From: a virus
Length of the DNA stretch: 64,000 bases
Reading direction: 5' to 3' (one strand)
IMG/VR virus record: IMGVR_UViG_3300023278_002686
Coordinates: 1 to 64,000 of that record
Below are positions 1-64,000 of the stretch, piece after piece. The notes beneath the pieces were generated by a model that worked only from the letters and a program-made list of their open reading frames with translations, ran no database searches and had not been told where the DNA came from. Each line of letters begins with the position of its first letter. Within the stretch, counting starts at the first letter, position 1. The translations under genes were made by a program, and so were the position numbers.

Positions 1-39
1 TTTCTTACTTTCCAAAATATATAAACAATATTTTTCATA

Positions 40-222
40 CTAGTCCTTTTTTTTACATGTACAAGCAAAACTATCTATTGAATGATCCGATTCTCCTAAT
101 ACAATCACATGATGTTTAATACAAGTATGCCACGAATGCCCATTTTTACATGTTGAATCTGACCGCATACATCTACAGGAACATATAGATTTTTGATTAC
201 ATACAGGACATAAATTATTCAT
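40..222 (-). CDS. small Cys/His-rich (zinc-binding) hypothetical protein
   Basis: CPVC, CSCRC, C..GH.WH.C motifs; AGGAG SD upstream. Confidence 0.6.
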   Translation of the reverse strand: MNNLCPVCNQKSICSCRCMRSDSTCKNGHSWHTCIKHHVIVLGESDHSIDSFACTCKKKD

Positions 223-239
223 ATAAACTCCTTATAATA

Positions 240-321
240 AACCCTTTGGAAGAATCGAACTTCATACTTATCCACCTAACTTAAAGATTTGTTTCGAAGA
301 CAAACATTAGGAGCAAAGGGC
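240..321 (-). tRNA. non-canonical D-arm-less tRNA-Arg(UCG)-like RNA
   Basis: 8-bp acceptor GCCCTTTG/CAAAGGGT, anticodon arm TTTGT-CTTCGAA-ACAAA, T-arm GAAG-TTCGATT-CTTC; no D hairpin. Confidence 0.7.
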
Positions 322-359
322 AATTTTATATATCAGTTGCTTTCCTATGATGTTTATAC

Positions 360-551
360 TTATTTTAATTCAAGTATTATAGAATCATCTTCAGTATTAA
401 TAGCCTTCCAAATTGAACCAGTTGAATTAGTCCATTCACAATCTTTTGTTGAAAGATCTAATAAGCTATTAACTTTTGTTTGTTCCCAATTTTCAGAATC
501 TTCTAAAAGTTTTTGAAAGTTTACCTTAATAGTGATTTTTTTATTTAACAT
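360..551 (-). CDS. hypothetical protein inside tRNA array
   Basis: AGGAGG SD, 63 aa, same strand as array. Confidence 0.6.
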   Translation of the reverse strand: MLNKKITIKVNFQKLLEDSENWEQTKVNSLLDLSTKDCEWTNSTGSIWKAINTEDDSIILELK

Positions 552-564
552 ATAATCCTCCTTA

Positions 565-636
565 AGCTTCTTAACGGACTCGAACCGATACCTTCAGATT
601 GGAAATCTGTAATGCTGCCATTAACACCAAAGAAGC
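565..636 (-). tRNA. tRNA-Gly(UCC)
   Basis: cloverleaf, anticodon loop TTTCCAA, GGTTCGAGTCC T-arm. Confidence 0.9.
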
Positions 637-641
637 AATTT

Positions 642-727
642 TGAGACGTAATAGAATTGAACTATCTGACAACCACCACACATACATACGTCAAGAGTTT
701 TACAGACTCCCGTGTGGAATACATCTC
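642..727 (-). tRNA. non-canonical D-arm-less tRNA-Tyr(GUA)
   Basis: 8-bp acceptor GAGATGTA/TACGTCTC, A73, anticodon arm GGAGT-CTGTAAA-ACTCT, T-arm ATAG-TTCAATT-CTAT; no D hairpin. Confidence 0.75.
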
Positions 728-731
728 GTTT

Positions 732-804
732 CGGTCCATAGGAGAATTGAACTCCTGTTAAAAGATTGACAGTCTTTCGTGTTAAACCACTACACTAATG
801 AACC
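732..804 (-). tRNA. tRNA-Asp(GUC)
   Basis: cloverleaf, loop CTGTCAA. Confidence 0.9.
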
Positions 805-819
805 AATTTTTATTCTTTA

Positions 820-891
820 CAGATCGGGTAGGATTCGAACCCACAACTTTTAGATTTGGAATCTAAATTTCTTCCATTGAATTACCGATCT
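820..891 (-). tRNA. tRNA-Trp(CCA)
   Basis: cloverleaf, loop TTCCAAA. Confidence 0.9.
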
Positions 892-896
892 AAATA

Positions 897-980
897 CGGA
901 AGGTAGAGGTGTCGATCCCCCATGCTTTCACATGTACTTGCTTTCAAGGCAAGGTGTTAGTAGCCGCTAACATACCTTCC
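897..980 (-). tRNA. tRNA-Ser(UGA), possible 8/4 fold
   Basis: loop CTTGAAA, long variable arm CATG..CATG, G73, T-loop ATCGACA. Confidence 0.8.
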
Positions 981-984
981 AAAA

Positions 985-1067
985 CGGTAGGTAATGGATT
1001 CGAACCATCGCACCGTTGCCGATGTACAGTTTAGCAAACTGCTTCCTTACCACTCGGACAACCTACC
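985..1067 (-). tRNA. tRNA-Ser(GCU)
   Basis: loop TTGCTAA, long variable arm, G73. Confidence 0.9.
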
Positions 1068-1074
1068 AAATTAA

Positions 1075-1205
1075 TAGGGATAATTGGATTTGAACCAATG
1101 CGTCAAGGCCGAAATCACCTTGTTTTCTACCGTAGTTTTATTTTTTTCTCTAATTTTATGATCACTATTATAGATTTTATAAAACTATCTCTGAAATATA
1201 TCCCA
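1075..1205 (-). ncRNA. tRNA-like RNA with ~57-nt hairpin inserted in D-loop and non-standard anticodon loop
   Basis: GGGATA/TATCCC acceptor, TTTC/GAAA D-stem, CAAGG-TGATTTCGG-CCTTG arm, ATTGG-TTCAAAT-CCAAT T-arm. Confidence 0.65.
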
Positions 1206-1207
1206 CT

Positions 1208-1280
1208 TGGAGCCAGTGAGAATCGAACTCACCTCAAAAACCTTGCAAAAGTTTTTCGCCACCTTGGTACATGTGACCCC
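1208..1280 (-). tRNA. tRNA-Ala(UGC), irregular D-arm
   Basis: loop TTTGCAA, G3:U70, A73. Confidence 0.85.
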
Positions 1281-1285
1281 ATAAA

Positions 1286-1359
1286 TAGACTCGATAAGAT
1301 TCGAACTTATGACTTCCTGCATGTAAAACAGACACTCTAACCAGCTGAGTTACGAGTCT
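1286..1359 (-). tRNA. tRNA-Val(UAC)
   Basis: cloverleaf, loop TTTACAT. Confidence 0.9.
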
Positions 1360-1363
1360 AAAA

Positions 1364-1437
1364 TAGGAAGAAATGGATTTGAACCATTGACCACTTGTGT
1401 ATCAGACAAGCACTCTAACCGACTGAGTTACCTTCCT
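1364..1437 (-). tRNA. tRNA-Ile(GAU)
   Basis: cloverleaf, loop CTGATAC. Confidence 0.9.
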
Positions 1438-1441
1438 ATGC

Positions 1442-1513
1442 TGGGAGACCTGGGAATTGAACCCAGAATCACGGATTTTCAGTCCGCTCTGATACCGATT
1501 TCAGCAATCTCCC
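1442..1513 (-). tRNA. tRNA-Phe(GAA)
   Basis: cloverleaf, loop CTGAAAA. Confidence 0.9.
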
Positions 1514-1519
1514 ATTCTT

Positions 1520-1644
1520 TGGAGTAGATGAGTGTCGAACTCATGTCCTACTTTAATACATCCTTTTAAGGAACAGAAGTTTTCGATTCTTGTGCAGTTA
1601 CGTCACTTCTTATTATCTTAGTAGTCGAAACCAAATACTACCCC
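1520..1644 (-). ncRNA. ssrA: miniature tmRNA (SsrA-like), 125 nt, tag frame (A)AQESKTSVP*
   Basis: 5' GGGGTAG-TATTTGGTTTCGAC and 3' GAC-ATGAG-TTCGACA-CTCAT-CTACTCC-A match the tmRNA tRNA-like domain; G3:U70; TAACT|GCA resume context. Confidence 0.75.
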
Positions 1645-1648
1645 TATT

Positions 1649-1722
1649 TACCAGCAGAAAGATTCGAACTTTCACTGTACAGAGTCTAAGTCTGCCGCCT
1701 CTACCAATTGGGCTATGCTGGC
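1649..1722 (-). tRNA. tRNA-Leu(UAG), short variable loop
   Basis: loop CTTAGAC, A73. Confidence 0.85.
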
Positions 1723-1727
1723 ATTAA

Positions 1728-1889
1728 AAAATCAAAGTTCCCAATTCATGAATCTAGCATTGATCCATATGCCTTTCAGTATTACCTTGTTAGAATCTAT
1801 ACTGAGGATGAAGTAAGGCAAGCACATCCCCAATAACGGGATTAAATATTTCCATCGATGACCCATTATTTCATCTAAACTTTGATTTT
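1728..1889 (-). ncRNA. unknown ~162-nt rod-like structured RNA (6S-like topology?)
   Basis: perfect 12-bp terminal stem AAAATCAAAGTT/AACTTTGATTTT plus nested stems; sits between two tRNAs. Confidence 0.55.
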
Positions 1890-1891
1890 AG

Positions 1892-1964
1892 TGCAGGAGA
1901 GAGGACTTGAACCTCCAACCACATGACCCCAAATCATGTATGCTACCCATTGCAACACTCCCAC
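1892..1964 (-). tRNA. tRNA with Pro anticodon (UGG), atypical acceptor stem (G1:C72, G3:U70)
   Basis: canonical 73-nt numbering, loop TTTGGGG. Confidence 0.85.
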
Positions 1965-1972
1965 AGATAAAA

Positions 1973-2071
1973 ATTTCTATCTAAAACATTTAGGGATTAC
2001 ATTATCATACACCTTGTTTTTTCTTGGCCCATTATCCTCATCCAAGTTTAACCATCATTTTAAATAGAAAT
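1973..2071 (-). ncRNA. unknown ~99-nt stem-closed RNA
   Basis: 14-bp terminal stem ATTTCTATTTAAAA/TTTTAGATAGAAAT (one G:U), inner CTTGG/CCAAG stem. Confidence 0.45.
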
Positions 2072-2074
2072 AAT

Positions 2075-2147
2075 TACTCAGGGAGGGATTCGAACCCTCA
2101 CTGGACTGGGCTTAAACCAGATATCTCTTCCGTTGGATTACCTGAGC
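2075..2147 (-). tRNA. tRNA-Leu(UAA), short variable loop
   Basis: loop TTTAAGC, A73. Confidence 0.85.
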
Positions 2148-2153
2148 ATAAAA

Positions 2154-2225
2154 AGCTGGTGAAAGGACTTGAACCCTCAACATCTTCATTACAAGTGAAG
2201 AACTCTACCATTGAGCTACACCAGC
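2154..2225 (-). tRNA. tRNA-Thr(UGU)
   Basis: cloverleaf, loop CTTGTAA. Confidence 0.92.
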
Positions 2226-2229
2226 ATAT

Positions 2230-2300
2230 TAACAGGAGTTGGAATCGAACCAACAGAGATTGGCTTATGAGACCAATTTGAATAACCAATTCTTCCTGCT
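2230..2300 (-). tRNA. tRNA-CAU (Met or Ile2), shortened D-arm
   Basis: loop CTCATAA; D-arm GAAT-TGGTT-ATTC. Confidence 0.75.
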
Positions 2301-2305
2301 ATTAT

Positions 2306-2378
2306 TAGCTCCACAGGGAATCGAACCCTGATCTCTGGGCTGAAAACCCAACGTCATAAACCATTAGACTATGGAGCC
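2306..2378 (-). tRNA. tRNA-Glu(UUC)
   Basis: cloverleaf, loop TTTTCAG. Confidence 0.9.
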
Positions 2379-2383
2379 ACATT

Positions 2384-2629
2384 TTATTTAAAATATCTTT
2401 CAGCTCGTTCAGTCATTAATTCAACATCGTGTAAAACATCTGGATGAATTTCAATGTTAGATCCATTGTTTGCTCTACCAATAGCAATTAATCTACCTTT
2501 TTTCATATCGAATTTATCTTTTTCACTACATCGTGACCAACCTATTTGACCTACATTTGTAGCTGCAACTACTCCTATAGGTATTTTGTTTTTACGAACT
2601 CTTGATACAAGAATCTTTGTATCTTTCAT
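2384..2629 (-). CDS. conserved phage hypothetical protein
   Basis: GWS.C...D.FD...G..IA..RA motif; SD AGGAG. Confidence 0.65.
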   Translation of the reverse strand: MKDTKILVSRVRKNKIPIGVVAATNVGQIGWSRCSEKDKFDMKKGRLIAIGRANNGSNIEIHPDVLHDVELMTERAERYFK

Positions 2630-2657
2630 ATTATACTCCTTAATATAAATTTTAAAA

Positions 2658-2729
2658 CTCCTAGACTTAGACTCGAACTAAGAACAATGGATTAACAGTC
2701 CACTATGATACCGATTTCACCATCTAGGA
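2658..2729 (-). tRNA. tRNA-Asn(GUU)
   Basis: cloverleaf, loop CTGTTAA, G73. Confidence 0.9.
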
Positions 2730-2831
2730 AAGAACCTTCTCTATTATATGTCAAAGATCTAATTGATTACATCACAAGCTTATAGCTGTAATACTATCTA
2801 ATGATGGATAACCAATTAATTTACCGAATTA

Positions 2832-3089
2832 TTATTTTTTGATATAATTCGATAGAGCTTGATTTCCGCAATATCCACTACCGGATAACATAAATTCTTT
2901 GTCATCTTTCGTTAACGGAATCCAATAATCCCAGTCCCAACCATTAGATTCGATTTCACCTTGTTTAAAGTTAAGCGATTCTAAATATTGTACAATTTCA
3001 CGAGGAGCTACTATGGGTGAGATTTCAATATCTAATTCAGCATTAGATTCAATTAAAGTATTTACAATACCAATAATATCTTGTCTCAT
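2832..3089 (-). CDS. hypothetical protein
   Basis: SD AAGGAG; NGWDWDYW motif. Confidence 0.7.
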   Translation of the reverse strand: MRQDIIGIVNTLIESNAELDIEISPIVAPREIVQYLESLNFKQGEIESNGWDWDYWIPLTKDDKEFMLSGSGYCGNQALSNYIKK

Positions 3090-3138
3090 AATAACTCCTT
3101 TTTAAAAAATTTACTAAGAACTTAAAGCTCTTAATATT

Positions 3139-3167
3139 ATTATATATTATAGTAAAGAAAATGTCAA
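3139..3167 (-). promoter_or_regulatory. sigma70-type promoter driving the tRNA/ncRNA array
   Basis: exact TTGACA-N17-TATAAT. Confidence 0.75.
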
Positions 3168-5974
3168 AAAGTTTTTAATTTTTTTATATCTTCTAAATTC
3201 ATCTCTTTACCAAATCCTAAAGTTTCACCTTTAGAATAATCAGCTACATTAAATTCTAATTCTTGAGGAATTCCGTTATTTTCAGGAATATCTTCTTCAA
3301 AGAATTCTTTAGCTTTCTTATATATTAACTCAATTTCATCTTTATGTACATACATAATAATAGCATCATGAATATTTGATACAATTTTTGTTTTAAGACC
3401 ATTTTCTTTTATATAATTACGTAATTTAAATATTGTGATATTCATTAAAACAACTTCAAAATTTTGAACTATTGTGTTACATGCTATATTTTCAAGTTTT
3501 TTATTTGTTCGTCCATCATCTTTTATATAAAGTAACTTATCATATTTAGTTTCTTTATCTTCTGTTCTAGCTAATAATTCAGAAAGTCTTCTAATACCTC
3601 CAAAAGGAGATACTATGTATCCATGTTGTTTAGCAAAATCAATAGAATCATCTATCCATTCTCTTACTTTAGGATATGTTTCAAAGAATTTAGCTTTAAT
3701 ATTTAAAGCAACCGCCCAATACTTACAAAAATGTAAAAACTCTTTTCTAGCAATTTCTTCTTTTTCATCAGTTTTATATACTTGTTTATCATTACCTTTA
3801 TTAAAAAATTGAGAACAAAGAAAACTTGGTTTTTGTTCTAAATCATTTTTTATTAAATAATCATCAATAGCTTCAATAGTCCAATCTGGTTTAATAGATT
3901 GTTCTGCAAAAGATAACCCGGCTGTATTAAATATAAGTGAGAAATTAACAGCTTTAGCTCTAAATCTTGCTTCATCAAATTCATGTTCTTTTTTTCTTGA
4001 AATAAACTCTTCAAAAGAATATTTATTATTCCATACTACAGAGACTGCTGTCATACTATGTAAGTCACCACCTTTGTTAATAAATACATCTTTCATGTTT
4101 GCGTCATCAGACAGTGATGCACAGATACGCAATTGAAATCCAGATGCATCTGCTTCAACTAAGTAATAATCTGAACTAGGTGGTTTAAATATAGAACGTA
4201 TTAATTTAGATAATTCTTTGTTATGTTTTGGAATATTTTGAAGATTAGGATTTTTACAATTATTTCGTCCTGATCTATTTACCATTACACCAAAATTAGC
4301 ATGTATTAAATCATCTAAAAATCTATATTGCCAATATCCATTACCTTCATGCTTATATCCAATAAACGTATTATGAATCGTTCTTAACTCATGAAGTTTT
4401 TGAATTAATTCAGCTTCTTTATATCCAGCTTTTATCCATTTCGTAAGACTATCGTCATTAACTAAATAATCTCCACGTTTAGTTCTTCCATGACAAGGAA
4501 ATTTATGTTGTTCTAAAAGCTTTCCTAATTGAGTATCACTTGATAATTTAATGTCATATTCTACTTTTGGATATTTAGCATTTGCATTAAATAAAGTTAC
4601 TTTAGATTTTATATTAAATATTTCAGCTAACTCTTTTCTTACAGCTTCTATTTGATTATGAACATCTATTGAAATAGTTTCTAGTCTATTCCAGTCTATA
4701 TACATTCCTTCATATTCCATATCACAATATGCATTAACAGAAGGTAACACAATATTAAAATAATAAGTTGATAATTTATTCTTTTGATTTTCAAAAAACT
4801 TAATATCTATTATATTTAATTGTTCTAACATTTTTTCATATACTTGGAAAGTAATTATTGAATCCATGGTTGCATATTTAAATAATATATCTATAGGTAT
4901 CATATCATACGTTATTTTTTTATATTTTTTCTTATAGTCTTCTAAATCTTTGTCATATCCTCCATGATTAGTATAATACCAAGCATGAGATTTTAATGAA
5001 TTACTTCTATTCTCATCTAATACATGTCCAGCTAAATAAGTATCAAAATCAATCTTTAAATTTTTAACTCCATGATGTCTTAAAAATTTAACATCGAACT
5101 TTAAGTTAGCTCCTATTTGATATTTATTTTTAAAAAATCTAGAAAGAATCTTTATATCTATTTTATTCCAATCTAAATAATAACCAGTTTTTCCGTCAAA
5201 AGACATTGTAATACAAATAATCTTATCTTTTTGAAAATTAAATCCTGAGGTTTCAATATCCCAAGCCACTTTTTTAGAATCCATATTAGCCAATAAAAAT
5301 TCATTAGGATCTTCTATACGAATTGAATTTAACATTGATATTCTTTTTGGATGATAATCTTGTGAATACATTCTTCTAACTTGGTATTTAAAATACCAAT
5401 GTTCAAAACTTCTATATATAGTATTTCTATTTAGAAAAATAGCAAATACTGGAAATATATGACAACATAAATCTGGATGATAAAAATATGTTTCATTAAA
5501 AACATAATCTTTAAAGTTCTTAGCTTGCATACTTGAATCATTTGTAATTGTTCTTAATGCGTGTCCATCAACAATGACTTTATCACCTGGTTTTATATAT
5601 TTTTTAAAATCTATTTTATGTTTATCTATTAATTTAGTAACATCTTTTTTAATTAAAAAATCATCAGCTATTTTATCTCTATATTTAATTTCCCATTTTT
5701 CTGAATTAGTAAGTCTTAAAGTATCTATAGATCTTTGTTTAAAACAAAATAATATTCCAAAACCTTCAGTGTATAATTTAGAACATTCTGTTTTAATAAA
5801 TTCTAAAATATAATCTTTTAATTTTTCTCCAGTTATCCAGGTTGTAGTAACTATCCAATTCTTAGGACTTTTGCATGATTTAAAAAGAATTGGATCTATT
5901 ACTTCTTTAACCTGTTTTTGTTTCTTAGGTTTTTCTGTCTTTCCATTAAGATCATAACCTATTAAAAAACTCAA
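3164..5974 (-). CDS. polA: family A DNA polymerase with 3'-5' exonuclease and N-terminal extension
   Basis: Exo DIETSG, NLKFD, YATMD; NPNLQNIP; motif A DASGFQLR, motif B RAKAVNF, motif C IHDA. Confidence 0.92.
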   Translation of the reverse strand: MSFLIGYDLNGKTEKPKKQKQVKEVIDPILFKSCKSPKNWIVTTTWITGEKLKDYILEFIKTECSKLYTEGFGILFCFKQRSIDTLRLTNSEKWEIKYRDKIADDFLIKKDVTKLIDKHKIDFKKYIKPGDKVIVDGHALRTITNDSSMQAKNFKDYVFNETYFYHPDLCCHIFPVFAIFLNRNTIYRSFEHWYFKYQVRRMYSQDYHPKRISMLNSIRIEDPNEFLLANMDSKKVAWDIETSGFNFQKDKIICITMSFDGKTGYYLDWNKIDIKILSRFFKNKYQIGANLKFDVKFLRHHGVKNLKIDFDTYLAGHVLDENRSNSLKSHAWYYTNHGGYDKDLEDYKKKYKKITYDMIPIDILFKYATMDSIITFQVYEKMLEQLNIIDIKFFENQKNKLSTYYFNIVLPSVNAYCDMEYEGMYIDWNRLETISIDVHNQIEAVRKELAEIFNIKSKVTLFNANAKYPKVEYDIKLSSDTQLGKLLEQHKFPCHGRTKRGDYLVNDDSLTKWIKAGYKEAELIQKLHELRTIHNTFIGYKHEGNGYWQYRFLDDLIHANFGVMVNRSGRNNCKNPNLQNIPKHNKELSKLIRSIFKPPSSDYYLVEADASGFQLRICASLSDDANMKDVFINKGGDLHSMTAVSVVWNNKYSFEEFISRKKEHEFDEARFRAKAVNFSLIFNTAGLSFAEQSIKPDWTIEAIDDYLIKNDLEQKPSFLCSQFFNKGNDKQVYKTDEKEEIARKEFLHFCKYWAVALNIKAKFFETYPKVREWIDDSIDFAKQHGYIVSPFGGIRRLSELLARTEDKETKYDKLLYIKDDGRTNKKLENIACNTIVQNFEVVLMNITIFKLRNYIKENGLKTKIVSNIHDAIIMYVHKDEIELIYKKAKEFFEEDIPENNGIPQELEFNVADYSKGETLGFGKEMNLEDIKKLKTF

Positions 5975-6972
5975 TTTTTATTCTCCTTTTGTTTAGCAAT
6001 ATTAATACTAGTATAATCAAGTAAATCATAAATGTCACCATTTAAAAAAGCGTGTACATCGTCCATGTTATTAAATTCACCACCTGCTGCTTTTTTATGT
6101 CCTTTTAAACACTGAAAATATTCTTGCAAATTTATGTCTTCACGAGTAGTTCTTCCTGACATTTTTTTATTAAGTTTTCGATATGCGTTTATTAGTATAA
6201 GATAATCTACATCAGGTCTTTCTTGTAAAAGTCTTGAAGCATTAAGAGATATTTTACTTCCTGTAAATGATACTAAAAATTTCTTACCATTTCTATCGAC
6301 TCTTTCTTGAAGATTAGATATTAATTTAGCATATTCTCTTTTCATAATCATATGAGCTCTTTTAATTATTTCAATTTCTGTGGGAACCCATAGCCACTCA
6401 TCCTTTCTTTGTAATTTTTGAGTTTGATTATTAATAAATTTTCTAAATTTCTCTATATCATCATCGTCACAAGATCTATTTACAGATCCAAATAATACAT
6501 GATGTAAATCACATGCTTCTTCTCTTAAAGGATGTTCTAATCTCCAACAATCATACACATCAACTAATTCTACAAAATGATAAATAATATCTTTAGGTTT
6601 AGTTTTTAATTGAGGTAATATATATTCTTCAAAGAAAATTTTAGTTCCGCATCGAGTCATATCATGCCATACATTTGGATATTTTTTAATCCATTCTGAA
6701 GATTCATGATGATCATACACAAATATATCAATTCCTAGTTTAATTAATTCATCATAAATATCTGGACTTGGAGCAAAATCTGTAAAATATATTTGATTAA
6801 AATGTTTAAGTTCTTCTATTACGTCATTATTATTTAATACGTCATAGTTAAGTGTCATTATTTTATCAAACTCAAATATATCTTTAAAATATTCTAATAA
6901 GACTGGAATTCCTACTCCATCTAAGTCAATATGAGTAACTACCAACCTTTTGTATGCGGGGGTTCTTGTCAT
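5971..6972 (-). CDS. DHH/DHHA1 phosphoesterase
   Basis: THIDLDG, DHH, GHKKAAG. Confidence 0.85.
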   Translation of the reverse strand: MTRTPAYKRLVVTHIDLDGVGIPVLLEYFKDIFEFDKIMTLNYDVLNNNDVIEELKHFNQIYFTDFAPSPDIYDELIKLGIDIFVYDHHESSEWIKKYPNVWHDMTRCGTKIFFEEYILPQLKTKPKDIIYHFVELVDVYDCWRLEHPLREEACDLHHVLFGSVNRSCDDDDIEKFRKFINNQTQKLQRKDEWLWVPTEIEIIKRAHMIMKREYAKLISNLQERVDRNGKKFLVSFTGSKISLNASRLLQERPDVDYLILINAYRKLNKKMSGRTTREDINLQEYFQCLKGHKKAAGGEFNNMDDVHAFLNGDIYDLLDYTSINIAKQKENKN

Positions 6973-6985
6973 TTAATTCTCCTTT

Positions 6986-7927
6986 TTACCAAAAAACTGT
7001 TTTTTGAAATAATCCTAATTTTTTTAAAAAATAATCGGATATAAATATTTTATTTTTTAAAGCTAATTTAATTTCTTCTATACTTCCATCTCCAGGATCT
7101 TTTCCTTTAATAAAGGTTAAATAGAAATCATGCTCTAAATATTTATCTAAAGTTTTAGCCATTTTATAGCCAGCTTTGTCATCATCTATAAATAATATAA
7201 CATTTTTAAATTCATTTATCAATTTAATTTGATTAGAATTTATATTACTACCAAATGTAGACGTAACATTCTTGGTTATATATCTCCAGATCAAAGGTAC
7301 ATCAAATATACCCTCACAAATTATAAGTGATTTATTTCTATCTAAATTATCTACATTAAATAAAGTAGAAACATAACTTCTCTTTGGATATAATACTTTT
7401 GGTACTGCATTAGTATATGATTTTCCTTCATATGATACTAATTTGTTATTTTCATATATAGGAATTATAAGTCTTTTATAAAATTTAGTTTCATTTATTT
7501 TGCAATTTTTCGCTAAAGAAATTTTAAAAAATTCTATTAATACATTACTAAAATTTCTTTTTAGTAAATAATCATAAGCTTCAAGATCAGTTCGTACATC
7601 AGATAAAAAACCTTCTATTATAAAAGTCTTTTTTTTATTTAATAAATTTTGTTCTAATATTTTTCTTTTCTTATCTTTTTCTTTATTATAATATATATTA
7701 ATATCTTCTTTGTAATCTTGTCCTAATAAATATTTATAAAGTCTTTTAAGAGGTCCTTTTTCTCCACAACTAAAACATACAAAAGTTTCTGTCTGTTTAT
7801 ATATTGCAAACGAAGGTTTATTTTCCATATGATAAGGACAACAACATGTATAATAATGTCCTCTATCTATTAAATTAAGATATGGTTTTATTTCAATAAT
7901 AATATCAGTCAACGTGTAAATCTCCAA
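6986..7927 (-). CDS. DNA primase (CHC2 zinc finger + TOPRIM)
   Basis: CPYH.E.KPSF, CFSCG, CEGIFD, DDDKAG, KDP. Confidence 0.88.
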   Translation of the reverse strand: MEIYTLTDIIIEIKPYLNLIDRGHYYTCCCPYHMENKPSFAIYKQTETFVCFSCGEKGPLKRLYKYLLGQDYKEDINIYYNKEKDKKRKILEQNLLNKKKTFIIEGFLSDVRTDLEAYDYLLKRNFSNVLIEFFKISLAKNCKINETKFYKRLIIPIYENNKLVSYEGKSYTNAVPKVLYPKRSYVSTLFNVDNLDRNKSLIICEGIFDVPLIWRYITKNVTSTFGSNINSNQIKLINEFKNVILFIDDDKAGYKMAKTLDKYLEHDFYLTFIKGKDPGDGSIEEIKLALKNKIFISDYFLKKLGLFQKTVFW

Positions 7928-8273
7928 AATGATATATTTTATGTGGCTTATTATATTTCTTACAATAGCTTATTACGGACTGTGTTCCTTTAGATACTCT
8001 ATTCCAAAATATAAAAATAAAATCTGCTTCTTTTACAATTATTTCATTTCTTACTATGGGAGCATAGTAAGAAGGATACAAACTATAATTAGGTTCAATA
8101 ATTCTTGTTGGAATATTGTTTTCTTTTGCATATCTTTCAGCTAAAGTATCAGCACCAATAGCTCCACCTGATATAATTTCTTTTACTTTTATAGCATATA
8201 AAGATATATCTAAAAAAGCCTTCATATTTGGATAATTATCAAATTCTCTTGATCCTACGATAGCTATTTTCAT
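7905..8273 (-). CDS. SLOG-family (YspA/DUF2493-like) nucleotide-binding protein
   Basis: IVGSR, SGGA.GAD, RN..IV, SKGT; start taken at MKIAI after SD. Confidence 0.8.
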   Translation of the reverse strand: MKIAIVGSREFDNYPNMKAFLDISLYAIKVKEIISGGAIGADTLAERYAKENNIPTRIIEPNYSLYPSYYAPIVRNEIIVKEADFIFIFWNRVSKGTQSVISYCKKYNKPHKIYHFGDLHVD

Positions 8274-8320
8274 ATTACAACTCCTCATTAATATAATATA
8301 TAATTTTATTAAATCATCAA

Positions 8321-8617
8321 TTAAATTTTAGAATAAGTTCCTTCTTTACATTTTTTTAAGAAAGTACATACTTTTAATTTTTTTATCTTATCTAATTTAG
8401 GATAATCTAAATATACAAAGAATGCTGTTCTATCGAAATGATACTTAACACCAATCACTTTAAATTTACGATTAAAAATATCTTCTATATAATAAGAATA
8501 TACTTTTATTCCATTAATTTCTAATATTCTTTCTTTTCGATAGTCAATTTTATATTTATATCTTTTTTCAATTCTTTCATATTCTTCTTTAGTTATAATA
8601 AAATCTTTTTTAGTCAT
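8321..8617 (-). CDS. hypothetical protein
   Basis: ORF in operon context. Confidence 0.55.
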   Translation of the reverse strand: MTKKDFIITKEEYERIEKRYKYKIDYRKERILEINGIKVYSYYIEDIFNRKFKVIGVKYHFDRTAFFVYLDYPKLDKIKKLKVCTFLKKCKEGTYSKI

Positions 8618-8825
8618 TAAGTTTTAAAAACCATTCTCCTTTAGTGATATCGAAATCCCAGCCTTTTTTGTATAAATCTTGTTTTATGGTAAATGGCATC
8701 GTATGATAGGCTACCACTGAACTCACTACTAATTCTTTAGTAGTAGCATCTACAATAAATTTAGAGCTTGAATCATACTTACTTATTACCATTAGTGAGT
8801 GACCCAAATCTTTCGCTAATTTCAT
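8610..8825 (-). CDS. hypothetical protein
   Basis: ORF in operon context. Confidence 0.55.
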   Translation of the reverse strand: MKLAKDLGHSLMVISKYDSSSKFIVDATTKELVVSSVVAYHTMPFTIKQDLYKKGWDFDITKGEWFLKLND

Positions 8826-8854
8826 AATGTGATTATGTCCTTTTTATTATATAG

Positions 8855-9931
8855 TTATATTGGTATTCTAGTTAATTTTTTTTGTTTATTTTTATCAAAG
8901 TATTTAAATAATTCCCACATAAATAAATTCTTATCGAAACTCCAATTAGGAACGTTCATATAGGCTTCATAAAGAGATTCGAGAGTTTTATGACTTGAGA
9001 ATATTTGAGCATTTTTTTCTTTCCAAGGTTGATCTACAGTTCTACTTATTTTATATATTATAGCATCAGATAATAATTTTCGAGTATAATTATAAAACAT
9101 TACAATATCTTTATTTTGGTTTATTTCAAATAATACTTTAGAATCAATACTTAATAATCTATTTATTAAACTATAAATTTTATCTTCAGAATAAATTCCA
9201 AATTCATCTAATATTTCATCTTCATTGTATATCTCACCTTTTACACAACGTTCTAAATATTGTAATGCTTTTCGTAAACTACCTTCTGAATTTTCGGCAA
9301 TAGCTAACATTCCTTTTGAATAAAAACTTTCTGGAATTTCTTCATTAATTTTTTTTAAAACTCTTATTAAATAAATTCCAATATCTTGTGCATCTAATGG
9401 CTTAAATTTATATACCTGTCCACGATCTAATATCGCTTTATGAATTTTTGATTGATCCATCGTACATAATATAAAATATACATCTTTTCTTTTTTTCTCA
9501 AGGAGTTTTAAAGTAGCTCCTTTTGCTGCAGATGATGCAAGATTTTGAGCTTCATCAATTATGATAATTTTCTTTTTATCAAATAAAGGAGACATTTCAA
9601 CACGTTCTTTTAATTTTTCAACTTCAGGTTTTCCCATTGAAGAACCATCATAAAATAGTATATCACGATTAAACTTCTCATTTAATATAGATTTACAAGA
9701 TAAGCACTCTCCACAAGGTTTTATTTCATTTTCAGCTCTTAATGGATCTGTACAATTTAAAATTCCAGCAACAATACATGCTAACGTAGTTTTACCGGTT
9801 CCTGTTTCTCCAGAAAATATCATAACTTCTGGAAAATCATAATCTAAACTTCTTTTTTTAAATTCTTTTAATATTTTTTTATGCCCCATCATCTCTATTA
9901 ATTTAAAGGGTCTATATTCTAAGCTATACAT
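8855..9931 (-). CDS. dnaX: clamp loader AAA+ ATPase (Pol III gamma/tau-like)
   Basis: YRP, GETGTGKTT, PCGECLSC, IIDEAQ, GSLRKA. Confidence 0.88.
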   Translation of the reverse strand: MYSLEYRPFKLIEMMGHKKILKEFKKRSLDYDFPEVMIFSGETGTGKTTLACIVAGILNCTDPLRAENEIKPCGECLSCKSILNEKFNRDILFYDGSSMGKPEVEKLKERVEMSPLFDKKKIIIIDEAQNLASSAAKGATLKLLEKKRKDVYFILCTMDQSKIHKAILDRGQVYKFKPLDAQDIGIYLIRVLKKINEEIPESFYSKGMLAIAENSEGSLRKALQYLERCVKGEIYNEDEILDEFGIYSEDKIYSLINRLLSIDSKVLFEINQNKDIVMFYNYTRKLLSDAIIYKISRTVDQPWKEKNAQIFSSHKTLESLYEAYMNVPNWSFDKNLFMWELFKYFDKNKQKKLTRIPI

Positions 9932-9937
9932 ATTTAT

Positions 9938-10348
9938 TTAAATCTCCTTTTTAAAAATATATTTTTTATCAGTATCACTAGTATAAATAGGCTCTAAATA
10001 AAATAGAGAGTCTACAGATTTTGTTATAGGTTCTATAGATGGAAAAGATATATTTTCAATATATTCTTTAATTTTTTCTTTAAAATTTTTTTTGAAATAA
10101 ATATAATTTAATAAATATTTTTTGGCTTTATTATACCCATAATTAATAATCAAAACCTTTCTTAAATAATGTTTTGATGCTTTCCAAATATAATCTAAAT
10201 CTACTAAATCTTCTATAGTATATTTAATATTCTTTAGTTCTATAATATCTTTTTCAAAATGATTATATACTGAATCCATACATATCATTCTTACTTTTAA
10301 GTATTTAGAAATTTTCTTATTAAATTCAATAAATTTTTCTCTAGTCAT
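9938..10348 (-). CDS. hypothetical protein
   Basis: ORF in operon context. Confidence 0.55.
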   Translation of the reverse strand: MTREKFIEFNKKISKYLKVRMICMDSVYNHFEKDIIELKNIKYTIEDLVDLDYIWKASKHYLRKVLIINYGYNKAKKYLLNYIYFKKNFKEKIKEYIENISFPSIEPITKSVDSLFYLEPIYTSDTDKKYIFKKEI

Positions 10349-10448
10349 TATTTAAGTCTCTCCCAAATTCGTTTATAAAAATAATTAGTATGTGTATGAC
10401 GTATTCTTCTAGAACAACAATCACAATAAGTTGGAATTGTAGACATAT

Positions 10449-11816
10449 TTAACTCTCCTTATTATTAATATATTTATAAAAATTATAATTGTCAGAATCA
10501 AATAAATATTTTAGCGTTGCTAACGATCCTTGATTTTGTTTCAAGATTTGTACATCAGCTATATCTAACATAGTTTGCAACTCTTCTTGAATAGTTTCAT
10601 CTTCAGAATATTGAAAGAATTTAGTTGCATAATATTTAGCTCTAAATAAGGATAAGATTACTCTAGATCGTTCTCCAATAGCACCACAATTTTTGATTTG
10701 TTTTAATGTAACTCTAAAACGGTCGAGGTCCTGAAGGTCTCTAGGTTTTTGTCCTTCTAATTCTCTATTAGCTTGAACTATAGCAACAAAATGAATATTA
10801 TGTCTTTTTACTATTCTATTTAATTCATTAACTTTCTTTTCCATGTAGATGGCATCGCCACTAGCATCAGTAAACATTGTATAAAGATCGGCAAAGAAAA
10901 TAAGATAATCTGATTTAAACTTTCTTTTAGCTTCTTTTACAATATAATCTATATCAGATATTTTTTGATCAGGATCTTCTATAAAAAAGAATTTATCTAG
11001 TTTAGATAGGACAGTTCTTTGTCTGTCAATTAGTTCAAAAATATTTTCTGAAATATTTCCTTCTTTGTCAGGAAATAAATTTTTCATAGGAATTCTATTT
11101 CTCATAGCAATAAGACGATCCATTGTAGATATACCATCCATTTCTAATGAATCATATATACAAGGTATTTGTCTATTAATACACTTATTTACAAGATTAA
11201 GAGTATATGCTGATTTTCCACATCCTGTTGCTCCATAAATAGTTGTGATTATTCCAGGAGTAGCTCCTCCATTAATATATCCGTCTAGATATGGATCTCC
11301 AAATGAATGTTGAAGAGTACCATTGGCTCTTTTATACATAATAGATTTATGTTTATCCATCCAATTTTCTAACGATATCATTATATTTTCTTTACCTTCT
11401 ATTAAGGTAAGATTTTCTTCTAAAGAAATAATCAGATTTTTTATTTTATCTATGTCTAATTCACCTTTTTTAGTAGTTTCTTTTAAAGTATCTTCTAATA
11501 AACATTGACTTATATTATGTTTTGCATAATCTTTTTTTAATCGTTTTAAATAATAAGGAAATTGTCCATATTCATAAGTCACAGAATAAAGAGTCTCAAT
11601 AGTTATTTCATTTATTAAAGAATTTATTTTATTTCCTTCACTTAATAAATGGTCTTTTGAAATAGAAATTCCGTTATTTTGAAGAATTTTTATTGTTTCA
11701 AATAAATCTTTTCCTAATTGAGATATATAATAATTTTGATCAAACTTATATATATTTTCTGGATACTCTACTAAATATTTTAAACTCAATTGTTCATTTT
11801 TTGCAATTGATAACAT
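10449..11816 (-). CDS. DnaB-like replicative helicase
   Basis: GATGCGKS, SLEM, QANR, KQNQG. Confidence 0.85.
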   Translation of the reverse strand: MLSIAKNEQLSLKYLVEYPENIYKFDQNYYISQLGKDLFETIKILQNNGISISKDHLLSEGNKINSLINEITIETLYSVTYEYGQFPYYLKRLKKDYAKHNISQCLLEDTLKETTKKGELDIDKIKNLIISLEENLTLIEGKENIMISLENWMDKHKSIMYKRANGTLQHSFGDPYLDGYINGGATPGIITTIYGATGCGKSAYTLNLVNKCINRQIPCIYDSLEMDGISTMDRLIAMRNRIPMKNLFPDKEGNISENIFELIDRQRTVLSKLDKFFFIEDPDQKISDIDYIVKEAKRKFKSDYLIFFADLYTMFTDASGDAIYMEKKVNELNRIVKRHNIHFVAIVQANRELEGQKPRDLQDLDRFRVTLKQIKNCGAIGERSRVILSLFRAKYYATKFFQYSEDETIQEELQTMLDIADVQILKQNQGSLATLKYLFDSDNYNFYKYINNKES

Positions 11817-11828
11817 TAATACCTCACT

Positions 11829-12539
11829 TTATAAATTTAAAGAATCTAAGTTCACTACTCCTTTTCTTTCCTTATATATACTATCAGAAAATAACATAGG
11901 ATTATTTATATTTCTTAATATTAAATTCTTTATACTTTTAGTATATACATTATCATCAATATTGTCAACTGAAATATTACTTGTAAAACATGTTGACTTT
12001 CTTAAATTCTCTAATCTCTCTCTTAAAAAAGAATCTAAAAAAGGAATTTGATATCCTGACTTATAGACAGTTACTTTCATAGGATCGAAACAATCATCTA
12101 TAATAAGAAAATCACAATTTAATATTCTATTATATTTATCTATTATATCTGGATCCTTATCAAAATCAGCTTCACATATAGTTTTAATAAGCTTGTTCAT
12201 AAGAATAAATTGAACTTTAAATCCTTGCTTTAATAATTCTCTACCTACATAAGAAGCTATTGTAGTCTTCTGTGTACCGTTCTCACTAGACCATAAATAT
12301 AAATGATAATTTGTAAATTTATTCGAATAATTTTGAATAAATTTACTCAACTTAAGTATATTTTGATTATAATCATTTCCCTGGTAAGTATTTATGTTAT
12401 AATCTAATAAATGTAAAGGTAAATTAGCTTGTTTAAACTTTCGTTTAAACTCTATTTCTTTTTGTTTTTCTTTATGTTTTTCAGTTGAAATGACATACAC
12501 CTCACCGTTTGAATCTCTTTTAAATTCTATATTACTCAT
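11829..12539 (-). CDS. DnaC/IstB-like helicase loader ATPase
   Basis: variant Walker A NGTQKTT, LIIDD, TSN; adjacent to helicase. Confidence 0.7.
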   Translation of the reverse strand: MSNIEFKRDSNGEVYVISTEKHKEKQKEIEFKRKFKQANLPLHLLDYNINTYQGNDYNQNILKLSKFIQNYSNKFTNYHLYLWSSENGTQKTTIASYVGRELLKQGFKVQFILMNKLIKTICEADFDKDPDIIDKYNRILNCDFLIIDDCFDPMKVTVYKSGYQIPFLDSFLRERLENLRKSTCFTSNISVDNIDDNVYTKSIKNLILRNINNPMLFSDSIYKERKGVVNLDSLNL

Positions 12540-12540
12540 A

Positions 12541-12732
12541 TTAATTTACACAACAACTATTTATTTTATCAGAATCTTGATCAAATTCATGATATTTATA
12601 ATTTCCTACAGAAGGATCAAAATATATGTGATTAAATCCATTTCCTTCATCATCAATAGAGGTAATTAGTTCTAAATCTCCATGTTCTTTTTTAATTTCT
12701 ATTAAATTTTTAATCATTTCACTTATTTTCAT
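12541..12732 (-). CDS. conserved phage hypothetical protein
   Basis: DDEGNGF motif. Confidence 0.65.
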   Translation of the reverse strand: MKISEMIKNLIEIKKEHGDLELITSIDDEGNGFNHIYFDPSVGNYKYHEFDQDSDKINSCCVN

Positions 12733-12733
12733 A

Positions 12734-13081
12734 TTATTCTCCTATCATTTTATTTAATTCTTCTTCAATATTATCATATAGAAATTTTTCTATATCACTT
12801 TCTTCATTATCAACTATTTGACCTATTGATCTTAATAATTGAGGATCTGCTTTAAATATAAGATCTATTACAGCTTCTTTACCTTCTTTTTTAATAACAT
12901 CATTAATATGATTGATTTTTATTTCTCCAAAATAAGGAACTTGAGTTGATTTATCTTCAAGAAAATCCATTATTATAATAATAAAGAAATATTTTAGAAA
13001 AATCTTTGTTTCTTTTAAAGATCCTCCAGTCATTAACTGTAATTTTTTTAAAGTATTTTTAGCGCCATCTACCAACTCCAT
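12734..13081 (-). CDS. hypothetical protein, weak HU/IHF-like
   Basis: helical N-terminus followed by VPYFGEIKI. Confidence 0.35.
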   Translation of the reverse strand: MELVDGAKNTLKKLQLMTGGSLKETKIFLKYFFIIIIMDFLEDKSTQVPYFGEIKINHINDVIKKEGKEAVIDLIFKADPQLLRSIGQIVDNEESDIEKFLYDNIEEELNKMIGE

Positions 13082-13571
13082 AAACGTTATCTCCTTTAAT
13101 AATATATTTATCTATAAATTCTCTTACACAACCTTCTCCACCATTCTTTTTTAAATTGATAACTTTTTTATTTTTTCTAACTTCAAGCACTGCATTATTA
13201 GGACATGCTGCAATTCCAACATTCTGCATACATTTTAAATCATTTACATCGTCTCCAATATATGCAATATTCTTTGATTTAAATTGATCTAATATATGTT
13301 TTTTTAGAAATTTCCATTTATTATGGATGTCATAAAATGCAGATATTCCTAAATCTTCAGCTCTTTTACAAGTTATTCCATTGTCGTTATCACCTGTTAA
13401 AAATATAGTTTGAATTCCATATTTTTCTTTTATAATATTTAAACCATTAGCATCATGCGTATTAAACGATTTAAACATCTTACCTTCTTTTGAATAATTC
13501 ATTTTTCCATCAGTAAGAGTTCCATCTACATCACAGATTAATAATTTAATGTCTACTTTTTTCCTAAACAT
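13059..13571 (-). CDS. kdsC: KdsC-like HAD phosphatase (KDO-8-P / nonulosonate-9-P type)
   Basis: DVDGTLTDG, YIGDDVND, GGEGCVRE. Confidence 0.88.
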   Translation of the reverse strand: MFRKKVDIKLLICDVDGTLTDGKMNYSKEGKMFKSFNTHDANGLNIIKEKYGIQTIFLTGDNDNGITCKRAEDLGISAFYDIHNKWKFLKKHILDQFKSKNIAYIGDDVNDLKCMQNVGIAACPNNAVLEVRKNKKVINLKKNGGEGCVREFIDKYIIKGDNVYGVGRWR

Positions 13572-13588
13572 TAGTTCTCCTTATTAAT

Positions 13589-13617
13589 ATAATATATAAT
13601 TTTATGATAATAGTCAA
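13589..13617 (-). promoter_or_regulatory. sigma70-type promoter
   Basis: TTGACT-N17-TATTAT. Confidence 0.55.
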
Positions 13618-13619
13618 TT

Positions 13620-14396
13620 TTATATCTTATGAGAAAAATGTTTTTTATAAATTAATTCACATATTTCCCAATCTAATTCGGTGTCTATTTCAAAATTAGT
13701 CCATTCAGGCATGAAGTAAGGAAGAATAGGCTCTGTTAATCTACATTTATCTTTTTTAATATTTCCAATAGTATTGATATAAAAAGAACCATTCTCTATA
13801 AACACTTGACCTCTTCCTATTACAATTTCTTGTCTTCTTTTTCTATTTTTATAATCATAATTAATAGGAAGAAAACTTTCGTTATTACCCCAATAAAATC
13901 TTTTTGTTCTAGATAAAGATATTAAAGATTTGAATAAATCATTTTTAGAATACTCTTTAAATTCAGCAGTGGCTTGTATTAAATTATCGGCTGTTAGAAA
14001 AGGATTTGTAACTTGAATTAAATAAAATAAATCTTCTTCGTTAAGGAAATATCGTTTAGGTCTCATATTATGACTATCTTGTGGCATATAATATGTATTA
14101 ATATAGTCTAACATAACATCTTCTGTTGAAGAATCATCTTTAGCTAATTCTAAATCTCTTATATGAAAACTTATTGTTTTAGATACTTTAATGTCCTCAT
14201 TAGATCTAAATGTTTCGACGATATCTATAATTTCTATAGATTCTGTAGATATTATAATATGATCAAATATTTTAGACTTAATACATGTGTCTAAACATCG
14301 TTCTAATAAAGAGTCTCCACCACAAAATGGTTTAATATTCTTATTAGGTATTCCTTTGCTTCCACCTCGTACTGGTATAAATGCGGTTCTATTCAT
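13620..14396 (-). CDS. neuA: acylneuraminate cytidylyltransferase (CMP-sialic acid synthetase family)
   Basis: IPVRGGSKGIPNKN, QVTNPF, ENGSFY, EIDTELD. Confidence 0.88.
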   Translation of the reverse strand: MNRTAFIPVRGGSKGIPNKNIKPFCGGDSLLERCLDTCIKSKIFDHIIISTESIEIIDIVETFRSNEDIKVSKTISFHIRDLELAKDDSSTEDVMLDYINTYYMPQDSHNMRPKRYFLNEEDLFYLIQVTNPFLTADNLIQATAEFKEYSKNDLFKSLISLSRTKRFYWGNNESFLPINYDYKNRKRRQEIVIGRGQVFIENGSFYINTIGNIKKDKCRLTEPILPYFMPEWTNFEIDTELDWEICELIYKKHFSHKI

Positions 14397-14493
14397 TTAT
14401 TGTTTCCTTTATTATTTGATTTATAATAACAATAGGTATTATAATAATAAATATAAATACTGTTATTGTTGCTATTATTTCATGAGTATTCAT

Positions 14494-14718
14494 TTAGTTT
14501 ATGTCTCCATTTTTTCGTTCTCTTAATGGGTAATATCCAACAAAATCTTGACTCATTTTTGATTCATCTTTGTTTACAATAACTTCTGTTACAAAATGAT
14601 TTATTGAAGCACATATAGATAGTGCTTTTTTCTCACTATCAAACACACCTTCAAATTCCCAATTCTTATATTCTATATCATTCTTTATTTTTCCAACTAA
14701 CCAAAGTCTTTTACTCAT
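14494..14718 (-). CDS. conserved phage hypothetical protein
   Basis: WEFEGVFDSE.KA motif. Confidence 0.65.
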   Translation of the reverse strand: MSKRLWLVGKIKNDIEYKNWEFEGVFDSEKKALSICASINHFVTEVIVNKDESKMSQDFVGYYPLRERKNGDIN

Positions 14719-15199
14719 TTTCTATCCTCTAATTTCTTTATTATTCATCTAAATCTAAAACTCCTTTCTCATTAAAAATCATATCATCAAAATGACGATA
14801 AACTAATTCTATTAATTTTTTAAAATCTGGATTTCTATAATCTTTATTTTTTATAAAAATTGCAAGATCCTTTAAATTATATAATTTATTATTTAGTTTA
14901 ATCCAAGGATTCATTTAATCTTCCTTTTTTAACATTTCTTTATATTCTTCTTTTTTATTACAAAAATGCCAAAACAATTCTAATATATAATTTAAACCTT
15001 TGGATTCTAAAATCCGTTTTGGTACTTCGTTTAAAAAACCATCCCAATATGTAGGCATATTTATTTCTCCCTATTTGGTTGTATATATCCTCTTTCTATA
15101 GCACAATCTCTACATATTTTACGTACTTCAGAATAATAGTGCCAATGATGTTTTTCTTGTTGACAATGATCACATATAAAATTCATATTCATCTCTCTA

Positions 15200-15376
15200 C
15201 TAGTTATAAGACATCTTATATAAACTATCATTATCCCATTGTCTTCTAGCACCTTCTTTAGTATCTATAAAACAAGTTTTAATCTTACATACATCACAAA
15301 AACATCTATACCATCCATTATCCTCTAATATTTGAGGTTCATGTTCGCATTTTTCTAAAATTTTGGATTCTTTCAT
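15200..15376 (-). CDS. small zinc-ribbon protein (58 aa, not in ORF track), probably leaderless
   Basis: MKESKNLEKCEHEP...CDVC...ARRQW; ATG 7 nt after a TATTAT -10 box. Confidence 0.5.
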   Translation of the reverse strand: MKESKILEKCEHEPQILEDNGWYRCFCDVCKIKTCFIDTKEGARRQWDNDSLYKMSYN

Positions 15377-15383
15377 ATTAACT

Positions 15384-15411
15384 ATAATATATAAAAATTT
15401 AAAATTGTCAA
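15384..15411 (-). promoter_or_regulatory. sigma70-type promoter
   Basis: TTGACA-N16-TATTAT. Confidence 0.55.
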
Positions 15412-17225
15412 CTTTCTATTGATAAAAGTTCACCTTTAAATAATTTTTCTAAATCTTCATTATCAAATTCATTTATTTTAAATAAATTTTGATTAATCAT
15501 GTCTTTAACTTCTAAATTATGATCTAATCTCATATCTAAAGTATCAAGTCCAACTAATATATATACTAATACACTTCTAGTTTGTCCGTATCTATGAGTA
15601 CGCTTCATTGATTGAAGAACACGTTCTAAATTCCAAGGTCTTGTAAAATAAATATTATATCTACATTGAGTTATATTAACAGCAACAGATAATACATTAG
15701 GAGAAGCAATTAACATTTTACAATCTGAGTGTTTAAATTCTTCAACTATTTCATGCTTATATTCATTTCTATCTCTATTTCCATATACACCTCCATGTAA
15801 CTTTAAAGGCTTATACGTTTTATAATATTCTGCTAATTCATCTATTGTTTTAGGATGATAATCCCAAATAATTACTTTCTCATTTTCTTCATCTATAATT
15901 CGATGTATTAAAGAATCAGAAACTTCTAATTTAGAATGATCTTTAAATTTCCATTTACTTAAAAGATTGGTTAATTTAGGAGTTATAACTTTATCCTTTA
16001 AAAGAGATGGATTATCTACGGCTTGATTTATATAAGGAAACTTTTGAACCACTTGCTTAACAAATTTATTACCTGTTCCTTTTTCTTCTTTAACAACATG
16101 TAAAGTATCTAAAGCAAATTGAGAATATAATTTTCGATGTTTAGGATTTAATTCGAAATATATTTTCTTTTGAATTAGATCTGGTAATTCAATACAATCT
16201 TTTGAAAATCTTCTACTTACTAAATGTTTAATTGATGCTATAAACTCTTGAACATTTTCAGGAATATATTCACAAATAGCGTCTTTACTATATTTATTTC
16301 CTAATTTAGCTATAGTTCCTAACCAATTTCTATAATTATATATTAATAATCCCTCATCAAGAAAATCTATTTGATTATATAAACCTTCAATTCCTCTAGG
16401 ATCTGGAGTTCCAGTTAATAAATATCGATATTTAAAAAAGTGTTTATGAAGATTTAAAATCTTAGATTGTCTTGCACTTGGATTTTTTATATAATGAGCT
16501 TCATCACATACTATACATATATTTTTACTCCATTCATTTAATTGTAAAGGAGGTTTTCTATATTTTTTTCCAGACTTCTTATTAACTCTCTTATATTCAT
16601 TATCACTAAACATAAGAAATGATCTATATGTCATTATATTTATTCGATGTTGTTTTTGGAATGGTTCTCTATTACGAGCTGACGCTATATAAATTTCTTC
16701 TTCTTTTAAATCAAAAGAATTAAATTGTAATAATTCTCTTTTCCAATTAAATAATCCTTCACTAGGACATAGAATTAAAATCTTATCTACTTTTTTATTG
16801 AAGATTTTATGATTAAGAACATTAATAGTTATATATGTTTTACCTAATCCCATTTCTAAATAAAAAGCATATCTATTAGATGAAATTCCCTTAACAATTT
16901 CTTCAACTTGAAAGTTTTGATTAGGCTCTTTTCCTTTTAAAGGAGGAGCTTTAAATAAACTACGAATAATTATACTATCATCTTTTATTAATTCAGATGG
17001 AATATGTATTCGGTTTAAAATATCTCTATGAATTTCAAAAGATTCATGATATTTAGCATTATCTATAAAATATCTAAATGGTTTATCTTTTCCAGTCCAA
17101 TATTTATGATTTTTATTAAAAGATAAACCACTTGATTCTGCTAAACGATAAAGTTCTTCCCAATTATCACCAGAGAATTGAACACCAATCTTATTTGTTT
17201 TTTCTAAAATAAAAAATCGTATCAT
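15408..17225 (-). CDS. SNF2-family SF2 helicase
   Basis: EMGLGKT, DEAH, LTGTP, QSMKRTHRYGQ. Confidence 0.88.
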   Translation of the reverse strand: MIRFFILEKTNKIGVQFSGDNWEELYRLAESSGLSFNKNHKYWTGKDKPFRYFIDNAKYHESFEIHRDILNRIHIPSELIKDDSIIIRSLFKAPPLKGKEPNQNFQVEEIVKGISSNRYAFYLEMGLGKTYITINVLNHKIFNKKVDKILILCPSEGLFNWKRELLQFNSFDLKEEEIYIASARNREPFQKQHRINIMTYRSFLMFSDNEYKRVNKKSGKKYRKPPLQLNEWSKNICIVCDEAHYIKNPSARQSKILNLHKHFFKYRYLLTGTPDPRGIEGLYNQIDFLDEGLLIYNYRNWLGTIAKLGNKYSKDAICEYIPENVQEFIASIKHLVSRRFSKDCIELPDLIQKKIYFELNPKHRKLYSQFALDTLHVVKEEKGTGNKFVKQVVQKFPYINQAVDNPSLLKDKVITPKLTNLLSKWKFKDHSKLEVSDSLIHRIIDEENEKVIIWDYHPKTIDELAEYYKTYKPLKLHGGVYGNRDRNEYKHEIVEEFKHSDCKMLIASPNVLSVAVNITQCRYNIYFTRPWNLERVLQSMKRTHRYGQTRSVLVYILVGLDTLDMRLDHNLEVKDMINQNLFKINEFDNEDLEKLFKGELLSIES

Positions 17226-18298
17226 TTAGTTTTTATTTCGACTACCTCTTCCTTAGGTTTTCGTTCTACTATTATAGGTTCTTCAATTACTTCTTTAACT
17301 TTAGATTTACATATTTCTTCTGTAACTAAATCAACAATTTTGTTATATTGTTCTGGATTCTCTTTAAAAAGTTTAATAACGTTTTGTTTTCCTTGACCTA
17401 ATCTTTCGCCATTATAAGAATACCAAGATCCAGACTTTTCAATAAAACCAAATTTAATGCCATAGTCAATATATTCTTCAAAGACATTAATTCCTTCCCA
17501 AAACATAATACTCATCTCGTATTTTTTCATAGGAGGTCCAACTTTATTTTTAGAAGTTTTTATCCTAAATCTATATCCAATATTCTCATCTTTTTCAGTT
17601 ATAAATTCAATCTTTCTAATTTCTAATCTTGTTGAAGAATAAAATTTTAAAGCTTTCCCCCCAGTTGTCGTTTCCGGATTTCCAAACATAATCCCGATTT
17701 TCATTCGAATTTGATTTATAAATATAATAGAACATTTTGATTTTCCTAACTTTGCAGTAAGTTTACGGCATGCTTGACTCATGAGTCTTGCTTGTAATCC
17801 CATATGTGAATCACCCATTTCACCGTCAATTTCAGCTTGAGGAACTAATGCTGCCACAGAATCTATTATAATAAGATCTATTTGTCCAGAATCTACTAAT
17901 TCTTCTGCAATATCTAAAGCTTGATTCCCAGAATCTGGTTGACTAAACCAAACTTTATTCATATCTAATCCAAATGTCGTAGCATACTCAATATCTAAAG
18001 CATGCTCTGTATCTATATAAGCAACACGCCCGCCTTGTTGTTGAATATCTCCAGCAATTGCACAAGATATAGATGTTTTACCTGATGATTCTGGACCAAA
18101 AACTTCTACCATTCTACCTTTAGCAAATCCTCCACCGAAGGCATGATTTAATTTAGGTGAAGATAATTTCCATCTTTCTACTTCTACTAAATCTTCAATA
18201 CCATGTTTAACGATACCTACTCCATATTTTTTATCAAATTGTAACTTTAATGATTCGATATCTTTTACTACTTCTAATTTTACTTTCTTTGGTGACAT
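17222..18298 (-). CDS. recA: recombinase RecA
   Basis: GPESSGKT, DSVAAL, ARLMSQA, FINQIR, GGKALKFY. Confidence 0.97.
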   Translation of the reverse strand: MSPKKVKLEVVKDIESLKLQFDKKYGVGIVKHGIEDLVEVERWKLSSPKLNHAFGGGFAKGRMVEVFGPESSGKTSISCAIAGDIQQQGGRVAYIDTEHALDIEYATTFGLDMNKVWFSQPDSGNQALDIAEELVDSGQIDLIIIDSVAALVPQAEIDGEMGDSHMGLQARLMSQACRKLTAKLGKSKCSIIFINQIRMKIGIMFGNPETTTGGKALKFYSSTRLEIRKIEFITEKDENIGYRFRIKTSKNKVGPPMKKYEMSIMFWEGINVFEEYIDYGIKFGFIEKSGSWYSYNGERLGQGKQNVIKLFKENPEQYNKIVDLVTEEICKSKVKEVIEEPIIVERKPKEEVVEIKTK

Positions 18299-18310
18299 TT
18301 AAACTCCTTT

Positions 18311-18502
18311 TTATAATTTTCTTATCAACATTAAAATATCTTGAGTTATTTCATATAAACCATATCCAATTAAATGCTCTAATCCAGTTAAGTCTACATC
18401 AATATTAGCATCAAATTCTGGATCAGGAATACAATCATACTCATCAGCTATGTGATAAGCTTTTTCTAACTGTTTAAGTCTATTTTTAATTTTATTGTTC
18501 AT
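18311..18502 (-). CDS. hypothetical protein
   Basis: SD AGGAG; promoter TTGATA-N17-TATTAT at 18535-18563. Confidence 0.6.
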   Translation of the reverse strand: MNNKIKNRLKQLEKAYHIADEYDCIPDPEFDANIDVDLTGLEHLIGYGLYEITQDILMLIRKL

Positions 18503-18720
18503 TAAGATATCTCCTTTAATTAGTGTATATTAATATAATATGCAAAAATTAGTCATTTATCAATTTTTTTAATAGACAAATATAATGTATAATCATATTG
18601 AGTACTTTTATAATAATAGGATCTTTTTGATAATCTTCACTATCAATTAATAATTCATTATCTTCATAAATAGCTATTGATTTTTTCTTTTTATAAATAT
18701 TATATCTAGACATTATAATT

Positions 18721-18969
18721 CTATTTCATATAAGCATATTCTGTTAAAATAGTTATATCTGGTAAATTCTCTTTAGTTAATTTAATAATCAAGTCTTTAA
18801 ATTCAAGTTCAAATTCATTGTTTGAATTCATATCTAAAAACCAAATATTAAAATCTTTTAAATGTTTAGAAAGTTTACTATGATAATCTATCATATTAGA
18901 ATTTATTTTAATATGAACTTCCCCCTCAATACTAATGTTCCAACATACCATGTGTTTTAAATTATCCAT
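18721..18969 (-). CDS. hypothetical protein
   Basis: SD AAGGAG. Confidence 0.6.
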   Translation of the reverse strand: MDNLKHMVCWNISIEGEVHIKINSNMIDYHSKLSKHLKDFNIWFLDMNSNNEFELEFKDLIIKLTKENLPDITILTEYAYMK

Positions 18970-18983
18970 TTAATTCTCCTTTT

Positions 18984-19205
18984 TTAATCTTTAAAAATAG
19001 TTTTAAACATATCTTCCATATAATCATTATTATAATCTTTAGTTTTATTTTGACCTAATTGATAAGCTATTTTCATATTTTTATAATCTTTATATAGCTG
19101 ATCATATTTAAGTTGTAATAGACTTAATTGTTGTTCTAATTTATCAACTTTATGAACTTTTATTTTAATTTCTTTTCCACATTTACAATTTATTTTAATT
19201 TCCAA
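18984..19205 (-). CDS. hypothetical zinc-ribbon/coiled-coil protein
   Basis: CKCGK, heptad pattern. Confidence 0.5.
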   Translation of the reverse strand: MEIKINCKCGKEIKIKVHKVDKLEQQLSLLQLKYDQLYKDYKNMKIAYQLGQNKTKDYNNDYMEDMFKTIFKD

Positions 19206-19207
19206 AA

Positions 19208-19504
19208 TTAATCCTCAATATATACTAAATCATATTTTTCAGTACATTCTTTAAATATTTCTTTAATTTTATTATTCATTTTAATATAATCTTTTTTATA
19301 AGCTTCCCATAAAACTTCATGATAAAAACCTCGTAATTCTGTCAAAGTATCAAATTTAATTAAAGTTGATATCTTTTCATGATTACTTAATTCTTCATAC
19401 CAATGAACAAAATTTTCTAAATAAATATTTACAGATATATCTTTTTCTAAAATTTCACATTCAACAATATTAGTATCATTTTTTAATCTAAGATAAATCA
19501 CCAT
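19208..19504 (-). CDS. hypothetical protein
   Basis: SD GGGAG. Confidence 0.6.
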   Translation of the reverse strand: MVIYLRLKNDTNIVECEILEKDISVNIYLENFVHWYEELSNHEKISTLIKFDTLTELRGFYHEVLWEAYKKDYIKMNNKIKEIFKECTEKYDLVYIED

Positions 19505-19514
19505 AATAACTCCC

Positions 19515-19721
19515 TCAATCTTTTTCCTCTATATATCCTTCATAACTTTTCTGTATTTCAGATAATAAAGAATATTCTGGAAAATGTCCAGAAGTTTCAA
19601 CTATAAACGTTTTTCTTACTTTACCTTTTACTAAAGTAGGAGGAATACCAAAAGAAAAACAAAAAGTATCTCCATTTTTAATTTCTTTACCGTACATATC
19701 TTTAGGGTGTTTTTTACTCAT
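19515..19721 (-). CDS. hypothetical protein (YopX-like KD..GKEI..GD motif)
   Basis: KDMYGKEIKNGD. Confidence 0.55.
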   Translation of the reverse strand: MSKKHPKDMYGKEIKNGDTFCFSFGIPPTLVKGKVRKTFIVETSGHFPEYSLLSEIQKSYEGYIEEKD

Positions 19722-19741
19722 ATTAAATTCCTTATAGTAAT

Positions 19742-19770
19742 ATAATATATAAAATTTAACTATTTGTCAA
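19742..19770 (-). promoter_or_regulatory. sigma70-type promoter
   Basis: TTGACA-N17-TATTAT. Confidence 0.65.
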
Positions 19771-20293
19771 TTTTATATGCTTTTTTTCTAAGAGATTCAA
19801 ATGAGTTAAGACCTATAATTGTTTTCCATAGTTCTTCTTTTTCTTGAGAGTTCATATAATCGTTTGTAAAAGGATTTATATTATCATCTATAAGTCTATG
19901 AAAATATCTATATAATAGAACACAGTTGTTAGAATCGTACTTCATATGAGGAAAAGCACCTTTACCGAAGATGTGAGCTACGTCTAAAGTATAGAGTTCT
20001 CCAAACATCTGAGAGTCTATATAACTTCGTTCAGGCTGAACTAATAAAGAATATAATCTACATACTTTATCTCGATTTCTTACTATGCTTACTAATTTTT
20101 CATATTGAGTATCTTTATTTTCTAATTTTTGTTTTAGTTTTAATTTCTTTCGTTCTTGTGATTTTGTATATGCTTTATATCGAGTTTGTAATTGTTTATC
20201 ATTTATAGGTTTATTTCTAAAGCCAATGTCATTAATACATCGGCTATATTTATTATAAAATTCTATAAATTCTTCAAAATTAAGCATTTTCAT
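19760..20293 (-). CDS. HNH/NinG-like endonuclease
   Basis: VRNRD..C, DVAHIF.K, N.VLL...H...D. Confidence 0.6.
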   Translation of the reverse strand: MKMLNFEEFIEFYNKYSRCINDIGFRNKPINDKQLQTRYKAYTKSQERKKLKLKQKLENKDTQYEKLVSIVRNRDKVCRLYSLLVQPERSYIDSQMFGELYTLDVAHIFGKGAFPHMKYDSNNCVLLYRYFHRLIDDNINPFTNDYMNSQEKEELWKTIIGLNSFESLRKKAYKIDK

Positions 20294-20753
20294 TTTCTTT
20301 CTTTTGCATTGCTTGTAATAATCTATACATCTTATCTACTTTCTCTAATTCTTTAGAACTCATACCATCAAACATTTTTTCATAGTCATCCATTTCTTCT
20401 TGTTTTTTAGATATAGTTTCAGTAAAAGGAGAAGGAGCTCCTGCCGCTGGTTTGAATAAATCTGTAATTTGAGCCGTAGCGAAAGTAGATTGTTGTAGAC
20501 ATAATTTATATAGATCTTTAAGATCTCTAAATTCTAATTCTCCATTTTCAATTTTTTCTTTTAATTTTCTTTGAATTAAACTAGTAAGAGATTCTTTTTC
20601 TTGAATACAAAGAAGTCGTTTAGAAAAGAAATTAAAAATATCTAATTTAAGAATTTCTAAAGGATCTGTTTTTTTAATAAGATCTACTTCTTTATCTATA
20701 GAAGTATCATCTATTGCTTCTATTAATTGATTTATATCATCTGAATTATTCAT
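20280..20753 (-). CDS. hypothetical helical protein
   Basis: ORF with SD GGAG. Confidence 0.6.
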   Translation of the reverse strand: MNNSDDINQLIEAIDDTSIDKEVDLIKKTDPLEILKLDIFNFFSKRLLCIQEKESLTSLIQRKLKEKIENGELEFRDLKDLYKLCLQQSTFATAQITDLFKPAAGAPSPFTETISKKQEEMDDYEKMFDGMSSKELEKVDKMYRLLQAMQKKENENA

Positions 20754-20944
20754 TATTTATTCTCCATATTCTCTACTGTCATTACTCATTTCGATTTCCT
20801 ATTAAATATATTTACTATCCTACCCCAGAATAATTTTAATTTCAACCATTTAGGTGCTGGCATTGTAATTTTATTTCCAAAAATATCATGTGTTTTTCTA
20901 TAATTAGAAACATCCTTAAATAATATTCTTCCTTTTATATTCAT

Positions 20945-21343
20945 TTAGTTCTCCTTAAAAACAATATCTAATTGTTTTTTTAAATATTTGTTTATAGACT
21001 TAATTCGAAGTCCGTATTTAATTGGAGATATTTCAAAAGTGAATTGCTTTTTAATATCATTCCAATTCATTTGCTTTATTTCTTTATAATAATAACAAAG
21101 TGCTAAAATTATCACTTCTCGAAAGTCACTTTTTTTAGGAATACTAATATTTTTCCCATCAAATAAAGTTATTATTTTCACAAATGATTTTAAATCAATT
21201 AAATTATATAATCTTGTTATATCATTTGAATAGTTTGAATTTAAAATTATATTTATACAGTCCAAAATCATGTCAATTTCTTTTGATTCTTTTTTCTTAA
21301 ATAATTCGTCAATTCTATATTCTAATTCATTGTTATTATTCAC
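20945..21343 (-). CDS. Mor-like transcription regulator (putative)
   Basis: KIITLFDGKNISIPK resembles the Mor dimerisation motif; C-terminal HTH-like segment. Confidence 0.4.
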   Translation of the reverse strand: MNNNNELEYRIDELFKKKESKEIDMILDCINIILNSNYSNDITRLYNLIDLKSFVKIITLFDGKNISIPKKSDFREVIILALCYYYKEIKQMNWNDIKKQFTFEISPIKYGLRIKSINKYLKKQLDIVFKEN

Positions 21344-21347
21344 TAAT

Positions 21348-22154
21348 CTATCCTACTTTTAAATTTTCATGTAAATATTCTAAAAATAATAATCTTAAAT
21401 GCTCAACATTTTGTTTAACGTCTAATCCAAAAAAATCATAATAATCTTTCATAAAAGATTCTTTTTGATGTAAAGAATTTAAAAAAGCATTTATCGTAAT
21501 TATTGCTATCATATAATCATAATTTGATTTAATTGTATTAAACACTTTCCTAACAATAGAAACACAAGTATCTAAAATATGTTCAGATTTATTTAATACA
21601 TCATTTTCTACATTGCTAATAATACTTGATAAAGAAGAATAACCAATTTTATCAATATTGTCATAAATTTCTTTATTATCTTCTAATTCAAAATCTAAAG
21701 AATCATGATCTTCATCTTTTCTACTACCCCATAGAACACCTAATATAGGAAATCTTGAATATCCTCCAAAGGATGCCTCTATAACAAAATCAGGTTTTGA
21801 TAAATAGTATTCTATTACTTTAGAAACACAATCATGAGCTTTATCCTGTATCTGTGCTTTTGTATATAATAATTTACCTTTTATTGTTTTTTTAATTAAC
21901 TTTATAATATATATTTTTAAAATTGGATACATCTCGTTTAATACTTGAGGATCTCTATTTGCTGCTAAAAATTTATCCTGAATAATAAATAATTTACGTT
22001 CTAAATCTGGTTTATCCCAATAAGTATCATCACATTTAGGACATACTTTTGGTTTTTTTCCGAATGCATATTTAATTACTTCAAGACAATTTGAACATTT
22101 TAGTTCTTTTAACTTTTTAATAACCAATTTTTCCATAGAATATTCCCTTATCAA
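21348..22154 (-). CDS. zinc-ribbon + sigma-factor-like helical protein (putative phage sigma)
   Basis: CSNC..CPKC; region-2-like stretch QDKAHD..SKVIEY..F.GY, then SLD. Confidence 0.4.
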   Translation of the reverse strand: MIREYSMEKLVIKKLKELKCSNCLEVIKYAFGKKPKVCPKCDDTYWDKPDLERKLFIIQDKFLAANRDPQVLNEMYPILKIYIIKLIKKTIKGKLLYTKAQIQDKAHDCVSKVIEYYLSKPDFVIEASFGGYSRFPILGVLWGSRKDEDHDSLDFELEDNKEIYDNIDKIGYSSLSSIISNVENDVLNKSEHILDTCVSIVRKVFNTIKSNYDYMIAIITINAFLNSLHQKESFMKDYYDFFGLDVKQNVEHLRLLFLEYLHENLKVG

Positions 22155-22635
22155 TATATTTTATCATCACTTCTTCTAAATTAAAAGACTTATCTTTTAA
22201 TTTCATATCAACATATAAGTTTTCATACTGTAATTTTTCTAATTCTTTCTTTAGTATTGACTTTTTACCAACTTCTATTAGTTTAAGTATTAATTCGATA
22301 TCAAAAAAGAATAAATGAATATATTTTCTAGGTTCCCATATTCCAAGTATAACTGGAGTATAGAAATAACATCCTAATTCCCTCAAAGAATCTTTAATTT
22401 TTAAAAGATTTGTTTTTTGATGCTCTGCAACTCTTGCTAAACTAAATGCGCTATAACCATTCTTAGTTAACTTTGCTTCACCAAACATTATATATTTGTC
22501 ACAAAGACATATTTCATCAAATGGTCTTGGATTACTTGTTGTAGCAATTATTTTAGGTGGATCAGGGATTTTATATCCCCAATAATTTTTATTATAATTT
22601 GCAACTATGTATCTGTTTAAATCTGCTTCTTTCAT
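22117..22635 (-). CDS. RecU-like Holliday junction resolvase (PD-(D/E)xK)
   Basis: E..LN, RPFD, EAK, V.EHQ...L. Confidence 0.65.
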   Translation of the reverse strand: MKEADLNRYIVANYNKNYWGYKIPDPPKIIATTSNPRPFDEICLCDKYIMFGEAKLTKNGYSAFSLARVAEHQKTNLLKIKDSLRELGCYFYTPVILGIWEPRKYIHLFFFDIELILKLIEVGKKSILKKELEKLQYENLYVDMKLKDKSFNLEEVMIKYIDKGIFYGKIGY

Positions 22636-22682
22636 TTATTATATAGTCAGTCATATTACACTCCTAAAAATTTTTCATATTT

Positions 22683-22708
22683 AAAAAGCGGAGAATACAC
22701 TCCGCTTT
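22683..22708 (-). terminator. intrinsic terminator
   Basis: AAAGCGGAG-TGTATT-CTCCGCTTT followed by TT. Confidence 0.75.
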
Positions 22709-22731
22709 ATTTTTATAAAGTTTTATTCGAA

Positions 22732-24105
22732 TTAATAAGCAACTCCAGTATATGGGCATATTGTGAAAGTCATTGGAGCAAGATTTCCATTATTATCTTT
22801 TGCTATAGTAATAGGAATTCCATTCGTATCTATGGTAGTATATGTTAATTGACCATCATTACCTACTCCAGTAATTAAATCTAATTCTTCTGGAGTAAGA
22901 CTTGCGATTCCCTTATATACATTAGAATCCAACGTTTTAGGGTCAAATTTTTGTGCTATAGGCTCTCTTGATACCACAGGTCTTTCAACTACAGCTTGAG
23001 ATGGAGCTGAATGTACAGAATCTTTAATAATAATCGCTGGAGTTTCAGGTTGAACCGGAGTTTGAGCAGGAGTTTCTTGTTTTACAACAACTTGAGATTC
23101 ATTAGTATTAGTTAATTCTTTTTCATAAGTTTTTGAATCTTGTTCTTGATATCTCTTTTTTTCTTCTTCAGCTAATAAAGTTAATTCGTTAAAATAGGTA
23201 GTATTAAATGAAAGATCTACTGCTTGAATAAACTTACCTAAGTTTTTTAGAATTTTTTGGTATGAAGTAATTTTATAAAGTTTATCAAAATCATATTTTT
23301 TCCAAGTCATTTCATCTGGAATAATTTCAACTACTGAATTAACAAATTGAAGAGCATTGGGAAAATCTACTTGAATTTTATTTGCATCTTGAGTTGGATG
23401 ATATACTTTATACCAAGGATCTCCACCAAGTTTAAGACCAAGTACATCGTAAGAATCTATTGGACCATTATATGTAGCTATATCATCAAGTATTAAGTTA
23501 TACATTGTCTTAGCTACACCTTCTCTAGCATAAATACGTTCTTCACCAGTAGTAGGATTTTTCTTAATTGTAACTTTAGAAGATAAAACTTTAAATGATT
23601 TATTTTCTACATGCCATTGATAATTCATTCGATCAATAACATTCATACAAACTGAAGTAGTAGGAGCCCAACCCGATTCTAATGCATTATCCATTTTATT
23701 ATTTTTAAATACTCTACTAAATAATCCTGGATGATTATCTTTGTGTTGGAAAATTTTACTATTACTTGTATTATCCCAGTCATATGCTAATACTGTATTG
23801 AAAACTTTCCAAAGAATCCAATCTGAATTTTCATTCTTATCAGGCCATACACATCGAAAATTCTTTCCACCATCACCTAATATCCATGATACATTAACTA
23901 CTTTTGGATCCCAACCTTCATCTCTAACAGATAATGGTTTTCCAACAATTCTAAAAATAGCTGGATCTTTTTTAGATAATCCTAAGTAATGAATTGTCTC
24001 ATAATCTATAGGAGTATAACTTCCATTTTTTCGATTTTCTTCTTCTTGTTTTTCTTTTTTTCGAAGTGCTAACGCTTCTTCGAACGCTTTTTGTTTATCT
24101 GACAT
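22732..24105 (-). CDS. putative single-stranded DNA-binding protein (gp32-like)
   Basis: IFRIVG, NVIDR, KVL core pattern; low-complexity linker; own promoter and terminator in replication block. Confidence 0.45.
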   Translation of the reverse strand: MSDKQKAFEEALALRKKEKQEEENRKNGSYTPIDYETIHYLGLSKKDPAIFRIVGKPLSVRDEGWDPKVVNVSWILGDGGKNFRCVWPDKNENSDWILWKVFNTVLAYDWDNTSNSKIFQHKDNHPGLFSRVFKNNKMDNALESGWAPTTSVCMNVIDRMNYQWHVENKSFKVLSSKVTIKKNPTTGEERIYAREGVAKTMYNLILDDIATYNGPIDSYDVLGLKLGGDPWYKVYHPTQDANKIQVDFPNALQFVNSVVEIIPDEMTWKKYDFDKLYKITSYQKILKNLGKFIQAVDLSFNTTYFNELTLLAEEEKKRYQEQDSKTYEKELTNTNESQVVVKQETPAQTPVQPETPAIIIKDSVHSAPSQAVVERPVVSREPIAQKFDPKTLDSNVYKGIASLTPEELDLITGVGNDGQLTYTTIDTNGIPITIAKDNNGNLAPMTFTICPYTGVAY

Positions 24106-24223
24106 TCTATATGTCTCCTTTTTTGCCTGGACTTATTAGTCCTAATTTTTTTACTACAACGTAGCTTTTTTATATAGTCATAAGTATTACATAATATTCC
24201 TCCTTTTCGTAAATATATTAATT

Positions 24224-24252
24224 ATAATAATAAGTTTTTATGATAAAATCAA
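24224..24252 (-). promoter_or_regulatory. sigma70-type promoter
   Basis: TTGATT-N17-TATTAT. Confidence 0.5.
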
Positions 24253-24274
24253 TTCTAGTCGAAAATATTCTAAA

Positions 24275-25846
24275 CTATTCATCTGGAGGAAAATAAAGAA
24301 AATACCAATATAAATTTATATAGAATATATATAAAAACTTTACAACAATATTTATATAATAAATGCATGAGTATAGAGAAATTTTATATAATTTAAGTGA
24401 TTTATAAAGCATATAAACATTATTAAGGAAATAGTGTAAACAGAAGTTATTTTTTGAATTAAATCTATATGTATGTCCTTTTTTATTCTTAAGAATAGTT
24501 AATAATCCTGAGAGAAGCAAGATTTTGAAACATTTTCGAATGTTTTTAATTCTTAAATTTTTAGCAATTGTATTTTTTTCAATTGTATTTATATTTATAC
24601 CTTGTTCTAGAGGTTTATTTATATCTTTTTTATATTTACGAGTTTTTGTATAAAATGATTTTTGCCATACATTTTCATAAAGTAGTAAACAAGAGGTTAT
24701 TGTTCGATTATAATTTTTAGTTCCTATTTTACCTAAATTATTTTTTTGATAAGTTTGTTCTATTATATACTTAATCGTATCCCACTTTAAATCTGAAAAT
24801 TCTTTATCATAATCTCTTTTTAATTCTAAATAAGTATTGTCTTCTAATATAATAGGTTTAAACTTATTATCAGAATATTTTTTATTAAAATTAAGCTTAA
24901 TCCAATTCCAATATGATTCTATCATTATATATTTAAAATAAGATCCTTTTTGCATATCATATGAAGTTCCGTCATTCCAATATTCACATTGTTGTTTAAA
25001 TTTTTCTAAAGTAGACTTAGGATTATTTCTTAATAAGTAAAATCCTAATTTAAAAAAGAATTCATGTCTATCTCCTCTTCCATAAGAAGACGGAGTCCAA
25101 CTTGTTTCATATTCTTTATTATGATAATAATCAATAGTTTCATCTAATTGCATGTTAAGAAAATCAGTTAAAGATTGAGCAGAAATATTTGAAAGAATAT
25201 CATACATTATTTTAATAGGATGATCTCTATAAGTAATAAATTCGCCAGTTTCATTAAAATTTCCGCATAAAGAATAATCTTTACTGTAAGGTAGTTTTAA
25301 CCATCGTCCATTAGTTTTTATTTCTAAGTCTATTTCTTGAGTATTAAAACAATTTTCTATATTTTTTATAGTTTTTTCATTTAAAGATTTATCATATAAA
25401 TACATAATATGATAACCTAATCCATGTTTTTTCTTAAAAACTAAAATTTCTTTACCAAAATAATAAGTTAATATTCTATGAATTTCGTCAAATGATTTCT
25501 TTTTTAATTGAGGTTCATCTATATCAACCCATAATACATTAGAATTAGGATGTATTGGAAGACTATAATTTTTATTATGTAAAAGATGTTCACACCATAT
25601 AGCATGTGTTATACTTTTAATAGAAAATTCTGAATATGTTTTATTTTTAATTCTAATTTTATTAGAAGTATTATCATATCCAAATTTATTCTTTAAAGTA
25701 CTAAGTATATTAAAAGCTAATTTTTCAGAATAAGTTTCTTGATAAATTTCTTTTATCAAGTTTTTCCAATGAGTTATATTTTTATTTTTTGAATATACAA
25801 AACTTTTTTTATAAAAGCTTTCTTCTTCTTCTTTTGAGAAAATCAT
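24275..25846 (-). CDS. AEP/prim-pol-like replication protein
   Basis: WVDID, GYHI, LKLP motifs; PriCT-like G.GDRH..FF.LG. Confidence 0.5.
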   Translation of the reverse strand: MIFSKEEEESFYKKSFVYSKNKNITHWKNLIKEIYQETYSEKLAFNILSTLKNKFGYDNTSNKIRIKNKTYSEFSIKSITHAIWCEHLLHNKNYSLPIHPNSNVLWVDIDEPQLKKKSFDEIHRILTYYFGKEILVFKKKHGLGYHIMYLYDKSLNEKTIKNIENCFNTQEIDLEIKTNGRWLKLPYSKDYSLCGNFNETGEFITYRDHPIKIMYDILSNISAQSLTDFLNMQLDETIDYYHNKEYETSWTPSSYGRGDRHEFFFKLGFYLLRNNPKSTLEKFKQQCEYWNDGTSYDMQKGSYFKYIMIESYWNWIKLNFNKKYSDNKFKPIILEDNTYLELKRDYDKEFSDLKWDTIKYIIEQTYQKNNLGKIGTKNYNRTITSCLLLYENVWQKSFYTKTRKYKKDINKPLEQGININTIEKNTIAKNLRIKNIRKCFKILLLSGLLTILKNKKGHTYRFNSKNNFCLHYFLNNVYMLYKSLKLYKISLYSCIYYINIVVKFLYIFYINLYWYFLYFPPDE

Positions 25847-25858
25847 ATCTTATAATGT

Positions 25859-25887
25859 ATAATATAAAAAAATTATGAATTTATCAA
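25859..25887 (-). promoter_or_regulatory. sigma70-type promoter
   Basis: TTGATA-N17-TATTAT. Confidence 0.55.
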
Positions 25888-26276
25888 AGTTTCAGTTTTG
25901 AAAGATCTTTTATAAAATCATCTTGAGCTATTTTATTTTTTTTCCAATTTTTATCAACAACTTCTTGGTTTTTAATATCAAGTAATACGACATTTAAAGA
26001 TAAATCATTAGGATTATTTAGTAAATTTTCTTTTGAAAAATCTTTTTGTAAGAGATGTACTTCATCTTTAACAACATCTAATAAGAATGATTGAAATGCT
26101 GATATATTTTTATCGATGAATGGTCTATTTTTCGTAGTTAATGAATAAAGATATAACTTAAATTTTTCTTTTTCTTCAGCATGTTCTTCTTGATTATTAT
26201 TTACATAAAACTTATAGTAATATAAATTATGTGGTACTGCTAATATATATTTTATAGTATGATTTTTCTTTCCCAT
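25884..26276 (-). CDS. hypothetical protein
   Basis: first ORF of leftward arm. Confidence 0.6.
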   Translation of the reverse strand: MGKKNHTIKYILAVPHNLYYYKFYVNNNQEEHAEEKEKFKLYLYSLTTKNRPFIDKNISAFQSFLLDVVKDEVHLLQKDFSKENLLNNPNDLSLNVVLLDIKNQEVVDKNWKKNKIAQDDFIKDLSKLKL

Positions 26277-26293
26277 ATTAGTATAGTAGTGGA

Positions 26294-26322
26294 TTGATAA
26301 TTTATCATTTTTTTATTATTAT
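26294..26322 (+). promoter_or_regulatory. sigma70-type promoter at strand switch
   Basis: TTGATA-N17-TATTAT; -35 overlapped by palindrome TGATAA-T-TTATCA. Confidence 0.6.
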
Positions 26323-26333
26323 ATTAATATAAT

Positions 26334-27416
26334 ATGAAAGGAGGTTTTCCATATATGGAAATACAAACGTTAAATATTCAAAAAAATTCTAAATTTTTAT
26401 TAAATTCAATAGATCATGACAATATTTATTTTGAGTCTTTTTATCTAGATTTTGAAAATTCAAAGATTTACTTTCAAAATCTAAATTTCTATGGATCTAT
26501 TGATCTTTATTTTAAGTATGAAGAAGGAGAAAAGGTTCATGACAATTTTTATGTAACCGCAGATGATTTTATTCATTTATGTTGTTATCACGATACACTT
26601 TATTTAAAAGATTATTGTTTTTCTAATTCTAAAAATGAAACTATAGAAATAGGACATCGTAAAGAAGAGTATGCTCATGAAAAAGCTTTTTTTGAAAAAA
26701 AAGAAAATATGAAATCATTCAAATTAGATGTAGAATTACTAAAACATATGAAACATTCTCTTTATTATGTAGATAGTGACTCATTTTCAAGTTATGATGC
26801 ATTTTTTATCAATAATAAAAAATTATATACAACCGATTGTGTTAGATTTTATGAAGCGAATGTATCTATACAAGATAACTTTGTTTTACCATCATTTGCT
26901 GTAAGATTAATGTCAATATGCGATCCTGACACTGAAATTAATTATTTAGTTCAAGATAATAATGTTTATTTAAATTTCAATAATGAATTAACTATTATAT
27001 ATGCAAAAAGCAATAAATATGAATTAATGGATACTACTACCTTAGAATTTACTGAAAGTTATAATCATGAAAATTTTGTTAATGTTAAAAGAGAAGATTT
27101 TATAAATATAATACGATTTATAGAATCTTTTCTTAAAGGAGCTAAGAATGCTAGAATATTTATATCTATACGTGAAGATAACTTATATATTGAACTAAAT
27201 GATTCTGATTTTGCTAAAATAACAAAAATTCTTCCTATTGAAACTAAAAATATAAATGAAGGATCTTTTATTCTTAGTTTTTCAAATCTTAAATCTATTA
27301 TAAATCATATCGATAATGATATTATAACTATTCAATTTAAAGAAAATGCTCCTACTCTTAATTTTTATGGAGATAATAAAGATTTTCATATTGTGTGCGG
27401 GAGAATAAATGAATAA
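26334..27416 (+). CDS. DNA sliding clamp (beta-clamp/DnaN-like)
   Basis: ~355 aa, YTTDCVRF (cf. ATDGHRL), C-terminal clamp-like pattern; true start probably 26355. Confidence 0.65.
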   Translation: MKGGFPYMEIQTLNIQKNSKFLLNSIDHDNIYFESFYLDFENSKIYFQNLNFYGSIDLYFKYEEGEKVHDNFYVTADDFIHLCCYHDTLYLKDYCFSNSKNETIEIGHRKEEYAHEKAFFEKKENMKSFKLDVELLKHMKHSLYYVDSDSFSSYDAFFINNKKLYTTDCVRFYEANVSIQDNFVLPSFAVRLMSICDPDTEINYLVQDNNVYLNFNNELTIIYAKSNKYELMDTTTLEFTESYNHENFVNVKREDFINIIRFIESFLKGAKNARIFISIREDNLYIELNDSDFAKITKILPIETKNINEGSFILSFSNLKSIINHIDNDIITIQFKENAPTLNFYGDNKDFHIVCGRINE

Positions 27417-27840
27417 TAATAGTGTTTTTAAAGAATCAATAGAGTTTGATACAGATGCAGCTTTATGTTTACTTTCTCAATTTTTAAAAGGAGAGATTAA
27501 GATTACTAGAAGCTTACTTTTTAATAAACATCAATATGTTTATTATGATGTAAGTTCACGTTCTATTTTGAATGAGAAAGATAAATTATTAGAAGGTCAA
27601 AATAATTTTATTTTAAATTGGATTTCTAAAAAACAGGATTGGAAAATATACGATGAAAGTAGCTTAACTGTAGATGACTTAATTGAACAAGTAGCTATTT
27701 ATAGTATTGAACAAAATTTTAAAAAAATTAAAAAAAGTTTATCTAAATTAATTAATAGAGTAATAGAAAAAAATAATTGTAATTGTAATAAACAATTAAA
27801 TCAAGAAGAGTTAGACGAGATGTTAAAGGAGAATAATTAA
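27409..27840 (+). CDS. hypothetical protein
   Basis: ORF, overlapping start/stop. Confidence 0.6.
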   Translation: MNNNSVFKESIEFDTDAALCLLSQFLKGEIKITRSLLFNKHQYVYYDVSSRSILNEKDKLLEGQNNFILNWISKKQDWKIYDESSLTVDDLIEQVAIYSIEQNFKKIKKSLSKLINRVIEKNNCNCNKQLNQEELDEMLKENN

Positions 27841-28430
27841 TGCTGTTAGAAAATGAAAATATTGATGTACAAGAATTTATTAGAACTTTTAATAAAAAAT
27901 TTAAAAACTTTTGTGAAAAAGCTCCGATAGTAATGACTTATAGAACTACTCCTTCATCAGTATTTGTTTCTGAGATGAAGACTAAAGAAATTAAACAATT
28001 TGATTTTGATTTTAGTGTTTCAGTAAAACAAAATATTAAAATAATTAAAGATTGGTTATTTAAAAATAAATATCCAAGAATGATTCAAATTATAGAAGAA
28101 GAGATGTCATTAACTGAGGAAGAATTAGAAGAAAAATTAAATCAAGGAATTATGGATGATCAAATTTTATTACAAAAGAAAAAGAAAACTTATCATATTA
28201 CATGGGTAATTGAAAAAGTTATTATTTTAAGAGATGAGTTTATTATTCGTAATTTACAAGATAATAATTTATATGTATTTAAGATGAATAGTATGCCTTG
28301 TACTTTATTTCTAAAAAAAGTAAGAGAGAAATTAGATGAATTTCAAGCATATGATTTATTTGAAAAAAAATCTATTTTGTTTAAAAAACATTTATCTCAA
28401 GTAGATGAAAATAATAATATAATAGAATAA
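27840..28430 (+). CDS. hypothetical protein
   Basis: SD AGGAG. Confidence 0.65.
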   Translation: MLLENENIDVQEFIRTFNKKFKNFCEKAPIVMTYRTTPSSVFVSEMKTKEIKQFDFDFSVSVKQNIKIIKDWLFKNKYPRMIQIIEEEMSLTEEELEEKLNQGIMDDQILLQKKKKTYHITWVIEKVIILRDEFIIRNLQDNNLYVFKMNSMPCTLFLKKVREKLDEFQAYDLFEKKSILFKKHLSQVDENNNIIE

Positions 28431-28457
28431 AGTTGATTTAAAGGAGAATTTTAAAAA

Positions 28458-29753
28458 ATGAAGAATTGTAAATCATGGATCAAAGAAAAATTAATAGACT
28501 ATGACTTTTCAGTAAAACAAGTAAATAAACATTATGAGGAATTTATAAAAGAAACAGATTCTAATTCCTCATATGCATCATTTCAACAAACAGTTAGTAG
28601 AGTTAAAAGAAATCTTTTAAATGATTTAAAAGATGACGGATCTCATCAATTAGTAATTGATGAAGCTAATAAAGTTAATAGTATTAAACAAAAGTTACAA
28701 GATAAAAATAATGTAGTTAGTAAATTAAATAGAGAAACATATCGTATATTCAATTGTTTAGAAGACTTGAACACTGAATTAATTAACACTATCAAAAATA
28801 CAGAATGGAATATTCCAAACGCACCAAAACTTCCTAAGAAGAATTTAAAGAATCGAAAATATGCTGTAATTACACTTTCAGATATTCATGCTGGATGTTT
28901 AGTAGAAAAACATTTAGAACTTAATAATGAATATAATTTTGAAATATTAGCTAATCGATTAAGATATTATATTCAAAGATCTATTGAAGAATGTAATGCT
29001 AAAGAAATTACTGATATTTTGGTTGTTGGCCTTGGAGATTTTATTTCTTCACAACGTAGACTTTCAGAAAAAACTACTTCAGCTGCATCTATTACACGAT
29101 CTATAATGCTTATGAGTTATATTCTTATACAAGCTTTACATGAATTAAGAAAAAACTTTGAAACTTCAGTTCTAATGATATCGGGTAATGAATCTAGAAT
29201 TTATGAAACAGATAATATGAGTAGTTCAGATTGGTTAGTATCTGAAAATGGTGATTATGCTATATTTAATATTGTAAGAATGATTTATGAAATACATAAA
29301 ACAGATATAACATTTATTAAAACTAATTTTAGGGAAGTAACTTATAATTTTGGTGGAGTTGATTTCTTATTTTTACATGGAGATACTTTAAAATCAAAAT
29401 CAAATATTAATAAAAAAATAAAAGATCTTGTTGGCGATTATATGCTTAATAAGAAAAGAAATGTAGATTTTATTGTATTTGGACATTTTCATACTTCAGA
29501 TATTTCTGACTACTATTGTGGAGTTGCTTCATTAATGGGTAGTGATCATTACTCAAATAGAGATTTACGATTTACAAATAGAGCTTCTCAAACTATTTTA
29601 TTTATTGAAAATAAATCTGTAGAAGGTAAGAGAATAGATCTACAAAATATTTACTACGATTATCCTGGATATGATATTAAATCAGAATTAGAATACTATA
29701 ATGTAAAACCTATAAGTGCAAATACAGAAGTTGTAATAAGGAATTTAGTATGA
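28458..29753 (+). CDS. calcineurin-like metallophosphoesterase with N-terminal helical/coiled-coil domain
   Basis: SDIH, LGD, GNE, HGD, GHFH. Confidence 0.8.
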   Translation: MKNCKSWIKEKLIDYDFSVKQVNKHYEEFIKETDSNSSYASFQQTVSRVKRNLLNDLKDDGSHQLVIDEANKVNSIKQKLQDKNNVVSKLNRETYRIFNCLEDLNTELINTIKNTEWNIPNAPKLPKKNLKNRKYAVITLSDIHAGCLVEKHLELNNEYNFEILANRLRYYIQRSIEECNAKEITDILVVGLGDFISSQRRLSEKTTSAASITRSIMLMSYILIQALHELRKNFETSVLMISGNESRIYETDNMSSSDWLVSENGDYAIFNIVRMIYEIHKTDITFIKTNFREVTYNFGGVDFLFLHGDTLKSKSNINKKIKDLVGDYMLNKKRNVDFIVFGHFHTSDISDYYCGVASLMGSDHYSNRDLRFTNRASQTILFIENKSVEGKRIDLQNIYYDYPGYDIKSELEYYNVKPISANTEVVIRNLV

Positions 29754-30043
29754 ATATAATAGCTATCCATAGGAATTTATGTGATATTCCCATTGAATAT
29801 GCAATAAGTAATGTTCTTTATGATGAACTTTCTTTAGCTATGTGGGCTAAAGAACAATATATAGATTTTCATTTATTTCCTGATGATATTGAACTTTATG
29901 ATGTTACCAGTATTAATATAAAAACAGCAAGAGAAATTCTTAAAAGAAGTAAATTGTTATTAGATGAACATAATTTAAAAAGAGAAAAAGAACTTGATAT
30001 GGAAATAATAAAAAAATTAAAAGAAAAATGGTTTTTAAAATGA
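29750..30043 (+). CDS. hypothetical protein
   Basis: ATGA overlap. Confidence 0.55.
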   Translation: MNIIAIHRNLCDIPIEYAISNVLYDELSLAMWAKEQYIDFHLFPDDIELYDVTSINIKTAREILKRSKLLLDEHNLKREKELDMEIIKKLKEKWFLK

Positions 30044-30215
30044 TTAAAAAATTAAAATTAAAAATAAATAGGTATCATACATTAGAATGGAGAATATATG
30101 TTAAAAAACTTAAAAGACTTTGGAGAATGAGTAATTTTCTATGTGATAGAGTTCATTCTTTATTGAAATTAATTATTGTGAGGAATTGGTATAATAAAAC
30201 ACATAAGGAAAAAAA

Positions 30216-31163
30216 ATGAAATATAATAATATTATAATAGATGGAAACAATCAGTTTCATAAAAATTGGAGTATATATAAAACTCGATCTGAGAATCAAG
30301 TAAAAACTAAATCATATATTACAGAACCGATAGAAATGTTTTTAATGTCTATTCGAAAAATAGAAAGAAATTATTTGGCAGAAAATGGAACTATGTATAT
30401 TTTATTTGATAATGTAACTTCAAAAGAAAATTATAGAAAACAAATAGATCCTAAATATAAAGCAAATAGAGAAAAAGGTGAAGATTCTTATTACAAATGT
30501 ATAGAATATATACAACTTTTTTTATTGTCTTATAGTGAAAACTATAAATTAGTTTATAGACAAGATACTGAAGCTGATGATCTTGTATGGCCTTTGATGA
30601 TTCAATTTAGATTAAGAGATACTATTCTAATTAGTTCTGAAGATTTTGATTGGGCTAGATGTATGGAATATTCTGAAAATGTCTATTGGTATAAAAATAA
30701 AGAAATATATGATCGTATTAAATTTAAACAAAAATATGGATTTGAAATAAAACCTAATTCAATTGTAATTCATAAATCTTTTAGAGGAGATGCTTCAGAT
30801 AATATTCCAAATGCTTGTCCAGGAATACGAGAAAAAGATTTAATTAAATTGATTCAAAATTATTCTTCAATAAAAGAAATTTTAAATGATCTTCCTAATA
30901 TAGATTATATATCAGATACTTGGAAAAATAAAATAGCGTTAGCAAGTCCAAGATTAAGATTAAATGAAAAATTAGTAGGATTTATTAATATTTGTGATAA
31001 GGATCTAGATAAATGTATTTATCACTGTAAATTTGAACCTAAAATTCTTACAAAATATTATAAATCTATGAAATTTCAAAAGTTTTATGACTATCGATTA
31101 AATCCTACTAAATCTAAATGTAATGATTCTTTTTTTAAATTTGACAAAATTCAAAGAATTTAA
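30216..31163 (+). CDS. 5'-3' exonuclease / RNase H (FEN family)
   Basis: IIDGNN, YKANR, EADD, SEDFD, GDASDNIP..PGI. Confidence 0.9.
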   Translation: MKYNNIIIDGNNQFHKNWSIYKTRSENQVKTKSYITEPIEMFLMSIRKIERNYLAENGTMYILFDNVTSKENYRKQIDPKYKANREKGEDSYYKCIEYIQLFLLSYSENYKLVYRQDTEADDLVWPLMIQFRLRDTILISSEDFDWARCMEYSENVYWYKNKEIYDRIKFKQKYGFEIKPNSIVIHKSFRGDASDNIPNACPGIREKDLIKLIQNYSSIKEILNDLPNIDYISDTWKNKIALASPRLRLNEKLVGFINICDKDLDKCIYHCKFEPKILTKYYKSMKFQKFYDYRLNPTKSKCNDSFFKFDKIQRI

Positions 31164-31187
31164 TATATATATACTAAGGAGATTAAT

Positions 31188-31400
31188 ATGCAAAGTCTAA
31201 AGATAAAAGGACAGGAAACATTACAAGTAGAGGCCTTATGTAATGTATCTATTAATGATGCTTTTGATGAAGCTAAGGAATTATGTAAGAGTCTTAATTT
31301 ATATTATATTCATTTAAATTTTAATGGAATCTTATTAAAGATTTATCAAATAAGTATTTTTGAAGGAATTTATTCTCAATATATAGATGAATTATATTAA
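31188..31400 (+). CDS. hypothetical protein (paralog-like of next ORF)
   Basis: DA..EA..L....LNFNG pattern shared with 31430-31618. Confidence 0.6.
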   Translation: MQSLKIKGQETLQVEALCNVSINDAFDEAKELCKSLNLYYIHLNFNGILLKIYQISIFEGIYSQYIDELY

Positions 31401-31429
31401 AAAACTTAAAAGTAAGTTAAGGAGCATAT

Positions 31430-31618
31430 ATGTATATAAATAATATTGTAATTGAATTTCGTATAGGAACCGATTTAAAAGATGCTTTAAGACATGCAAA
31501 AGGATTAGCATTACAAAATGATACTTGTGTTATGTTTGAGTTTAATGATCATAAATTTGTAATTACAGAATGTTCTAATTTAGAAAGACAACATAAAAAT
31601 TATTATAAGGAAGATTAA
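31430..31618 (+). CDS. hypothetical protein
   Basis: SD AGGAG; DAL..A..LA....FEFND. Confidence 0.6.
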   Translation: MYINNIVIEFRIGTDLKDALRHAKGLALQNDTCVMFEFNDHKFVITECSNLERQHKNYYKED

Positions 31619-33738
31619 TGAAGATTAATTATGTAAAATTAAAAAACTTTTGTTCTATAAAAGACTCATTAGTAGAATTTAATGAAGGAATTAATTTAAT
31701 AGTAGGAGATAACTATGTAGGTAAAACTACTTTATTTAAAGCGATTGCTCTTTTACTTTTTAATTATACTAAAGGAAAATTAGAAGATTATATTCAATGG
31801 GGTAAAACTTCTTATGAAATAGAAATTGATCTTGATCATAATGGAAAACATTTTAATATAAAATATTCTTATAGCGTAAAGGCATCTAAACGAGTTGTAG
31901 AAATTGATGATAATATATATGATTCTAATAAAATAGCTCAACAAAAATTAGCTGAACATTTTGATCCTAAATATACTTTTGCAAGTGTTATTTCATTTGA
32001 AAGAGAATTAGATTTAGTTAATATAAATCCAGCAGACAGAAGAGAACAATTAAAAAAAATACGTAATTTAGAATTTAAAAATGAAATAAAACAGATTGAA
32101 GAAGAATTAGAGTTTTTAGAAAAAGATAAAACTATTTCTTTAGATAAAGATATTGCTATTTTAGAGAATAAAGAATATGATATAAAAGAGTTAAAAGAAC
32201 TTCCTTTTAACTCAGAAAATTATTCTAAAAAAGAATCCGAACTTGAACATCTTAATAGAGAAATACAAGAATATTCTAATGTAAAAAATAAGATTAATGA
32301 ATTAACAAATAAACAACAATTAATACGAACTCAAATTGATGAAACTACTCATGAAAAATTAAAATTAAAATCTCAAGGTGTCGATTATTCTAATAAAATT
32401 TCTTCACTTGATTATGAATTAAAAAATAATTCTTTTGGTGCTAATTTAGAAACATATAAATCACAATTAAATGAAGATCATAATATAGAAGTAAATAAAT
32501 TAGAACAACAAAGTAATAATATTATATTACAAAGAGTTCCTATATTTGATAATATTGAATTAAAAAAAGTAGAAAAGGAATCTTTAGAACTTACTGCTAA
32601 ACTTATGAGTTTAAAGCAAGAGTTAGCTTTAGTTAAACAAGGTAATTGTCCCACATGCGGTCAACCATTCAAATCATCTGAGGATGATATTAGTATAGAA
32701 ATTGGTGCTAATAGTACAACATTAGAATCGATTCAAAAAAGATTAAAAGAATTAAAAGAAGAATTTGATAAATATTCTAAAATGAATATAGAAAATGAAA
32801 AACTTAATAATTTGAAACAACAATTACATATTAAAATAGAAGCTGAGAAGAAAGCTATTCAAATTAAAATTCAAACTATTAAAGATAATATTGAAAAAGA
32901 AAAAAAGAATATAGAAATTTATAAACAACAAAAAGAAGAATCTATAAAAGAATATACTATTTTTCTAAATGAAGGTATAAAGACATTTAATGAAGCTAAT
33001 ATTAAATTAATTTCTTTAAATGAAGAAAATAATAAAATAGAAAAAGAAATTACTAAAATAAATTCAGTAGACGATTATATTTCTAAATTAGATTTATTAG
33101 AAAAACAAAAATTAATTGTTGAAAGTTCTATTGACTTATTTAAAGCTATACTTATAAAAAATAATCTTATTAAGGAACAAAATGAAAAAGTAGAAAAAAT
33201 TAAAATAAAAGATCAGGAAACTTTTAAGGAATTACAAAAGAATAAGTCAGAACTTATTCAAGAGATTACTGAATATAAAGAAGCTAGAGATATTCTTAGA
33301 AAGAAATTTCCTAATTTTATATTAAAAGACTTTATTCAAAATATTAAAGTTGGTATGAATAATTTTCTTTCTAAAACTTATAATGAAAATTATGAAATAG
33401 ATATTATAGAAAAGAAAGATTCAATTCATGTAGTTTATGGACCTTATAAAAAAGATGTATATTTAGCATCTGGATATGAATCAGCATTATTTTCTTTAGC
33501 ATATAAAGATGCTCTTAATAGAATGCAAAATCTTAATTTATTAATACTTGATGAGGTAGATCAAAATGCTAATGATAAAAATTGTATAATCTTATACGAA
33601 CATATAGGATCATTAAAAAAATCATATACACAAATTCTTTTAATTACTCATAGAGAAATAATTAAAGATTTATTAATAAATAGTTATGATGCTTCAGTCT
33701 ATGAAGTAAGCAATGGACAAATTGTTAAGGAAATTTAA
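31618..33738 (+). CDS. sbcC: SbcC/Rad50-like ATPase
   Basis: GDNYVGKTT, coiled coil, CPTCG hook, ASGYE signature, LILDE, ITH. Confidence 0.9.
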   Translation: MKINYVKLKNFCSIKDSLVEFNEGINLIVGDNYVGKTTLFKAIALLLFNYTKGKLEDYIQWGKTSYEIEIDLDHNGKHFNIKYSYSVKASKRVVEIDDNIYDSNKIAQQKLAEHFDPKYTFASVISFERELDLVNINPADRREQLKKIRNLEFKNEIKQIEEELEFLEKDKTISLDKDIAILENKEYDIKELKELPFNSENYSKKESELEHLNREIQEYSNVKNKINELTNKQQLIRTQIDETTHEKLKLKSQGVDYSNKISSLDYELKNNSFGANLETYKSQLNEDHNIEVNKLEQQSNNIILQRVPIFDNIELKKVEKESLELTAKLMSLKQELALVKQGNCPTCGQPFKSSEDDISIEIGANSTTLESIQKRLKELKEEFDKYSKMNIENEKLNNLKQQLHIKIEAEKKAIQIKIQTIKDNIEKEKKNIEIYKQQKEESIKEYTIFLNEGIKTFNEANIKLISLNEENNKIEKEITKINSVDDYISKLDLLEKQKLIVESSIDLFKAILIKNNLIKEQNEKVEKIKIKDQETFKELQKNKSELIQEITEYKEARDILRKKFPNFILKDFIQNIKVGMNNFLSKTYNENYEIDIIEKKDSIHVVYGPYKKDVYLASGYESALFSLAYKDALNRMQNLNLLILDEVDQNANDKNCIILYEHIGSLKKSYTQILLITHREIIKDLLINSYDASVYEVSNGQIVKEI

Positions 33739-34029
33739 ATGGATTTTATAGAAAAAGTTGGTTATATAGATAAACATGATTCTTGTTATGATATCTCTAA
33801 GAAGGATATTGAACTATTAGGAAAAAAAATACTTAAAATTCTTGAAAAACAATATCCTAATGATAAATTTAAAATAGAAAATAATGAAGAAGGATTATTT
33901 ATTATAGTAAATAATCCAGATTTATATGACAAAGATGAATATTTTGACTTTTTATGGACGATGAAGAAATTAAATCCTGAGATAAGAGATAATTTTATTT
34001 TTTGTTTTGATTATCCAAATAATTTTTAA
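33739..34029 (+). CDS. hypothetical protein
   Basis: ORF in operon context. Confidence 0.55.
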   Translation: MDFIEKVGYIDKHDSCYDISKKDIELLGKKILKILEKQYPNDKFKIENNEEGLFIIVNNPDLYDKDEYFDFLWTMKKLNPEIRDNFIFCFDYPNNF

Positions 34030-34044
34030 AGTAGGAGGTTTTAA

Positions 34045-34248
34045 ATGATTGAAAGAATAGGTTATGAAAATGATGGCTATGCAGATCGAGAAGCATATTG
34101 TGATGCTCCTGGATGTGACGAAATTATTGAATTAAAAGAATGTACTTTTTATGAACTTATAGATGAAATTAAATGTATGGGTTGGAAAATTACTAAAGAA
34201 GGTGATGAATGGACACACTATTGTGAAGAACATAGGGGAGGATACTAG
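34045..34248 (+). CDS. small zinc-binding phage protein
   Basis: CD..GC, GW......HYC..H. Confidence 0.65.
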   Translation: MIERIGYENDGYADREAYCDAPGCDEIIELKECTFYELIDEIKCMGWKITKEGDEWTHYCEEHRGGY

Positions 34249-34366
34249 TAATGGGATGTGCAATTATAATATTAGCTAGTGTATTAGCTACTTATTTTTT
34301 TGGTGGTGAATTTTGGGGATATTTATTAGGACTTGGTCTGTTATGGATTATTTTTGGAGATAATAG

Positions 34367-34672
34367 ATGAAAAAAATATTATTAGTACTAGTGATAATAC
34401 TACTAGGTACCTCATGTACAGATTTTGAAAGACATGTGAAGATGGTTCCTAGAGATAGAATAAACGAAGAAAAAAATTCAAGTTATATGACTTGGTTAGA
34501 TCGTAATTTAATAAATCAAATTCCTGTACAATTTAAATTTGTAAAAAAATTAAAAACTCATTTTTATATTTGCCAATATCATAATTTTGAATATATTGTT
34601 TATATATATACAAATAGGTTTAGTGTTCCTGTAATTAATTTTACAAAATTGGAGATAGTAAGTAATGAATGA
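34367..34672 (+). CDS. putative lipoprotein
   Basis: MKK-hydrophobic-LGTSC lipobox. Confidence 0.6.
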   Translation: MKKILLVLVIILLGTSCTDFERHVKMVPRDRINEEKNSSYMTWLDRNLINQIPVQFKFVKKLKTHFYICQYHNFEYIVYIYTNRFSVPVINFTKLEIVSNE

Positions 34673-35084
34673 AAAAGTAATAATAGCCTTTTGGAGAGGT
34701 GAAAAAGTAAGATTAAAAAATTGGCCTCCAGGTGAATATTTTTATTTAAATCCTGCAACTCATAACGTATTTGATAAGAATGCGGTTAGATGGGAGAATC
34801 CCCCTTTAATATCAAATTTGTTATCTAATGATTTTGAAATATACGAAGAACCTATTTTAGATTCAGAAAATAATATAATAAAACAAGGTGATATATTTAT
34901 ACCTCTCAATGTCGAAAATCCTCATCCAAATATCTTTCATAGTCAAGTAGAAGGAAAATATTTTATAGGATTTTTTTGTCTTGGGCGATTTTGTAGAGGT
35001 GATGACAGATCTTCTTCTTCCTCTATCAGGAAACTAGCGAATGCTCCTCAAGAAATTTTAGATTTAATTAAGGAGCAAAAATGA
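34665..35084 (+). CDS. hypothetical protein with DUF2829/Tad2-like N-terminal domain
   Basis: A..RGEKVR..NW....YF ... LLSNDFEIYE. Confidence 0.4.
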   Translation: MNEKVIIAFWRGEKVRLKNWPPGEYFYLNPATHNVFDKNAVRWENPPLISNLLSNDFEIYEEPILDSENNIIKQGDIFIPLNVENPHPNIFHSQVEGKYFIGFFCLGRFCRGDDRSSSSSIRKLANAPQEILDLIKEQK

Positions 35085-35320
35085 AAAAGAAACATTTAAA
35101 ATGTTGTGGGAATTGCTCTAAAGAAGGAGGAGAAGAAGGAGTGTCGTATTGTGGTGACATGTACAAAAAAGTTAAAGCGTGGGAAGTGTGCATTAATTGG
35201 GAATATGATAACAACAAAAGATCAACAAGAAAAGGGAGATCATCACAATGAAAAAGTTTTTAATAACACATATAATAGCTGCACCACAAGAAATATTAAA
35301 TATATTTGAGGAAAATTTAG

Positions 35321-35494
35321 ATGAAAGTATATGAAATAGAATGTTTTCCAAGTGCCAATACATGTATTGAAAAAGATCTTAAAAGGATGTTTGTTTGGTT
35401 TGAAGAAGCCAATATCGAAGATGAAATTAAAATTAAAGTACTTGAGATGAGTGAAGAAGAATATGAAAATCTTCCTGAATTTGAAGGACCATAA
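35321..35494 (+). CDS. small acidic phage protein (57 aa, not in ORF track)
   Basis: MKVYEIEC...EMSEEEYENLPEFEGP*. Confidence 0.55.
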   Translation: MKVYEIECFPSANTCIEKDLKRMFVWFEEANIEDEIKIKVLEMSEEEYENLPEFEGP

Positions 35495-35504
35495 GGGGTA
35501 ACTA

Positions 35505-36197
35505 ATGTCAGGGCCAATATCGGTAAATAAAAATAATTATCATAAAAATAATAGTATAGTATATACTCCAGATATTCTTTGTAAGAAATTAGTAGATATA
35601 TATGAATCGAGTAGAACAGATACAGATAAAGATAAAAAAATTATATTTGATCCATGTACAGGAACCGGAAATTTACTTAGATATTTTAAAATATATTTCG
35701 ATCAATATAATAATGAATATTTCAGGAATCACTACCTAACTTTTGGAATGGATATAGATGATAATAAAGATCGAAAATATTGTGATAAATTTATTAAACA
35801 AAATTTCTTATCTTGGGAGCCTACAAATAAAATAAAACCAGACTTAGTTATTATGAACCCACCTTTTAATAGAGAGTTAGATAATGAAACAATTAAATGG
35901 ATGAAAGAACATAAGTTAGGAAAAGCATTATTACCAGATTTATTTCTTAAGCAGGCATTTGATCTATTTGGACATGATCAGAAAGTGATAATGATTACAC
36001 CTATGGGATTTCGATTAAATCAGAGAATGATATCTAAACGATATAAAGAGTATTCTATAGGTAAGTATGGTGATTCTAAGATTACATCGATAATGAGTAT
36101 TCCATTAGATATATTTCCAGAGGTACAAATTCATATTGAAATATTATTCTGGAATATAAAAGGAATCGAACCTCATTATTGGTTAGATTCAGTTTAG
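35505..36197 (+). CDS. orphan DNA N6-adenine methyltransferase
   Basis: VYTP, FDPCTGTG, NPPF. Confidence 0.85.
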   Translation: MSGPISVNKNNYHKNNSIVYTPDILCKKLVDIYESSRTDTDKDKKIIFDPCTGTGNLLRYFKIYFDQYNNEYFRNHYLTFGMDIDDNKDRKYCDKFIKQNFLSWEPTNKIKPDLVIMNPPFNRELDNETIKWMKEHKLGKALLPDLFLKQAFDLFGHDQKVIMITPMGFRLNQRMISKRYKEYSIGKYGDSKITSIMSIPLDIFPEVQIHIEILFWNIKGIEPHYWLDSV

Positions 36198-36208
36198 GAG
36201 AAATTTTT

Positions 36209-36592
36209 ATGAAAAATTCTAATAGAATATATAGACATTATAAAAATATGAAATCTCAGAAAAGAGATAAAGATGATAGATCTTATAATGCTAGTATACA
36301 TGCGAAGGTATTTAAAGAGTTAGAGTTTAAATTTATAATTAAACATCTTACTAAAAATGAAAAATATTATCTTTCTAGAAAAATATATAATGCTTTTCTT
36401 TATATAAATAATTTAAATTGTGTTGATAACTATAGGTTAGCTCTATTCAATCCTAATAGATTAGTAAAAAAATGGATAGGTAAATTTGATTATGATTTAC
36501 AAAAAGATAATGGTTGTTGTGGGTTTTATGATGAGGAAGTAAAATTAAATTCTAGTAAAATAGTATTATTTGGATTTAATTTTGGTCATTAA
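36209..36592 (+). CDS. conserved phage hypothetical protein
   Basis: DNYR, GCCGFYD, GFNFGH; start after AGGAG. Confidence 0.65.
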   Translation: MKNSNRIYRHYKNMKSQKRDKDDRSYNASIHAKVFKELEFKFIIKHLTKNEKYYLSRKIYNAFLYINNLNCVDNYRLALFNPNRLVKKWIGKFDYDLQKDNGCCGFYDEEVKLNSSKIVLFGFNFGH

Positions 36593-36690
36593 AATTTATA
36601 GAAGGTTGTAAAAAATAAGTGAAATATATTTAATAAATATTTGATATTTATTAAATATTATTATATTCTATATATAGAGGATAAATTTAA

Positions 36691-38022
36691 ATGGATAAAC
36701 GATTTAAAAATGCAATGTATATATTAAAAGTACTTCAAAATAATAAACATGATGCTGTAATAGCTGGAGGATGGGTTAGAGATAAATTAATTGGAGTTCC
36801 ATCAAAAGATATAGATATAGCAACTTCAGCTAAACCCGAAGAAGTTGAAGCATTATTTGAGAAAACTATTCCTATAGGAAAAGCTTTTGGAATCATTAGT
36901 GTAATTATTAATGAAGATCAATTTGAAATAGCTACTTTTAGAAGTGACGGAAATTCCTTAGACGGAAGACATCCAGATTCCATCACTTTTTCTTCTATGG
37001 AAGAAGATGCTGAACGTAGAGATCTTACTATTAATGGCATGTTTTATGATCCTTTTCTTGATTTTGTAATAGATTTTGTAAAAGGTAAACAAGATATTAA
37101 AGATAAAGTAATTAAATTTATTGGTAATCCTAGAGAAAGAATTCAAGAAGATTATCTTAGAATGTTAAGAGCTATTAGATTTGCAATAAAATTAGATTTT
37201 AAAATGGAAAGTGATACTTTTAGGAGTATAATAGAAAATTCTAAACATATTACTAAAATTTCTTCGGAAAGAATTAAAGATGAATTAATTAAAATGTTTA
37301 GATTAGGAAAACCTAGAAATACTTTATATTTATTATCTTTTTGTCTTTTATTAGAAGAAATATTAATTGAAGTATACATACTAAAATTTTGTGATCAAAA
37401 TCCAGGATGGCATCCAGAAGGAAATGTATGGGAACATACTATAATTGCTATGGAAAATATTTTTAAAAATAATGAAAATCCTTCAGATGAATTAATTTGG
37501 GCAACTCTCTTACATGATATTGGAAAACCAACTACTCAAACTGTAGAAGATGGTGTAATTAGAAGTCATGGTCATGCTAAAGAAGGTGCTGATATAGCTA
37601 GAAAAATTCTTAAAAGATTAAAGTTTTCTAATGATTTTATTGAAAAAGTAACTCGACTTATATATGATCATATGGGTGTTAAAGAAATAAAAAAGATGAA
37701 AAAATCTACATTTAGAAAATATTTAGCTAAACCTTATATTGAGGATCTTATAAAATTAGCATTTGCTGATAGTCAGGCTTGCGGTATTAAAAGTCATACT
37801 AAATGGTATAATACTTATTTAGAAAGAAAAGAAAAATTAAGTAATGAAGTAATAGAAATTTTACCTTCATGCTTTGTTAATGGAAATGATTTAATACGTT
37901 TAGGGTTTAAACCAGGACCTAAGTTTAAAAAAATATTAGGTGAAATTATGGAACTTCAATTAAATGAAGAAATAAAATGTAAAGATGATGCTATAAACTA
38001 TATAAAAAAAATAAAGGAGTAA
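36691..38022 (+). CDS. cca: CCA-adding tRNA nucleotidyltransferase with HD domain
   Basis: GGWVRD, DIDIAT, RRDLTIN, EDYLRMLRA, HPEG.VWEHT, LLHDIGK. Confidence 0.92.
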   Translation: MDKRFKNAMYILKVLQNNKHDAVIAGGWVRDKLIGVPSKDIDIATSAKPEEVEALFEKTIPIGKAFGIISVIINEDQFEIATFRSDGNSLDGRHPDSITFSSMEEDAERRDLTINGMFYDPFLDFVIDFVKGKQDIKDKVIKFIGNPRERIQEDYLRMLRAIRFAIKLDFKMESDTFRSIIENSKHITKISSERIKDELIKMFRLGKPRNTLYLLSFCLLLEEILIEVYILKFCDQNPGWHPEGNVWEHTIIAMENIFKNNENPSDELIWATLLHDIGKPTTQTVEDGVIRSHGHAKEGADIARKILKRLKFSNDFIEKVTRLIYDHMGVKEIKKMKKSTFRKYLAKPYIEDLIKLAFADSQACGIKSHTKWYNTYLERKEKLSNEVIEILPSCFVNGNDLIRLGFKPGPKFKKILGEIMELQLNEEIKCKDDAINYIKKIKE

Positions 38023-38025
38023 ATT

Positions 38026-38304
38026 ATGTTATTAGCTTTAATTGTATCTTGGTGTATTTTAAGTTATATACTATTATTATTTATGAGTATAGGAGTTTGG
38101 TTAGAGGCATGGCTTGAAGATCGTAGTAATCTTTCTGATCCTTTGAAATATCTATATGCTAAACTAGATGATTTAGAAACAAAAGAAGAATTTTCTACAA
38201 AAATTAAATATAGTATTTTAGCTTTTCTTCCTGGAGTATATTTAGGATATTTAGTATATAATATTTTCTATATTTTCAAGAAAAAATATAAGGAGTTAAT
38301 TTAA
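38026..38304 (+). CDS. membrane protein
   Basis: two hydrophobic segments. Confidence 0.55.
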   Translation: MLLALIVSWCILSYILLLFMSIGVWLEAWLEDRSNLSDPLKYLYAKLDDLETKEEFSTKIKYSILAFLPGVYLGYLVYNIFYIFKKKYKELI

Positions 38305-38789
38305 TGATTCAAGAAATTAATTTAATAGATCCTTCTTTAATAGAAGGATGTAAGTGTGAAGATGTAGATATTATTAAAGAAGATCCAAAAGAGTTTGTTG
38401 CTTATTTTAATAAATTAGCAGACTTTATTAGTAAAAAGAAAGGAATCGGATTAGCTACTTGTCAAATTGGAGATTTTAGGAAAATAGCTGTAATGGTAGA
38501 TGGAGATCAAGTAGTGCCTATTATTAATCCTAGATATTTTTCTAATGCTTCAAGAGCTCAATTTAAAGAAGGATGTTTATCTTATCCTAGAAGATCTTTT
38601 TTAGTGAAGAGATTTAAAAGTATAAAGGTTAATTTTATTTCAATAAAACAAAAAGAGGATGAATCTTATGAGTTTGTAGAAATTAAAAATAAAACATTAA
38701 GAGGAATGCAATCAATAATTTTCCAACATGAGACAGATCATTGTAATGGAGTAAGTTGTGCTGTTAAAGGAAAAGAATTAAGAGGATAA
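38304..38789 (+). CDS. def: peptide deformylase
   Basis: GIGLATCQIG, EGCLS, QHETDH. Confidence 0.92.
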   Translation: MIQEINLIDPSLIEGCKCEDVDIIKEDPKEFVAYFNKLADFISKKKGIGLATCQIGDFRKIAVMVDGDQVVPIINPRYFSNASRAQFKEGCLSYPRRSFLVKRFKSIKVNFISIKQKEDESYEFVEIKNKTLRGMQSIIFQHETDHCNGVSCAVKGKELRG

Positions 38790-38797
38790 ATATTTTT

Positions 38798-38827
38798 AAG
38801 AGTCTCATTATATGAGACTCTTTTTTT
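38798..38827 (+). terminator. intrinsic terminator
   Basis: AAGAGTCTCAT/ATGAGACTCTT hairpin + T-run. Confidence 0.75.
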
Positions 38828-38846
38828 ATGTGTAGACTATATTTAT

Positions 38847-40880
38847 ATGAGTTTACCTCAAAAAATAGAAAATGGATCTTTTTTAATATCTGATTTATTA
38901 CAAGGCGATGATAAAATATCAAAAAGATCTGATTTTAATGAATTGTCTAATGAAGAATTACAAGAAAGTTTAAGATTAATATATAATAATAAATTTCTTT
39001 CACCTGAAAAGAAAAAATATTTATTAATGCACAGTTGGAAGATACATTATACAATTAAACCTCCTAATATACAAGAATTTTTAACTGAAGAATGGATAGG
39101 ACCAACTGCTAGATCTCTTCATCCTCACGTAATTAAGATATTATGTGAGTATTGGAAATCAGATTCTCCTTATAGAAATTTAATATTAGCCACATCGATT
39201 GGTACTGGTAAAACAACAATGAGTGCTATTTCAATGTTATATATAATAGTTCATTTAATGTGCATGAGAGATATAAAAAGATTTTTCGGACTAGCTCAAT
39301 CAGGAAGTATTTTAATTGCATTGATCTCTTTTACATTACATAAAGCGGGTCAAATTTTATTACAAAAACTTATTCAAATATTATGTTCTACTGAGAAGTT
39401 TAGAAGAGTTAATCGTGAAGAAAGAATACTTGTTGCTCAAAAAGAAACTCCTGATAAATTAATATGGACTACTGCCGGTAGAATGGGTAGCGTTCAATTT
39501 GCTGGAGATGTTCATGTTATGTTAGCATCTTCTCCTACAGCGATATTAGGGTTAGATATGATTGCAGCTGTTTTATCTGAAATATCATTCTTTCTAGATC
39601 AAGGTTATTCTTCAGAGTATATTTGGAGAATGTATAATGATACAAAAGGTCGTATTCAAAGTAGATTTAGAAAAAAATATCTTACTACATGTATATTAGA
39701 CTCGTCACCCAATGATATGGAAGAATCTCCTATTGATAAATATATTTTTACAGGAGAAGCTTATAAAGATCCTTCTAATTATATAATGACAGGTGCTCAT
39801 TGGGAATATTTACCAGATAACCATCCAGAATGGCAAAAAACAGGCGAGACATTTCCAGTATTTAAAGGAGATGGAAGTAATCCAGCTCAAGTATTAACCG
39901 AAACTGAAGTAGAGAAATACAATAAAGAAGATATATATAATGTTCCTATTGATATTAAACAACTATTTATAGATAACACAGTTAAATCTGTAAAGGATTG
40001 GTGTGGCTGGCCTGCCGGAAGTCAAAATAAAATCATAAATGATTTTTCTATTATCGAGAAGATGTTTGACGATAATCTTATTAATATATATACTCATATA
40101 TACGCTCCTTCTACATCTGTTCCTGAAAAATTAATATGGAATCAAGTTTGTAAAAAATTCTTTGTTGATATAAATGGACATTATGAATTTTATAGATCTC
40201 CATATGCTCTTAGATATATTCATATAGATCAATCTGAAACTGGAGATATTACAGGAATTTCTATGTGTCATGCTGAAGTTAATAAAAAAGGAGAACAAGT
40301 ATATATTTTAGATTTTACATTGGCTATTTCTCCTAATAAAGCACGTATTAATTTAGAAGCAATGCCCTGTTTTATTGAAGATTTGACAAAAATCGGACGT
40401 ATAAATTTAAAAAGAGTTACATTTGACAGTTATCAAAGTTCGATGGCTATTCAAAAATTAAAAAATAAAGGATATGATGCTGCTTTACTTTCAGTTGATA
40501 GAGATATAAATCCGTATATGACTTTTGTAGCTTATATGAATAGTGGACGAATTAAAGCAGGTAGAAATATTTATCTTAAAAATAACTTTAAGTCATTAAG
40601 AGAAGTCAAAACTAATTCAGGAAAAAGAAAAATAGATCATCTTATAGGTAAATTAGATAAAGTAAATAATAACAATAATTGGATTACTTCTACGACTGGA
40701 TATTATGCTAAGGATATTTCAGATTCAGCATGTGGAGCAGTTTGGACTTGTATTAATGATTATCAAGGTATTCCAAAATATGTTTATGAAGAAAAGAAAA
40801 TGATTACTGAGAAAAATAAAAATATAAAAATAAAATCAGAACTATATAATAAAATACAGGAATTAGGATATTCCTTATAA
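38847..40880 (+). CDS. terminase large subunit
   Basis: TSIGTGKTT, LSE Walker B, LDSS coupling motif, IHIDQS..GD, TFDSYQS, KDISD. Confidence 0.8.
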   Translation: MSLPQKIENGSFLISDLLQGDDKISKRSDFNELSNEELQESLRLIYNNKFLSPEKKKYLLMHSWKIHYTIKPPNIQEFLTEEWIGPTARSLHPHVIKILCEYWKSDSPYRNLILATSIGTGKTTMSAISMLYIIVHLMCMRDIKRFFGLAQSGSILIALISFTLHKAGQILLQKLIQILCSTEKFRRVNREERILVAQKETPDKLIWTTAGRMGSVQFAGDVHVMLASSPTAILGLDMIAAVLSEISFFLDQGYSSEYIWRMYNDTKGRIQSRFRKKYLTTCILDSSPNDMEESPIDKYIFTGEAYKDPSNYIMTGAHWEYLPDNHPEWQKTGETFPVFKGDGSNPAQVLTETEVEKYNKEDIYNVPIDIKQLFIDNTVKSVKDWCGWPAGSQNKIINDFSIIEKMFDDNLINIYTHIYAPSTSVPEKLIWNQVCKKFFVDINGHYEFYRSPYALRYIHIDQSETGDITGISMCHAEVNKKGEQVYILDFTLAISPNKARINLEAMPCFIEDLTKIGRINLKRVTFDSYQSSMAIQKLKNKGYDAALLSVDRDINPYMTFVAYMNSGRIKAGRNIYLKNNFKSLREVKTNSGKRKIDHLIGKLDKVNNNNNWITSTTGYYAKDISDSACGAVWTCINDYQGIPKYVYEEKKMITEKNKNIKIKSELYNKIQELGYSL

Positions 40881-40891
40881 AGGAGATATAT

Positions 40892-41029
40892 ATGGGTGAT
40901 GTAGTTCTAAATGAACAAGATTTAAGTAAAGAACAATTTGAAGAAAAACAAGAAAAAATTGAAAAACAACCTGATGTTAAAATTGTTAAAATTAAAGAAG
41001 ATACATATCGTACAAAAGTTTATGGTTAA
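40892..41029 (+). CDS. small hypothetical protein (45 aa, not in ORF track)
   Basis: strong SD AAGGAG; MGDVVLNEQ...TKVYG*. Confidence 0.55.
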   Translation: MGDVVLNEQDLSKEQFEEKQEKIEKQPDVKIVKIKEDTYRTKVYG

Positions 41030-41030
41030 A

Positions 41031-41058
41031 TTGACATTTTAATAAATTTTTATATTAT
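41031..41058 (+). promoter_or_regulatory. sigma70-type promoter for ncRNA
   Basis: TTGACA-N16-TATTAT. Confidence 0.6.
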
Positions 41059-41064
41059 AGTAAT

Positions 41065-41351
41065 ATAAGAAATATATAGTTTTCTAGCCAATTATATATG
41101 GATAAAATTAATAAAACTAAAGGCTTTTAGTAGGTCTAAATCTATACTTTGTTGAAAGTATGCCTCTTACTAAAGTCTAACTGTCTGACTAGATCACTTA
41201 GAATGATAATGGACTCCGAATTATGGATTTTAAGGCGACGATAACTAATAATAATAGGAGCGTAAGAGAAGGTTCGTTGGAAACTTAAAGCATACGATAA
41301 GTGCTCCATTGGGAAAATGCTATTAGAAATAAAACTAATAGCATTTTTTTT
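41065..41351 (+). ncRNA. candidate stand-alone structured ncRNA (~285 nt)
   Basis: between promoter and terminator, no credible + strand ORF, multiple stems. Confidence 0.55.
41314..41351 (+). terminator. intrinsic terminator
   Basis: AAAATGCTATTAG/CTAATAGCATTTT 13-bp stem + T-run. Confidence 0.75.
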
Positions 41352-41407
41352 GATAATTTCTTTCTTTCTTATATATATAAGTATATTAAATAAGGAGGAA
41401 TAATAAT

Positions 41408-41599
41408 ATGATAACAACTACTGTAGATTACCATTATTTAGAGTTTTCTTTAAAAATAAAGAATCCTAAAATTAGGATACTACATGAGAATAAATCTCAA
41501 ACATTAGAAGAAGAATTATTTGATAAGTTAGCAAAATTATCTAAAAAATTTACTAAAAAAATAGCAAAAAGAGATGGTAAATTAAAATGTCAAAAATAA
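41408..41599 (+). CDS. hypothetical protein
   Basis: SD AGGAGG. Confidence 0.6.
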   Translation: MITTTVDYHYLEFSLKIKNPKIRILHENKSQTLEEELFDKLAKLSKKFTKKIAKRDGKLKCQK

Positions 41600-42522
41600 T
41601 AGTTACAGGAGATACTCAATATAGAGAAGGATCTCCTTTTTATGAGTCTAAGGAACTTTTTAATCAATGGTTTATTGATCAAGAGTTTAATAATGAAGAT
41701 AATTATTTAGTTCATCTAGGAGATGTAGTAGATAAATCTATGCATACTGGCTTAATAAATAGACAAATAGTAGAATTTTTTAGTAAATTAAAATTTAAGA
41801 AAATTTATATTATTACTGGGAATCATGAAGTATCAAGAACCGATGGAAATATGCTAGAGGTATTAAAAACGATTCCTTCTATTTGCTTAATAGAACACAT
41901 GGAAGAAATAGAAATTAATGGATTTAATTGTTTATGTCTTCCTCATTTTTATAGAAAAAATAAAAAAGATAAAACAATGACTGAATTATATAGATCATTA
42001 GATTCTAAAATTGAATATGACTTCATATTTGGTCACTTCTCTGATGAAACTCAGACAATGTTTGGGCGTTATATTGATATATCACACCTTAAGGGAAAAA
42101 AGCTCTTAGGACACATCCACATACCTACAGAACGATATGTAGGAAGTCCTGTAATAAATAGATATGATGAGAAAGGAAAAGAAAATAGACTCTTTATAAT
42201 AGATCAAAATAAGGATTTAGAAAGTTTAGAAATTCCTAGATTTATGGAATATAAAACTATTTCTTATGGAGAACCTATTAAGGATGAACTTTATTATGTG
42301 ATGTATGATGTGATTAAAGCTCCTTCTAAAGAGATGGTTTACGAAAATAAATTATATAAAGATAAATTTATTCGAAAAATACATTTAGAAAAATCAGAGG
42401 AAGATATTTCTAATGACTATAATACTAATATTACTGATAAATCTAATAAAGATTATTTTGAAGAATTTTGTAGTCAAAATAAAATTAATAAATTAGTAAA
42501 AGAAAAAATTATATTTGTATAA
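41587..42522 (+). CDS. sbcD: SbcD/Mre11-like nuclease
   Basis: GDTQ, LGDVVD, GNHE, GH, GHIH, YVGSP. Confidence 0.8.
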   Translation: MSKIIVTGDTQYREGSPFYESKELFNQWFIDQEFNNEDNYLVHLGDVVDKSMHTGLINRQIVEFFSKLKFKKIYIITGNHEVSRTDGNMLEVLKTIPSICLIEHMEEIEINGFNCLCLPHFYRKNKKDKTMTELYRSLDSKIEYDFIFGHFSDETQTMFGRYIDISHLKGKKLLGHIHIPTERYVGSPVINRYDEKGKENRLFIIDQNKDLESLEIPRFMEYKTISYGEPIKDELYYVMYDVIKAPSKEMVYENKLYKDKFIRKIHLEKSEEDISNDYNTNITDKSNKDYFEEFCSQNKINKLVKEKIIFV

Positions 42523-42532
42523 GGAGTAGATA

Positions 42533-42772
42533 ATGCCTACATATGATTATATTTGTGAATGTGGAAATAAAGCTTCAAAATTATTTTCTATGAAAGAATA
42601 TAAACAAAAAATTAAATGTAAGAGTTGTAGTAAAATGATGAAATTAAATGTTAGAGAAAATGTAAAATCTCAAAATACTATTATACCTGAGCATATGAGT
42701 GCTGCTGGGTCTGCTGGAGATAATCAAATAAAATATGACAAATCTCCAAGTAAGAAAAAACATTATTGGTAA
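42533..42772 (+). CDS. FmdB-family zinc-ribbon protein
   Basis: MPTYDY.C.CG...CKSC. Confidence 0.75.
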   Translation: MPTYDYICECGNKASKLFSMKEYKQKIKCKSCSKMMKLNVRENVKSQNTIIPEHMSAAGSAGDNQIKYDKSPSKKKHYW

Positions 42773-42782
42773 GGAGATCTTG

Positions 42783-43028
42783 ATGAATATAGAAGATAAA
42801 GTCTTAAATAGATTAAATGAACATTTTGTAGATAATGAAATTTATTTTAATTATCATGGAAATACAATAACAGTAGAAATAGATGGAGAAGAAACTACTA
42901 TTATATGTGATAAATTATCTGAGGACTTATTTACTGATCTTATTAAAGATCAATTAGAAGATGCTTTATATAATGAGTTCAATAGCTTAATTCAAAAGGA
43001 ATTAAATAATAAACATGAAAAAAGTTAA
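42783..43028 (+). CDS. hypothetical protein
   Basis: start after AGGAG. Confidence 0.55.
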   Translation: MNIEDKVLNRLNEHFVDNEIYFNYHGNTITVEIDGEETTIICDKLSEDLFTDLIKDQLEDALYNEFNSLIQKELNNKHEKS

Positions 43029-43446
43029 ATATTTTTTTAAAAAAATTAAATGGTTTTTTCAAAGATTATTTAGAGGATATTCTGATTGTGATATTTGGGG
43101 ATTAGATTATCATCTATCTCATCTAATTATTAAGAGATTAAAAGCTTTTAGAGATTTAGATAAACAAGGTCTTTCTGTACAATTTATGGACGAGTTTAAT
43201 TTACGTAATGGTGTTGAAGGTGAAGTTGAAAGAGGTCTTGAAATTTTAAATGGTTTTATTAATGATATGATTTGGAGTTTTCAATATTGTTTGAACGATT
43301 ACAAGGAAGAAGAAACTACCTACCGTATTAATCTTTTCTCTAAAGATGATAATACTTGGAAACTAAAGGAATTCGATGATAACTATACTAAATATCTATA
43401 TGGAATGGAATTATTTACTAAATATTTTCATTGTTTGTGGGATTAA
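43015..43446 (+). CDS. conserved phage hypothetical protein
   Basis: QR..RGYSD.D.W.LD..L ... G.ELF.KYF..LWD. Confidence 0.7.
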   Translation: MKKVKYFFKKIKWFFQRLFRGYSDCDIWGLDYHLSHLIIKRLKAFRDLDKQGLSVQFMDEFNLRNGVEGEVERGLEILNGFINDMIWSFQYCLNDYKEEETTYRINLFSKDDNTWKLKEFDDNYTKYLYGMELFTKYFHCLWD

Positions 43447-43461
43447 TGACAGAGATAGAAA

Positions 43462-43839
43462 ATGAAAAATAACTATATACAATTGTTACATGTAAAAACC
43501 TCAATGGAACAAGCTTATGAATCTTTTTTTTATAGACATGGTAAAGAGATATTAGTTTCTTTAAAAGAAATTTATCCACAATTATATATTATTTATGATG
43601 TTAATAATTTTCTACGTGGGTATTTTAATATTTATATTAATGGTAAGTATAAATTAGAAATTCTTGGTAAACCAAAATTTGGTACTTTATATTCTTCTTA
43701 CGAGCTGTTTAATAGATTCCATATTCATGATCATCAAGATACTACAACATTATTACATATTATAAAATTTAGAATTGATACAATATATTTGAAAAAAGAT
43801 CTTGATTTTGAAATAGTAGATATAATAATAAAGGATTAA
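43462..43839 (+). CDS. hypothetical protein
   Basis: ORF in operon context. Confidence 0.55.
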   Translation: MKNNYIQLLHVKTSMEQAYESFFYRHGKEILVSLKEIYPQLYIIYDVNNFLRGYFNIYINGKYKLEILGKPKFGTLYSSYELFNRFHIHDHQDTTTLLHIIKFRIDTIYLKKDLDFEIVDIIIKD

Positions 43840-43852
43840 AGGAGATTAATTA

Positions 43853-44254
43853 ATGAGAATTAATATGAATTTTACAAAACTAAGTAATAAGTTGGTAGTA
43901 CCTCCTTATACTCATCCAAGAAGACCTGGAATAATATTTTCAAACGAAGAAAAGATATTTATTCCAGCCGGTCAAGTTAAATATATATATACTGGATATA
44001 TGTGGGAACCTGATTTAACTGAGGAACTTTTAGAAGAAATAAAAGATTCTTTTAGAATTGCTTTACGATTTGAATCTTTATATAAGAATGACAAATTTAT
44101 TGTAGTTCCATTCACCACAATTAATTTTACAGAACAAATAATTATACCTGTGTTAAATCCAGGAAGACATGGAGCTATTGTAATTGAACAAAATGATCCA
44201 ATTGCTATTGGTATTATAGATTATTTACCTCTTATAGATATAACGGTAGAATAA
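43853..44254 (+). CDS. degenerate dUTPase-fold protein
   Basis: I.AG....I.TG, I.V.N.G..I...D.IA.G scaffold; catalytic motifs absent. Confidence 0.5.
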   Translation: MRINMNFTKLSNKLVVPPYTHPRRPGIIFSNEEKIFIPAGQVKYIYTGYMWEPDLTEELLEEIKDSFRIALRFESLYKNDKFIVVPFTTINFTEQIIIPVLNPGRHGAIVIEQNDPIAIGIIDYLPLIDITVE

Positions 44255-44964
44255 TGATTTATATAACAGGTGATACTCATGGAAGTCATGATATAGAAAA
44301 ACTTAATTTAATTGATAATGAAGTTACTAAAGAAGATTATCTTATAATTTGTGGAGATTTTGGTTTAATATGGGATCAAAATGAAAGTGGACTTGAAGAA
44401 CAATATTGGTTAGACTGGTTATCTAAAAAACCGTATACTACTTTATTTGTAGATGGTAATCATGAGAATTTCGATAGACTTTTAAATTATCCTATAGCTC
44501 AAATGTATGGAAATGAAGTAGGAGTAATCACTGATAAGATTTTTCATCTTAAAAGAGGTAGAGTCTATACAATAGATAATAAAAAATTCTTTGCTTTCGG
44601 TGGAGGATATTCTATAGATATAGCTCGGCGTACTGAGTTTACGTCTTGGTGGAAAGAGGAAATGCCATCTAAAAAAGAGTATGACTTAGGTTTATTAGAA
44701 TTAGAAGAGCATAATTGGGAAGTAGATTATATTATTACTCATTCATGTTCTAATGTTATGTTTGATAAGATATCAGATAGATATCATGACATGTTTTATA
44801 AAGCTGTTATTCAAGAAAAACCATTAAGAGATTATTTTGATATAATAGAACAAAAAGTAAAATTTAAAAAATGGTATTTTGGACATTTTCATATAGATGA
44901 ACATACAAATTCTACTTGGAAAAAGCATACTCCTCTATATTATAATATAAATCCAATTAAGTAA
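44254..44964 (+). CDS. calcineurin-like metallophosphoesterase
   Basis: GDTHG, CGDFG, DGNHEN, ITH, FGHFH. Confidence 0.88.
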   Translation: MIYITGDTHGSHDIEKLNLIDNEVTKEDYLIICGDFGLIWDQNESGLEEQYWLDWLSKKPYTTLFVDGNHENFDRLLNYPIAQMYGNEVGVITDKIFHLKRGRVYTIDNKKFFAFGGGYSIDIARRTEFTSWWKEEMPSKKEYDLGLLELEEHNWEVDYIITHSCSNVMFDKISDRYHDMFYKAVIQEKPLRDYFDIIEQKVKFKKWYFGHFHIDEHTNSTWKKHTPLYYNINPIK

Positions 44965-45025
44965 AAGAAAAACATCCTTACTATATAAATAGCTATACTA
45001 ATTAAACTTATATAAAGGATGTTTT

Positions 45026-45796
45026 ATGATTCAAATACTATCAACGATATTATCAATTGGAAAAGATTGGGGTCCTTGGGGAATTATATTTGGTTTTATT
45101 GTGACATATATAACTCATAGAATATCAGATAAAAAACAATCTAAAAAAAATGAAGAATTAAGACAGGTAGAGAAAGAAAATAATAGAAAATACATAGAAA
45201 ATATGTTAGATCTAATTAAAATGATTATAAGAGATACTTTTAAATTAGGTCAAAAGATGAAAAGTATAGAAGATAAAGTGCTTGTTAACCAAAGAAAAGA
45301 ATTAGATGAATGTGGAGATGATATTCAACATAAATTTCTTTCTCGATATGAAAAAGAAATATTACCTAGTTTAGATTTAACTAACGACCAAAAAGATGAT
45401 TTTGTTCGAATTTATAGAATGATTGTATTTCTTGGAGTATCTAAAGGTAAAAAAGAAATGTATGAATTTATTGATAGTACTCTTTCTGATTATTCTTCAG
45501 CTGAATATGAATTACAGAAACAAGATAAATTACAAAAAATATTAGATTTAGTTGAAGAAGTTGAACGAGAAAATTATCCTTCTTTCTTTCCTAGATCTGA
45601 TGTCAATAATGATCATTTATTATTTATAGAAAGAAATAAGACTTATTTAAAAGATCGGATAGATAAGAGTTTTGATACTCTTAAAATTTTTTCAGATAAA
45701 TCTAAAAAAGAAGCTAATGAATTATTAGAAGAGTTAGATAAATTTGAAGAAAAAGCTAAACAAATATTTTTAAGAACTAATATTGACAATTCTTAA
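45026..45796 (+). CDS. membrane-anchored coiled-coil protein (holin-like?)
   Basis: N-terminal TM helix followed by helical domain. Confidence 0.4.
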   Translation: MIQILSTILSIGKDWGPWGIIFGFIVTYITHRISDKKQSKKNEELRQVEKENNRKYIENMLDLIKMIIRDTFKLGQKMKSIEDKVLVNQRKELDECGDDIQHKFLSRYEKEILPSLDLTNDQKDDFVRIYRMIVFLGVSKGKKEMYEFIDSTLSDYSSAEYELQKQDKLQKILDLVEEVERENYPSFFPRSDVNNDHLLFIERNKTYLKDRIDKSFDTLKIFSDKSKKEANELLEELDKFEEKAKQIFLRTNIDNS

Positions 45797-45811
45797 TTTA
45801 ACATATATTAT
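45783..45811 (+). promoter_or_regulatory. sigma70-type promoter
   Basis: TTGACA-N17-TATTAT. Confidence 0.65.
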
Positions 45812-45894
45812 ATAAATATGAATATGAGTATACTAGTATTAATAATAATATTTTTAATTATTATAATTTTGCATGATTGGAGAACTCCTAAATC

Positions 45895-46518
45895 ATGAAA
45901 TTAATTAAACCATCATATGAAATTTTAGATCATATTAATAGATTTCAAGTTCTTAGTAAATTAGAATTAGCTGGTAGAACGTGCTATAAATCTGAATCGA
46001 AAATTACTGAAGAATCTGCTTCTAAATTTGTAGAAATGATTTGTAAAAGAAATCATGAAAGTGTTTTAGAACATTTTTCTTTTTCTGTTAGATTTATCTG
46101 TGATAGAGGAGTATCTCATGAATTAGTTAGGCATAGATTAGCAAGTTATTCACAGGAATCGACTAGGTATTGTAATTACTCTAAAGATAAATTTGGAAAT
46201 GAATTAACATTTATTAGACCTTTATGGTTTCCTTATGATGAAGATAGTTCTAATGAAGCTATAGAGATTTGGAAAGTTTCTTTAATAACATCTGAGAATG
46301 CTTACTTTAATCTATTAAAAGAAGGATGGACACCTCAACAAGCTAGATCAGTTCTTCCAAATTCCCTTAAAACAGAAATAATTACTACTGCTAATTTGAG
46401 AGAATGGAAGCATATTCTTGAATTAAGAACCTCAACAGCAGCTCACCCTCAAATAAGGCAAATTATGATACCATTACAGAATGAATTACGTAGTATAATA
46501 CCAGAAATTTTTAAATAA
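45895..46518 (+). CDS. thyX: FAD-dependent thymidylate synthase
   Basis: HESVLEH, HELVRHRLASYSQESTRY, ARSVLP, AHPQIR. Confidence 0.96.
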   Translation: MKLIKPSYEILDHINRFQVLSKLELAGRTCYKSESKITEESASKFVEMICKRNHESVLEHFSFSVRFICDRGVSHELVRHRLASYSQESTRYCNYSKDKFGNELTFIRPLWFPYDEDSSNEAIEIWKVSLITSENAYFNLLKEGWTPQQARSVLPNSLKTEIITTANLREWKHILELRTSTAAHPQIRQIMIPLQNELRSIIPEIFK

Positions 46519-46546
46519 TATATAAATTTTAAAAAAGGATTTTAAT

Positions 46547-47638
46547 ATGAAAATAAGTGTAACTACAGGAATACTATCTATGATAGTATTAATTCTTTCT
46601 TTAATTCTTTCTTTTTATCTATTAGACTATAACCGCGTATTAAATCATCAAATTACTAATTTAGAAAAAAAAGTAAATAAATTAGAAATAGATTCAAAAG
46701 AATTACAAAAGGATACATCTGATTTTCTGTTTATGGGAAATACTATGATGGATGGGATCGTATCTACTTTAAATGGATTAGAAAAATCTAATAAAAGAAT
46801 AGATTATGAAGTTGATTTAAACACATTTAAAGATTATAATAAATTTTTAAATATTAAAGTTAAGGATCGTAAAGTTTTACCTAATCCATATGATAAAAGA
46901 ATATCTACAAGAATATATGAAGAAATTCCTTTATCATATCCTATACAAAATGGTGAAGGTCATATTACATGTTTTTTTGGATCTGGAAGAGATCCTTTTA
47001 CAGGTAAAAAAAGATTTCACGCAGGTTTAGATATATCTAATTCTGGAAAGATAGGTGCAAAAATAGTAGCAACTGCAAAAGGTAAAGTATTACATGTTGG
47101 TTATGATAAAAAAGGATATGGCAGATATATTATACTGATACATCAATATGGATTTCTTACTATTTATGCTCACTTAAATGATACGTTAGTTAAACGAGGT
47201 CAATATGTGGACTGTGGACAATCGATAGGTATCTTAGGAGGAACCGGTAAATCAACAGGTCCCCATCTACACTATGAGATAAGATGTAATCTTACTCCCG
47301 TAGATCCTTTACAATTTATGGCTATTAAAAATATTAATGGTGCTATTAAATATCTTAGATATAAGAAGTTAGACTCTAGTAAAATAATTTATAATCAAAA
47401 AGAAATAAAAAGTATCCTACTTGACTTGAAATTTAGATTTAATAAAATAGATAAATTTAAAAAGAATTCTTATTATAAAAAATATGTTCCAATTTTTCCT
47501 AATTTTGAAGAAAAGTTTATACTTCCTTCTGAAGATATTCCAGATATATCTATTCCAGAAGAGGGTCATAAAACTTTATGGAATTTTCTTTTATTGATAT
47601 TAGGATTAGTTATTTTCGTAGGAATTTGTTTAGTATGA
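46547..47638 (+). CDS. M23 metallopeptidase (peptidoglycan endopeptidase) with N- and C-terminal TM segments
   Basis: HAGLD, YAHL, STGPHLHYE. Confidence 0.9.
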   Translation: MKISVTTGILSMIVLILSLILSFYLLDYNRVLNHQITNLEKKVNKLEIDSKELQKDTSDFLFMGNTMMDGIVSTLNGLEKSNKRIDYEVDLNTFKDYNKFLNIKVKDRKVLPNPYDKRISTRIYEEIPLSYPIQNGEGHITCFFGSGRDPFTGKKRFHAGLDISNSGKIGAKIVATAKGKVLHVGYDKKGYGRYIILIHQYGFLTIYAHLNDTLVKRGQYVDCGQSIGILGGTGKSTGPHLHYEIRCNLTPVDPLQFMAIKNINGAIKYLRYKKLDSSKIIYNQKEIKSILLDLKFRFNKIDKFKKNSYYKKYVPIFPNFEEKFILPSEDIPDISIPEEGHKTLWNFLLLILGLVIFVGICLV

Positions 47639-47861
47639 ATTATAATATAAATCAGGTTAGAAATAGAGAACTAAATATATCCGCACTAGAAGATTATATT
47701 GAAGAATTACATGAAGAACAATATAAAACAAATCAAATGTTAATAGTTTATAAAAAGTTTGTAAAAAATATTCGAGATAATTACGATTGCGATAGAGATG
47801 CTCATAAGTATAATACTCCTTGTAGATGCTGTGAAGCTGACAAAATATTACAAGGCATATT

Positions 47862-48095
47862 ATGAACATACACAATAAACCTAAAAATAAAGAAGAAAGA
47901 GATATAATAAGAGCAAAAGCTCTTGATTCTTGTATGGAATTAACTAAAATAAAAATAAAGGTTACTTGTTCTTGTTGTAATAAGAAATTTGAATTAGATT
48001 TAATGTTTAGATGTTATTATTGTGGACTTATGTTTTGTAATGATTGTGCTGAAATACATTTTGGAAAAAGAGAAAGTTTTGTTGATATATCTTAA
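47862..48095 (+). CDS. zinc-finger protein (AN1-like spacing)
   Basis: C.CC..., C.YC...FC..C...H. Confidence 0.6.
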   Translation: MNIHNKPKNKEERDIIRAKALDSCMELTKIKIKVTCSCCNKKFELDLMFRCYYCGLMFCNDCAEIHFGKRESFVDIS

Positions 48096-48251
48096 AAAAT
48101 GTATATTATAATAATAAGGAGTATAAAATGCTAACTAATGAGGATAAGAATTTAAATATAGATAAAAGACATAATATATTAGTTATTCCTTTTTATGAAA
48201 GAGAAGAAAACAATTTTAACGATTGGCCCGAACGAAATTATGGGGAGGTAG

Positions 48252-48431
48252 ATGGTAAAAAGATACGGACTATATCTTATTAGGTGGCAATGTTCCACTC
48301 CAATATTAGCAATTTGTGTAAATTCATTTGCAAAATTTGGAGTAATGTGGTCTACCATATTTGCAAATTTGATAGGAGGTCTATTATTTTTTTGGATAGA
48401 CTTTTTAATATTTAAAAGGAGGAGTACATGA
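48252..48431 (+). CDS. small membrane protein (59 aa, not in ORF track)
   Basis: YLIRWQCSTPIL...ANLIGG..FFWID..IF; SD GGAGG. Confidence 0.55.
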   Translation: MVKRYGLYLIRWQCSTPILAICVNSFAKFGVMWSTIFANLIGGLLFFWIDFLIFKRRST

Positions 48432-48754
48432 ATAAAAAATATTATTTATATGACTTTCAAATTCAAAAATCTTTTCTTACAGAAAGAAAAGTAGAAAATG
48501 TTGATGGTGTTTATACTTTTACATCTGAAGATTACATGGTAGTTGGAATTCCCTTACAGAATGGGGAAGTTAAAAGAGAAATGATTTCAATGAAGAAATT
48601 AGGACATGCTGAATTTAATATTCCTGAGAAATACTTACTTAGTGAAGTAATTAACACTGAAGATTCTTTTCTTGTGAAAGAATATCTTGCGAAGAAGTCA
48701 GGAATTGTTATCGCTCCAGCAGGTGCTGTAAAAAAATTAAAATTGGCTGAGTAA
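48428..48754 (+). CDS. hypothetical protein
   Basis: SD AGGAGG; C-terminal SGIVIA. Confidence 0.65.
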   Translation: MNKKYYLYDFQIQKSFLTERKVENVDGVYTFTSEDYMVVGIPLQNGEVKREMISMKKLGHAEFNIPEKYLLSEVINTEDSFLVKEYLAKKSGIVIAPAGAVKKLKLAE

Positions 48755-49000
48755 ATGAAAAAATGTTGTGATTTATATTATCAAAAATATATTAACTCAA
48801 CAGGTGAATTAATTTTACAGAGTTACTTAGAAGTAGTAACTCTGTACCTTCATCATTGTATTCAAGTTTTAAATAAAAATAAAGAAATTCCTAAATCTCT
48901 TGAAGAATATCATCAAGTTTTTGATAATTTATTTGATCAAAATAAATTATGTAAATGTTCATGTCATATTATAGGAAAGGAAGTGAATCATGAAAATTAA
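48755..49000 (+). CDS. hypothetical protein
   Basis: CC ... C.C.CH. Confidence 0.55.
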   Translation: MKKCCDLYYQKYINSTGELILQSYLEVVTLYLHHCIQVLNKNKEIPKSLEEYHQVFDNLFDQNKLCKCSCHIIGKEVNHEN

Positions 49001-49310
49001 AGGCTATGAATTTATTGAAAGTTATATAAATAGAGTTGGAATACAAACTTTAATAGCTAGTGGAAATTGTTTTAGTGCTTTAAATAATAAAGATCATTTT
49101 GCTATTGTGAATATGTCTATAGAAAATTTAGAATATTTATTAGAACAAAAAATAGTAGAATTTCCTATAAGAGTATTAGTAGTCAAAGATACAAAAGATG
49201 CTTTTATTGTAGATGAGAGAATTCCAGAAGATTTTTATAGGGAGGATTATTGTTCTAGTTGTCCTTCCAAAAATTATAATAATATCTTTGACAAAAAAGA
49301 TTTTATTTAA
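48990..49310 (+). CDS. hypothetical protein
   Basis: ORF in operon context. Confidence 0.55.
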   Translation: MKIKGYEFIESYINRVGIQTLIASGNCFSALNNKDHFAIVNMSIENLEYLLEQKIVEFPIRVLVVKDTKDAFIVDERIPEDFYREDYCSSCPSKNYNNIFDKKDFI

Positions 49311-49343
49311 TATATTACTAATAAACAGATATAAGGAGGAAAA

Positions 49344-49698
49344 TATGTCTGATGAAACTAAAGAAAAAATAGTTCAAGAAGGTGCTTTTATTAGTTCTTT
49401 AAAAAGAAATAATAAGCAAATTAGAGAAGATCGAGCTACTGCTATAGCAGAAGATACTGAAGTTGTATATAGAAGAAAAAAAGAAGATCTTGAAATGAGT
49501 ATTAAACGAATGAAGAGAGATCAAGAAAATATGCTTGATTTATCTCCTACTAATGCTCTAAATCTTACAATTGCGAGCGATTTTGATGCAATTGATTATG
49601 TAGCTAAAGAAATTGAATTAGGACTTAAGATTCGAAATGCAGAAATTACATTAGAAATTGTTAAAACTCGACTTGAGTATTTATTTGGGGGTAATTAA
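49344..49698 (+). CDS. coiled-coil protein, first gene of vWA/PurA-like operon
   Basis: start MSDETK after AGGAGG; promoter TTGACA-N17-TATATT at 49288-49316. Confidence 0.7.
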
Positions 49699-50564
49699 TG
49701 GGTGGTGGAACATATTCAATTAGTAATAGTACTTCACGTAGGGATACGTTGGATTATGCTCATAAATCAATAGATCAGATTTTTACAAGTAAATCTATTG
49801 AAAAAACAATGGACCCTATAAATTTCGATATAAGAGAAGCTAGAGATAGTGAAGAACATCCTGAATCTATTGCAGTAATTATTAATTTAGATGTAACTGG
49901 GTCAATGGGAGCAATACCACATTATTTAATTCGAAATGGACTTCCAAATCTTATGGGAAAAGTTCAACAATTAGGAATTAAAGATCCTCAAATTCTTATG
50001 ACTGCTATTGGAGATCACGAATGTGATAGATCTCCTTTACAAATAGGACAATTCGAATCTAGTGACGAACTTATAGATAAGTGGTTAACTTCTATTTATG
50101 TAGAAGGAGGTGGTGGTGGAAATAATGGAGAAAGTTATCTTTTAGCATGGTATCTTGCTACATTTAAGACCTCTATCGATTGTTGGGAAAAGAGAAAACA
50201 AAAAGGATTTCTTTTTACAATAGGTGATGAACCTACTCTTAGGAATATTCCTGGATTAGTATTAAACGATCTATGTGGAAATGGACAACATAAAGATTAT
50301 TCTGCTACAGAGCTTTTAAGTTTGGCAAAAGAAAAATATCATGTTTTTCATTTACATCTTAAGGAAGGGTTTAATGGTATGGATCCTAATGTTATGGGAG
50401 ATTGGAAACAATTGCTTGGAGAAAATCTTATTATTATAGATAATAAAGAAGATATCTCAAAAGTAATTCCAGAAATTATTGCTAAACATTATAAGAGTAA
50501 TGTATTAGAAGAAGTAGTTTCTGTTTCAGAAAATGAAGAAGAAAAAGAGGAAATTATATTATGA
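49698..50564 (+). CDS. von Willebrand factor A (MIDAS) domain protein
   Basis: DVTGSM, IGD, EGGGGGN..ESY, IGDE. Confidence 0.8.
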   Translation: MGGGTYSISNSTSRRDTLDYAHKSIDQIFTSKSIEKTMDPINFDIREARDSEEHPESIAVIINLDVTGSMGAIPHYLIRNGLPNLMGKVQQLGIKDPQILMTAIGDHECDRSPLQIGQFESSDELIDKWLTSIYVEGGGGGNNGESYLLAWYLATFKTSIDCWEKRKQKGFLFTIGDEPTLRNIPGLVLNDLCGNGQHKDYSATELLSLAKEKYHVFHLHLKEGFNGMDPNVMGDWKQLLGENLIIIDNKEDISKVIPEIIAKHYKSNVLEEVVSVSENEEEKEEIIL

Positions 50565-51679
50565 GTAATGTAGCCGTTATTGGATTAGGTTTTGGTGATG
50601 AGGGTAAAGGATTAGTAACTGATTATCTATGTTCTAAATTATCTAATCCTTTAGTGGTTAGATTTTCTGGTGGACACCAGGCTGCTCATAATGTAGTATT
50701 TAAAGATACACAACATATATTTTCTAATTTTGGATCAGGTACATTAAGATGGATTCCTACTTACTGGAGTCCTCAATGTACTATTGATCCTATTGGAATT
50801 TTAAATGAATTAAAAATTTTAAAAGATAAAAATATAAATCCAAAACTTTTTATAGATGCTGAATGCCCAGTTACCACACCGTATGATAAGTGTGCTAATC
50901 AAATACAATTTACTAAGAATAATCATGGATCAGTAGGGGTTGGATTTGGAACTACTATTCAAAGAGAAAAAGATTTTTATTCTTTAAAATTTATAGATTT
51001 ATTTTATCCTCAAGTTTTTAAAGAAAAATTAAAAATGATTATTAATTATTATGATTTTTCAACACCTCAAGACGAAATAGATATTATTACCAGAGAATTT
51101 AAAATGGTTTGTAAGGAATTAATTAGAACTAAAGGAATTGAAATGGTTCCTTATAGATCTTCAATGAATTTTGATAATTATATATATGAAGGATCTCAAG
51201 GATTAATGTTAGATCCTAAAATTGGATTTTTTCCACATGTTACTCGATCAAATATAATGATAAATACTTTAAAGAATAATGATTATATTCGTCAATATTA
51301 TATGGTAACTAGAGCATATTGTACTCGACATGGAAATGGACCATTTCCTAATGAAGGAAAAAGTGATCATATAAAAGATAATCCAGATGAAACAAATGTA
51401 TATAATGAATATCAAGGTAATTTTAAAAAAATTATTTTAGATGTTTCTTTATTAGAATATGCTATAAGAAGAACTTCTTTAAAAAGATATAATTCAAAAA
51501 ATACATTAGTAATTACATGTATGGATCATTTAAGTGAGTACTTATTTTTATATTCAGGACAAGTTTGTAAAGCAGATAGTAAAGAAGATATGGCTATTAA
51601 GATAGCATCTTTATTAAATATAGATCATGTTTTAATAAGCACAGGTTGTACAGCTGACGATATAAAGGAAATAAACTAA
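50561..51679 (+). CDS. divergent adenylosuccinate synthetase (PurA)-like protein
   Basis: GDEGKG, RFSGG.QA.H, HGSVGVG, EGSQG..LD, FPHVTRS, TRHG.GPFP.E. Confidence 0.82.
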   Translation: MSNVAVIGLGFGDEGKGLVTDYLCSKLSNPLVVRFSGGHQAAHNVVFKDTQHIFSNFGSGTLRWIPTYWSPQCTIDPIGILNELKILKDKNINPKLFIDAECPVTTPYDKCANQIQFTKNNHGSVGVGFGTTIQREKDFYSLKFIDLFYPQVFKEKLKMIINYYDFSTPQDEIDIITREFKMVCKELIRTKGIEMVPYRSSMNFDNYIYEGSQGLMLDPKIGFFPHVTRSNIMINTLKNNDYIRQYYMVTRAYCTRHGNGPFPNEGKSDHIKDNPDETNVYNEYQGNFKKIILDVSLLEYAIRRTSLKRYNSKNTLVITCMDHLSEYLFLYSGQVCKADSKEDMAIKIASLLNIDHVLISTGCTADDIKEIN

Positions 51680-51930
51680 TGTGGTTTGATATGTTACATA
51701 TAGTTCTACAAGATAATATAAAAGAATTTGCTATTTTAAGTTTTAATGCATTAAAAGGTAGTAGACATTTTTTAAGTTTTAGATGGGAAAAAGGATTTAG
51801 TGAAGAAGAACAAAAATATTATAAATTATTTAATATTCATCTCTTATTTAATTGGAATTATCATAGAATAAAATATTTAAAATTAAAACGTAAATATACT
51901 GCAAATTTTATTGATAATATTAAAAATTAA
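51679..51930 (+). CDS. hypothetical protein
   Basis: ORF, stop/start overlap. Confidence 0.5.
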   Translation: MWFDMLHIVLQDNIKEFAILSFNALKGSRHFLSFRWEKGFSEEEQKYYKLFNIHLLFNWNYHRIKYLKLKRKYTANFIDNIKN

Positions 51931-51939
51931 TTATATTAT
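51911..51939 (+). promoter_or_regulatory. sigma70-type promoter, likely leaderless transcript
   Basis: TTGATA-N17-TATTAT, ATG 6 nt downstream, no SD. Confidence 0.6.
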
Positions 51940-51945
51940 ATTAAT

Positions 51946-52506
51946 ATGAGTAATATATGGTATTCATCAGATTGGCATTTATCTCATCATAATTTAAGAA
52001 AAGTTTTTAGACCTCAATTTTCTTCAAGTGAAGAAATGGATTTATATATAATAGAAAAGTTTTTTTCTGAAGTTAAAAATGGAGATAGATTTTATTTCCT
52101 TGGAGATTTAGCTTGGAACAAACAAATAGGTCAACAATTTTTTGAAAGATTAAAAAAGACTAATATACAATTTTATTTTGTATATGGAAATCATGATAAG
52201 AAATTATGGAAAAAATCTTATCTTTCTAAATATTGTACTACACAACCATCGTGGATAAAAGATATTAAAATAGATAGTGTTAAAATAGCACTATGTCATT
52301 ATCCAATGTTATCATGGAATTGTAGTCATTATAATGCGTATATGCTTCACGGACATCATCATTCAAATGCTATGGATAGATTTCAAGGTAAAAGAATGAA
52401 TGTATGTTTAGACATGAGAAACTATCAATTTGTAACTCATGATGAAGTTTTAGAATATATGAAAAATCAACCAGATAACTGGGATTTAATTAAAAAGGAG
52501 AATTAG
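51946..52506 (+). CDS. calcineurin-like metallophosphoesterase
   Basis: SDWH, LGD, GNHD, CHYP, HGHHH. Confidence 0.88.
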   Translation: MSNIWYSSDWHLSHHNLRKVFRPQFSSSEEMDLYIIEKFFSEVKNGDRFYFLGDLAWNKQIGQQFFERLKKTNIQFYFVYGNHDKKLWKKSYLSKYCTTQPSWIKDIKIDSVKIALCHYPMLSWNCSHYNAYMLHGHHHSNAMDRFQGKRMNVCLDMRNYQFVTHDEVLEYMKNQPDNWDLIKKEN

Positions 52507-52743
52507 ATGACTATTACACAGGAAACAAAAGAAAAAATTGAAAAGACTTTTAAGAGTATTTATTCTAACAAGGAAGATATTAGTGATTTAGGTAAAGCTA
52601 ATAGCGGTTTATTAGAAACACTTTCTAGTGATTTAGAAGTAGAAAAGAAAGTTATAACCAAAACGTATAAAAAATGGGTAGAAACTAGAAAAGGTGATGA
52701 TTCTTCTGATCAAGCAGATGAAATTTTTGAGTATATAAGATAG
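52507..52743 (+). CDS. small helical dsDNA-binding protein (T4 DsbA/GapR-like, tentative)
   Basis: size and helical pattern only. Confidence 0.35.
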   Translation: MTITQETKEKIEKTFKSIYSNKEDISDLGKANSGLLETLSSDLEVEKKVITKTYKKWVETRKGDDSSDQADEIFEYIR

Positions 52744-52745
52744 AT

Positions 52746-53153
52746 ATGACAACAGAAAATACAAAACTTTTTAACCTATTTAAAGAAGAATGTTTATATT
52801 GGATTAATGAATTTTCATTAAATGATTGGGAAGTATCATTTGATCGTACTGATGATTATGAATGTGTTGCAAAGATATGTTGGAATACGTTAGCTAAAAA
52901 TGCTACAATTGTATTATCTAGTAGATTAGATAAAGAAAGTTCTCATGAGTTTTATATTAGAGGAGCAGCTTTTCATGAAGTATGTGAGTTATTATTAAGT
53001 TATTTAGTTGATGAATTAATTCCAATATATGCATCTGAATATATTCAAGAAAAAGTGCACTCAATTATTAGAAGATTAGAAAATACATTTTTTAATAAAA
53101 AATATGACAAATTAAGAAAAGATTATATTAATAAATTAGGGAGTTACAAATGA
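52746..53153 (+). CDS. zincin-like hypothetical protein
   Basis: AFHEVCE variant of HExxH. Confidence 0.45.
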   Translation: MTTENTKLFNLFKEECLYWINEFSLNDWEVSFDRTDDYECVAKICWNTLAKNATIVLSSRLDKESSHEFYIRGAAFHEVCELLLSYLVDELIPIYASEYIQEKVHSIIRRLENTFFNKKYDKLRKDYINKLGSYK

Positions 53154-53704
53154 ATTTATGTGAAATATGCAAAGACGATAGAAAAATTTTCTATTCAACA
53201 AAATGTAAACAATCTCTTTGCGTAAAACATTATATGCAATTGAAAAGATTTGAAAAAATAAGAGATAATACACCGTCTATTCCTAAAAAAAATAACGAAT
53301 GGATTAAGAAAAAAGATCATTATATATTACGTATTCATACTAAAAATAAGTATAATGATGTTTTAATTGATTTAAATGATTTTGCAAAAGTATCTAGATA
53401 TCATTGGAATATTATTTCTAATAGATATGTTATACATGCAAAATCTAAAACTTATTTATCTAATTTACTATTAAATTCTAAAGATGTTAATAAAAAAGTT
53501 TTACATATAGATGGAAATAGTCTAGATAATAGAAAAGAAAATTTAAAAATAATTGATATACATAAATATTTAGAAAAAGGAATTTCTTTTGATAAAGATA
53601 CAGGCAAATATGTAATATATTTATATATGGGTAGATATAATACATTAAAAGAAGCTCAAACAAAGAAAAAAACTTTTGATAAAATATTACAGGAGATGAA
53701 ATGA
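53150..53704 (+). CDS. HNH homing endonuclease with AP2-like C-terminus
   Basis: HIDGNSLDNRKENL, YMGRY.T..EA. Confidence 0.8.
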   Translation: MNLCEICKDDRKIFYSTKCKQSLCVKHYMQLKRFEKIRDNTPSIPKKNNEWIKKKDHYILRIHTKNKYNDVLIDLNDFAKVSRYHWNIISNRYVIHAKSKTYLSNLLLNSKDVNKKVLHIDGNSLDNRKENLKIIDIHKYLEKGISFDKDTGKYVIYLYMGRYNTLKEAQTKKKTFDKILQEMK

Positions 53705-54219
53705 TTTTAATTACAAAAATATGGAATGTTAAAACGCCTACAAGAGGATCTGAATTATCTGCTGGATTAGATTTTTATATACCGGAAGCGACTCCTGAGT
53801 TTATAGGAATTTTATCCTGGAAAAATGGATTAGATCTTAATATTTTTGAGGAAAACCCTGAAATTAAGATTTTTCCTTTCGAGAAAATAATTATTCCTTC
53901 CGGTATTAAAGTAAAAATTCCTAAAGATAAAGTATTAGTTGCTTTCAATAAATCAGGAATAGCTCTTAAAAAAGGATTAGATGTTGGTGCTAGTGTAGTA
54001 GATGCTGACTATGAAGGTGAAATTCATATACATCTTACGAATACAACACAAACAATAAAAGTTTTAAAATTTGGACAAAAAGCAGTACAATTTTTATTAT
54101 TAGATATAAATTATGATAAAATATTAGAAGTTACAGGAGAAGAACTTGAAAAAAGACATGTACTGGATCATAATAGTGATAGAGGTTCAGGTGGATTTGG
54201 AAGTACAGGATTAACATAA
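53701..54219 (+). CDS. dut: trimeric dUTPase
   Basis: SAGLD, KSG, VVDADYEGE, Q, RGSGGFGSTG. Confidence 0.95.
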   Translation: MILITKIWNVKTPTRGSELSAGLDFYIPEATPEFIGILSWKNGLDLNIFEENPEIKIFPFEKIIIPSGIKVKIPKDKVLVAFNKSGIALKKGLDVGASVVDADYEGEIHIHLTNTTQTIKVLKFGQKAVQFLLLDINYDKILEVTGEELEKRHVLDHNSDRGSGGFGSTGLT

Positions 54220-54563
54220 TGGGATTATTTAAAAAACCAATTTATGAACATAATGATTTTAATCAAGAAAATGATATGTCTTTAACTTCCATGGATATGT
54301 TAATTAATGAAGTATATATTCAAGAAATACATAGAGATTTTTTAGAAAATAAAGTTATATTATATAATGAATTAACTAAAAGAAAAGAAGATATAAAAGA
54401 AAAGCATCCTAATTTATCTGAAGAAATATGTATTCGAAATGCATGTTCTTTTTTAGCTTTTCCTTTTTCTGGGAAAATTCAAATGGAAGAAGATGAATTA
54501 AAAAAAGTTTCTAATGAGTTATATCATCTTTATTTTAAGTTAAAAGAATTAATAAACGATTAA
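54219..54563 (+). CDS. hypothetical protein
   Basis: ORF, stop/start overlap. Confidence 0.55.
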   Translation: MGLFKKPIYEHNDFNQENDMSLTSMDMLINEVYIQEIHRDFLENKVILYNELTKRKEDIKEKHPNLSEEICIRNACSFLAFPFSGKIQMEEDELKKVSNELYHLYFKLKELIND

Positions 54564-54575
54564 GAGGAGACTAAT

Positions 54576-55670
54576 ATGAGCATTGGAATATTAAAATTAG
54601 GTGGAAGATTAACCTGGGATGCAGTAGATAAAACAGGTGGCTTAGGAGAAGCGAAAGCTATTTGTGAACTTCTTGCAAAACATAGAAAATTATATATATA
54701 TACGAAAATAAATAATAAAGACAATCTTAATCCAAAACATAATATTAATATATGGGATATAAATACTGTTCATGATTCTTTAGATGATCATGACATATTA
54801 ATAATATTTAATGGACATGTTAATTTTTATGGTGGAGCAGAAAATCCTGAGCAAATAAAGATTTATGAACTAATTAATAAATTTAAAGGTAAAATATTCT
54901 ATATACTTATAGATCCTAATTTGTATTTAAAACAAATATGGAATTCTGTAGAAAAAAAAGAATGGGGATCTAAATATTCTAAAGAGGATATTTTTATTAC
55001 ACGAAATGACATTAATATAATTACTTCTATCTATAATAGAGAAGCAGGTGTCATGCTGTGGAGTAAAGGAAAAATTCCATTTAAAACTTATAATTATTTT
55101 TCATTTGAAAAGTATCCTATGATATTTGCAATGCTTCAGCCTACTTCTAATTTAAAATATGATATATTATATATGGGAACATTCAGAAATGGAAAACGTC
55201 AAGATAAAATGATTAAATATTATTTTGGACATAAATATATAAATTCTATATTTATTGGAAAAACAAAACTTAAAGATTTTACTAAAAAATATTCTGAATT
55301 GATACCTGAGTTTTTACCTCCAGTCCAATTTAAAGATATAGGAACTGAAGTAAATCAATCAATTGCTCATGTATGTATAGGAGATAAATTTTATGAAGGA
55401 AATATTCTTACACCTAGAATATATGAGTGTATAAACTTTAATACTATCTGTTTTATAGATTCTGATCTAGATAAAAATAGATATATATTTGGAGATAATG
55501 ACTATTTTTATGTATCTTCGAGAGAAGAAGTTGAAGAAAAAGTTTTAGAATTAAAAAACAATATAGATTTTAGATTAGAAATGTTACAAAAACAAAGAGA
55601 ATTGATAAATTTTGATATTGATAATTACTCACAAAGATTATATAATATTCTTATAGGAGCTAAAATATGA
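54576..55670 (+). CDS. bgt: T4-type DNA beta-glucosyltransferase homolog (GT-B)
   Basis: VNFYGG, D..L..KQ.W..V....W, Y.GTFR.G.R..KM, IGDK.Y..N..TPR.YE, FID...D: colinear with T4 BGT motifs as recalled. Confidence 0.85.
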   Translation: MSIGILKLGGRLTWDAVDKTGGLGEAKAICELLAKHRKLYIYTKINNKDNLNPKHNINIWDINTVHDSLDDHDILIIFNGHVNFYGGAENPEQIKIYELINKFKGKIFYILIDPNLYLKQIWNSVEKKEWGSKYSKEDIFITRNDINIITSIYNREAGVMLWSKGKIPFKTYNYFSFEKYPMIFAMLQPTSNLKYDILYMGTFRNGKRQDKMIKYYFGHKYINSIFIGKTKLKDFTKKYSELIPEFLPPVQFKDIGTEVNQSIAHVCIGDKFYEGNILTPRIYECINFNTICFIDSDLDKNRYIFGDNDYFYVSSREEVEEKVLELKNNIDFRLEMLQKQRELINFDIDNYSQRLYNILIGAKI

Positions 55671-57478
55671 AAGTAACTATATTTAGTGGAGGAACTGGAA
55701 GTATTGCTTTATCTACAGGATTAAAGAAATTATTTCCTGAAATAGAAATTACTCATTTATTAAATGCTTATGATGATGGTAAATCTACTGGGATTGTAAG
55801 AAAAATGTATAACTGTTTAGGACCCTCAGATATTCGAAAAGTTCAATGGTTATATTATTCTTTATCACATAAAAATATAGATAAAAGATTAGAAGTTTTA
55901 TATAATGATAGAGTTGATTTAAATAAGATAGATGTTAAAAAATATTTAGATCTTTTTAAAGATAATGAATACTTTGGTTTTAAAAAATATTTAAATAAAG
56001 CTTTTAATTTATTTATAGACAATATAGATCATTATTTTGTCTTGAACTCAGACAATATGAAAGATTTTAATTTAATGAACTTAGTATATGCTTCTATGTT
56101 TAGTCATCCTGAATTTGGATATAAGTCTACTATAGACTACTTTAATAAAGTATTAGGAATAGAAGATACGATAGATTTAGTGTCTTATGATAATTTAAGT
56201 CTATGTGCTACTACTAAATATAATAAAGAATTAATTTGTGAAGCTGATATTGTAAATTATAATAATCCTAATGATAAAATACAATCAATTTATTTTGTAG
56301 ATTCTAGTGAAAACTATCAAACTCCTTTAATGAATCCAAAAATAAAGACTTATATAGAAGAAAGTGATATGATAATTATTTCTCCAGGAACTGAATGGAG
56401 TAGTTTAATTCCATCATTTATAGATCAAGAAGAGGAAATTATTAATTTAATCAGAAATCATCCATTAGTTATTAAAGTAATAAATAATGAATATGATTTA
56501 GATAGTGTAGGAGTTTCTAATAAAGAAATAATATCTCATTATAGAATTTTATTTGAAAATTTGAATAATTTTAATATAATTATTAATTTAGATGCAAGAA
56601 AAGAATTACAAATGTTAGATTTACCTAGTGAGTGTGGCATATATATACAACAAATGGATAATATAGATGGAAAACATAATCCTGATAAATTAGCTAAGTT
56701 TATACTTAACATTTTTTTAAGAAAAAAAGGATTTTTACAAAATACTATTCTTATAGATTTTGATGATACTTTATGGCAAAGACTTGAAAAAAATGAAGAA
56801 ATATCTATAGAAAATATAAAACTTTTAAATGAACTTGGTAAATATAAAAAAATCCACATCATATCAGGTAATTCATATGAAAGTATTAAATCTAAATTAT
56901 TAAAAGTATTTACTTTAAAAGAATTTTATAATTTAAACTTTAGTATAAGAGCAGATGGTGGAAGTAATTTATATGAACAAGACCAAATAGTTACTTATTT
57001 AGAAGATAATTATGTATGTCAAAGTACAATAGATTTAGTAGAAAATGTAATTAATACTCATAAAGAATTATTAGGTAATGATTCTATACACTTTGAAAAA
57101 AGAGGAATACGCCCTGATGATAGAGTAACCTGTTTAGCTATTAAGCCTATTTCTAAATTATTAAGAAAATTATTTTGTGAATATTTAAATTTACATTTAG
57201 AAAAAGAAAATGTAAGCGGAATTGGTATTGAAACTGGTTTCGCTACAATTGAAGTTAAATGGTTTCGTTTTAATAAGTCTCTAATGTTAGAACATATTCC
57301 AGATTTAGAGAATACCATCTATATAGGTGATGAGTGTGATTACTTAAATGGAAATGATTATGAAATTTCTAAAAAATGTACTGATTATTATAATGTAGAT
57401 TCTATAAAAGAAACTAATACATTATTAAAAGTATTATTATTTTATAAGAAAAGAAAAGAAAATGAAACAAATACTTAA
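55667..57478 (+). CDS. CofD/YvcK(GlmR)-family domain fused to PMM-like HAD (IIB) domain
   Basis: FSGGTG, DDGKSTG..R, GPSDIR, SPG..WSSLIP, H.PDKLA; then DFDDTL, ISG, YIGDE, GNDYEI. Confidence 0.8.
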   Translation: MKVTIFSGGTGSIALSTGLKKLFPEIEITHLLNAYDDGKSTGIVRKMYNCLGPSDIRKVQWLYYSLSHKNIDKRLEVLYNDRVDLNKIDVKKYLDLFKDNEYFGFKKYLNKAFNLFIDNIDHYFVLNSDNMKDFNLMNLVYASMFSHPEFGYKSTIDYFNKVLGIEDTIDLVSYDNLSLCATTKYNKELICEADIVNYNNPNDKIQSIYFVDSSENYQTPLMNPKIKTYIEESDMIIISPGTEWSSLIPSFIDQEEEIINLIRNHPLVIKVINNEYDLDSVGVSNKEIISHYRILFENLNNFNIIINLDARKELQMLDLPSECGIYIQQMDNIDGKHNPDKLAKFILNIFLRKKGFLQNTILIDFDDTLWQRLEKNEEISIENIKLLNELGKYKKIHIISGNSYESIKSKLLKVFTLKEFYNLNFSIRADGGSNLYEQDQIVTYLEDNYVCQSTIDLVENVINTHKELLGNDSIHFEKRGIRPDDRVTCLAIKPISKLLRKLFCEYLNLHLEKENVSGIGIETGFATIEVKWFRFNKSLMLEHIPDLENTIYIGDECDYLNGNDYEISKKCTDYYNVDSIKETNTLLKVLLFYKKRKENETNT

Positions 57479-58175
57479 ATTTAAAGAACTATTTGAAAAA
57501 TGTTCTAATGAACGATTTAAAAACTATAAAGAGATTATGGATTTTTGTCAATTGAAATCAAGTAAATTAAATGATATATGGTTTAATAGTAATAAGACAG
57601 ATTATAGTGTATATGAACATAATGATTATATTTATGATATGTTTATATGTTATGGTTTTTATTCTAGTGCAGCTATTAGATATATGATAAAATATTTTAA
57701 AGAAAATATTTCTAATTGGAAAGATTTAACTTATTTTGATGATTATAATGGAATTGGATTAACTACACTTCATTTATTAAATGAAGAATTAAAATCATAT
57801 TATTTTAATGATAATAAAATTCAATTAAATACCTTTAAAAAGTTATGTGAATCATATAAATTTGATATTCCAATTTTAGATAAAAATAAAAAAAATATAT
57901 ATGATGTATATATTAGTTTGGAAATAATAGAACACTATAAAGAACCTTTAAAGTATTTAAAAGAAGCAACTAATAGGATTAAAGATAATGGATATTTAAT
58001 ATATACTACAACATTTAATCCTTTATTTTTAGGTCATCATCATGAATATATAATAGATGGTAAAATTTATTTACCTAAAAAAACTAATAGAATAGTAAAT
58101 TCTTATTTAAGAGAAAATTTTGAACTTTTATTTAGAGGATTTAATGGATTACCAAAAATTTATAAAAAGAAGTAA
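57462..58175 (+). CDS. class I SAM-dependent methyltransferase-like protein
   Basis: FDDYNGIG motif I variant, YDV..SLEIIEH..EP, GYL. Confidence 0.65.
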   Translation: MKQILKFKELFEKCSNERFKNYKEIMDFCQLKSSKLNDIWFNSNKTDYSVYEHNDYIYDMFICYGFYSSAAIRYMIKYFKENISNWKDLTYFDDYNGIGLTTLHLLNEELKSYYFNDNKIQLNTFKKLCESYKFDIPILDKNKKNIYDVYISLEIIEHYKEPLKYLKEATNRIKDNGYLIYTTTFNPLFLGHHHEYIIDGKIYLPKKTNRIVNSYLRENFELLFRGFNGLPKIYKKK

Positions 58176-58178
58176 TAT

Positions 58179-58919
58179 ATGAAAAAATTAGGAATTATAT
58201 TAGCTGCGGGAAAACAATCTAGAATAAATTCTTTAATACCTAAAGCTTTGTTTCATCACAATGGAGAATTTCTTTTAGAAAAAAATATTCAAGTAATGAA
58301 AAAATATGTAGATAAAATCTATGTCATAATAGATGAAGATAAACTTTCTTTTTATCCGAAAGAAAAAGATAGAGAATATATTTTAATAAATCCCGGAGGT
58401 GGAACTGGTCATTCACTATATAATGCATTAATTAAATGTAATCAAATAATATCTAATAGATTTGATAAAGAATATATCATTAAATGGTCAGATGCTTTTC
58501 ATGACGATTATTTTTATGAAGAATTATTTAAATATGATGTTTCGAATTATTTAAGTAAAGTTTTGATAAGTAAAATAAAAAATCCTTATGTAGAATTCAT
58601 TATGACTGAAAATATTTGTCAAAAAATATTATTTTCAAAAAATGGAGATATATGTTCTAAAGAAGGATATCAAGATGCTTCTATATTTTCTTTTAATGGA
58701 AAAAGTTTGTATCTATTATTAACAATATTTGTTAGTCAATATTATAATTTTCAGATAAAAGGCATACAATATAATACAACTAATCAAGAATTTAACTTAT
58801 TAGATTTATATAATATTAGTCCATCTTTAACTAAAACTACAAAATGGATTTATATAGATCGACTTCCTAAATCATTTAATACAATAGAAGAATATGAAGA
58901 AAATTTTGATATTTCATAA
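58179..58919 (+). CDS. sugar-phosphate nucleotidyltransferase (NTP_transferase family)
   Basis: IILAAGKQSR....PKAL, GTGH, WSD, SFNT.EE. Confidence 0.82.
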   Translation: MKKLGIILAAGKQSRINSLIPKALFHHNGEFLLEKNIQVMKKYVDKIYVIIDEDKLSFYPKEKDREYILINPGGGTGHSLYNALIKCNQIISNRFDKEYIIKWSDAFHDDYFYEELFKYDVSNYLSKVLISKIKNPYVEFIMTENICQKILFSKNGDICSKEGYQDASIFSFNGKSLYLLLTIFVSQYYNFQIKGIQYNTTNQEFNLLDLYNISPSLTKTTKWIYIDRLPKSFNTIEEYEENFDIS

Positions 58920-58950
58920 GTTTTTTATATTATATATATAAGGAGATAAC

Positions 58951-59502
58951 ATGGTAGTAATATTTGAAGGTCCTGATAATGTAGGAAAAGGAACTCAAAT
59001 TAGAAATATATTTCAAGAATTAAGTAAATCAAAACCTACACATACATTACATTATTCAGGAATTAAAAGAGATTTTTCTGAGGATGCTTTAAAAGATTCT
59101 AAAAAAATATATAAAAGTATGTTTAGATTATTAAATCAAAATTATATTCAATCTAATTTTATTTTAGATCGAAGTCATTTAGGTGAGTATGTTTATGGAC
59201 ATTTGTATAGAAAATATGATCCTAGTTATATATTTGATTTAGAAAAATCTATATTTCCAGGAATGATGAGCCAAACTTACTTATTAATGTTCATAGATAA
59301 CCCTATGAACCTCATCAAAAGAGATGATGGACTTTCTTTATCTACAAAAAAAAGATATAAGATTATAGAATTATATAGATTTCAAGAAGCTTTTAAATTA
59401 TCACATATCAAAAATAAATTTCTAATAGATATAGAAGGAAAAGATATTAATGATGTTAAACAAGAAATATTTAATTATTTAGACATTGAGGGAGATCTAT
59501 AA
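58951..59502 (+). CDS. dNMP / thymidylate kinase
   Basis: FEGPDNVGKGT, ILDRSH.GEYVYG..YR. Confidence 0.85.
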   Translation: MVVIFEGPDNVGKGTQIRNIFQELSKSKPTHTLHYSGIKRDFSEDALKDSKKIYKSMFRLLNQNYIQSNFILDRSHLGEYVYGHLYRKYDPSYIFDLEKSIFPGMMSQTYLLMFIDNPMNLIKRDDGLSLSTKKRYKIIELYRFQEAFKLSHIKNKFLIDIEGKDINDVKQEIFNYLDIEGDL

Positions 59503-60230
59503 TGCTAAGATATAATGAAATAACTATGTTACATTTTTTTAAAGATCTCTATAAGAAAGTAAAAGATGAAGATTTTGTAGTAGACAAATCTGGAGTCAAG
59601 ATGGCTGAAATAATAGCTCCAAAATTTGAATTGAATCCTAAACAAAAAATATTAAATTTTAATGAGACAAGAAAAACTCCTGAGAAATATGCTGAACAAG
59701 AATTAGCTTGGTATGATTCTCAAAGTCTTTCTATTAAAGGATATGTTGATAATGTAAAGATATGGCAACAAGTATCTTCATATAAGAAAGAAGTAAATTC
59801 TAATTATGGATGGTGTATTTATTCCCCTGATAATTATAGTCAATATTATAATTGTTTAAAAGAATTAATTAGAAATAAAGATTCAAGAAGAGCCGTTATG
59901 ATTTATCAAAGACCATCTATGTGGTTAGATTATAATAAAGATGGTATGTCAGATTTTATATGCACAGATGGGAGCCAATTATTTATAAGAAATAATAATA
60001 AAGGTGAAGACACTTTAATATATATTGTGAAACAAAGATCTATGGATATGATTTATGGGTTTTTTAATGATTTTTATTGGCATGGTATAGTATATGAACG
60101 AATGCTTAAAGATTTAAAAAAGACATATCCGAATTTAAATAATGGAAAGATAATATATGTTCCATTTTCGGCCCACGTATATGAAAAACATTTTAGTATG
60201 CTAAAGGAGATTGTTAATTGTGAAAAATAA
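59502..60230 (+). CDS. dCMP hydroxymethylase (T4 gp42-like, thymidylate synthase fold)
   Basis: NSNYGW, DSRRA.MIY.RPSM..DY.KDGMSDF.CT, RS.D...GF.ND (Asp at the cytosine-specificity site), SAHVYE.H. Confidence 0.88.
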   Translation: MLRYNEITMLHFFKDLYKKVKDEDFVVDKSGVKMAEIIAPKFELNPKQKILNFNETRKTPEKYAEQELAWYDSQSLSIKGYVDNVKIWQQVSSYKKEVNSNYGWCIYSPDNYSQYYNCLKELIRNKDSRRAVMIYQRPSMWLDYNKDGMSDFICTDGSQLFIRNNNKGEDTLIYIVKQRSMDMIYGFFNDFYWHGIVYERMLKDLKKTYPNLNNGKIIYVPFSAHVYEKHFSMLKEIVNCEK

Positions 60231-60651
60231 AATTGAATATTTTAAAAAGATAGCTCTTGAGACTGAAAATAATTCTACATGTGGTAGATTACATGTAGGA
60301 GCTGTTTTAGTAAAAGACGAGCGTATAATTTCTATAGGTTGGAACGGAACTCTTCCAGGAAAAATACATTGTGAAAATTTATTTGCAAAGAAAAAACTTA
60401 CATTAGCAACACACCATGAATGGTCATTAAAAAATGAACTTCATGCTGAAATGAATTTATTAATGTTTTGTGCAAAAAATGGAATTAAAACAAAAGGTTG
60501 TGAAGTATTTATTACAGTAAGTCCTTGTATGCTATGTACAAAATTGATAATTGCTGCAGGGATTAAAAAAGTTTATTTTATTTTGCAATATAATGATTTT
60601 GATGAAGTATTTAAATCTTTTAGAAAGGATTTAAAGTTTATACAAATTTAA
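60211..60651 (+). CDS. dCMP deaminase
   Basis: STC.R..VGA, HAE.N, SPC..C. Confidence 0.92.
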   Translation: MLIVKNKIEYFKKIALETENNSTCGRLHVGAVLVKDERIISIGWNGTLPGKIHCENLFAKKKLTLATHHEWSLKNELHAEMNLLMFCAKNGIKTKGCEVFITVSPCMLCTKLIIAAGIKKVYFILQYNDFDEVFKSFRKDLKFIQI

Positions 60652-60683
60652 CTATATAAATATTATATAAAGTAGGAGCATAT

Positions 60684-61217
60684 ATGTTAAAAAATAAATT
60701 AAAACAATTTTTAATTTTATTTATAATTGGATTCGTTTCATATATTTGTTTAGAGGTTTTTTTCGGATCAAGTTCTGGAGCTTTTTTTAAAGAAGCATTT
60801 TGTTTAGATAAATCTTATTGGAGTCTAATGGGGATGTCATCTATGTGGATGGGATTAGTTGGTGGAATTACTTTTATTTCTTTAGGTTTAATTAACGAAA
60901 ATAAATTTATTCGATTTAAAGTACCATATATATTACAATTTATTTTAGGTGGATTAATAATTACTGGATATGAATTATTATCTGGAATAATTTTAAATTT
61001 AGGGTTAGGCTTAAATATTTGGGATTACTCTACTAGATTTTGGAATTTCTTAGGTCAAATTAATTTATATACTTCAATAATTTGGTTTATAATTTCTCCT
61101 TTTGGATTTTGGTTAGATGATTTAATACGTAATCTTTTTAAGTGTAGATGGTTTGGTACAAAATCATTAGGAACATATTATTTAAATGTTATATTAAATA
61201 AACATCCTTGGAAATAG
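60684..61217 (+). CDS. multi-pass membrane protein (CmpB/DUF1113-like)
   Basis: S..M...GG, E..SG...N, WDYS....N..GQI. Confidence 0.65.
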   Translation: MLKNKLKQFLILFIIGFVSYICLEVFFGSSSGAFFKEAFCLDKSYWSLMGMSSMWMGLVGGITFISLGLINENKFIRFKVPYILQFILGGLIITGYELLSGIILNLGLGLNIWDYSTRFWNFLGQINLYTSIIWFIISPFGFWLDDLIRNLFKCRWFGTKSLGTYYLNVILNKHPWK

Positions 61218-61218
61218 A

Positions 61219-62307
61219 ATGAAAAAAGTATTAATATTAGGTAACGGATTAAGTAGACAAAAATTTGAAAGCATAGAATTTATTAATAATTGGGATGGGG
61301 AAATATGGGGTTGTAATAACGTTTTTAGAGAACGTATAAAGTTACCTAGATTAGATTTAATTATTGGTGATGATCAAACTGTGATAGATGGTTATCATTA
61401 TAAGCTTGATAATAAATTAGATTATGAGATATATGCAAAAAGACATATTACAAATTATACTAATCATAGAATACAGATAGTACATTTGCCTCAAGAATAT
61501 ATAAAAGATTCTGGAACTACACTAATATATAAAGCTTTATTTGAAAATTATGATGAAATTAAAGTTTGTGGATTTGATTGTGGTGGTAAAGATATATATG
61601 TTAAAGGACATGAAAAAAAAGATAAAACAATTTGGATAAAACGTTGGAGAGAAATTGATAAAGTATTTACTCTTAGAAAAATAGAATTCATTTGTAATCC
61701 AGAAATAAAAGAATTTATTATGAGTAAACGAGATCCAAGAGATCATCTTAATACATATTTTCCTGGAAAAATAAATAATAAAGTTAAAGAAAGAAATTTT
61801 GGAGCTAAAACAGTTCTTATATTAGGAAATGGTGCTTCAAGAATTAAATATAAAGATTTTATTAATAATTGGACAAGTGAAATATGGGGATGTAATTGGT
61901 TGTTTAAAGAAGCGGATAGTCATGAAAATCTTACTCGAATTGGAAGTGTTCATAATGAAGTAATATCAGAAGCATATAAGTTTAAAAAAGAGAATAATTA
62001 TAACTATCTATTATATACAAAGCCAGTATTTAGAGAAGAATTTAAAGATAAGTTTATTTCTTATTTTTCAGATCCTAGAGGATGGGCAACTGGGCCTTTA
62101 ATGGTATTACAAGCATTAACTGAAAATTATAGACGTATTTATTTAAGTGGATTTGATTTTGGAGGAAAAGATGTCTATCAAAATCATTTTATAGAAGGGA
62201 GTAATTTTCAAAAACAGTTTGTAGAAATAATTTCTAGGTTTGGTCATAGAAAATTAAAATTTGTTGGAAAAACTCCAAAATTTATATTGCAGTTACAAAG
62301 GAAGTAG
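61219..62307 (+). CDS. tandem-duplicated Rossmann-like glycosyltransferase-type protein (MAF/sialyltransferase-like)
   Basis: two copies of VLILGNG.SR..FINNW..EIWGCN ... AL.ENY..I...GFD.GGKD.Y. Confidence 0.6.
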   Translation: MKKVLILGNGLSRQKFESIEFINNWDGEIWGCNNVFRERIKLPRLDLIIGDDQTVIDGYHYKLDNKLDYEIYAKRHITNYTNHRIQIVHLPQEYIKDSGTTLIYKALFENYDEIKVCGFDCGGKDIYVKGHEKKDKTIWIKRWREIDKVFTLRKIEFICNPEIKEFIMSKRDPRDHLNTYFPGKINNKVKERNFGAKTVLILGNGASRIKYKDFINNWTSEIWGCNWLFKEADSHENLTRIGSVHNEVISEAYKFKKENNYNYLLYTKPVFREEFKDKFISYFSDPRGWATGPLMVLQALTENYRRIYLSGFDFGGKDVYQNHFIEGSNFQKQFVEIISRFGHRKLKFVGKTPKFILQLQRK

Positions 62308-62308
62308 T

Positions 62309-63070
62309 ATGAAAATTGCGCTAATTACAATGATGGATGATCGATTTATAAAAGGTTTTGAAGCTTTTATTAAATCATTATTACATCATAATCCTTGGTT
62401 TAATTATCCTATGATAATTATTAATACAGGATTAATAAAAGAAAATCAAAAGAAATGTAAAAAGATGTATGACAATATCCATTTTTTCGCTCCTAAAGAA
62501 AGAGAATATCGACATGTCAATATGAAAAGAACTGAATATTGTTTACGAAAAACATACTATAAGTTAGACATGTTTTCTTATGAAAATTTTGATCGATTAG
62601 TTTTTATTGACATGGATACTATTATATTAGGAGATATCTCTTATTTATTTACACAGGTTGTGGCACCAATTGGAGCTTGTAAGGCATATGATTGGAAAGG
62701 AGATAGATTACGAAACGATTATAACTCAGGAGTTTTAGTTCTTAATTCTCCAGTAATTAACCTAGGAACATATAGAAAATTAATTATAAAAGCAAGACAA
62801 GGTTATTCGATGCCAGATCAAAAAACTATTAATAACTTTTTTGGTAAAAGAATATATCAAATACCTAAAATTTATAATTGTGAAAAACGTGTGAAGGATA
62901 GTATTTTTCTTCATTATGACAATAATAAAGGTAAATTAAGATTACAACAAGATGATATTAGAATACTTCATTTTGTTTCTCATAAACCTTGGAATCCATC
63001 TGGAAAATCGGAAAATAATCAAGGATACGAAGACTTAGAAGAAATATGGAAAAAATATTATGAGATGTAA
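62309..63070 (+). CDS. GT8-family glycosyltransferase
   Basis: YYKL, FIDMD, NSGV, DQ..IN, YN, ILHF...KPW; start at MKIAL. Confidence 0.88.
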   Translation: MKIALITMMDDRFIKGFEAFIKSLLHHNPWFNYPMIIINTGLIKENQKKCKKMYDNIHFFAPKEREYRHVNMKRTEYCLRKTYYKLDMFSYENFDRLVFIDMDTIILGDISYLFTQVVAPIGACKAYDWKGDRLRNDYNSGVLVLNSPVINLGTYRKLIIKARQGYSMPDQKTINNFFGKRIYQIPKIYNCEKRVKDSIFLHYDNNKGKLRLQQDDIRILHFVSHKPWNPSGKSENNQGYEDLEEIWKKYYEM

Positions 63071-63285
63071 TGAAACTACTATTGATCATAGTCTTATTTT
63101 ACTAAAAGATACTATTAAATTATTAAAAAAAATAAAAAAAGAATCCAATTTTTATGATTGGTGGCCTATGATAGAATGTAACTTGATCAATATAAATAAT
63201 CTATTAGAAGTTAACAAGGAGAAATAATATGAACTGTACTTGGAAAAATTGTAATAATGGAAGAGCTTATGGAGATTAATGATTA

Positions 63286-63681
63286 ATGGTAGTAACTCAA
63301 ATTATTGAATGTGATTGTGGCAAAGAACATGAAGTAAATATAAATAATCCTTATATGGGAAAAAAACCGTATTCTTTTGAATTAGATTTTTGTCCTTCTT
63401 GTGGTAAAATGTTTAATTGTCCTGTATGCGGAAATAATTGTTGTTCACCATGCTATGGTCATTTAGATGGTGATTATACTGATGAATCTACTAAATGTCC
63501 TTTTTGTGAACTAACCTTTCAATATCAAGATTTATTTAGTTTAGTAACTCAATTAGCTTTTTTAAATGATACTGAATGGTTGAAGTGGGATAATGATCGT
63601 ACTAAATTATCTAAAGAAGAAATAATAAATAAAGCAATGAAAAATTTAAAAAATATAGGGAGTTTACATGGAAAAAATTAG
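63286..63681 (+). CDS. multi-Cys zinc-finger protein
   Basis: several CxxC motifs. Confidence 0.65.
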   Translation: MVVTQIIECDCGKEHEVNINNPYMGKKPYSFELDFCPSCGKMFNCPVCGNNCCSPCYGHLDGDYTDESTKCPFCELTFQYQDLFSLVTQLAFLNDTEWLKWDNDRTKLSKEEIINKAMKNLKNIGSLHGKN

Positions 63682-64000
63682 TATAAGGAATGCTAAGTTT
63701 GCAAAAATTGGATTACATGATTTTTGTAAATATGTAAATAAATTTAAAAATACACGAGAAATGACTATTTTAGAAATAGGATCATATGTAGGAGATTCTA
63801 CACAAATATTTGCAAATTATTTTAAGAAAGTAATTGCGATAGATCCTTGGGAAAATGGATACGATGAAAATGATCAATCTTCATATAAATATCCAATGGC
63901 AATTATAGAAGCTCAATTTGATGGGATGAGAACAAACTTTCAACATATTGAAAAAATAAAAGATAAAGCAGAAAATGTTGTTTCTAAATTTGCAGATAAT
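63668..64000 (+). CDS. class I SAM methyltransferase, truncated by window end
   Basis: ILEIGSYVGDST..FA, AIDPW. Confidence 0.75.
   Translation, partial: MEKISIRNAKFAKIGLHDFCKYVNKFKNTREMTILEIGSYVGDSTQIFANYFKKVIAIDPWENGYDENDQSSYKYPMAIIEAQFDGMRTNFQHIEKIKDKAENVVSKFADN

Follow-up and report, generated by a model that had tools for sequence, protein, structure and literature searches.

The cloverleaf is, to our knowledge, treated as universal for tRNA outside organelles. Cyanidioschyzon merolae has circularly permuted tRNA genes, from which processing restores the ordinary cloverleaf. 8/4 forms of tRNA-Ser and tRNA-His, together with the allo-tRNAs, are found in bacteria and among the clustered tRNA genes of phages (Mukai et al. 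2017, PMC5389517); the sections of that paper drawn on here mention neither Tyr nor Arg species, nor any long-range D helix. D-armless tRNAs, which work without a contact between D loop and T loop, are listed only for mitochondria in the corresponding sections of a 2020 review of non-canonical tRNAs (PMC7609411). Within tRNA arrays, tRNA-Tyr is one of the rarest isotypes (PMC4758250).

We describe two phage genes, with the anticodons GUA (Tyr) and UCG (Arg), that differ from all of these, and define around them a family of genes in phage and bacterial tRNA arrays, termed here the rewired tRNA family. Judged from their sequences, both are probably working elongator tRNAs with a rewired core. 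The preliminary description of this DNA knew of no account of such an architecture; our full-text searches of the literature likewise found no description of the fold, nor do tRNA-array papers describe it in the parts drawn on here.

The phage tRNA array and its two rewired genes

The analysed stretch of DNA (the window) comprises the initial 64 kb of an IMG/VR phage record that is 155,054 bp long and has a G+C content of about 25%. A tRNA array occupies the minus strand at 240-2730, and four further tRNAs lie at the far end of the record; since the record's two ends share an overlap of about 70 bases, the array runs on into these four. Upstream of the array, on the same strand, a 12/12 match to the sigma-70 consensus TTGACA-17-TATAAT (3139-3167) is a candidate array promoter by consensus match.

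At a relaxed threshold, ARAGORN finds ordinary tRNAs for 19 amino acids in the genome, Tyr alone being missing, and the rewired gene at 642-727 has the sole Tyr anticodon among the genome's tRNAs. The only other Arg tRNA found at this setting is Arg(UCU), and no second CGN-reading tRNA was found in the genome besides Arg(UCG). Tyr codons number 53 per 1000 codons in the long reading frames of the phage, whose commonest CGN codon is CGA, read by UCG. None of the array genes checked, both rewired genes included, encodes CCA; the phage encodes a nucleotidyltransferase of the CCA-adding type (36757-37113). We looked for a phage-encoded TyrRS or ArgRS and found none, so host enzymes would have to charge the rewired tRNAs. 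The array also contains other odd or weak tRNA-like genes, and a tRNA-Ser(UGA) of 8/4 appearance lies at 896-981 in the same window.

The two genes had been claimed to share one layout, and our reading of the minus strand agrees: an 8-bp acceptor stem, a 2-nt linker, a hexamer in place of any D hairpin, an anticodon arm of normal form, a long variable region in which the hexamer has its complement, with TGG directly after it, and a 4-bp T stem. The gap between acceptor stem and anticodon stem is 9 nt in both, compared with 17-21 nt in ordinary tRNAs of the same loci, and a D hairpin between positions 9 and 26 is absent from both. Of the remaining cloverleaf features both have the 5-bp anticodon stem, the 7-nt loop with U33 and a purine at 37 and the UUCRAnn T loop; their acceptor branch is 8+4 and not a 7-bp acceptor stem with a 5-bp T stem. 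The features by which we define the rewired family, namely the hexamer pairing, NGG directly after it and the 8+4 acceptor branch, are present in each gene. The hexamer helix appears in the minimum-energy folds of both, and the fold z-scores of the two genes are weak (-1.3 and -0.7).

The Arg(UCG) gene lies on the minus strand at 240-321 (81 nt plus the discriminator U at 240). Its acceptor stem is formed by GCCCUUUG (321-314) and CAAAGGGU (248-241), and the linker CU leads from the first of these strands to the hexamer CCUAAU (306-311), the 5' strand of the long-range helix. This hexamer runs through a single G (305) into the anticodon stem UUUGU/ACAAA, whose loop CUUCGAA (U33, A37) carries the anticodon UCG at 295-297. 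After the stem come UCUUUAA and then, within the variable region, the hexamer complement GUUAGG (275-280), which makes six pairs with 306-311, one of them U-G. Next is UGGA (271-274), with an unpaired GG that would be G18G19-like and an A that would be the counterpart of A20, the ArgRS determinant. A variable stem would have at most a possible 3 bp (CUU/AAG). The T stem is GAAG/CUUC with the loop UUCGAUU. The discriminator is U73, whereas the family mostly has G or A, and the gene is the only member found with a UCG anticodon.

The Tyr(GUA) gene, on the minus strand at 642-727 (85 nt plus the discriminator A at 642), is packed between ordinary neighbours, 3 nt after a tRNA-Asp and 5 nt before a tRNA-Gly. 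Its acceptor strands are GAGAUGUA and UACGUCUC. After the linker UU, the hexamer CCACAC (712-717) and a single G (711) comes the anticodon stem GGAGU/ACUCU with the loop CUGUAAA (U33, A37) and the anticodon at 701-703. Twelve nucleotides separate this stem from the hexamer complement GUGUGG (676-681), which pairs with 712-717 and is followed by UGG (673-675) with its unpaired GG. The complement lies inside the loop of a variable arm, since UGACG (689-693) pairs with UGUCA (667-671) around it, giving a predicted pseudoknot. The T stem is AUAG/CUAU with the loop UUCAAUU. For this gene a 7/5 reading with a G49-U65 pair is also possible.

Standard tools pass over both genes. ARAGORN calls neither at default or relaxed settings, the Rfam model RF00005 (gathering threshold 29 bits) has no match at either place even at E <= 10, and the tRNA-Sec model RF01852 (47-bit cut-off, UCA anticodon) has no match in the window.

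Relatives, replacement of ordinary genes and covariation

Relatives were sought with a covariance model, R1, built from the two window genes and one homolog, and separately with a structure descriptor. R1 gives the Arg gene 84 bits and the Tyr gene 89 bits, scores that prove nothing because both genes were part of its input. The descriptor, and also R1, find the same layout in distant relatives of the phage, including a rewired Arg(UCU) gene (L082:14529-14613) and a rewired Tyr(GUA) gene adjoining an ordinary tRNA-Tyr (L092:2746-2833). For the DNA polymerase neighbouring the array, a search gave no close relatives; in distant relatives (36-43% identity), whose arrays were located with RF00005, the tRNA array is not beside the polymerase. 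Across 3.46 Mb of loci the descriptor yielded 147 matches, against 1 in shuffled sequence, which excludes chance for the layout. In its strict form it returned only three anticodons from these loci, with 81 distinct GUA genes, 29 distinct UCU genes and the single UCG gene of the window. Two more came from R1, one an ACG variant and the other a weak Trp-like gene lacking a D arm.

Larger collections were scanned with a DNA pattern that picks out the short distance from acceptor stem to anticodon arm. The Tyr pattern occurs in at least 120 IMG/VR contigs and the Arg(UCK) pattern in 56, of which about 52 are real. In bacterial genomes the Tyr pattern gave 86 matches, about 55 of them real, mostly in Planctomycetota and including complete chromosomes. 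The five Planctomycetota genomes that we examined each have an ordinary tRNA-Tyr in a small cluster at the standard Thr-Tyr-Gly locus, and the rewired Tyr gene sits inside a dense array of about 30 tRNAs in 3 kb. Only 5 of 121 sampled Planctomycetota genomes have a rewired Tyr match. We considered whether it is the native tRNA-Tyr of this phylum and rejected the idea on these three grounds: the rewired Tyr gene moves along with accessory tRNA arrays rather than being a trait of the phylum. Cultured carriers of rewired genes include Schlesneria sp. T3-172, Lacipirellula limnantheis I41 and Thalassoglobus neptunius KOR42. BLAST of three Tyr-type genes against a cultured-phage collection gave no match. 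With the Arg type only Nitrincola phage 1M3-16 and Salicola phage SCTP-2 were found; the gene is unannotated in both, and in the RefSeq record of the former it lies 2 nt before an annotated tRNA-Met. Particular to our window is the occurrence of the Tyr and Arg types together in one AT-rich phage array.

The rewired genes tend to stand where an ordinary gene is missing. Of the Tyr-type genes, 1 of 72 is called by ARAGORN and 64 of 72 are in loci with other tRNAs; of the 29 Arg-type genes ARAGORN calls none. Among 26 arrays with at least 15 ARAGORN tRNAs, Tyr is present in 8% and every other amino acid in 69-96%. Ordinary Arg(UCU) is found in none of the 29 loci with rewired Arg(UCU); the arrays selected for the Tyr type hold 18 such ordinary genes. 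Some phages, and each of the five Planctomycetota genomes examined, do carry an ordinary tRNA-Tyr in addition to the rewired one; decoding thus does not always require the rewired form. Among Tyr-type genes 60 of 81 encode CCA, and among Arg-type genes 23 of 29.

That the hexamer pairs of the two window genes differ in sequence yet both pair had been put down to natural covariation, with retention of the pairing in homologs proposed as the check. Homologs keep it, and compensatory changes bear the claim out. In alignments fitted to the structure of the model, with the hexamers anchored by conserved flanks, the helix is 98.0% paired among 74 distinct homologs of the Tyr-dominated set, with double changes at 4 of 6 pairs (25, 44 and 27 at individual pairs), and 94.9% paired among 47 distinct homologs of the Arg-dominated set, with double changes at all six. 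Controls in which the 3' partner was slid by 1-3 columns are far lower, at 40-53% in the Tyr alignment and 35-53% across both. The eighth acceptor pair also covaries (25 double changes in the Tyr-dominated alignment), which supports 8+4 over 7+5. MAFFT left the downstream hexamers out of register, and the covariance-model alignment was used instead. The patterns that gathered the homologs fixed several motifs, and the conserved CC, like the GG of the first scans, is partly imposed by the search.

Since the first scans required GG, the Tyr scan was repeated with GG removed from the pattern. GG still stands one base after the hexamer complement in 91 of 91 distinct genes (87 UGG, 2 CGG and 2 AGG), an invariance that fits a G18G19-like role. 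Among the Arg-type genes, 27 of 29 carry an A immediately 3' of GG, as does the Arg gene of the window, whereas Tyr-type genes vary at this position; the chief determinant for ArgRS in ordinary tRNA-Arg is A20, the base that comes after G18 G19. All 81 Tyr-type genes have A73 and 78 of the 81 have G1-C72, together the identity set of bacterial TyrRS. Neither these nucleotides nor the A after GG were imposed by the searches.

In the Tyr type, bases just after the anticodon stem pair with bases after UGG to form a variable stem, for example UGCC/GGCA, UGAC/GUCA, UGGC/GCCA and UACC/GGUA, with UGACG/UGUCA in the window. Anchored stems average 4.46 bp, compared with 3.09 +/- 0.10 in shuffles, and comprise 35 distinct stem sequences. 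By itself the hexamer helix simply encloses the anticodon arm in a nested fold; for a pseudoknot the variable stem has to form as well. As this stem encloses the downstream hexamer, the Tyr type would be a true pseudoknot. A pseudoknot of this kind in the Arg type is unsupported (mean 2.48 bp, compared with 2.15 +/- 0.19 in shuffles), and the Arg-type fold is predicted to be simply nested. The proposal of a permuted or pseudoknotted tRNA thus survives as a pseudoknot for Tyr but not for Arg. The preliminary description also had the 3' D-strand and G18G19 moved downstream of the anticodon arm. The GG is indeed downstream, but the strand that moved with it corresponds to the 5' D-strand and D-loop; in topological terms, the strand preceding the anticodon arm occupies the position of the 3' D-strand (22-25).

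A proposed fold and function

In an ordinary tRNA, positions 22-25, 26 and 27-31 form a continuous strand that faces 39-43, 44 and then 10-13. The upstream hexamer of the rewired genes, running straight into the anticodon stem, would take the place of strand 22-25, and the downstream hexamer, following the 3' anticodon strand, that of strand 10-13. The 6-bp helix would close around the anticodon arm and continue it via a G-U pair at the place of 26-44. NGG(A) would come to the place of the D-loop G18 G19 (A20) and contact the ordinary T loop. This arrangement would need three new joins, from 9 to 22, from 44/45 to 10 and from the end of the D-loop to 49. In the textbook tRNA the joined positions are neighbours (triples 9-23-12 and 45-10-25, with A21 close to 48), so the L-shape and the contact between GG and T loop could be kept; this three-dimensional proposal is reasoned from those textbook contacts. 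The variable stem of the Tyr type would stand in for the class II variable arm, its 'loop' being made up of the displaced D-strand and D-loop.

Such tRNAs would be transcribed with the array, receive CCA from the phage nucleotidyltransferase and be charged by the TyrRS and ArgRS of the host, and tRNA-Arg(UCG) would read CGA and CGG. Charging and use on the ribosome are what we infer, indirectly, from the conserved identity nucleotides, the replacement of ordinary genes and the codon use.

Several other explanations have to be weighed against working tRNAs with a rewired core. The silence of ARAGORN and Rfam on both genes, and the presence of other odd or weak tRNA-like genes in the array, would suit decaying tRNA pseudogenes, in which the D arm was deleted and the hexamers are complementary by coincidence. 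More than 170 homologous genes with the same layout and compensatory changes in every helix, the shuffled control with its 1 match against 147, and the absence of the ordinary counterpart genes make this extremely improbable. The RNAs might instead be tRNA-shaped and non-decoding, serving as regulators, or as decoys or sponges for those host defence nucleases that cleave tRNA, with translation relying on host tRNA-Tyr and tRNA-Arg. The carriers that also have an ordinary tRNA-Tyr, among them the five Planctomycetota genomes, speak for such a role. A decoy aimed at a nuclease that recognises the ordinary variable arm, however, should retain it, and the variable arm is what changed. Nor would a decoy account for the conservation of the synthetase identity elements (A73, G1-C72, A after GG) and of U33, purine 37 and the exact anticodon, or for the fact that in most arrays the rewired gene accompanies a set that is complete but for Tyr or Arg(UCU). 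We regard a non-decoding role as unlikely.

A further explanation accepts that the tRNAs work but holds that the hexamer helix merely extends the anticodon arm, giving a flexible boomerang with no equivalent of D-stem or elbow, in which GG serves another purpose. It draws on the Arg-type fold, which is a plain nested long arm with a bulge, and on the mitochondrial D-armless tRNAs, which are able to work without the loop-loop contact (PMC7609411). A loose molecule of the mitochondrial style would, however, need none of what the family keeps: the full UUCRAUU consensus of the T loop, an invariant unpaired GG at a fixed distance after the helix, an A after GG that is specific to the Arg type and matches the known A20 determinant, and an acceptor branch that stays at 12 bp (8+4). 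To this explanation, too, we give little credence.

We thus return to working elongator tRNAs with a rewired core and to what the design may be for. The nucleases PtuAB of Septu and of retron-Eco7 block phages by cutting the variable arm of tRNA-Tyr, and the tRNA-Tyr of phage T5 is reported to escape cutting through a distinctive variable loop (PMC13096335, PMC11555353). A Tyr variable arm tied into a pseudoknot is plausible as a natural candidate for such escape, which would give concrete form to the suggestion of the preliminary description that the architecture might let these tRNAs evade host tRNA-targeting nucleases. For arginine tRNAs we know only of anticodon nucleases of the colicin D type. 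As a tentative idea, which we think rather less likely than not to hold in full, the rewired Tyr and Arg tRNAs may form a separate, horizontally moving structural class that evolved as defence-proof replacements. With variable arm and D region fixed in another topology, they would remain chargeable by host synthetases and usable by the ribosome yet go unrecognised by tRNA-cleaving immune nucleases such as those of Septu and retron-Eco7 (PtuAB). If true, this would make the cloverleaf non-obligatory for bacterial-type translation, and it offers a concrete hypothesis for the arms race between phages and hosts over tRNA-cleaving defences.

The family is in any case a natural and widespread design in which the same parts are joined in a different order, and it tests which connections of the tRNA core are essential. 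The design apparently works with ordinary bacterial synthetases, EF-Tu and ribosomes, and may provide new scaffolds for orthogonal tRNA design. Since ARAGORN and Rfam miss it, inventories of phages and tRNA arrays wrongly appear to be without Tyr or Arg(UCU).

Comparison with known tRNAs

With ordinary class II tRNA-Tyr(GUA) and class I tRNA-Arg the rewired genes have in common an acceptor stem with a discriminator (for the Tyr type, G1-C72 and A73), an anticodon arm whose stem has 5 bp and whose 7-nt loop carries U33 and A37, and the T loop UUCRAUU, as well as the long variable region (Tyr), the setting in phage arrays and, in most relatives, an encoded CCA. The U8 U9 C10 C11 that follows the acceptor stem presumably resembles that of E. 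coli tRNA-Tyr. They differ in having no D hairpin, its place being taken by a D-like helix that involves the variable region and surrounds the anticodon arm, and in an acceptor branch of 8+4 in place of 7+5.

Bacterial tRNA-Sec (RF01852), like the rewired genes, combines a long variable arm with an 8-bp acceptor stem and a D-type helix of 6 bp, and the rewired Tyr genes of Planctomycetota arrays give weak matches to its model (23-27 bits, against the 47-bit cut-off). In tRNA-Sec, however, the D hairpin is genuine and the T stem has 5 bp, and the anticodons of the rewired genes are not UCA. The 8/4 tRNAs and allo-tRNAs resemble the rewired genes in the 8-bp acceptor stem with a 4-bp T stem, in the long variable arm and in their occurrence in phage tRNA clusters; they are, however, cloverleaves whose D hairpin has a long stem and a tetraloop, and their identities are Ser, His, Ala or Cys, whereas the rewired anticodons are GUA and UCG (PMC5389517).

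The mitochondrial D-armless tRNAs, such as those of nematodes and mammalian mt-tRNA-Ser, also lack the D hairpin and are functional in translation (PMC7609411). They are shortened, with a short replacement loop and T loops that are often degenerate, and they are confined to organelles with adapted partner proteins. The rewired genes, in contrast, are of full length (82 and 86 nt), combine a covarying 6-bp helix with a conserved GG and a T loop of consensus sequence, and are found in phages and bacteria, those of the window in a phage genome of 155 kb. In the permuted tRNA genes of Cyanidioschyzon merolae, finally, tRNA parts also stand in a different linear order; the rewired genes keep normal ends, and it is the mature RNA itself that would have the rearranged connectivity.

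The array at the record ends and the predicted CCA-adding enzyme

Positions 1-70 of the window recur in the final ~70 bases of the phage record (155,054 bp), from which it follows that the phage has a circular or terminally redundant genome. Across this end junction the tRNA array continues, with genes for Arg(UCU), Lys, Gln and Cys at 154623-154927. A CCA-adding-type nucleotidyltransferase is predicted at 36757-37113 on the plus strand, inside a 443-aa frame (Pfam PolyA_pol, 130 bits); this agrees with a tRNA array whose genes encode no CCA.

Irregular and weakly scoring genes of the array

Within the array, on the minus strand, lies a tmRNA-like gene of 126 nt (1519-1644), scored by the Rfam tmRNA model at 45.1 bits, slightly below the 47-bit cut-off. 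Both halves of its tRNA-like domain are present, with very little sequence separating them. A tRNA-shaped RNA at 1075-1205 (minus strand) has an acceptor stem and a T arm (AUUGG/CCAAU), a hairpin insertion of ~57 nt at the place of the D-loop, and an irregular anticodon loop; it received no call from ARAGORN or Rfam. The weak tRNA-Ala(UGC) gene at 1208-1280 (minus strand) scores 23.7 bits with RF00005, below the 29-bit cut-off, and is called by ARAGORN at relaxed threshold only. The gap of ~160 nt between the tRNA-Leu and tRNA-Pro genes of the array (1728-1889, minus strand) yielded no tRNA or Rfam call.

Loss of the D hairpin at other loci

In rewired-type genes the D hairpin is absent and a hexamer following the acceptor stem pairs with one in the variable region. 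At locus L263 a gene of this type with anticodon ACG (Arg; 6509-6592, minus strand) directly adjoins a rewired Arg(UCU) gene, so the layout is not restricted to UCU and UCG. A Trp(CCA)-like gene, found at L229 (9778-9853, plus strand) and L267 (4810-4885, minus strand), matches the rewired-type covariance model weakly, at 32 bits, and likewise seems to be without a D hairpin. The Arg(UCU) gene of a 285-kb phage (L091, 3805-3884, minus strand) has 7+5 stems, just 8 nt where the D arm belongs, and a different and weaker anticodon-arm extension; it may represent a second route to D-hairpin loss.

Candidate 8/4 class II tRNAs

Four Planctomycetota chromosomes (L369, L381, L367 and L388) carry arrays of ~30 tRNAs within 3 kb, in which several additional genes score 36-45 bits on the Rfam tRNA-Sec model (RF01852) and are probably 8/4 class II tRNAs. 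In the window, the tRNA-Ser(UGA) gene at 896-981 (minus strand) is matched by ARAGORN at relaxed threshold only and has no Rfam match at gathering threshold. Its fold combines an 8-bp acceptor stem with a 4-bp T stem and also includes a D hairpin and a long variable arm; in this it resembles the 8/4 phage tRNA-Ser described in Mukai 2017.

Follow-up and report, generated by a model that had tools for sequence, protein, structure and literature searches.

The window, the whole stretch of 64,000 nucleotides of phage DNA analysed here, carries at positions 1644 to 1520 (minus strand) a genuine gene for a 125-nt miniature tmRNA (mini-tmRNA) without pseudoknots. tmRNAs are normally about 350 nt long, and their pseudoknot ring is treated as part of message loading into the ribosome. 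Since the small RNA keeps an alanine-accepting end and a restart site and the pseudoknots are absent, it probably competes with the rescue and tagging system of the host. The reading preferred here, that the mini-tmRNA is a competitor of host tmRNA-SmpB which spares stalled products from the host degradation tag, is judged to have about an even chance of being correct. Phage tmRNAs are known, including one form that consists of the tRNA-like domain (TLD) only, and the RNA of the window is a different, intermediate architecture. As a conserved 125-nt form with a TLD, a stub of helix 2, a resume site and a hairpin resembling helix 5, it tests what a tmRNA minimally needs.

Identification of the mini-tmRNA gene

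The gene occupies 1520..1644 on the minus strand, so that RNA position n corresponds to window position 1645-n. An earlier note on this DNA had described both halves of a TLD with G3:U70 around a small interior. Both halves are present, and the domain is complete (G3:U70, A73, GGUUUCGAC, GGAC and the T arm) and encloses 75 nt. The Rfam tmRNA model RF00023 aligns to the RNA end to end (model positions 1-374), with 51 nt standing for 296 interior model positions and with the helices P2 and P3 falling on helix 2. The earlier assignment to tmRNA is thus supported by a near-threshold match (45.1 bits, E 6.7e-17), although the score lies 1.9 bits below the RF00023 gathering score (47). The gene was not reported by an Rfam scan at the gathering threshold, and ARAGORN called 14 tRNAs around it but none over 1520-1644. 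For annotation this means that ARAGORN overlooks mini-tmRNA genes and that the window copy is just below the Rfam cut-off.

Searched as one pattern, the two TLD halves match the window a single time and give no match in 100 shuffles. The covariance model R1, which was built from the subfamily of the window RNA, scores that RNA at 135 bits. The anticodon arm is absent and neither ARAGORN nor Rfam calls a tRNA over 1520-1644, so the gene does not encode a canonical tRNA-Ala. A two-piece (permuted) tmRNA was considered and rejected: the corresponding model (RF04321) gave a partial match to the 3' half only (9.1 bits, E 6), and the gene is colinear. No match to Rfam mt-tmRNA was among those listed at E values up to 10 or 1.

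Homologues and covariation

Patterns describing the TLD only, with the interior left free, were scanned over IMG/VR, JGI metagenomes and GTDB genomes and yielded two clear homologues, L025:1968-1845 and L019:856-733. A pattern for the interior added L028:6320-6446, from a complete 146.5-kb phage, and L029:608-483, from a complete 168-kb phage. Other pattern scans of IMG/VR, including ones free of stop and frame, returned only L028 and L029, random matches and members of other subfamilies. The RF00023 cut-off of 47 is passed by L025 (61.7 bits), L019 (57.8 bits) and L029 (52.9 bits) and is failed by L028. The DNA polymerase of the L028 phage is 43% identical to that of the window and the L029 phage has no polymerase match, which places the RNA in at least two phage lineages.

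In the alignment of the five sequences (A2), 95.8% of the cells are paired, compared to 41-46% when the partners are slid. Compensatory (two-sided) change is seen in 19 of the 34 pairs, none of 500 shuffles attains the observed score, and all six helices (acceptor stem, P2, P3, P4, P5 and T arm) are supported by covariation. Energy-based folding of the single sequence says little (z = -1.4 over the full RNA, with the interior no better than shuffles). RNAalifold paired the T arm wrongly with the UUCGAC block, and for this reason the tmRNA-type structure was supplied by hand and tested by pair counts.

These counts bear on the origin of the locus. The 3' end of ssrA is often duplicated in phage attachment sites, and the gene could in principle be such a site copying the ssrA of the host, a decaying remnant of a captured ssrA or a chance look-alike. 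On one metagenome contig (L016), an ssrA of the E. coli type does carry an internal deletion of similar size. However, 19 compensatory pairs, spread over five contigs and at least two phage lineages, leave a remnant or a chance resemblance close to refuted, and the absence of the TLD pattern from shuffles also speaks against chance. Both TLD halves are intact, the gene is packed between tRNAs, and no integrase, as would suit an attachment site, was found in the 92%-complete phage genome. Origins of this kind are very improbable.

Secondary structure

The acceptor stem is formed by GGGGUAG (1638..1644, minus strand as for all elements that follow; G3 at 1642) and CUACUCC (1521-1527), the latter followed by the discriminator A (1520) to give a 3' element at 1520..1527 with no encoded CCA. 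Its seven pairs are 100% paired, with compensatory change at two of them; both G3:U and the terminal A are found in all five homologues. The tmRNA-type replacement of the D arm, UAUUUGGUUUCGA (1625..1637), aligns to the Rfam consensus cuGGaUUCGAC. The D-loop substitute reads UAUUUGGUUUCGA-C, the block that stands in place of the D arm is UAUUUGGUUUCGAC, and GGUUUCGAC is invariant within the subfamily. The T arm (AUGAG / UUCGACA / CUCAU, 5 bp, 1528..1544) is preceded by GGAC.

The interior begins with P2, in which CUACU (1620..1624) pairs with AGUAG (1548..1552); the conserved GGAC (1548-1545) begins with the last G of the 3' strand. P3, supported by the pair counts, joins GAUA (1614..1617) to UAUU (1555..1558). 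P2 and P3 together correspond to helix 2 of tmRNA and have nine pairs, six of them with compensatory change. P4 joins AGAAGU (1605..1610) to ACUUCU (1575..1580), with compensatory change in five of seven pairs. It closes the resume-type loop, and its 3' strand would be codons 6-7 of a putative tag. The last interior element is the P5 hairpin (UCCU-UAAA-AGGA, 1561..1572), which has a UAA in its loop and resembles helix 5 of tmRNA. Compensatory change is found in three of its four pairs, and UUAAAA is invariant in five of five sequences, though two of these were retrieved by a pattern containing it. The helices CUACU/AGUAG, GAUA/UAUU and AGAAGU/ACUUCU are all present, as is the hairpin that the earlier note saw over the stop, but this hairpin has 4 bp (UCCU/AGGA) rather than the 5 bp described, because 5 bp would leave a 2-nt loop where 4 bp leave UAAA.

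P2-P5 and two loops fully occupy the 75-nt interior, and the ring formed by PK1-PK4 is absent. A search of the unpaired columns for conserved complementarity of the pseudoknot type, at least 4 nt long, gave nothing besides the invariant, self-complementary UCGA, in agreement with the earlier note, which saw no pseudoknot ring. The RNA has in common with bacterial tmRNA (RF00023) the G3:U70 pair, A73, GG-UUCGAC in place of the D arm, GGAC, the T arm and helix 2, as well as a single-stranded resume-type site with U-5 A-4 before GCN and a hairpin with a stop in its loop. It differs from bacterial tmRNA, which is about 350-370 nt long, in its 125 nt, the loss of PK1-PK4 and a helix 2 of about 9 bp. 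Further, its putative tag ends in VP instead of an Ala-Ala degron, and the phage that carries it has no SmpB.

Resume-type loop and putative tag frame

The apical loop (CG-UAACUGCACAAGAAU-CG, 1584..1602) carries the motif GACG..rAAr..GCN CAn..CGAAA of the wider family, with GCA (1595-1593) as the putative resume codon. In the window, U-5, A-4 and A-3 followed by C and U precede GCA. The order U-5 A-4 A-3 N N before GCA is found in four of the five subfamily members, and L019 has GGAAG before GCC. SmpB sets the frame of tmRNA: its Tyr55 stacks on A86 (position -4), and position -5 is preferably a pyrimidine and position -3 a purine (PMC8363625). A86 is a key determinant in vivo (PMC2481249). 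As far as sequence can tell, the putative resume context of the window matches the published rule for SmpB Tyr55/Tyr24 (PMC8363625, PMC2481249), and its description as typical in the earlier note was sound.

The frame that would start at this codon, GCA CAA GAA UCG AAA ACU UCU GUU CCU UAA (1595-1566), reads AQESKTSVP, as the earlier note had claimed. Exactly nine sense codons followed by UAA in the P5 loop (1566..1595 in the window) are found in four of the five homologues, one of them L019 despite its differing loop. In E. coli tmRNA, helix 5 holds the stop codons, and the layout of the putative UAA in the P5 loop mirrors, by analogy, a bacterial message with its helix 5. Conservation of the frame, which the earlier note had set as a test, gives a divided result: it does not extend to L028, in which a 1-nt insertion after GCA makes the frame miss the hairpin UAA and run for 16 codons to a UAG in P2, nor to the peptide, the sequence of which is not conserved (AQESKTSVP, APESKVLVD, ALAPKVPVD and AHVTKFFVP). 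The four peptides have few residues in common beyond those forced by the RNA blocks CGAAA and UGU. First and second codon positions change in step with the helix covariation, and there is no pattern of a coding type. The putative tags end in VP, VD, VD and VP, with no hydrophobic or Ala-Ala degron, so that if the frame is read the tag lacks a degron-type end as had been proposed. In the window RNA, 13 codons can be read in the +1 frame before a stop, and the +2 frame runs to the end of the RNA without meeting one; the open frame of this RNA is therefore not special.

One way to read these features is that the mini-tmRNA is a complete minimal template for trans-translation, with translation resuming at GCA (1595-1593) and ending after nine codons at UAA (1568-1566). 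A-AQESKTSVP would in that case form the end of stalled chains, and ribosomes would be recycled while the product is not sent to ClpXP-type proteolysis. This reading is tentative and is held at well under an even chance. The resume context and the nine codons with UAA are each kept in four of the five members, and the hairpin that holds the UAA in its loop covaries. Conservation is qualified, however, by the frame shift in L028, by peptides that differ and by substitutions that follow the helices instead of codon positions. Two of the five sequences also came from a pattern containing the UUAAAA loop, other frames are open too, and in an RNA of 38% GC an in-frame stop is expected by chance.

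Size and folding can likewise be argued in both directions. The putative tag is close to the commonest length of 10 aa (PMC11915505), and tmRNAs with 2-aa tags and tag-less organelle forms are known (PMC11915505). The pseudoknots of E. coli tmRNA can be replaced without loss of tagging (PMC2481249), which was counted in favour of tagging. With -7 to -14 kcal/mol, no better than shuffles, the interior helices have little stability and can thus be melted, as tagging would require. The normal tmRNA ring around the 30S beak, however, measures 81 x 97 A and has a circumference of about 280 A (PMC8363625), whereas the loop closed by P2 has only 65 nt and could probably circle the beak only with P3-P5 fully unfolded. 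That a natural, pseudoknot-free tmRNA of 125 nt carries out complete trans-translation with host SmpB and adds the 10-residue non-degradation tag A-AQESKTSVP is rather unlikely. If full tagging is true, the phage has a rescue system of its own that recycles ribosomes and spares the product, and the RNA is the smallest working tmRNA known.

A wider family of mini-tmRNAs

The TLD-only patterns found about 30 distinct mini-tmRNAs of 104-133 nt in IMG/VR, JGI metagenomes and GTDB genomes, most of which exceed the RF00023 cut-off. A full-text literature search on mini and TLD-only tmRNAs found no description of phage mini-tmRNAs as a class. By position matrix and R1 alignment, about 24 of 31 mini-tmRNAs, among them L002:3371-3475, L027:10762-10868, L034:1120-1223 and L068:179-258, share the loop motif GACG-rAAr-GCN-CAn...CGAAA, which is located at RNA position 43-55. 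The window RNA resembles other phage mini-tmRNAs of 104-133 nt (such as L002, L034, L027, L058, L059, L001, L012 and L031) in its TLD, its P2 and its motif-bearing hairpin loop. In these the motif lies at the same distance from the 5' end, and the gene is often beside tRNA genes. The forms differ in the rest of the interior: those of 104-108 nt lack P3 and P5, whereas in the GC-rich forms of 116-123 nt there is a second hairpin, the loop of which is UUUAC or UUCAC, and a stop is missing. The window RNA ties mini-tmRNAs to large phages with their own sets of tRNAs and, in the window phage, a CCA-adding enzyme.

No in-frame stop precedes the 3' end in 17 of the approximately 24 motif-bearing mini-tmRNAs, among them every GC-rich form and all but one (L002) of the five forms of 104-108 nt. 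Because stop-less members keep the motif, it is under selection independently of a closed frame, and their number counts against full tagging. The C-A after GCN is conserved in the family motif as well, and a tag would not need it. The motif of L027 and L002 also reads as a direct repeat of ACGAAAG.

Full-TLD genes of 108-133 nt also occur on contigs binned to bacteria, both Anaerolineae (the MAGs L039, L046, L054 and L057) and reduced-genome lineages of the CPR, the candidate phyla radiation (the Saccharibacteria MAGs L043 and L049 and the Uhrbacteria MAG L041). They may belong to prophages or to phage contigs placed in the wrong bin, or they may be reduced tmRNAs of the cells themselves. The E. 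coli-type ssrA with an internal deletion (L016:6088-6219, plus strand, on a 100-kb metagenome contig) has 132 nt left. The deletion joins helix 2/PK1 to the 3' part and is either real or an assembly artefact. A phage contig that also has a mini-tmRNA contains a match to the Pistol ribozyme (L032:10932-11017, minus strand; 39.5 bits, cut-off 34.5).

The closest relative of the window RNA in the literature is the TLD-only tmRNA of the Mycobacterium phage DS6A, which lacks a CDS and is the only published case of its kind with an experiment (PMC4131195, PMC11915505). R1 detects this RNA (JN698994, 28478-28557) with 44.4 bits and an E value of 8.7e-13, and its only loop, of 20 nt, carries a remnant of the family motif, GACGAAAA-CCG-CAC. 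The match and the remnant together indicate that the DS6A RNA belongs to the same family and has lost GCN. Both RNAs are borne by phages and share the tRNA-like domain and the loop motif, intact or as a remnant. The DS6A RNA is 80 nt long and has one helix, one loop, CCG in place of GCN and no closed frame, whereas the interior of the window RNA, 75 nt long, adds three covarying helices and contains an intact U-A-A/GCA site and an in-frame UAA. After DS6A, the only published phage example, the window RNA is a second and more message-like architecture. Tag-less organelle tmRNAs (those of jakobid mitochondria and plastid forms of about 65 bp; PMC11915505) are likewise extreme reductions that keep the tRNA-like domain. 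Unlike the window RNA they are organellar and not viral, and neither a resume-type loop nor a closed frame is reported in them (PMC11915505).

Proposed competition with host tmRNA-SmpB

How the mini-tmRNA may compete with host tmRNA can be outlined from its parts. tRNA-processing enzymes would cut it from the array transcript, and a CCA end would then be added, for which the phage supplies its own CCA-adding-type enzyme. Host AlaRS would charge it with alanine through G3:U70 and A73. Since the phage encodes no SmpB, the charged RNA would bind that of the host. In a complex with SmpB and EF-Tu of the host, Ala-mini-tmRNA would be a rival of host tmRNA for both SmpB and stalled ribosomes. Its loop with U-5 A-4 A-3 / GCA may dock on SmpB as a normal resume site does and so provide a second contact. 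Such a competitor or decoy goes beyond the bare tRNA-like domain, and translation of the nine codons to UAA is not assumed. The most likely net effect would be that stalled nascent chains of the infected cell escape the host tag for proteolysis.

Competition has a precedent in a DS6A-like TLD-only RNA, which was a strong inhibitor of tmRNA when studied in E. coli (Mao et al. 2009, as described in PMC4131195 and PMC11915505), but that experiment, as summarized in these two papers, used a different RNA in E. coli. The phage lacks SmpB, and the stop-less relatives (17 of about 24 with the motif) suggest that a finished tag is not needed. The motif rAAr(n) before GCN, present in about 24 of 31 mini-tmRNAs, fits the SmpB rule for positions -5, -4 and -3 (PMC8363625, PMC2481249). 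A plain decoy would need the TLD alone, yet P3, P4 and P5 are kept by compensatory change, and in four of the five members a conserved hairpin has an in-frame UAA in its loop, which looks like a working message with its helix 5. If host tagging is indeed blocked or replaced, control of ribosome rescue is one more route by which phages take over translation. It could matter when nucleases of the host or phage yield many broken mRNAs.

The tRNA array and phage context

The record containing the window is a 155-kb IMG/VR phage that is 92% complete, and the window has 25% GC. The gene lies in an array of 14 canonical tRNAs called by ARAGORN (565..2730, minus strand), 3-4 nt downstream of tRNA-Leu(UAG) and 6 nt upstream of tRNA-Phe. 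A candidate promoter upstream of the array (3139..3167, minus strand) matches the sigma-70 consensus perfectly (TTGACA-17-TATAAT), the assignment being by consensus match only. None of the 14 tRNAs encodes CCA, and neither does the mini-tmRNA gene. Among the phage proteins is a nucleotidyltransferase of the CCA-adding type that has an HD domain (443 aa, 36691..38022, plus strand; PF01743, 127 bits); its best NCBIfam match is CCA tRNA nucleotidyltransferase, under the equivalog cut-offs. Judged from these matches, the enzyme likely matures or repairs the 3' ends of the CCA-less tRNAs and of the mini-tmRNA. With a closely packed, CCA-less array and such an enzyme, release of the mini-tmRNA and addition of CCA would seem to be well prepared for.

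A gene for SmpB was found neither in the window phage nor in the two complete phages that carry homologues, and the 92%-complete genome yielded no integrase. No defence or counter-defence gene was found adjoining the mini-tmRNA, and no link to any defence system was seen. The proposal of the earlier note, that the RNA may rescue ribosomes with no degradation of the product or may titrate SmpB and so counter host defences that cleave RNA, is a reasonable hypothesis. Megablast of 20 kb of the phage against GenBank phages gave no match, and blastn of the mini-tmRNA region against the same phages matched tRNAs only. The best relatives of the DNA polymerase adjoining the array are at most 47% identical. 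At four loci with polymerase relatives (L004-L007), neither a tRNA array nor a mini-tmRNA was found beside the polymerase. In two of them (L004:6533-9019 and L005:5149-7258), the polymerase relatives are followed downstream by a tRNA-repair pair, made up of a kinase/phosphatase of the PNKP type and an RNA ligase of the T4 Rnl1 type. A search for the Rnl1 family gave no match in the window phage, but none in any control genome either.

Three of the five copies of the mini-tmRNA adjoin tRNA genes on the same strand. In L025, the mini-tmRNA (1845-1968, minus strand) starts 6 nt after the stop of a CCA-adding-type gene (L025:1975-3222, minus strand), the product of which (415 aa, PF01743) is 27% identical to the window enzyme. 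Six relatives of this gene were looked up and DNA was available for four; none of the four has the RNA, so that the adjacency is not kept. These surroundings could point to a tRNA-shaped RNA that acts outside ribosome rescue, for example as a decoy for a host nuclease or sensor directed at tRNA or tmRNA, or in the regulation of AlaRS or the CCA-adding enzyme. The phage devotes genes to supplying tRNAs and to maturing or repairing their 3' ends, its array also holds several non-canonical tRNA-like genes, and the L025 homologue is 6 nt downstream of its CCA-adding-type gene. Such a role is nevertheless improbable, as the kept features are those that tmRNA uses for AlaRS, for SmpB and for placement of the resume codon, no defence or counter-defence gene adjoins the mini-tmRNA, and the four relatives do not keep the neighbourhood of the CCA gene.

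In the L028 phage, a 116-nt tRNA called by Rfam (L028:7683-7798, plus strand) may contain an intron or a long insert, and the homologue of the DNA polymerase (G001:C1:63521-66016, minus strand) has one in-frame TAA. In the window array, gaps at 1728-1889, 1075-1205, 642-727 and 898-979 (minus strand) are the size of a tRNA or larger; no tool makes a call there and R1 scores are weak. A 73-nt tRNA-like gene without annotation (1208-1280, minus strand) lies between tRNA-Ser and tRNA-Val. It has an acceptor stem of GGGGUCA/UGGCUCC with G3:U70 and A73, an anticodon loop UU-UGC-AA (Ala), a normal T arm and a defective D arm, and it scores 23.7 bits with the Rfam tRNA model (cut-off 29) and 26.6 bits with R1, with no call by ARAGORN. 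The tRNA called Pro(UGG) (1892-1964, minus strand) has an alanine-type acceptor end (G1:C72, U2:G71, G3:U70 and A73). Acceptor stems of the AlaRS type are therefore found three times in the array: in the mini-tmRNA, in Pro(UGG) at 1892-1964 and in the Ala-like gene at 1208-1280.

Follow-up and report, generated by a model that had tools for sequence, protein, structure and literature searches.

A conserved gene module, consisting of a BGT-family DNA glycosyltransferase, a YvcK-HAD fusion protein and a nucleotidyltransferase (NTase), lies in an operon with a gp42-type dCMP hydroxymethylase and a methyltransferase in an uncultured IMG/VR virus record (IMGVR_UViG_3300023278_002686; completeness estimate, 92%), of which positions 1 to 64,000, the window, were analysed. 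In our reading, which we hold at a probability of about one half, this operon produces 5-hydroxymethylcytosine (5hmC) DNA and adds to it a sugar from a donor made by the phage itself. Judged from sequence relationships, the cassette of fusion and NTase most likely makes an activated sugar, and the methyltransferase may methylate this sugar, either on the donor or on the DNA; because of these two properties, the DNA base may be new. No description of the BGT/fusion/NTase module was found in the literature searched. The genes are as follows.

45895-46518, + strand: ThyX flavin-dependent thymidylate synthase, separate dTMP supply, given as context (PF02511, 1.7e-47, over the cut-off)
53701-54219, + strand: dUTPase, directly 5' of the seven-gene block (PF00692, 3.9e-17; C-terminal motif V RGSGGFGSTG)
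54219-54563, + strand: ORF of 114 aa between dUTPase and BGT
54576-55670, + strand: DNA glycosyltransferase of the BGT family (GT-B), with 5hmC in DNA as its predicted acceptor (PF09198, 1e-18, over the cut-off; T4 BGT structure 1bgt, 2.6e-36)
55667-56719, + strand: N-terminal YvcK/GlmR-like (CofD-superfamily) domain, about residues 1-350, of the 603-aa fusion (PF01933, 7e-19 in Pfam)
56720-57478, + strand: HAD-IIB domain at the C terminus of the fusion, resembling phosphohexomutases (family profile, structure model and motifs)
57462-58175, + strand: class I SAM-dependent methyltransferase, which may O-methylate the sugar on the DNA or on the donor (Atlas structure model)
58179-58919, + strand: sugar-1-phosphate-type NTase (PF12804, over the cut-off)
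58951-59502, + strand: thymidylate-kinase-like nucleotide kinase, predicted 5hm-dCMP kinase (PHROG thymidylate kinase, 1.6e-12; P-loop)
59502-60230, + strand: gp42-type dCMP hydroxymethylase (5hm-dCMP synthase; T4 gp42 structure 1b49, 5.7e-53)
60211-60651, + strand: dCMP deaminase (PF00383, 8.6e-23; PHROG dCMP deaminase, 9.5e-43)

All seven ORFs of the block at 54576-60651 were found co-directional and of the families that the first-pass annotation had given them, and they overlap or nearly abut. The overlaps are 4 nt between BGT and fusion, 17 nt between fusion and methyltransferase, 1 nt between kinase and synthase and 20 nt between synthase and deaminase, while the NTase is spaced by 3 nt from the methyltransferase and by 31 nt from the kinase. 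A ribosome-binding site, AAGAGGAG, is located 5' of the BGT start. Neither a Pfam match nor a homolog among the related loci was found for the 114-aa ORF. The domain matches of ThyX and dUTPase, together with motif V of the latter, agree with the earlier proposal that dTMP is supplied separately by these two enzymes. The phage had also been called not T4-like, and this is true for its replication module, in which the polymerase belongs to family A and the helicase is of the DnaB type.

The hydroxymethylase shares more than 50% identity with T4 gp42 across the aligned core, and its residues at the positions equivalent to L143/C146/D169/N177 of E. coli ThyA are D/C/D/D, which by published criteria is the signature for 5hmC and not for 5-hydroxycytosine, 5hoC (PMC13326640). 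The 5hmC-type signature was present in 24/24 readable synthase homologs linked to the module. The kinase scored 25 bits against the Pfam thymidylate-kinase model, below the cut-off of 27, and has the P-loop GPDNVGKGT. Of 44 related phage loci, 25 have a kinase homolog close to the module, and 8 have a dUTPase homolog no more than about 8.5 kb from the fusion gene. The deaminase carries the HAE and PCxxC zinc motifs. The BGT matched the PHROG beta-glucosyltransferase family (1.6e-53) and retains the catalytic and UDP-binding residues of the T4 enzyme. Among the module BGTs, E22, D100, R191, R195, D258 and R269 of T4 BGT are present in 34/34, and Y261 and E272 in 97%. The diagnostic residues of the synthase and the kept residues of the BGT thus support the 5hmC pathway that had been proposed for this pair.

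To follow the neighbourhood of the fusion gene, 44 non-redundant phage loci, 43 of which were scorable, and 80 bacterial loci were compared. The NTase adjoins the fusion in 42/43 scorable phage loci and in 77/78 bacterial loci, and BGT accompanies the fusion in 34/43 phage loci. BGT, fusion and NTase also follow one another in this order in phage contigs from Logan, JGI and IMG/VR, in the megaphage LR756500 and in RsoM2USA, a cultured Ralstonia phage. In four loci without BGT (L012, L023, L030 and L057), a homolog of a TET-associated glycosyltransferase is located beside the cassette. Moreover, the NTase is fused to the YvcK-HAD protein in P0043 and L125, and GT2, YvcK and HAD form a single polypeptide in L069. 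BGT, fusion and NTase are therefore a conserved module, and the functional link of the extra genes to 5hmC and BGT, suggested earlier together with a check of neighbourhood conservation, is borne out by the fused forms and by synteny that is kept in dozens of phage contigs unrelated to one another. In the 80 bacterial loci, the fusion/NTase pair is found among GT2, GT4, GT8 and polysaccharide genes, and in one Lachnospiraceae locus it adjoins GT8 and NeuB. Since its neighbours include BGT, the TET-associated glycosyltransferase and GT2/GT4/GT8, the cassette appears to serve glycosyltransferases of unrelated folds.

The position of the bacterial pair in polysaccharide loci, including the Lachnospiraceae one, could also mean that fusion, methyltransferase and NTase build a virion or host-surface glycan, with their placement in the nucleotide block being incidental. 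They would do so with an island that starts 1.6 kb downstream and contains three GT8, two GT29-like, NeuB, pyruvyltransferase and methyltransferase genes. We consider this highly improbable: homologs of the island genes are absent from the other module loci, where BGT is so frequent, and the position of the cassette beside BGT or the TET-associated glycosyltransferase, and beside 5hmC-type synthases, recurs in very different phages. In addition, a CMP-sugar synthetase candidate is encoded elsewhere in the genome, at 13620-14396, and therefore the island would not need the NTase of the cassette.

The fusion protein had been annotated as CofD/YvcK-HAD. The fusion of a PF01933 domain with a HAD domain was confirmed, but the former is YvcK/GlmR-like and not of the CofD type. 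The family profile matched YvcK structures at 8e-29 to 2e-20 and true CofD at 0.009, and assignment as a true CofD was rejected on this basis. For the N-terminal domain, the model (pLDDT 91) gave TM 0.79-0.81 with 2o2z and 0.69 with CofD 3c3d, within a range of 0.57-0.69 for CofD and FbiA structures, and the domain's motifs GGTG, DDGKSTG and GPSDxRK are invariant. The HAD domain was undetected by Pfam on the single fusion sequence and became visible in the family profile and the model. It has the motifs DFDDT and GDE..GND, with D364, D366, T368 and K537 invariant. The profile matched alpha-phosphoglucomutase 4bnd at 4e-15, PMM2/PMM1 at about 1e-13 and plain phosphatases at 0.003-0.008; 4bnd and phosphomannomutases were also top-ranked by Foldseek. 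For the split bacterial form, which has a separate HAD gene, the nearest proteins are a sugar-phosphate phosphatase and beta-phosphoglucomutases. By sequence, the HAD domain of the fusion is closest to the phosphogluco- and phosphomannomutases, a comparison in which mutase and sugar phosphatase are inseparable.

Among the best 60 of 76 PDB matches of the NTase family profile, the N-terminal domain of GlmU ranked first (4e-21), followed by archaeal sugar-1-phosphate NTases, IspD and HddC, and none of these 60 was a CofC or FbiD entry. On this comparison, the NTase seems closest to the uridylyltransferase domain of GlmU. G11, R15, K22 and D105 are invariant and the catalytic residues are retained, while the uracil-binding Gln of GlmU is absent in the profile alignment.

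Two routes had been considered for the extra genes. The one in which the phage makes a possibly O-methylated NDP-sugar for BGT, in our reading an NDP-hexose, is favoured because the HAD domain is mutase-like and the NTase is GlmU-like; it fits the parts best, including a methyltransferase family found near DNA glycosyltransferases. The other, a CofC/CofD-type route with a phospho-metabolite, is weakened by the profile ranking of the N-terminal domain and by the type of NTase. However, a mutase and an NTase would suffice for NDP-hexose, which leaves the YvcK/CofD-like domain without a necessary part in the favoured scheme. This surplus domain would find a use if, after the mutase and NTase had made an NDP-hexose or another NDP-X, it moved hexose-1-phosphate or phospho-X onto a hydroxyl of glucosyl-5hmC or 5hmC and freed NMP. 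The DNA would then bear a phosphodiester-bridged substituent, which in this phage would also be methylated. To our knowledge, no group transfer in the superfamily of the domain is firmly established other than the phosphodiester-forming reaction of CofD. Its membership in PF01933 and its structural similarity to CofD/FbiA are consistent with such a transfer, as is the partnership of CofD with the NTase CofC, given that almost all loci here have the NTase next to the fusion gene or fused with it. The L069 polypeptide likewise resembles two transferases acting on one acceptor. We nevertheless regard this transfer as doubtful, since the profile ranks YvcK far above CofD, the reported activity of YvcK/GlmR is nucleotidyl transfer and not phospho-alcohol transfer, the NTase is not of the CofC/FbiD kind by its best 60 of 76 matches, and a phosphodiester-linked cytosine modification was not found in the literature searched.

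The Pfam matches of the methyltransferase were under the cut-off, and its Atlas model gave TM 0.77 with the Methyltransf_23/11 clusters of class I SAM methyltransferases. Only seven homologs were found. A relative follows BGT in L142 and the TET-associated glycosyltransferase in L141, and in L143 and L144, where no glycosyltransferase is in view, the relatives follow a U32-like protein. The neighbours of the family are almost only DNA base-modifying genes. Because relatives also follow the U32-like protein, the target could be a base hydroxyl instead of the sugar. A second, unrelated class I methyltransferase is located between BGT and fusion in L010, L033, L038/L044 and L054, and its profile has a weaker match upstream of BGT in L047.

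A methyltransferase is lacking from most module loci, as would be expected if the cassette made only UDP-glucose, for the plain beta-glucosyl-5hmC known from T4, and the enzyme of this phage acted elsewhere. Glucosylation would then be independent of the host pool, an obvious use of self-supply when T4 depends on host UDP-glucose. This product would fit most of the evidence, including the complete set of T4 catalytic and UDP-binding residues in BGT and alpha-phosphoglucomutase as the top match of the HAD domain. We judge it unlikely, because the module BGTs form a clade with its own fixed residues where T4 differs (K7, R11, G21, G67, C99, P101, T189, Y240 and Q268), two unrelated methyltransferase families were recruited into the module, and the methyltransferase family of this phage is confined almost entirely to the vicinity of DNA base-modifying genes.

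For the preferred reading, a phage-made donor for 5hmC glycosylation, we infer the following catalytic steps, sugar and methylation target. Before replication, the gp42-type enzyme would convert dCMP to 5hm-dCMP, which the thymidylate-kinase-like kinase would phosphorylate, while the deaminase, dUTPase and ThyX would maintain the dTMP supply. The HAD domain, as a phosphohexomutase, would convert hexose-6-P to hexose-1-P, from which the GlmU-like NTase would form NDP-hexose with NTP; the YvcK/GlmR-like domain may handle the NDP-sugar as a second nucleotidyltransferase or a control element. After replication, the BGT-family enzyme would put the hexose onto 5hmC in DNA. With transfer of a methyl group to a sugar hydroxyl by the class I methyltransferase, on the donor or on the DNA, the predicted product is O-methyl-hexosyl-5hmC.

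Three enzymes of the phage have counterparts in T4: the hydroxymethylase, a homolog that agrees with gp42 at the diagnostic positions; the BGT, a homolog whose catalytic and UDP-binding residues are those of T4; and the dCMP deaminase (T4 cd). T4 has no donor genes and takes UDP-glucose from its host, whereas the operon here includes the YvcK-HAD fusion, NTase and methyltransferase. The kinase is thymidylate-kinase-like, in contrast to the dNMP kinase gp1 of T4, the polymerase is of family A, ThyX is present, and a search for a MazG-type dCTPase found none. CofC/CofD (FbiD/FbiA) of F420 biosynthesis resembles the cassette in the PF01933 superfamily and in pairing a transferase with a nucleotidyltransferase; it differs in the N-terminal domain (0.009 to CofD), in the NTase, which is GlmU-like and not CofC-like among the best 60 of 76 matches, and in the F420 context, which is absent here.

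The closest relative of the N-terminal domain in sequence and fold is GlmR/YvcK of Firmicutes, a reported accessory uridyltransferase. It binds UDP-GlcNAc and is reported to synthesize it from GlcNAc-1-P and UTP with a requirement for the DD motif, which is conserved in the N-terminal domain (PMC10128056). The identity is only about 18%, however, and the domain here is fused to HAD, is always accompanied by a separate GlmU-like NTase and a glycosyltransferase, and is not in a yvcJ-glmR-whiA type operon.

The UDP-arabinose genes of RB69/DLP3 are a precedent for phage-made donors, and their arabinosyl-5-hydroxycytosine clusters likewise combine DNA glycosyltransferases with a homolog of thymidylate synthase, a thymidylate-kinase-like kinase and a donor pathway that has a HAD enzyme as well as an NTase in fusion with a further enzyme (PMC13326640). 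Their synthase has D169N and yields 5hoC, and their donor is made through an arabinose-5-P isomerase together with an APH-like kinase (PMC13326640). Here, D169 is retained and neither of these two donor enzymes is present. In addition, their transferases are not BGT homologs, and the YvcK-like domain distinguishes this phage. In 'Contig 53' of Pyle et al., a HAD-APH fusion, a cytidylyltransferase and a BGT-like GT-B enzyme, all three of which are required, produce heptosyl-5hmC (bioRxiv 10.1101/2023.12.21.572611). The term CofD, the sole family name looked for, is absent from that paper. The HAD partner there is an APH-type kinase, in place of the YvcK/CofD-family domain, and 5hmC is formed by a methyltransferase and a TET-like enzyme instead of a gp42-type synthase, but the logic is the same and the layout of HAD fusion, NTase and BGT-like transferase is nearly identical.

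Seven ORFs on the plus strand fill positions 54576-60651, separated by overlaps of 1-20 nt or gaps of 3-31 nt, and encode a homolog of T4 beta-glucosyltransferase (BGT), a 603-aa protein in which a YvcK/CofD-like N-domain is fused to a C-terminal HAD domain (the fusion protein), a methyltransferase, a nucleotidyltransferase (NTase, 58179-58919), a kinase, a synthase and a deaminase. The first-pass annotation had described seven tightly packed genes with these assignments, and all of the assignments held, by profile and structure-family matches and, for the methyltransferase, by a structural match. No terminator-like site was found between the genes of the block, and the sole hairpin falls within the deaminase ORF. 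A promoter scan was uninformative because the DNA is AT-rich (97 sites found versus 98 expected). The source record in IMG/VR is 155,054 bp long with an estimated completeness of 92%, the window being its first 64 kb, and the G+C content is about 24%. Among the gene products of the phage are a family A DNA polymerase, a DnaB-type helicase and SbcCD-like nucleases, so that the proposal of a phage that is not T4-like was borne out for the replication module. The genes preceding the block include the ThyX and dUTPase that had been reported as separate from it:

45895-46518: ThyX
50561-51679 (+): adenylosuccinate-synthetase (PurA) homolog, 372 aa
51946-52506 (+): calcineurin-like metallophosphoesterase
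53150-53704 (+): 184-aa ORF, weakly matching HNH_3 (0.0018), directly before dUTPase
53701-54219: dUTPase, motif V intact

The 184-aa ORF may be a homing endonuclease. In megaphage LR756500, a homolog of the metallophosphoesterase (29% identity, L002 6238-6768) lies some 2 kb away from BGT, and the enzyme may also serve the nucleotide block as an accessory. The PurA homolog is shorter than cellular PurA and retains the GDEGKG loop. Its score as PurA is far above that as PurZ; the PurZ assignment was rejected, and therefore the gene does not point to a 2-aminoadenine pathway. A search of the whole genome found no MazG-family pyrophosphatase, and thus a T4 gp56-like dCTPase is not evident.

Conservation of the neighbourhood across phages, which had been put forward as a check, was observed. 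At least 650 relatives of the fusion protein were found at E <= 0.001, a count in which phage and bacterial copies are mixed, and some of them have the NTase joined at the C-terminus. A search for related loci with the single fusion protein returned none, and an alignment query recovered them. Three metagenomic contigs have the order BGT, fusion, NTase and, close by, a kinase and a homolog of the synthase, and the same arrangement occurs in fifty IMG/VR loci, in megaphage LR756500 and in the Ralstonia jumbo phage RsoM2USA. After removal of duplicates, 44 phage loci remained, 43 of which could be scored for adjacency of NTase or BGT. The NTase lies within 3.5 kb of the fusion in 42/43 loci and BGT in 34/43, while kinase and synthase homologs occur within 8.5 kb of it in 25 and 23 of the 44, respectively; one 28,552-bp IMG/VR contig (L055) carries dUTPase, BGT, kinase and synthase genes. 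Some phage loci that lack BGT instead have, adjoining the cassette of fusion and NTase, a homolog from the TET-associated glycosyltransferase family (L012 5289-6140, L023 7111-7992, L030 5247-6218 and L057 5474-6388), which suggests a role for the cassette in post-replicative, TET-type 5hmC pathways as well. In the cultured phage RsoM2USA, BGT (ORF2), fusion (ORF1) and NTase (ORF486) are divided between the two ends of its linear record (MG752970.1 29-3020 and 343044-343793), and a 5hmC-type synthase is also present. All three ORFs are hypothetical proteins in its GenBank record, and the RsoM2USA paper gives ORF2 as a beta glucosyl transferase hit.

Some phage homologs of thymidylate synthase make 5-hydroxy-dCMP, not 5-hydroxymethyl-dCMP, and are diagnosed by Asn at the position of ThyA D169 (PMC13326640, 2026). 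Enzymes of the gp42 type have the catalytic Cys, Asp at ThyA N177 for dCMP specificity and an acidic residue at L143 for transfer of a hydroxymethyl, not a methyl, group (PMC13326640). The synthase of the block is a predicted dCMP hydroxymethylase, because it aligned with T4 gp42 at 5.7e-53 and has this set of residues: Asp at L143, the catalytic Cys, Asp at D169 and Asp at N177. The Asp at D169 led us to reject a 5-hydroxy-dCMP synthase of the RB69 gp48 type (D169N), and the Asp at N177 to reject an enzyme acting on dUMP. The 5hmC signature was present in all 24 readable synthase homologs linked to the module, each of which keeps the Asp at D169.

BGT belongs to the T4 beta-glucosyltransferase family (PF09198, GT63), scoring 68.1 bits (cut-off 27) and, when the genome was searched, 69.8 bits, and matched the T4 BGT structure 1bgt at 2.6e-36. 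The catalytic Asp100 and Glu22 and the UDP-binding Arg191, Arg195, Arg269 and Glu272 of T4 BGT are all present. Among the BGT homologs of the module (n = 34), E22, D100, R191, R195 and R269 were kept in 100% and E272 in 97%, and clade-specific substitutions were found near these conserved sites. Enzymes of this family move glucose from UDP-glucose onto 5hmC in duplex DNA. BGT is therefore predicted to transfer a hexose to 5hmC in DNA, from UDP-glucose or, in view of the substitutions, from another donor. Plain glucosyl-5hmC, made from UDP-glucose that the phage supplies itself, is one reading of such an enzyme; the fixed residues of the clade speak mildly against it, and we regard it as quite unlikely.

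The fusion protein was analyzed with a profile of 59 proteins and the NTase with a profile of 36 sequences. The single-sequence fold of the fusion (pLDDT 38.7) was set aside for an alignment-based model (pLDDT 91.4, pTM 0.89), whose Foldseek ranking agreed with the profile. The fusion profile matched YvcK structures at 8e-29 to 2e-20 and CofD (3c3d) at 0.009, and the N-domain of the model gave TM scores of 0.79-0.81 with YvcK versus 0.69 with CofD. The residues of B. subtilis GlmR that bind UDP-GlcNAc include Y265 and R301. In addition to the similarity of sequence and fold, the N-domain shares the DD motif of YvcK/GlmR (GlmR D40 D41), with D36 invariant in the family and D37 being D or N. YvcK/GlmR binds UDP-GlcNAc and was reported to synthesize this nucleotide sugar from UTP and GlcNAc-1-P in a manner dependent on the DD motif (PMC10128056). 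Its own gene context, a yvcJ-glmR-whiA operon, is clearly different from that of the cassette.

The C-terminal half of the fusion profile matched the Lactococcus HAD-type alpha-phosphoglucomutase (4bnd) at 4e-15 and phosphomannomutases (PMM2) at about 1e-13, whereas plain phosphatases were marginal (0.003-0.008), and Foldseek gave the same order. Of HAD motifs I to IV, D364, D366, T368 and K537 are invariant, including both Asp of DxDxT, and GDE..GND is present. The HAD domain was visible only with the family profile and the model; a PDB search with the domain alone gave matches too weak to read. We predict a phosphohexomutase of the alpha-PGM/PMM type, since the domain is closer to the mutases, although phosphatase activity is also compatible with the sequence. 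The closest relatives of the separate HAD protein in the split bacterial form are a sugar-phosphate phosphatase and beta-phosphoglucomutases.

The NTase profile matched the uridylyltransferase domain of GlmU at 4e-21 over nearly its whole length (profile positions 2-197), and the next matches listed were archaeal sugar-1-phosphate NTases, IspD and HddC. For the signature G-x-G-x-x-R / K plus catalytic Asp (GlmU K25, D105), residues G11, R15, K22 and D105 were invariant in the 36 sequences. No CofC/FbiD entry occurred among the best 60 of 76 PDB matches. In the F420 pathway CofD has a guanylyltransferase partner of the CofC/FbiD type, whereas the cassette has a GlmU-like NTase and neighbours for DNA modification or polysaccharide synthesis. 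A decoration of glucosyl-hmC by CofC/CofD-type logic had been proposed for this block. That route is weakened: the NTase profile was nearest GlmU, and the N-domain, being nearer YvcK than CofD/FbiA among PF01933 members by profile and TM score, was rejected as CofD (LPPG:FO 2-phospho-L-lactate transferase).

The YvcK/CofD-like gene was also found in 80 loci of bacterial genomes and MAGs, with the HAD part either fused or encoded by a separate gene after it, and a homolog of the NTase lay beside it in 77/78. No BGT or synthase homolog was found in the bacterial cassette loci. Around the bacterial cassette lie genes for GT2, GT4 and GT8 transferases, a Wzx-type flippase, NeuB and a GDP-mannose-dehydratase-like enzyme. 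A single 1007-aa ORF of a Clostridia MAG (L069 385-3405) combines a GT2 glycosyltransferase with the YvcK/CofD-like and HAD domains, and another protein joins a YvcK-like domain and the NTase. From these neighbours and fusions, therefore, the cassette is a general partner of glycosyltransferases of several folds, which phages coupled to DNA glycosyltransferases.

The Atlas model of the methyltransferase (pTM 0.83) matched Methyltransf_23/11/12 clusters at TM 0.70-0.77, and this modelled structure shows a class I SAM methyltransferase fold. The Pfam scores of 23.7 and 18 bits are both under the cut-off, motif I has the degenerate form DDYNGIG, and a PDB search with this protein alone gave matches too weak to read. 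No relatives were found in the 56 loci first fetched, nor in the full 136 phage and bacterial loci, and only seven were found in a large protein collection. One locus (L142) has the order dUTPase, BGT, relative, fusion, and in another (L141) the relative follows a TET-associated glycosyltransferase. A second, unrelated class I methyltransferase lies between BGT and fusion in L010, L033, L038/L044 and L054, and a weaker match to its profile lies upstream of BGT in L047. DNA glycosylation modules have therefore acquired methyltransferases on more than one occasion. Most simply, the methyltransferase of the window would O-methylate the sugar; alternatively, it may act on a base hydroxyl. In two further loci (L143 282-2106 and L144 134-1958), a methyltransferase relative of 39% identity comes after a 365-aa protein that has a short match to the peptidase-U32 motif (2.6e-6), and a fragment of a family B polymerase adjoins them. 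The U32 family includes C5 hydroxylases of RNA pyrimidines, and together the two proteins could install a hydroxyl on a DNA base and then O-methylate it.

Glycan genes were also found downstream of the block, and a candidate sugar-activating gene far from them:

window 62261-63070 and whole record 64000-75123 (L003 3286-15123): glycan island
13620-14396 (-): CTP_transf_3 family gene (CMP-Kdo / CMP-sialic-acid synthetase type), 1.9e-14

The island encodes three GT8 and two GT29-like (sialyltransferase-like) enzymes, a KpsS/Capsule_synth-like protein, a polysaccharide pyruvyltransferase, three methyltransferases and NeuB, and may act on virion, host-surface or DNA glycans. The CTP_transf_3 gene, although distant from NeuB and the GT29-like genes, likely activates the nonulosonic acid of the island. 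The NTase of the block is unlikely to be the CMP-sugar synthetase for NeuB and GT29, because this other candidate exists and because the NTase follows the fusion in loci that have no island. We treated the island as separate from the block, since the other module loci have none of its genes and the genome encodes a CMP-sugar synthetase candidate at another site. The island may still extend the DNA glycan, because GT8-like enzymes can glycosylate 5hmC (bioRxiv 10.1101/2023.12.21.572611).

Taken as a pathway, the HAD domain would convert hexose-6-P to hexose-1-P, the NTase would convert this to an NDP-hexose, and BGT would transfer the hexose to 5hmC in DNA, with the YvcK-like domain taking some part in making or controlling the NDP-sugar. 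We give this scheme of a phage-made NDP-hexose donor, as a whole, a probability of about 0.5. Of the two first-pass routes, that of a phage-built NDP-sugar for BGT fits the parts best. Its weak point is that a mutase and an NTase alone would suffice for the donor, and the constant YvcK/CofD-like domain is then surplus. This constancy would be accounted for if the domain transferred a sugar-1-phosphate or another phospho-group onto a glycoside as CofD does, which is unlikely given the profile match of 0.009 to CofD against 8e-29 to YvcK structures. A still bolder and distinctly improbable form makes the domain a new DNA-glycan phosphotransferase, placing hexose-1-phosphate, from the NDP-hexose of the fused mutase and the NTase, onto glucosyl-5hmC, with the methyltransferase capping the product. 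If this is true, each modified cytosine of the phage DNA would bear a methylated disaccharide with a phosphodiester bridge. Modifications of that class are not described for cytosine, and YvcK, a family of debated function, would gain a catalytic role.

Glycosylated phage DNA is shielded from restriction enzymes and CRISPR nucleases, and the enzymes involved supply tools for the chemistry of the epigenome. The module is widespread, with 44 non-redundant phage loci and 80 bacterial loci, and it connects YvcK/GlmR, a family that is poorly understood, with a defined pathway of glycosylation, both in phages and in the polysaccharide loci of bacteria; the methyltransferase of the window further hints at methylated DNA sugars. 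Nothing on the YvcK/CofD family in phage DNA modification was found in the searchable literature: 'CofD' is absent from PMC13326640 and bioRxiv 10.1101/2023.12.21.572611, and 'YvcK' from PMC13326640. The finding is phage 5hmC glycosylation, known in kind, with a donor pathway of the cassette type that was not found in that literature. There is precedent for a phage-made donor in the UDP-arabinose genes of RB69/DLP3 (PMC13326640), and in 'contig 53' a HAD-APH fusion, a cytidylyltransferase and a BGT-like enzyme are all needed for heptose on 5hmC (bioRxiv 10.1101/2023.12.21.572611). The proposed NDP-hexose scheme parallels both, and would be a third, independent way for a phage to make its own sugar donor.
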